From contig DXJF01000079.1 in assembly GCA_019057375.1 (NCBI GenBank), positions 1 to 19,265 on the forward strand: a stretch of DNA of 19,265 nucleotides, read 5' to 3'. This document shows positions 1 through 19,265 of this stretch, in pieces. Source of the DNA: Candidatus Heimdallarchaeota archaeon (GTDB lineage Archaea > Asgardarchaeota > Heimdallarchaeia > Heimdallarchaeales > Heimdallarchaeaceae). Under the pieces are notes generated by a model. It was not told the origin of the DNA. It ran no database searches and saw only the letters and a program-made list of their open reading frames with translations. The stretch's first letter is position 1. Each line of letters begins with the position of its first letter. A program made the translations under genes and the position numbers.

Positions 1-1177
1 AATACAATCCAAATGGGATAAGACCTTTCACTGCTGCATAATCTAATGTTGTAGCTGGGAGTAAAAATCCTTTTTTGATAATCATTTCTATCCATGCTAA
101 TAATTGTAACCAAATAATGTGACCTCGACGATTATGAGCTAATTCATGAGCAACGATTCCGCGTATATCATCATCACTAAATTCATCTAAATTTGATGCA
201 ATAAGTGCAACTCTTTGATCAAAAAGAGGACCATATGCCATTGCATTCAAAATGGGTGCTTCAACAAAACCTACTTTGACTTTTCTCTTGGTTCCTAGAC
301 GAACTTTAACCTCTTCAACAATCTTCAGAACTCTTTTGTCATCAGTTTGTTTAATTCTTAGTAAAAATGTAAGTAACCAGCCTGAAATAAAATACATGAA
401 AACTGAAAGAAGTATAATTATCTCCCACGGTCCAAGTGAAAGGAAAATAGTTCGCTGAACTAGAAGAGAATCTGTTTTTACTAGACCACCTAGATGATTT
501 CCAGCACTAGGTAAAAGAGTACTGCCGCTAATCGTGAAGAAATTAGATAATGTAAACGAATATAAACCGAGGTAATTCCAGGTAAGGTTATCAAATCCTG
601 GAACTAATTTACCAACACCATAGAGTGCTACATATACTAGAGCAAAAAGTGTTAAGTATAGAATCTGTGGTGACATTAAACGACTAACAAGTACGAATTT
701 CTTCCCAAAGAATATCAGAGCAAGGATTATGAAAACATAGAGCATAAGGTTATAAGCCCAACCTGTAAATAATTCATTTTTTTCACCTGTAACAAGTTGC
801 CATACTTTATCTCCAACAGTCCCAACTAGAAAAATAAAGTAAGTTACAACTGAAATAATCATTAATTCCCTCCAAACTGGAGATTCTCTTAACATATATG
901 TTTGATAAACTGCTAAAACAAATAATCCTAAAGCAATAGCTATTAACCAGTTGCTAAGAAAGATTAACACCAGACCAAAAGTTAAAGCAATAAAAGCTAA
1001 CATAAGATTTTCAGAAGTTGTTCCGTGCTTTATTTTAGTAACAATTTCTGAAATTAGAAAAACTAACCCTAATAACGCTATGAGTATACCTATACCTATA
1101 TTGGGATCATTTTTGATCAATCCCCATAATAGATTCCAATAATCAATAAGAGACATATTATCAATGGCTCTGAACAT
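1..1177 (-). CDS. M48 family (HtpX/Ste24-like) integral-membrane zinc metalloprotease, 3'-truncated by window edge
   Basis: Manually translated open frame from ATG 1177 (alternative ATG 1156) to the window edge with no stop. About 7 hydrophobic segments, then APILNAMAYG...DIRGIVAHELAH (HExxH at 148-134). Absent from ORF track because it has no stop codon. Confidence 0.88.
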   Translation of the reverse strand, partial: MFRAIDNMSLIDYWNLLWGLIKNDPNIGIGILIALLGLVFLISEIVTKIKHGTTSENLMLAFIALTFGLVLIFLSNWLIAIALGLFVLAVYQTYMLRESPVWRELMIISVVTYFIFLVGTVGDKVWQLVTGEKNELFTGWAYNLMLYVFIILALIFFGKKFVLVSRLMSPQILYLTLFALVYVALYGVGKLVPGFDNLTWNYLGLYSFTLSNFFTISGSTLLPSAGNHLGGLVKTDSLLVQRTIFLSLGPWEIIILLSVFMYFISGWLLTFLLRIKQTDDKRVLKIVEEVKVRLGTKRKVKVGFVEAPILNAMAYGPLFDQRVALIASNLDEFSDDDIRGIVAHELAHNRRGHIIWLQLLAWIEMIIKKGFLLPATTLDYAAVKGLIPFGLY

Positions 1178-1183
1178 AAAATA

Positions 1184-1197
1184 TATTTAAAACCTTT
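1184..1197 (-). promoter_or_regulatory. Putative archaeal BRE/TATA promoter of the M48 protease gene
   Basis: Minus strand AAAGG-T-TTTAAATA, ending 27 nt upstream of ATG 1156. The spacing favours 1156 as the real, near-leaderless start. Confidence 0.4.
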
Positions 1198-1213
1198 GTC
1201 TTCTGAAAAACTT

Positions 1214-1825
1214 CTAAGATATTGGAACTTGACGAATAACATTCTTATATAATAAATCGTTAGTAGCTTTTTCTGCATCATTTTCTGTTAATTTCATCAG
1301 TTTCACTATATCGCTTATAGTAGCTGATCCCTTGTATTTCAATAAAGAAATCACTTTTTGCTGCTGATTACTAAATTTTTTACCGATATCTCTGCTAATA
1401 ATCTGAGGATTAAGCTCTAGCTTAGAATAAGACAGATTTGCTATTGGAATACTATACTTCTTAAGCTGAGTGTCTACAAATTCAGTCATATTTGCAAAAT
1501 GCTCTACTCTACCTCTCCAATCCTTCAATTCTTCTGCAAAACGTGAATGAAACTCATTCTGAATTTTATGCAAATCTTGTCTAACAGTTGTGTCATCATC
1601 CTTGTTGTCTATACAAGCTACAGTTACTGTTTGTTTAGAGGATGTATAAATGAATTTGTAACTAGTTGTTTGTAAGAAATCGCAACCCCCATCAACATTC
1701 TGTGCAAAAATCTCAATTGCACTAAGAAAACTAGTAATGAGGTTTTCATCATGTTCTATGCTACCGTACCTACGATGAAAAAGACATTCTCCTGTATCTT
1801 TGGCAATCCAAATATTATGAAGCAT
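1214..1825 (-). CDS. Longin-domain protein with C-terminal winged helix-turn-helix
   Basis: N-terminus MLHNIWIAKDTGECLFHRRYG...DENLITSFLSAIEIFAQ is the typical archaeal longin pattern. C-terminus QQKVISLLKYKGSATISDIVKLMKLTENDAEKATNDLLYKNVIRQ is wHTH-like. ATG 1825 is preferred over the TTG at 1858. Confidence 0.75.
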   Translation of the reverse strand: MLHNIWIAKDTGECLFHRRYGSIEHDENLITSFLSAIEIFAQNVDGGCDFLQTTSYKFIYTSSKQTVTVACIDNKDDDTTVRQDLHKIQNEFHSRFAEELKDWRGRVEHFANMTEFVDTQLKKYSIPIANLSYSKLELNPQIISRDIGKKFSNQQQKVISLLKYKGSATISDIVKLMKLTENDAEKATNDLLYKNVIRQVPIS

Positions 1826-1976
1826 AGATTTCAAGAAATTAAAATCATTTGAACACAAAAACTCACATAATACATGGGTATTTTCACATGCACACTAAAG
1901 TAAATTGAAAAGTGAATTAGAAATCCTTAAACAAGTGAATTTTGGGGAAATGGAATATTTAGATCTGTTTTACTTC

Positions 1977-2450
1977 TTATCCTAAATCAAAATCACTTTT
2001 TTTTACAAGAGTAAAACCACATCGACCACACTTTAAGATATAAGAATCTTCTTTTGTTCCTCGCCCAGCATGCTCTAGGTTATATCTACAGTTCGGACAC
2101 AAAATATCACCTGGTTCAAGTGATAAAATTCTATCCATTTCTAGAGTGAAGTGATGTTGTTGTTCTATAATCTCAGATGTTGATGACAAATAATATCCTT
2201 CAGAATATTTGGAAATAATAATTGTATCTCCACTCTTTACTGGATATTCGTTAAACCATTCATCAAGTCCAGTTATATTGTTATCCTTAGTAATATGGCT
2301 TCCGTATGTATCATTATATGATTCAATGAAAAAAAGAACTCCTTCTTTAGGGAACATTTCTCTCTCTTTTTCTGGAATAATGATTACATTACTTTTAATC
2401 TCATCATAAGATAGATGCCGAATTATGAATCCTACATGCAACGATTTCAC
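1977..2450 (-). CDS. Hypothetical protein: B3/EcoRII-N-like DNA-binding pseudobarrel plus C-terminal zinc ribbon
   Basis: GTG start. RHLSYDEIKSNVIIIPEKEREMFP and ITGLDEWFNEYPVKSGDTIIISK resemble the two conserved B3 blocks. CPNC...CGRC zinc ribbon at the C-terminus. Confidence 0.6.
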   Translation of the reverse strand: MKSLHVGFIIRHLSYDEIKSNVIIIPEKEREMFPKEGVLFFIESYNDTYGSHITKDNNITGLDEWFNEYPVKSGDTIIISKYSEGYYLSSTSEIIEQQHHFTLEMDRILSLEPGDILCPNCRYNLEHAGRGTKEDSYILKCGRCGFTLVKKSDFDLG

Positions 2451-2495
2451 TCCTTTAGAGAATACCTGTTTCTAGAGAATGTTCCAATAAATGAT

Positions 2496-2517
2496 AAGAG
2501 ATAAGTGTTTATCTCTT
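2496..2517. promoter_or_regulatory. Perfect 9-bp inverted repeat (AAGAGATAA-GTGT-TTATCTCTT), candidate operator or hairpin
   Basis: Seen directly. Lies 46-67 nt upstream of the GTG at 2450 and 25 nt downstream of the kinase stop codon. Confidence 0.45.
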
Positions 2518-2541
2518 TTTCGACAAATTAGTAGTAAACTA

Positions 2542-3468
2542 TTAAGATAATTCTTTCTGTAAATCCAAGAATTCTTGTGGTACAATAGTTTTCAATGGTT
2601 TAGGTGCCACCTCAAATGAAATATTAGTCGCCGCAAAATTAACAATTTCACCTTCTACTTCTACTGGTAAACCTTTTTCTAATTTTAAACTAATTTTCTT
2701 AGCTCTAATGTACTGAACACCTTTTGTACCTATGTGTTTTCCTGATTTTAAAATGTTTAATAAGTAAAATTGCCTCATTTTTTTGAGATCAAATGCATAA
2801 CATACTGCAAAGTCTTTATAGAAGTGGTAGTTATCTGGAAGAATTTGAAATCCGCTACCAAAACGACTACCTACACCTGCAGCAATTATAACTAATTTTC
2901 CTTCCAATTCATCTTGGTCATCAATTTTTATCACACAATTAACTAAACGATATTGTAGTAATTTCTTTACTGCAAGATAATAGTATTTCACAAAACCCCT
3001 TAACCATTTAGCTTCAGTAAAAGATGCAACTGAAACAGTTGCCCCAACACCAGTATCAACAATATTAACAAAATATCTTTGATCTTCATCAGCTTTTGCT
3101 ATACCAACAGTTAAATCACAGGTTAAACCTTTTTCAAGGATATCTAGACTCTTGTGATAATTATTATCAAATTTGATTCCTCTTGCAAAATCATTACCGT
3201 TTCCTAAAGGAAGTAAAGCAAATGTAGTATTCAAACCATATAATCCATTTGCTACCTCATTTACAGTTCCATCTCCACCAGTAGCCACGACTACATCAAA
3301 TTCTTCACCTTTTGCTTTGGCGATTTCGATGGCATGTTTAGGTTCTTTTGTCATTTCGACAGAATAATTCAAGCCACGTCTAACTATCTCTTCTTCAACT
3401 TTTGGCCACATCTCCCCTATATCGCCATTTCTTGCATTAGGATTTACAATGAAAAGGTATGAAGTCAT
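2542..3468 (-). CDS. Diacylglycerol/lipid kinase family protein (YegS/DgkB-like)
   Basis: Motifs IVNPNA, GGDGTVNEVANG, LPLGNGNDFARG, YFVN, RFGSGF and EGE; 308 aa, typical length. Confidence 0.93.
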   Translation of the reverse strand: MTSYLFIVNPNARNGDIGEMWPKVEEEIVRRGLNYSVEMTKEPKHAIEIAKAKGEEFDVVVATGGDGTVNEVANGLYGLNTTFALLPLGNGNDFARGIKFDNNYHKSLDILEKGLTCDLTVGIAKADEDQRYFVNIVDTGVGATVSVASFTEAKWLRGFVKYYYLAVKKLLQYRLVNCVIKIDDQDELEGKLVIIAAGVGSRFGSGFQILPDNYHFYKDFAVCYAFDLKKMRQFYLLNILKSGKHIGTKGVQYIRAKKISLKLEKGLPVEVEGEIVNFAATNISFEVAPKPLKTIVPQEFLDLQKELS

Positions 3469-3489
3469 AATATTTTAGATTTTTGCAAG

Positions 3490-3497
3490 TATTTAAA
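3490..3497 (-). promoter_or_regulatory. Putative TATA box for a leaderless lipid kinase transcript
   Basis: TTTAAATA on the minus strand with 21 nt between it and ATG 3468. Confidence 0.4.
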
Positions 3498-3519
3498 CTT
3501 TCAGCCAAAAAGAAGTAAG

Positions 3520-3610
3520 TGGAGCCCTGAGGGGGATTTGAACCCCCGTTCTGCGACTTTCTCGACATTGTTACGAGATCGCCGCTCTAGCCAGGCTGAG
3601 CTATCGGGGC
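3520..3610 (-). tRNA. tRNA-Thr(CGT) with 13-nt intron at 37/38 (3559-3571) and encoded CCA
   Basis: Cloverleaf: GCCCCGA/TCAGGGC acceptor, GCTC/GAGC D-stem, GCGAT/GTCGC anticodon stem, CTCGTA|intron|A loop, GGGGG-TTCAAAT-CCCCC T-arm, T73-CCA. Confidence 0.93.
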
Positions 3611-3728
3611 TTATTGTAGCATTTTTATACCTTTCCAATCTATTTTTGTTTTGTATTCTTTATTGACCAAAGTCATATGGAGGATAATAAAGGTATTAAC
3701 AAAAGAAAATCAACAGGTAGTTTTAGAA

Positions 3729-4952
3729 TTAATCAAGTGGAAAAGCAGCATATCCTCTAAACTCAATCCAATCTCTTAGTTGATTCTCAATTATTTCTTG
3801 AACAGCATCCTGGTCAAGATTCCTTGCCATTTCTTCATCTTGCGTCAGTATTGCCATCATATAGATATCCCCACTGAAATGCAAATCTCTTAAAATAAAT
3901 ATCTCATTGACATCATTTTCAAGAGTATACCTACGTATTCGTAAAAATGGTTCGCGGATATTTACTATTGTTTCAATGGCCTCATAATATGCATTGTGTG
4001 CAATATCTATATACTGATCACCTGTTGTATATTGAGCAAAACAAACATTGCTCCTTGAATCATATAGACCAAAGAAATCAGCATTGAGCTGCTCTGCAAC
4101 TTTTTGAGATGCTTCTTGAGTACCTTGTTCAATTAAGGAAATTTCTCTAAATATGTGAGAAAAGGCCCCAAGAATTGAAGAACGTATTTTTACACTTGTT
4201 CTGAAAAAGTCTTTTGCAGGATTGAAAAAAGAACAGTTTTTTGACATATACTCAATAATTGAACCAAAAACTTCAGTGCTTTTCTCGTCTATTTCATAAT
4301 CAGGATCAGATTTATGGAAAAATATTTTCCAAGGAACTTTAAGTTTTAAAGCATTTGTTACATTGGTTATTTGTTTTAAATATTCAAAACTCTCTTCAAA
4401 CCTATCTTTAGCTTGCACATCAATTACGAATATAATAATATCAGTTCCAATAAAATATTGTTGTGGATTGTTCAAATAGTCTTCACGGTATATACTTTGT
4501 CCGCCTAATTCATGCATGTGAATATCCATTCCAAAAACCTCGATTTTGCTTCTTAATAATCCTCTTGTGGGAGTAAGAGCATATAATTTTTGGAATAACA
4601 ATGACAAGGCTCCTCTATGCTTTAATGCAATTGAAAGAGAAGTTTTTCCTGCATTATCGATTCCAACCATGATTATCTTTGCACCTGAAGTAACTTTTTC
4701 AGTTTCTTCTAAAGATACTAAACGACTAGCCGCTATCCAGCTATTTACTCTTTCTTTTGGAATCTTTTTTACCATTTTATCATATTGTTCATTCCATTTG
4801 TTTGCAAGATCTTCAATGGTTTCTAATCCTAATTCTTTAAGAAACTTTGATTCATCTTCAGAAATATCTAATAGAGCTTGAACTGGAAAATTTTTGATAT
4901 TCTTTTGATTTTGGTACTCTTCTTTTAGAAGCTTCTCTTTTAATTCAACCAT
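3729..4952 (-). CDS. Small GTPase (Rag/Gtr-like with Arf-like G1) with N-terminal HhH-like domain and C-terminal roadblock-like domain
   Basis: G1 GIDNAGKTS, G2 PTRG, G3 HELGGQ, G4 HKSD, G5 region RTSVKIRSSILGAFS. Residues ~22-80 have the pattern L..I......L...G..TI.DLA. The C-terminal ~130 aa resemble the Rag CRD. Confidence 0.85.
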   Translation of the reverse strand: MVELKEKLLKEEYQNQKNIKNFPVQALLDISEDESKFLKELGLETIEDLANKWNEQYDKMVKKIPKERVNSWIAASRLVSLEETEKVTSGAKIIMVGIDNAGKTSLSIALKHRGALSLLFQKLYALTPTRGLLRSKIEVFGMDIHMHELGGQSIYREDYLNNPQQYFIGTDIIIFVIDVQAKDRFEESFEYLKQITNVTNALKLKVPWKIFFHKSDPDYEIDEKSTEVFGSIIEYMSKNCSFFNPAKDFFRTSVKIRSSILGAFSHIFREISLIEQGTQEASQKVAEQLNADFFGLYDSRSNVCFAQYTTGDQYIDIAHNAYYEAIETIVNIREPFLRIRRYTLENDVNEIFILRDLHFSGDIYMMAILTQDEEMARNLDQDAVQEIIENQLRDWIEFRGYAAFPLD

Positions 4953-5102
4953 GGTTTTCTTCTCCGGAGACTTCTCACGACTTTAAACTGAGCTACGTTA
5001 ACACAGTTGTATCTCATTCAAATAAGTATTTTGCTAATGTTGCATCAACAGTACTTCATTCTTCTTTGCAGAAATAAAGTTTAAAAAGGCAAAAGCTAGC
5101 GC

Positions 5103-5110
5103 TTTAATAA
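5103..5110 (+). promoter_or_regulatory. Putative TATA box for the surface protein gene
   Basis: TTTAATAA with 21 nt between it and GTG 5132, consistent with a leaderless mRNA. Confidence 0.4.
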
Positions 5111-5131
5111 ACCCTTACGGAGTAGACTCAA

Positions 5132-7168
5132 GTGCGAACACACAATCTTAGAAAACTAATGGTCGTATCTATATATATTCTTGGCTTAGTTACAGCAAGT
5201 TTTGTAGGTATATCATTCACTACTGCAACAATTGAAGAAAAAAGAAATCCAACATATTCTCCTCTAGTGGACATATTACTGCTTAATAACACTCCCCCTG
5301 TTATTGATGGAGATTTAGAAAGTTATTCTGGAGAGTGGGAAAACGCCACAATACAATCAAATGGTTTTGGAGTTGGTCCAAACAGAATAAGCTTAACAAT
5401 TCGTGTTCAATCAAATGCTACTCACTTATTCATGGGTATTAGTTATGTTAGTAGCATCTTTGTTCCTATAAATACAACAATTCCAGTTGGTGATTCCTAC
5501 AATAATGAATCCCATACATGGTATGCTATTGTATTTGATAACAACTTTGATGAAAGAATTGGATATAGTGAAGATGCCGCAGATGATGTTGTTTTAGTCA
5601 ATTATAGACAAGAGGGAGCACAAGATGCGTACGTAAATGGAACAACAACAAATTCATTGGTATTAGATTTAAATATGACAGGACAAGAAAATGCTGTTTC
5701 TGCATTAAGTACTGAACTAGATGATTTTAACAACCATGTTGTTTCATATGAAGTCGCTAAAGAACTTGATTCACAAGACATTAATGGAAAAGACATCTCA
5801 GTAAAGGAGGGGGAACCCTTGCGATACATGTTTATAGTACATCAGAACAATACAGCATTATACAATTATACCATTTTAGACAATAAAATTACCGCATGGA
5901 ATACAATCAAATTAGAAACTGTCCATGACTATTTCTCATACGTAGATGACCCCTCAGAAATTAACATTTTAGTATACGTTTCAGATTCATCTAATACCAT
6001 TGAAAGAAATCTTACTAATATAGCAACACTAATTCGGGCTTATGGTTTTAATGATTCAGTGAGGAAAGCTTCAGAAGGTTTTGAAATTACATATGATAGA
6101 ATGAAAGATATGGATTTGGTCATTCTAATAGGTTCTCATGTTGATTTAACAGATGATGAAATCGATGATATGAGACATTATTTGGCTTCAGGAGGAAGTT
6201 TGTATGTTCTTGGAGATACAACTGATAATAATAGTAAAATAAATGATCTACTAAGCAACTTTGGTTTCCAAACATACAATGACACTCTTTATTCAAAAGA
6301 CATTGGTATCAATTCAACAATTGAATTCGATATGAACGACATACTCAATCTTCCTTATTTTACTGAAACAAATATCCTAACAAATCAATCAATTAATACA
6401 ATAGAATACCAGGGATCTGCCATTGTGTTTGATGATGATAATGGAACTCTTATCTTGGGTGAGGGATACTATCAATTCCAGGAAGGAGACCTTTATGCTT
6501 CAATAAACAAATCTGGTGAGTTTTATATTGATCAAGTGAAAGATGGTGTTTTCAATAGTTCGGAAGATATTTCATTGGATAGCTTTGCATCAATTCAAGC
6601 AGCTTTAGAATTGCAAAGAGGTGGAAAGCTTTTAGCATTTGCTTCAGCTGATATTTTCAATTCAACTAATATTCTTAAAGCTGATAACAAGTATCTATTC
6701 CTAAGACAAATTCAATGGTTACTTAATCTACAACATCAAATCTCATATGACAACTTCGTTGTAGAAGATTTGACTATATTTGAGGGGAGTAACATTACTG
6801 CAAGTATTTCTGTTAGAGGAGACGAAAACAGTGCAATAGCAGATGTTCAAGTATGGATTGTTGTGCAAGAATTGAAAACAGATGTCAACAAAGAACTTCT
6901 AATCAATACTGGTGATGATATAAACTTCGATGGAGTAATTGTTCCAGCATCACATATTAAAACCCAATTTGTAGATGTTTCAATTCGTATACATAAGAGA
7001 GGTTTTGGTTACAATGAAACCAATCTAGTTGAAGTTTTCATGGAACCAGTTCTCAATACAGGCATCACCATAGATATCATAGCTCTGATAATATTTATCT
7101 CAGCTATTGGTCTCGCTGTCATCGGTGGTTTGGCTACAAAACGATTTAAAGTTGTTAAAGAAGAATAA
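5132..7168 (+). CDS. Secreted, C-terminally membrane-anchored glycoprotein with CBM9/DOMON-like, GldG/DUF4350 (GIFT)-like and Ig-like domains
   Basis: Signal peptide (basic N-terminus + hydrophobic stretch); PPVIDGD...W motif; DLVILIG...DEIDDMRHYLASGGSLYVLGD...INDLLSNFG and GKLLAFASADIF...DNKYLFLRQIQWL; C-terminal TM helix followed by KRFK; about 20 N-x-S/T sequons. Confidence 0.7.
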   Translation: MRTHNLRKLMVVSIYILGLVTASFVGISFTTATIEEKRNPTYSPLVDILLLNNTPPVIDGDLESYSGEWENATIQSNGFGVGPNRISLTIRVQSNATHLFMGISYVSSIFVPINTTIPVGDSYNNESHTWYAIVFDNNFDERIGYSEDAADDVVLVNYRQEGAQDAYVNGTTTNSLVLDLNMTGQENAVSALSTELDDFNNHVVSYEVAKELDSQDINGKDISVKEGEPLRYMFIVHQNNTALYNYTILDNKITAWNTIKLETVHDYFSYVDDPSEINILVYVSDSSNTIERNLTNIATLIRAYGFNDSVRKASEGFEITYDRMKDMDLVILIGSHVDLTDDEIDDMRHYLASGGSLYVLGDTTDNNSKINDLLSNFGFQTYNDTLYSKDIGINSTIEFDMNDILNLPYFTETNILTNQSINTIEYQGSAIVFDDDNGTLILGEGYYQFQEGDLYASINKSGEFYIDQVKDGVFNSSEDISLDSFASIQAALELQRGGKLLAFASADIFNSTNILKADNKYLFLRQIQWLLNLQHQISYDNFVVEDLTIFEGSNITASISVRGDENSAIADVQVWIVVQELKTDVNKELLINTGDDINFDGVIVPASHIKTQFVDVSIRIHKRGFGYNETNLVEVFMEPVLNTGITIDIIALIIFISAIGLAVIGGLATKRFKVVKEE

Positions 7169-7172
7169 TCAC

Positions 7173-7190
7173 TTCTTTTCTTTTTATTTT
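7173..7190 (+). terminator. Oligo-T tract, putative archaeal intrinsic terminator
   Basis: TTCTTTTCTTTTTATTTT directly after stop 7168. Confidence 0.45.
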
Positions 7191-7252
7191 ATATTCTTTG
7201 AAAAAATCTTATTACTATGTTCAGCAATATTTAATCTATAGTTGATGATTTT

Positions 7253-7975
7253 ATGATAACTCTGGCAATATTCTCAGATGTACATTCTAACTTAGAAGCT
7301 CTTAACATTGTTACAGACCACATCAAAGACTCATCCCCTGATATTATTATCTACCTTGGGGACACTGTAGGTTATGGTCCCAATCCAAAAGAATGTATAG
7401 AAATTGTGGAAAACTTGGCTCAAATCCATGTTGTTGGAAATCATGATTATGCCATCTGGAAGGATAATTTCAAATATTTCAACCCGTTACCAAAAATATC
7501 TCTTTCGTGGACCAAAAATCTACTTTCTGATAGGGAAAAACAACTCCTAGGGTCCCACCCATTCTTTTCCATTTTTCCTCTTTTTATCTCTGAAGGAAAT
7601 GCAATGTTTGTACATGGGTCTCCGAGAAGACCTTTACGAGACTATGTTTCTCCAGATTTACCGTCATGGTCATATAACATGTTTTTTGAGATTACGAGAG
7701 AGTTTACTGAAATAGATTTTCTATTTTTAGGTCATACTCACAAACCTTTACATATTGTCAACGAAGGAAAACATCTCTTGAATCCAGGATCAGTGGGACA
7801 ACCAAGAGATAATGACCCCAGAGCATCATATTTGACATTTAGAATTGATGAAGAAACTAAGGGGTTCGAATATGAACACATAAGACTTGAATATGATGTT
7901 GAACTTACTTGTAACAAGATGGAAGAGTTAGGGTTTCATCATTTTCTAATAAACCGTCTTAAAAAAGGAATATAG
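7253..7975 (+). CDS. Metallophosphoesterase (calcineurin-like, YfcE/MJ0912-type)
   Basis: SDVHSN, GDTVGYG, GNHD, VHGSP, GHTH, NPGSVGQPRD. Confidence 0.93.
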   Translation: MITLAIFSDVHSNLEALNIVTDHIKDSSPDIIIYLGDTVGYGPNPKECIEIVENLAQIHVVGNHDYAIWKDNFKYFNPLPKISLSWTKNLLSDREKQLLGSHPFFSIFPLFISEGNAMFVHGSPRRPLRDYVSPDLPSWSYNMFFEITREFTEIDFLFLGHTHKPLHIVNEGKHLLNPGSVGQPRDNDPRASYLTFRIDEETKGFEYEHIRLEYDVELTCNKMEELGFHHFLINRLKKGI

Positions 7976-7977
7976 TT

Positions 7978-9132
7978 CTATTCAGAATTTTCTAAAGATA
8001 GTTCTTTTTCCTCACCAATCGTTTCTATCTTTTTCTCTTTTAGGAAAATGGAAGATAAAGCAGCAATTGAAAGTGTGAGACCTGTGCCTATTAGAGTTTG
8101 AAATATTATTGTTGCACCTGCAACTACTGAAGATATATTTAATCCCTTAAAGAGGGTTTGAGTAGTTAAAGTTCCTGTTCCTAAACCAGCTGGTACGAAA
8201 GTTAATAGTCCAACAAGCAGGGTAATTGAAGTAACTGAAGCTGCATTTACTAATGAAATATTTCCTCCAAATGCCATTAGTGTGAATTTTAGTGAATAAA
8301 ATTCTAATATCCAACGAAATACAGTTGTAACAACAACCATAGTAGCAATCATTTTTTTTGTGTAAAGGATTTTAAGTGAGTTATAATAATCATCTAAAGC
8401 CGTAACAATTTTATTTTCCAACCAAGTTTTACCTTTTGTTGAAATTTTTCCTGTAATTTTAACTATTATTCCGAGAACTAATCTTCCAACAGGAGGAAAG
8501 AAAAGTATGAATGTTAGAATTACTGTACCAACAATTGCAATATAAAAGACAATCTGGATTGCTAATTGAATATTTTCAGTTAATCCAGATGACAAGAATT
8601 CCCAAATAGATATTTTCTGTTTTATGTAGTAAAATGATGATTGTACCTGAAGGAGTGCACTCTTTTGTTCGATATAATTAATAATCTCAGGAACAGTTGT
8701 TCCAAGTGCTATAATAAAGAAAACAAGTACTACAAACATGTCTACTATTCTAAAAAAAGCAAGTGCTGCAAGAGAGGAGGAGCGAGAAACATCTAATGAA
8801 CGTTTGTTTATCTCAACACTTGCAATTTCTCCTGTTTTAAAAGGTCCAAGAACACTAAAACCATACCCAACGAAATATGGAATGAGAAACTTAATGAATT
8901 TAAGATCAGGAGATGAAGGTTTGATTAGGATATAGAAACGATATGCTTTAACTATTGTACTGATAATCATAAAGAGCAGAGCAAGTATAAGGAGATAAAG
9001 GACAGCAGTTTTGTAAAGACTAAATGAACCCTTAATATCTAAAGTAAGGAAAAAATACAATAAAGTTCCAACCATTATTGCAATTACTAGGAAACGAAAA
9101 ATATACTTACGTATTGATGTCTTCAATTTCAT
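7978..9132 (-). CDS. Lysylphosphatidylglycerol synthase TM region / UPF0104 flippase-like membrane protein
   Basis: Multi-pass hydrophobic protein with family-like motifs KAYRF..L, P.KTGE, FRIVD and P.GLGT. Confidence 0.85.
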   Translation of the reverse strand: MKLKTSIRKYIFRFLVIAIMVGTLLYFFLTLDIKGSFSLYKTAVLYLLILALLFMIISTIVKAYRFYILIKPSSPDLKFIKFLIPYFVGYGFSVLGPFKTGEIASVEINKRSLDVSRSSSLAALAFFRIVDMFVVLVFFIIALGTTVPEIINYIEQKSALLQVQSSFYYIKQKISIWEFLSSGLTENIQLAIQIVFYIAIVGTVILTFILFFPPVGRLVLGIIVKITGKISTKGKTWLENKIVTALDDYYNSLKILYTKKMIATMVVVTTVFRWILEFYSLKFTLMAFGGNISLVNAASVTSITLLVGLLTFVPAGLGTGTLTTQTLFKGLNISSVVAGATIIFQTLIGTGLTLSIAALSSIFLKEKKIETIGEEKELSLENSE

Positions 9133-9222
9133 CAGTGAATCCCTGCTGGGAGTACAAAATAAAAATTAAGCCTAGAATTCATTTCGGAAGATAAAGAGAA
9201 AGAAAATAGAACAGAGAAGGTT

Positions 9223-9387
9223 TTATACAGCCTCTGCGCCGCCTTCATCGGACCATTCGTATGTGCATTCTTTGCAGACATTTTTCTTTTTATAGATTGG
9301 TTGATGATTGAAAAACGCAATTGCTTTAGACTTATCCTCTACACTTTTTAAATTCCTACTGTGACATTTGGGGCACTCTTTAGCCAT
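9223..9387 (-). CDS. Small (54 aa) zinc-ribbon protein, below ORF-track cutoff
   Basis: MAKECPKCHSRNLKSVEDKSKAIAFFNHQPIYKKKNVCKECTYEWSDEGGAEAV*. CPKC + CKEC; AGGTGA RBS 9 nt upstream; T-rich tract downstream on the coding strand. Confidence 0.85.
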   Translation of the reverse strand: MAKECPKCHSRNLKSVEDKSKAIAFFNHQPIYKKKNVCKECTYEWSDEGGAEAV

Positions 9388-9396
9388 TTCTTTTTT

Positions 9397-9402
9397 TCAC
9401 CT
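9397..9402 (-). promoter_or_regulatory. Shine-Dalgarno site AGGTGA for the small zinc-ribbon gene
   Basis: Complementary to the 16S rRNA 3' end, 9 nt before ATG 9387. Confidence 0.7.
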
Positions 9403-9674
9403 TTAGAATATTGTTTCTTGTGGTTTCATTAAGAGGTTTACATTTAAAAAATTTGTGTAAGAATCAATATAAAACAAGAGAAAAGATTATTTTTTGCAAA
9501 TAAAACTGAAGAAAAAGCAGATATGCGGGTTTTTATCATCATCTAGAAACAAATAATGCAAAAAAGTTTAGTAATATCCGTAAAATTATGCATCTTAATT
9601 CACCTTATTAATAATAGATTTAATGAAATACGATATATAAAAATTATTAAGAATAGTCATTTTAATTTTAAACT

Positions 9675-11297
9675 ATGGGAACATTAGGTGACCTATACGA
9701 AAAATTCGTTAGAGATGAATCTAATTTATCTGACATCAATTATTTCTATGGAAATGTACCTAAAACAATAGCAGATGCAATCCGATTAGCTAAAGAATCA
9801 TCTGAAATTAAGATCGATTCCAACAGAATGGATGAATTAAAGCGATTTCTTAAGAAATATCACAAAGATTTAGGTTTACTAACTGAGAAAGTTAGTCACA
9901 ATATAGATTTGATTCATCAAGGAATAGTTTTAGGAGGACAACAAGCTACTATTTTTGGAGGTTCAGGAATTATTGGAAATAAAATAGCGACAGTCACTAC
10001 AATTTCAGACATTAGTAAAGAAAAAGGTCATTATCTAGTTCCTATGTTTCTGGTTAATACTCATGATAGCATTCAACCAGAAATTTCAACTATTCATCTT
10101 CCCAATAATCAATCATCAATAAGTAAATCAATTTTCTTACCTAATGCAATAGATGGACTAGTTTCAAGCCAAATCTTAGCTAACCAGTATGAATGGATGG
10201 AAGAGAGTCTTTCAATAGTAAAGAACATATTCAATGAATTTAGAACCTCAATAGAAAAAGACTCTCATAAAATATTCACAGAAAAAGTTGACCATATTCT
10301 CACTTTTATTAGAGAGACGTATAGGACTTCGACAGACATAGGTGAGTGGATTACTCTATTATGGGGGATCCAAGCGAATATAATTAATGATTGGGGTGTC
10401 ATTTTCTTTCCTTCCTCTCATCCTGAAATCAGGAAGTTAACAGCAGATGGTTACAAACCTTTTCTTGAAAATAGATTGGAATATATTAAGGAATTCAATG
10501 AAGCATCAAAGAAAATAGAGGAATTAGGATATAAAAGTACTACAGCAAAAAAAGCAGAAACCTTTTCTCCTTTCTTCTATGAATGTCCAAATGATGGCTA
10601 CAGACTTAAGCTTTCATGTAAAGAAGAAAATGGTGTGTTATCATTCAGTGGGGAATGTCCTCTAGACGAGGAAGAATATTCATTTGATATTGATAAGAAT
10701 AACATTGATCTTTCTTCTCTTTCTTTAAATCTAGTTCCTAGATTAGATACTAACCAAGCTCTCCTTCAATCTATAATGCCAGTTTATATCAGGGTTTCAG
10801 GACCAGGAGAAATCAATTATAATGCTCAAGTAATTCCAGCAACAAGAAAGATTGGTCTGCAATTCCCTATTTTTGTGAAATATACAAGAATATTATATAA
10901 TACTCCTTGGATTGAAAATCTTAATCATGAGATAAAAGATGAATCAATTTCTCTATTTTCAGGAGATTTTTTTAAAACACTTGGAAATTTATCTAAAGCT
11001 CGAAGAAAAGGAGAAAAAGAACAACTAGCTTTTGAATCAGAACATCTAGCTGATATTATAAAAACAAAGATGTCTGAAGTAATAAAACACTCAGATAAAC
11101 CAAACAGTATAATAGAAAGATACAAATCTTGGCAATTTGGTATGTATGATGAATTTCATAAGTGGCAAGAAGTAAGCTGGCCTTGGTTCATCATGGCAAG
11201 TGTAACAGGATTAGGAGATTACCTAGCCTCATATAGACGTTATTATAGCGAAAGTACACCTATAGGAGGAATAGGTTATATTAATGCTAGATTATAG
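9675..11297 (+). CDS. bshC: Bacillithiol biosynthesis cysteine-adding enzyme BshC-like protein (divergent)
   Basis: 540 aa (BshC-sized). GGQQATIFGG (cf. TGQQAGLFTG), VPMFLVNTHD (cf. VPVFW...EDHD), QSIMP...SGPGEINYNAQ (cf. Q..LP...GGPGEIAYWAQ). Adjacent to bshA. Confidence 0.8.
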   Translation: MGTLGDLYEKFVRDESNLSDINYFYGNVPKTIADAIRLAKESSEIKIDSNRMDELKRFLKKYHKDLGLLTEKVSHNIDLIHQGIVLGGQQATIFGGSGIIGNKIATVTTISDISKEKGHYLVPMFLVNTHDSIQPEISTIHLPNNQSSISKSIFLPNAIDGLVSSQILANQYEWMEESLSIVKNIFNEFRTSIEKDSHKIFTEKVDHILTFIRETYRTSTDIGEWITLLWGIQANIINDWGVIFFPSSHPEIRKLTADGYKPFLENRLEYIKEFNEASKKIEELGYKSTTAKKAETFSPFFYECPNDGYRLKLSCKEENGVLSFSGECPLDEEEYSFDIDKNNIDLSSLSLNLVPRLDTNQALLQSIMPVYIRVSGPGEINYNAQVIPATRKIGLQFPIFVKYTRILYNTPWIENLNHEIKDESISLFSGDFFKTLGNLSKARRKGEKEQLAFESEHLADIIKTKMSEVIKHSDKPNSIIERYKSWQFGMYDEFHKWQEVSWPWFIMASVTGLGDYLASYRRYYSESTPIGGIGYINARL

Positions 11298-12413
11298 ATT
11301 TTCCAGAACTTTAGTATACCACTTAACGTACTTATCAGCAATTTTTCCAGATTCAAATTGATCAATGACCTTTTGTCTCCCTTTTGCACCCATCTGTCTT
11401 ACTCGTTGAGGATCCTCTAATAATTCAATCATATATTTTACTAATGATTCTCTGTTTCCAAGCTCATAGACATAGCCATTTACTTCGTGGTCAATTACCT
11501 CAGGAATCCCTCCAACTTTAGGGGCTATTACAGGAATTTCACATGACATAGATTCAGCGATAGTTAACCCGAAGCTTTCGTTTGTACTTGCTGATAATAG
11601 AGCTGAAGCGCAGTTATAAATTGGAGTGATTGAAACCCTAACTCCTTGGAAGGAAACATTATCCCTTATCCCCAACTGATTAGCTATTTCCTCACATTTC
11701 TTTCTTTCAGGTCCTTCTCCCACCATTATTAATCCTGTGTCTGGATGTTCTTTAACAACTTCAGCGAAAGCTTCTACAATAAATGGGGCATTTTTAACGG
11801 GTCTGAAATTTGAAACGTGTACAAAGTTTTTCTCATGTTGAATTCTAAAGTCGCATAGCTTAGTATCTATTCTCTTATATTTTTCAATGTCAATGGGATT
11901 GTATAAAACTTCAATGTCTCTATTGTGAGAAAATTTTTCTTCCATCTCCCTTTTCATATATTCTGAAACAGTAGATAAACCATCAATATTATCAAAAACA
12001 TGAGAAATCACCGGATTATAAGCAGGATCTACTCCCAAAGTATGAATATCGGAGCCATGAGCCGTAATTGCGACAGGAATACCAGAAATCTGCTTTGCTA
12101 GATATGCTGAAACTCCAGTAGGAATAGCATAATGAATGTGTAGCAAATCTAGATCAGATTTTTCTGCTATTTGAGCAAGTTTTGATCCAGCTAATATTGT
12201 ATATGGAGCTCCTATATCTTTGAACAGGGGGTATGATATAATATCTACAAGGTCAAGTGTTATATTGGGATGTCTATAAGTTCTTAGTAAGAATGGTGTA
12301 TCATAACTTATCAAATGTATATCATGACCTTTTTTCGCTAACTCAATTGCTAATTGTGTAGCAACAATACCAGATCCTCCTACAGTTGGGAAACAGTTAA
12401 TACCTATTTTCAT
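11292..12413 (-). CDS. bshA: N-acetyl-alpha-D-glucosaminyl L-malate synthase BshA (GT4 family)
   Basis: MKIGINCFPTVGGSGIVATQLA, LHIHYAIP, TAHGSDI, HVSNFRPVKN, ESFGL: hallmark BshA motifs. ATG 12413 preferred over GTG 12434. Confidence 0.92.
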   Translation of the reverse strand: MKIGINCFPTVGGSGIVATQLAIELAKKGHDIHLISYDTPFLLRTYRHPNITLDLVDIISYPLFKDIGAPYTILAGSKLAQIAEKSDLDLLHIHYAIPTGVSAYLAKQISGIPVAITAHGSDIHTLGVDPAYNPVISHVFDNIDGLSTVSEYMKREMEEKFSHNRDIEVLYNPIDIEKYKRIDTKLCDFRIQHEKNFVHVSNFRPVKNAPFIVEAFAEVVKEHPDTGLIMVGEGPERKKCEEIANQLGIRDNVSFQGVRVSITPIYNCASALLSASTNESFGLTIAESMSCEIPVIAPKVGGIPEVIDHEVNGYVYELGNRESLVKYMIELLEDPQRVRQMGAKGRQKVIDQFESGKIADKYVKWYTKVLENL

Positions 12414-12483
12414 AACACTTTTCAATGAAATCACTTATTATAAAAAATTTTGTAACTGAACACTTTCTACTAAACTAAAATAA

Positions 12484-13023
12484 TCATTCAGGATATAATT
12501 TGTTCATTATTTTTCTTTGTGTTTCAATAATTTCACCGCTATTACTAGATTTGGCGTAACTTTCAAGATAGGTTCTGTTAATCTTATAGAATTCTTTTCC
12601 CCACCCTACAAGAGATAATATAGCCAAACTTTGTTCTTTAGCTCCCAAAATAAACAGAGCTGCAGCTAAGGCTTCTAAAGTACTTAATTTAGAAGGAACA
12701 CCATAGTTGTTTGGATTAGTTGCAATAAGAAAAGGTAAAGCTCTTCCAGTTCCTTTCTCAAGAGCTTTGCTCCCGCTTTTTATGTCGTTCCATGAGCAAT
12801 CAACACCCACAACACCGTTTTTCTTAGCCAAATCCAAATCAGCAGGAGAAAGAGCATATTCAGCAAATGGAGTTAATACAATAAGCTTAGAATGAATTTT
12901 TCCAACGGAAATGGGTTCAGCTTTCTTGAATTTAAGCACTCTAATAGCAGTACACATTTTTGGGTTACAAGTTTTGAAATTACTAATATAAACAGGAATT
13001 TGAACAGCGGGATGTTTTTTCAT
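12484..13023 (-). CDS. tsr3: 16S/18S rRNA aminocarboxypropyltransferase Tsr3 (DUF367)
   Basis: CNPKMCT, LSPAD, VDCSW, RALPFLIATNPNNYG..SKLSTLEALAAAL. ATG 13023 (GTG 13032 possible). Confidence 0.95.
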   Translation of the reverse strand: MKKHPAVQIPVYISNFKTCNPKMCTAIRVLKFKKAEPISVGKIHSKLIVLTPFAEYALSPADLDLAKKNGVVGVDCSWNDIKSGSKALEKGTGRALPFLIATNPNNYGVPSKLSTLEALAAALFILGAKEQSLAILSLVGWGKEFYKINRTYLESYAKSSNSGEIIETQRKIMNKLYPE

Positions 13024-13059
13024 TTCAACCACATTATAAGGTGGAATTTAAGAGAAGAT

Positions 13060-13136
13060 TGGCGATCCCGACGCGATTCGAACGCGCGACCATTTGCTTA
13101 GGAGGCAAACGCTCTATCCAACTGAGCTACGGGATC
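13060..13136 (-). tRNA. tRNA-Arg(CCT), intronless, encoded CCA
   Basis: GATCCCG/CGGGATC acceptor, GCTC/GAGC D-stem, TTTGC-CTCCTAA-GCAAA anticodon arm, GCGCG-TTCGAAT-CGCGT T-arm, G73-CCA; 77 nt. Confidence 0.97.
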
Positions 13137-13255
13137 AAATTGTTTCTTGATTAAACCTTCTTTTTATTGTTTTTATTGATAATAGAAATAAAAATCCTAT
13201 CTTTATGAACAAAAAAATTACTTCAAAAGAAGAATTCATAGAAAATCTTTTTTCA

Positions 13256-13960
13256 TTATGTAGCAAAAGGATCATATTCTTCTACTTGCTTTTTAAGTTC
13301 CTCTATTTTCTTTGTGATAGTTTGGATATCTTCTTTCAATTTTAATTCCTTAAACATTTCAAGGGCATCTTCATAAGATCTGAGCGCAACTTGAATTCCT
13401 TCAGGTGTCTTCTTCTTTAATTCCTTTTCTGAGTTTGAAACATACATATTAGCAATTCTTATCATCAGATCTTTTTTTGCTTTGGTATTTTCTAACTTTA
13501 TAGTAACTTCTAAAGCATTTCTCAGAAATTGAACTTTCTTGTTCGAATCTTTTTCTTTTTCTGCAAGTTCGGTATAGATATCAATACTTTCCTGAAATCT
13601 TTCTTTTGCTAATTTTACATCTCTTCCTAACAGGCAATCTCCAACAATTTCTAGAGCTTTAGCTTTTTCATCTAATTTTTTTAGTTTGGAGAGATTAGAT
13701 TCTATTATTTGAATACCAAAATTACATGCCATATTCCCTATATCTCTGAAAATAACTGCCCTGTTCATAGTATTCTTACCTTTTTTCCAACAATCAGCGG
13801 CTCTATACGCAAAATAAATAGCTTCTTCGAGCTCATCATTTTGAATAGCTAAAGTGATGAGATGCTCAAATGTTCGAGCAGCGTCCTTGAAACGATTTGC
13901 TTTATAATTGGCATTGGCTTCTTCTATTAGAATGTTCATTTTTATATCTGGGTCTGACAT
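13256..13960 (-). CDS. All-helical TPR protein, alpha-SNAP (NSF attachment protein)-like
   Basis: Repeated helical pairs. EEAIYFAYRAADCWKKGKN and EKAKALEIVGDCLLGRDVKLAKERFQESIDIYTEL resemble alpha-SNAP segments as I recall them. Confidence 0.55.
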   Translation of the reverse strand: MSDPDIKMNILIEEANANYKANRFKDAARTFEHLITLAIQNDELEEAIYFAYRAADCWKKGKNTMNRAVIFRDIGNMACNFGIQIIESNLSKLKKLDEKAKALEIVGDCLLGRDVKLAKERFQESIDIYTELAEKEKDSNKKVQFLRNALEVTIKLENTKAKKDLMIRIANMYVSNSEKELKKKTPEGIQVALRSYEDALEMFKELKLKEDIQTITKKIEELKKQVEEYDPFAT

Positions 13961-14102
13961 GTATCTCTAAAACTATTTTGCGAATCTAATTCTTATTTCT
14001 TTTGGAAGTTATCAATATGAATTAGATTATTGTTTTTCTGTAACCGATTGGTTTTTTAACAAAAATCACATTGATAAAATACTAGAATGGCAAGTGTTTA
14101 AA

Positions 14103-14516
14103 ATGCAAGTCTTCACAAAAATAATTCATTTTCAAACAGAAGGAGAAATTGATATCGTAGATCTAACTCAAGATTTTGAAGCTATATTAGCAGAATCAAC
14201 AATAAAAAATGGAATTCTAAGTGCCAATGTCATAGGATCTACTGGTGCTTTAACAGCAATAGAGTATGAAAGAGGAGTTTTAGATGATTTTAAGCAGATT
14301 CTACAGAAATTAGTACCAAAGGGAGCTGGGTATAGACATGATTTCATTGACTCAAATGCTCATTCTCATCTCCGAGCTTCATTAATAGGTCCGAGCATCT
14401 CATTCTCAATACAAGAAAGGAAATTACAACTAGGAACATGGCAACAACCTGTCTTTATATGTCTAGATATTAGACCTCGTTCTAGAAAAGTTGCAGTTAC
14501 AGTAGTTGGAGTTTAG
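14103..14516 (+). CDS. yjbQ: YjbQ/UPF0047 family (secondary thiamine-phosphate synthase-like) protein
   Basis: GSTGALTAIEYE, HD..DSNAHSHLRASLIGPS, LGTWQQ. ATG 14103 (GTG 14094 possible). Confidence 0.93.
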   Translation: MQVFTKIIHFQTEGEIDIVDLTQDFEAILAESTIKNGILSANVIGSTGALTAIEYERGVLDDFKQILQKLVPKGAGYRHDFIDSNAHSHLRASLIGPSISFSIQERKLQLGTWQQPVFICLDIRPRSRKVAVTVVGV

Positions 14517-14520
14517 AATT

Positions 14521-14769
14521 ATGAAAGCAGAATATTACGTTGTAAGATGTAGTAATTTATCTTGCGGAAAATTCAGCTATTGCAAAGCAATTCAAAAGAC
14601 TAAGATGTGTCCTTACTGTGAACGCAGAATAAATCTTAGTAAAGTTGAGAAAATAGCAGTTGAAACTAATTCTCAAGCTAGAAAACTTGTACAAGAATTT
14701 AACAAAAAGCTTGGAGAATTAAGAGAACCAAGTTGGTATAAGGAAAACAAAGGAAAACAGACTCAATAA
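14521..14769 (+). CDS. DUF1922-like zinc-ribbon protein
   Basis: YYVVRC..LSCGKFSYC...QKTKMCPYCERRINL. ATG 14521 lies 4 nt after the yjbQ stop. Confidence 0.7.
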   Translation: MKAEYYVVRCSNLSCGKFSYCKAIQKTKMCPYCERRINLSKVEKIAVETNSQARKLVQEFNKKLGELREPSWYKENKGKQTQ

Positions 14770-14853
14770 GCAAAGAGGAAATTGGGATTTTTTTCCTTTA
14801 AAAATGCTAAAGAGAGTTACAAAACGTTTTTTTACTATTTACCGAAAAGATAA

Positions 14854-17121
14854 ATGATGTTATTTTCTAAAGAGATCGTCGAGTTACTAAGTGATTCACC
14901 ATTCAAACAATTTGTACTAATGGAATTAGAACGTGAAAGAATTTACCAATCTTTTGTGCAAATAGATGATTTGGATGAAATAAGTCAAGTTTGGCTAGAT
15001 TTTTCTCAATTCTGTGCAGACACTCTTTCGAATGTTTCATCGCTATCTCACCTACTTTATAGTCGTTATCTGGATGAATGGACAAGAGATCAAGCTCAAA
15101 TTAAAGCAGATAAAGAAAGAAAGAAAATTATCACTCAAAAATTAGAAGATTTGCAAGAATTTCAGATGGAATTAGCAATTTTAATGATAGTATATGCGGA
15201 TATTGTTAATACAGGTATATTTAGTTCTCAACCATCTCCTGATTATTGTACATCTTTTATTGAGGGTTATAGAATACTAAACACAATTTCTCAAACATAT
15301 TTTGATTCATCCCACCCAAGAGCTTCAAATATAGAAGAAGTAATGTTGACCTTTCTATTACTTAATCAAAAAAAACAAATCATACAACTTTTAGAAGAAT
15401 CACCCAATGGATATAGCAAGGAAAGATTAATCGAGGAAAAGGGCGCTTATGAACTAATAATGGCAGAATTTGATGTCTCTTTCACTGCACAATTTCTAAA
15501 AAGACTGGGAGAAGATTGGTGGTGGAAAGATTCAATAGCTACTCATTTTGCTTTTGAAAGAAGTTTAAGCCATCTTGAGTTAGCACTAGATTATTATAAC
15601 CAAATACCTGAAGATCCAGAATTAAAAGGAAATCAAATTGAAACAAGTCATATCTCTTTAAATCAAGCTCAAAGAAATAAAGAGCTTATTGATCATTATC
15701 TCAGATTGAGTTTCGAAGCAGCTAAAAGTGATAGTTTCATTGCAAGTGTTGAATATCTGAATCTTGTTCTAGGACTAGAGGAAGAGGCTTTGAAAATTTT
15801 AGACTCCGACGTGGAAATGAACGAAAGAACTTTGAAATTAAAAGAAACTATCACAAAAGAAAAAACCATACATAATTTCTTTCATGGAATTGCAGAACTT
15901 GCAGCTAAAACTTCAATGTTGTACACTATAATTGCAGATGAGAAGAAAAAAGAAATTCAGAGCATCTTAGAACAAATAGAAGAAATAGTAAATAAACCAG
16001 GTTTAAAGGTAAATATCAATTATGTAAGTAGTCTCCCATTTGTTTATCTAAACTTTGTTCAAGAGTTAAAAATAGCTTTACTTGAAAATTTACACCTTAA
16101 AGATGCAATGGAAAGAGCAGAACAAAATCTAGTTCGTTTTATTGAGAGATTAGAATATGCAATCACTGATATCTCTTCACAAATGATAGAAATAGAAAAA
16201 GCAGATACAAAAATAAAATCTGAAGATATACAACCTTTACTAGAAAATATAGAAACAATAAAGATCTCAGCTTATTTCCTTCCTAAAACAGAAAAGAAAG
16301 TTTACATCGTGAAAGACATAGAATGTCTTGAGTATATGGCTAACTCTGTGTATTTAGAACAAAATCTCGTTGAAAAAGAATCAAATGAAGTTTTGGATAT
16401 CATATATCATGCTAAAGCTCATTATTATTCAACAAAAGCACTAGAAATATCTCAATTGAGCAGTGAATCAAATATAGATAAGGAATGGGTAGAACACAGA
16501 TATAGTCAAACATTCATTCAAGGACAGGACGTAGAATTACGTTTATTTGAACTATCCAGACAGTATCTGTTTTTAAATACTGTAATAGATAAAATTGCTA
16601 AAGGATATAGATTCTCACTCTCTTCAGAAGATTCCATTAAGGAAAATTACTTTACAATTATAAATCACAACTTCAATCATTTTGCTCTATTTGACATAAT
16701 TAACAAACGAATTGCTGAAAACTGCTTAGAACTATTAAATCATAAAGAGATGTTTGATTTAAAGGACTCAAATATCAACTGGAATGCAATCGAAATTAAG
16801 AAAATATTATCTCTTGCCTTGACTGATTTTTTAGAAGCAACAAAGAAAGCAATCTTTGGAATTGGTGCAGATACTAATAAGGAAAATTACAAAGCTGCCT
16901 CTCACTTTAACGATGGAGCAAAGGCAGCAAAGGATGCAAGTGATCATTTACAATCTGTTGCACAATTCGATTCAACCTTTGCACAACTAGCTAAATCAGC
17001 TTATGAATACAGCATTTTACTAAAAGAGTTAGAACGAAAAACAAGAGAAAATGAGAAATTACAAAAACTTCCTATTGATGAGTTATTCAATGTTCTCAAA
17101 CAACTTACTTTTCTTTCCTAA
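14854..17121 (+). CDS. Large (755 aa) acidic all-alpha hypothetical protein, possible alpha-solenoid
   Basis: Long uninterrupted ORF, Glu/Leu/Ile/Lys-rich amphipathic helices, no signal peptide, TM segment or catalytic motif recognised. Confidence 0.8.
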   Translation: MMLFSKEIVELLSDSPFKQFVLMELERERIYQSFVQIDDLDEISQVWLDFSQFCADTLSNVSSLSHLLYSRYLDEWTRDQAQIKADKERKKIITQKLEDLQEFQMELAILMIVYADIVNTGIFSSQPSPDYCTSFIEGYRILNTISQTYFDSSHPRASNIEEVMLTFLLLNQKKQIIQLLEESPNGYSKERLIEEKGAYELIMAEFDVSFTAQFLKRLGEDWWWKDSIATHFAFERSLSHLELALDYYNQIPEDPELKGNQIETSHISLNQAQRNKELIDHYLRLSFEAAKSDSFIASVEYLNLVLGLEEEALKILDSDVEMNERTLKLKETITKEKTIHNFFHGIAELAAKTSMLYTIIADEKKKEIQSILEQIEEIVNKPGLKVNINYVSSLPFVYLNFVQELKIALLENLHLKDAMERAEQNLVRFIERLEYAITDISSQMIEIEKADTKIKSEDIQPLLENIETIKISAYFLPKTEKKVYIVKDIECLEYMANSVYLEQNLVEKESNEVLDIIYHAKAHYYSTKALEISQLSSESNIDKEWVEHRYSQTFIQGQDVELRLFELSRQYLFLNTVIDKIAKGYRFSLSSEDSIKENYFTIINHNFNHFALFDIINKRIAENCLELLNHKEMFDLKDSNINWNAIEIKKILSLALTDFLEATKKAIFGIGADTNKENYKAASHFNDGAKAAKDASDHLQSVAQFDSTFAQLAKSAYEYSILLKELERKTRENEKLQKLPIDELFNVLKQLTFLS

Positions 17122-17166
17122 GATGGCAGCGAATCTTTTTTAAGTTAGTATAATTAGCCATTCTTG

Positions 17167-18021
17167 ATGAATACAATTCCTAATGAGGAAGAACTTTTTG
17201 GAAGAATCGACAAAGCTTATCTTGAACTACAAGAGCTACGTGGAATTCCAAATAGTGATTATGATCAATATTATGTTTCGAAGACATCTAGTATTGAAAG
17301 AGTCCTCTTAGAACATCCTGACGATTATAATGGGAAGAGAATTATTTTTCTAGGGGATATGGACCTTTCTTCTTTACCATTAGGAATTCTTTCAAAACCA
17401 AAGGATTTAGCGGTTCTAGATATAGACAAACGAATTCCTGAAATTGTTTTTAACTTGAAAGTTAAACAAAAGATTAGAAACATACGATATGTAAATCATG
17501 ATATCCGCGTTCGAATGATAATTATTCTAAAAAATCAATTTGACTATATTTTTGTTGAACCTCCTATGACAGAGGAAGGGTTAGAGGTTGGTTTAACAAG
17601 AGCTGTACAATGTGCCAACAAGGAATCAACATCAAGAATCTTTCTATCTTTTGATATTGAAAGTGAAAAAGAAGATATTCTGGAAGAACTAGTTAATAAA
17701 ATGAATTTGGAGATAGAAGAGAAGAAGACGGATTTCAACAGCTATGAATACAAAACTCCTCTGAATAAAACAGTCTCGGACTTATACATAATTAAAGTAA
17801 AACCAAATTCTAAAGAAACCATAGCAAATCATTATTTTGGCCCTATGTATTATAGAGAGAGCAACAATCGCTTGCAACAGTATAGATGTAAATGTGATGA
17901 AATCTTCAATGTAGGATCTGCTGGTGAGATTAATTCAATTGATGAACTAGAAAATAAAGGATGTCCAAAATGTAATTATAAAGGTCCTTTCTTATATAAC
18001 TCAAGTATAGAGATTGAATAA
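17167..18021 (+). CDS. BpsA-like (branched-chain polyamine synthase/DUF43) SAM-fold aminopropyltransferase with C-terminal zinc ribbon
   Basis: DYDQYYV, GKRIIFLGDMDLSS (cf. GDDDLTS), VLDIDKRI, HDIR, FDYIFVEPP.T.EGL; C-terminal CKC...CPKC. ATG 17167 (TTG 17164). Confidence 0.78.
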   Translation: MNTIPNEEELFGRIDKAYLELQELRGIPNSDYDQYYVSKTSSIERVLLEHPDDYNGKRIIFLGDMDLSSLPLGILSKPKDLAVLDIDKRIPEIVFNLKVKQKIRNIRYVNHDIRVRMIIILKNQFDYIFVEPPMTEEGLEVGLTRAVQCANKESTSRIFLSFDIESEKEDILEELVNKMNLEIEEKKTDFNSYEYKTPLNKTVSDLYIIKVKPNSKETIANHYFGPMYYRESNNRLQQYRCKCDEIFNVGSAGEINSIDELENKGCPKCNYKGPFLYNSSIEIE

Positions 18022-18051
18022 AAAAAGTCATATCAAAAATCACGTGATTGC

Positions 18052-18408
18052 ATGTCAAATCCATCTAATAAAATAACAAAGTGTGCTCTGTGTAATGAGA
18101 AACTTGAATTGAATAGTCAAATCCTACTTAATGGATGCCCTTTTTGTGGATCCTTCAAATTCAAAACTTACAGAGAGAAGTCTTCAGATCAGAAGAAAGA
18201 AGAAGAACTTGAACTTATTGTAGAAAAAGAGATTCACCAAACAGATATAAAAGAGGGGGTTGAAGAAATCAGACTTACAAGTGATGGAGTTTTTGAAGTA
18301 GATATTGAAAAATTACTTTTAGAAAGTGATGATAATAAACCAATAGTAAGTAGAAATAAAGATGGTTCTTATTATATTAAATTTCAAACAGAAGAGGAAG
18401 AAAAGTAG
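18052..18408 (+). CDS. OapC/DUF2072 (COG3364)-like zinc-ribbon protein
   Basis: CALC...ILLNGCPFCGSFKF, then GVEEIRL...GVFEVDIEKL...DGSYYI. Confidence 0.8.
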   Translation: MSNPSNKITKCALCNEKLELNSQILLNGCPFCGSFKFKTYREKSSDQKKEEELELIVEKEIHQTDIKEGVEEIRLTSDGVFEVDIEKLLLESDDNKPIVSRNKDGSYYIKFQTEEEEK

Positions 18409-18465
18409 CTTTAGAAAACCTCTCACTTGTCAAAAGATTTTAAATTAACTGATTATTAATGGGGC

Positions 18466-18471
18466 AGAGGT
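18466..18471 (+). promoter_or_regulatory. Shine-Dalgarno site AGAGGT for rpo5
   Basis: 7 nt before TTG 18479. An in-frame stop at 18446-18448 and no intervening in-frame ATG support the TTG start. Confidence 0.6.
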
Positions 18472-18478
18472 AACTTAC

Positions 18479-19265
18479 TTGTCTTCTAAAGAACAAAAGG
18501 CTAAGGAAAAGAGGATATTGGATGGTGTTAAAGAAATTCTTGAATTTAGAGGATTTCAAATTAAAAAAACCAAAGAAGATGATGATTTCCTAGATATTTA
18601 TGCTGATAAAATTTCTGAAGAAAAAGAAAAGATAACAGCAATTGCAAGATTTCCAAAAAATCCTCAAATTGGAGTAAAACTAATTAGAATTTTAGGAAAA
18701 CTTCAAGAGGAAGAAGAGCTTGGTGAAGCCCTCCTTATTGCAGAATCACCTTTAACTCATTATGCAAAGAAAGAGTCAATTAAACTAGGTATTGAAATTA
18801 TAAGTAGCAATAATCCACTGTTTAACATCTTTGATCATTCAATAGTTCGTCAACATGTTAAGCTTAAATCACCAGATATAAAGCGCTTCTTAGAGAGATA
18901 CCAAATTGAAAAACATCAAATACCAAAAATCCTAGAAAATGATGCAGCTGTGAAAGCTATTCAAGCAAAACCTGGTGACATTATCAAAATCGTTCGAAAT
19001 CCAGATATGGGAGAAAATGGATCTTATTATAGGGTCGTTATAAAGTCAACATCTCGACTTCGTTTAATAGAAACAGGAACTATTAAAAAGAAAACAACAA
19101 GGAAGACTACTCCAAAAAAGCCTAAAGAAGCACCTGAAAAACCAGTTGAAGATAAACCTAAAACAACAACAAGTAAAACAGTTACAAAGCCAAAGAAAAC
19201 AACAAGTAAAACAGTTACAAAGCCAAAGAAAACAACAAGTAAAACAGTTACAAAGCCAAAGAAAA
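18479..19265 (+). CDS. rpo5: RNA polymerase subunit Rpo5/RpoH, Rpb5-like (jaw + assembly domain) with Lys/Thr/Pro-rich C-terminal tail; 3'-truncated
   Basis: Manually translated: ...RILDGVKEILEFRGF...IGVKLIR...PLTHYAKK...FNIFDHSIVRQH...FLERYQI...QIPKILEND.AVKAIQAKPGDIIKIVR...SYYRVV, then TIKKKTTRKTTPKKPK...(TTSKTVTKPKK)x3. No stop in window. Confidence 0.88.
   Translation, partial: MSSKEQKAKEKRILDGVKEILEFRGFQIKKTKEDDDFLDIYADKISEEKEKITAIARFPKNPQIGVKLIRILGKLQEEEELGEALLIAESPLTHYAKKESIKLGIEIISSNNPLFNIFDHSIVRQHVKLKSPDIKRFLERYQIEKHQIPKILENDAAVKAIQAKPGDIIKIVRNPDMGENGSYYRVVIKSTSRLRLIETGTIKKKTTRKTTPKKPKEAPEKPVEDKPKTTTSKTVTKPKKTTSKTVTKPKKTTSKTVTKPKK
19166..19265 (+). repeat. Perfect 33-bp coding tandem repeat (ACAACAAGTAAAACAGTTACAAAGCCAAAGAAA), 3 copies running to the window end
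   Basis: Copies at 19166-19198, 19199-19231 and 19232-19264, identical, in frame, encoding TTSKTVTKPKK. Confidence 0.97.

Follow-up and report, generated by a model that had tools for sequence, protein, structure and literature searches.

A lysine-rich, tandemly repeated C-terminal tail on RNA polymerase subunit Rpo5 in a lineage of Heimdallarchaeia: a candidate polycationic DNA tether

The rpoH locus and the continuation of its reading frame

The window analysed here, a stretch of 19,265 nucleotides, is the entire contig C26 of the Candidatus Heimdallarchaeota assembly G000 (3.47 Mb in 159 contigs, 33% G+C, 89% complete), and its last gene encodes RNA polymerase subunit Rpo5 (rpoH), with a 3' end that is open because the window is the whole contig (Table 1). 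A BpsA_C-like gene (branched-chain polyamine synthase C-terminal domain) and a gene for an OapC-like zinc-ribbon protein lie directly upstream (17164-18408), and a 755-aa ORF for which Pfam gives nothing at E up to 0.01 occupies 14854-17121. We find one Rpb5_C match above the cut-off in the whole genome, that at 18821-19039 (76.4 bits), and since this is the sole Rpo5 gene of the genome, its product is presumably the subunit incorporated into the polymerase. The gene is unlinked to rpoB, which is found on contig C39, where Rpb5_C has no match.

Table 1. Coordinates of the rpoH gene, its domains and tail, the continuation of the array on a second contig, and a second gene with a long lysine repeat
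Feature	Position	Strand	Basis or remark
Rpo5/RpoH gene	18479..19264	+	ORF list; 3' end open at contig end; 262 codons in window
N-terminal restriction-endonuclease-like domain	18524..18805	+	Pfam Mrr_cat, aa 16-109, E 3.5e-4
RNA_pol_Rpb5_C (assembly) domain, ending ...YYRVV	18821..19039	+	PF01191, aa 115-187
Post-domain motif IKSTSRLRL	19040..19066	+	Family consensus I-[KR]-S-x-S-R-L-[RS]-L
Basic proximal tail, non-repetitive (IETGTIKKKTTRKTTPKKPKEAPEKPVEDKPKT)	19067..19165	+	Near-identical in closest relatives
Three identical 33-nt units, TTSKTVTKPKK each	19166..19264	+	Tandem Repeats Finder and unit-by-unit register
Array remainder	G000:C128:2-235 (L003)		6-7 further units, degenerating towards the stop; C128 reading, unit register
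Helix-hairpin-helix gene	G000:C152:9851-10153 + G000:C108:3-647 (L040, L041)		60-nt contig overlap inside repeat

A sequence-only reading of the window had described a frame that runs past the YYRVV end of the Rpb5 fold into three identical repeats, and the letters re-read exactly so: after the final V codon of YYRVV, which extends up to 19039, the frame continues as I-KSTSRLRLIETGT...KPKT and then as three TTSKTVTKPKK units, giving 74-75 codons (74 residues counted from 19043) with no stop before the contig end. Tandem Repeats Finder recovers the array at 19165-19265 with period 33, 3.1 copies, 100% matches and a score of 202. An open frame within such an array is weak evidence of coding, because a repeat rich in A and poor in T leaves several frames open on both strands; the proper evidence is the conservation of this same frame across species, as read from their sequences. 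Minus-strand ORFs at 19027-19264, rich in Phe, Val and Leu, were considered as genes and rejected, being the complements of Lys codons.

A DNA search of the same assembly with the repeat gives a match at the very start of contig C128, and we find there the missing 3' end of rpoH, which adds 77 further residues in the matching frame before a stop at base 235. The units on C128 read, in order, two copies of TPSKTVTKPKK followed by TTSKTVTKPKT, TPRKTVAKPKK, TTSKTAAKPKK, TKSKTATKSKA and a terminal TTSKKSAK, and a CofD-like gene begins 33 nt past the stop. C128 is taken as the true continuation because the order oapC-rpoH-cofD is conserved in those genus relatives whose contigs are long enough, and because P0001, a database protein of 292 aa that is 98% identical, carries the same C-terminal sequence as that on C128. 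The minimal join of C26 and C128 encodes a protein of at least 336 aa, with a tail of at least 149 aa that is 33% Lys, 28% Thr and 11% Pro, has a net charge of +48 and a pI of 11.3.

The number of units in the array is not fixed, because C26 and C128 overlap by 11 nt only and the P0001 array has four units fewer than the join. Central units of the G000 array are nucleotide-identical and distal units have diverged, which is the pattern of recent slippage. Assemblies also break at the rpoH array in four genus relatives and in both genomes of the sister genus g10, with Ns in a fifth relative, and low-complexity repeats appear to have fragmented the G000 assembly repeatedly. The warning attached to the sequence-only reading, that identical copies at a sequence end may be slippage or an artefact, holds for copy number, as identical repeats do break assembly, and falls away for the existence of the tail: the stop that it had left to be found lies 77 residues beyond the end of C26, neither a stop nor a misjoin appears soon after YYRVV, and relatives carry basic tails. 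The rpoH locus repeatedly breaks short-read assemblies, with the consequence that automated annotations truncate the protein. One database cluster of five member sequences, P0006 (295 aa), has its tail in a shifted frame (QNQKQHQVRQ...) that continues through the intergenic spacer; the cause is probably an indel error within the repeat or else a genuine frameshift allele.

Ordered domains and the conserved segment ahead of the tail

The match to PF01191 covers the full profile (1-73) at E 8.8e-21 and 73.9 bits against a cut-off of 23.5, the Mrr_cat match of the N-terminal domain reaches 21.1 bits against a cut-off of 21, and RNA_pol_Rpb5_N is found below the cut-off at the sequence level, in orthologs only (E 0.013-0.032). 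An AlphaFold2 model of the ortholog P0001, obtained with a 34-sequence alignment as input, has pLDDT values of 70-93 in two domains (77-93 within the N-terminal domain) and of 43-51, without secondary structure, from around residue 193 to the end, consistent with the disorder that had been proposed for the tail. Foldseek against the PDB ranks full-length eukaryotic Rpb5 chains first (8uhd_E, 5xog_E and 1dzf; E ~1e-12 over ~210 columns), and aligns archaeal RpoH chains to the C-domain only, over 66-76 columns. Judged from this model, the product of 18479-18820 together with the C-domain is a eukaryote-type two-domain Rpb5, its N-terminal domain being the predicted equivalent of the jaw domain. 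A 2012 structural paper stated that the N-terminal (jaw) domain of Rpb5 is absent from all archaea.

Between the C-domain and the basic tail lies a nine-residue motif, IKSxSRLRL. An alignment of 34 homologs shows no variation at I188, S190 and R193, and conservation of at least 90% at K189, S192, L194 and L196. The motif is present too in genera of the family that are without the Lys-repeat tail, and was not found in other families of the order. AlphaFold2 leaves it unordered in the isolated subunit; we think that it probably docks on the surface of a neighbouring polymerase subunit.

Conservation, turnover and phylogenetic limits of the tail

An Rpo5 ortholog turns up in every family genome that was searched. 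We find a Lys-rich tail in the same frame in 22 of 22 genus orthologs examined, ending just before cofD or at a contig end, where the count leaves aside G015 (a C-domain fragment only, 35% identical) and G021 (a 357-aa frame), and in about 40 database homologs. In 37 of the latter the tails span 56-169 aa, with 29-40% Lys, pI 10.3-11.3 and a net charge of +17 to +56, so that the presence of basic tails in orthologs, the variable length and the strongly basic character that the sequence-only reading had raised all extend beyond this one genome. Relatives use at least eight unrelated repeat families, with periods of 6, 7, 8, 10, 11, 12, 17, 22 and 23 aa (for example AKKTTT, TTKAKPK, ATPDKKAK, TTPAKK, AAKPKEATKKP and a 23-mer), and across the 37 orthologous tails Thr ranges over 5-32%, Ala over 5-25% and Pro over 3-19%, with Ser down to 2-3% in some. 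The sequence of the tail thus turns over while its charge stays, and conservation covers lysine, net positive charge, a low number of acidic residues and a Lys-rich end rather than any sequence. In the proximal tail, comparison of the 30 codons past YYRVV with four close relatives gives dN/dS values of 0.11-0.31, which points to purifying selection, though from only 6-8 differences; the repeats are not alignable between species. The 41 non-repetitive residues of the tail sit well inside C26.

A search of 1.84 billion representative proteins with the tail-less core returns 987 homologs at E up to 0.001. Nearly all of the best 150 of these stop a few residues past the last strand, which agrees with the earlier statement that Rpo5/Rpb5 normally ends right after YRxV; about eight run on for 25 residues or more, and the long Lys tail is found, among the same 150, in this lineage's cluster only. 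Within the family, sister genus g10 also starts a Lys repeat, of TATKAKPKT units, before its contigs end; in genus g11 a short basic stretch gives way to ~45 acidic residues, and genera g12 and g13, two single-contig genomes among them, have bipolar or acidic tails of 25-34 residues. The bipolar, basic-then-Glu/Asp layout of related genera (L062-L065; P0041-P0046, P0056) recalls Rpo13. Rpo5 of one sister family stops at YRLVVP, and two other families have short tails, extra copies of the N-terminal endonuclease-like domain and ORFs of 440-490 aa (L028, L029, L032, L036, L037; P0062, P0070), in which short Lys-rich linkers join the domain copies; the tail-less core matched P0062 in three separate stretches. 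Distant forms of Rpo5, e.g., P0062 and P0083, have short basic C-ends. The distribution of these sequences indicates that the long polycationic tail is derived, in one or two genera, on an older, family-wide charged C-terminal extension.

We also scanned all open frames of the genome for comparable Lys-rich segments, ribosomal proteins set aside, and find about six proteins with such segments in roughly 3.5 Mb, with Rpo5 holding one of the two largest. The second large Lys repeat belongs to a helix-hairpin-helix protein (HHH_5, E 1.8e-16), whose gene is split between contigs C152 and C108; its HHH domain is followed by more than 100 residues of Lys repeat, made up of PTAKKPTAKKPATKV units, and by a C-terminal part that is weakly L35Ae-like. 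The others are a 42-residue domain linker on C3, a segment in a 4226-aa protein on C146 and two or three shorter cases, and composition alone is no proof of DNA binding, because neither the C3 linker nor the C146 protein has an obvious link to DNA. The ends of contigs C1 (ASKKI units), C47 and C102 also lie in short coding-like repeats.

A proposed DNA tether, its alternatives and known systems

That the tail is real and encoded is, on the comparative sequence evidence, close to certain; its translation in vivo, its binding to DNA and any effect on transcription are what we infer. With slightly better than even confidence, and by analogy with tails on other proteins, we propose that it is a selected polycationic appendage of Rpo5 that tethers the enzyme to double-stranded DNA by non-specific electrostatic contacts near the downstream DNA channel. 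The appendage would have two parts, the nine-residue IKSxSRLRL segment packing on a polymerase neighbour and, beyond it, a disordered polycation of at least 140 residues. Its in-frame tandem repeats would expand, contract and be replaced fast through slippage, while selection would maintain the share of lysine and a positive net charge (+17 to +56) and leave the sequence free. The tether reading follows from position and reach, because Rpo5 is expected on the side of the cleft that faces downstream DNA, and so long a chain could reach anywhere around the enzyme. Such a tether could retain the polymerase at the nucleoid, make downstream DNA more stable or aid the enzyme in competition with histones, and the role proposed is that of the lysine-rich C-tail of Rpo13, which is bound beside Rpo5 in Sulfolobus. 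The finding that the two largest Lys repeats of the genome belong to a subunit of the polymerase and to a protein with a DNA-binding fold speaks for the tether. Other findings speak against it: other genera of the family have, in this place, short tails that are bipolar or acidic, so that a polycation is not needed for Rpo5 function in the family; Lys/Pro/Thr-rich repeats also occur in the C3 linker and the C146 protein; and a genome of 33% G+C favours AAA/AAG-rich products of slippage.

The last of these points leads to a neutral origin, in which A-rich codon slippage is tolerated at a permissive, solvent-exposed C-terminus and the low-complexity expansion has mostly no specific role. We consider this unlikely. 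Units and copy numbers do turn over fast, the central units are nucleotide-identical, Lys-rich repeats of a similar kind are found elsewhere in the genome, both in unrelated proteins and where a number of contigs end, and related genera manage without a long basic tail; yet the tail is lost in no genus ortholog examined, even where identity of the core is down to ~65-75%, and the frame, the high Lys, the low acidic content and the Lys-rich terminus persist while the repeats change. Slippage tolerated at random is also at odds with the rarity of such segments and with the place of Rpo5 among the two largest, and the sole out-of-frame case, P0006, is one cluster among ~45 homologs and possibly an assembly or sequencing error. 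An outright artefact, with the tail or its repeats derived from a misjoin or a chimeric contig end, is next to negligible: the array does lie at a contig end with a minimal overlap, P0001, which may come from another assembly of the same organism, is four units shorter, and the relatives named above break at the same place, but independent assemblies of more than 40 relatives hold complete tails with stops, synteny is conserved on both sides and the non-repetitive residues lie away from the break, so that an artefact could touch copy number only.

If instead the tail is functional and its target is not DNA, the polycation might act on nascent RNA, acidic partners or histone chromatin, or associate with itself to form polymerase condensates, perhaps tuned by acetylation or methylation of lysine, which we regard as unlikely. 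Composition cannot separate DNA from RNA or from acidic proteins, and the bipolar tails of relatives, basic and then acidic, suggest an interplay of charges, Rpo13 being likewise bipolar. The histones of Asgard archaea bear lysine-rich tails, and an Asgard acetyltransferase has broad activity on disordered tails rich in lysine (bioRxiv 10.64898/2026.07.02.735847). Against this, nothing specific points to such targets, and the only experimental precedent beside Rpo5, that of Rpo13, is binding of dsDNA. The sequence-only reading had offered a phospho-regulated repeat like the Pol II CTD. In such a platform, or in one like an H1 CTD phosphorylated by CDK, phosphorylated Thr/Ser-Pro repeats would recruit factors or release DNA, and this we find very doubtful. 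Units here contain TPSK and TKPKK, and S/T-P-x-K is enriched by repeat amplification in some lineages (P0008, P0023, P0025, P0028), but S/T-P-x-K/R is missing in 19 of 37 orthologous tails, Thr and Ser fall to 5-6% and 2-3% in some, there is neither a heptad nor Tyr, and the tail is on Rpb5 and not Rpb1. As a candidate conserved feature S/T-P-x-K/R was rejected, its excess over shuffles being significant only where a motif-bearing unit has been amplified.

A bolder form of the tether proposal, which we hold to be quite improbable, is that the polymerase carries its own linker-histone-like polycation, whose charge would depend on the number of repeats, and perhaps on lysines being acetylated or methylated by the Asgard enzymes that modify histone tails, and would tune engagement with histone-packaged DNA; if true, this would be an archaeal case of transcription regulated via a modifiable disordered tail on the polymerase itself. 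If the tail of Rpo5 binds DNA at all, the species of this lineage offer a natural series, in repeat number and charge and with acidic sister genera, for the effects of an electrostatic tether on retention, processivity and passage through chromatin. Of the archaeal groups, Heimdallarchaeia, in which the tail is found, are placed nearest to eukaryotes, and the tail sits on a predicted eukaryote-type two-domain Rpb5. A literature search returned no description of an Asgard Rpo5 tail, nor of a tail of 100-170 residues and +30 to +56 on a core RNAP subunit, and a 2026 review of small archaeal RNAP subunits covers extensions of Rpo6 and Rpo8 and not of Rpo5.

Chromatin proteins, and a few enzymes, are well known to carry disordered lysine-rich tails that bind DNA. 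Those of the H1 CTD, Hc2 and HU (Hlp/HupS) are rich in Lys, Ala, Pro and Thr, disordered and repetitive, evolve by composition and act as DNA-neutralising polycations. The likeness to H1 and Hc2 that the sequence-only reading had drawn stands for composition, since a Lys-rich (29-40%), disordered and repetitive make-up is shared with the H1 CTD, chlamydial Hc2 and the mycobacterial and streptomycete HU proteins Hlp and HupS, and it stops there: the Rpo5 tail has no linker-histone or HU fold, does not conserve S/T-P-x-K, and is carried by an enzyme subunit and not by a chromatin protein. Pfam finds no Linker_histone match in the protein or its orthologs at E up to 1 and no HC2 (PF07382) match for the window tail, the 31.9 bits of P0035 against a cut-off of 40 being compositional; the tail alone has no match to any family in its window part, and in its C128 part a sub-threshold, compositional 'Mucin-like' match. 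Each testable defining feature failed, and the tail is outside the H1, Hc2, Rpo13 and Pol II CTD families; its likeness to the first three, which would be one of function, goes no further than a disordered polycation rich in lysine.

Eukaryotic Rpb5 (RPABC1) and archaeal Rpo5/RpoH share the C-domain PF01191 with the present protein, both domains of which superpose on eukaryotic Rpb5 chains, and differ in stopping a few residues past the last strand, where the long Lys tail begins here. The Pol II Rpb1 CTD, too, is a repetitive, disordered and length-variable tail on a polymerase subunit, but it belongs to another subunit, repeats the heptad YSPTSPS without net positive charge and functions via phosphorylation of Ser, Thr and Tyr, whereas the present repeats have a period of 11 aa (6-23 aa in relatives), are Lys-rich, lack Tyr and sit on Rpo5.

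Closer in kind is actinobacterial topoisomerase I, a DNA-tracking enzyme with C-terminal lysine repeats whose length varies by lineage, and which stabilise the enzyme-DNA complex and raise processivity (PMC5714199); the enzyme and the domain of life are different, and there is no homology. In RNAP-DNA structures of Sulfolobus, Rpo5 borders the downstream end of the cleft and Rpo13 occupies a crevice between Rpo5 and the clamp head; 11 of the last 22 residues of Rpo13 are lysines, and this C-tail shows no order in any of the structures, while its deletion abolishes non-specific binding of dsDNA (PMC3479171). Rpo13 is an unrelated subunit of its own, built round a helical core and with a non-repetitive tail of ~20 residues, whereas the tail described here is fused to Rpo5, is 5-8 times longer, consists of tandem repeats, is modelled without helix and has no homology to it. 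Rpo13 is bipolar, with an acidic N-end and a basic C-end, as are the tails of some relatives of the present Rpo5, and a disordered lysine-rich tail in the Rpo5/clamp-head region of the polymerase, beside downstream DNA, would be common to both.
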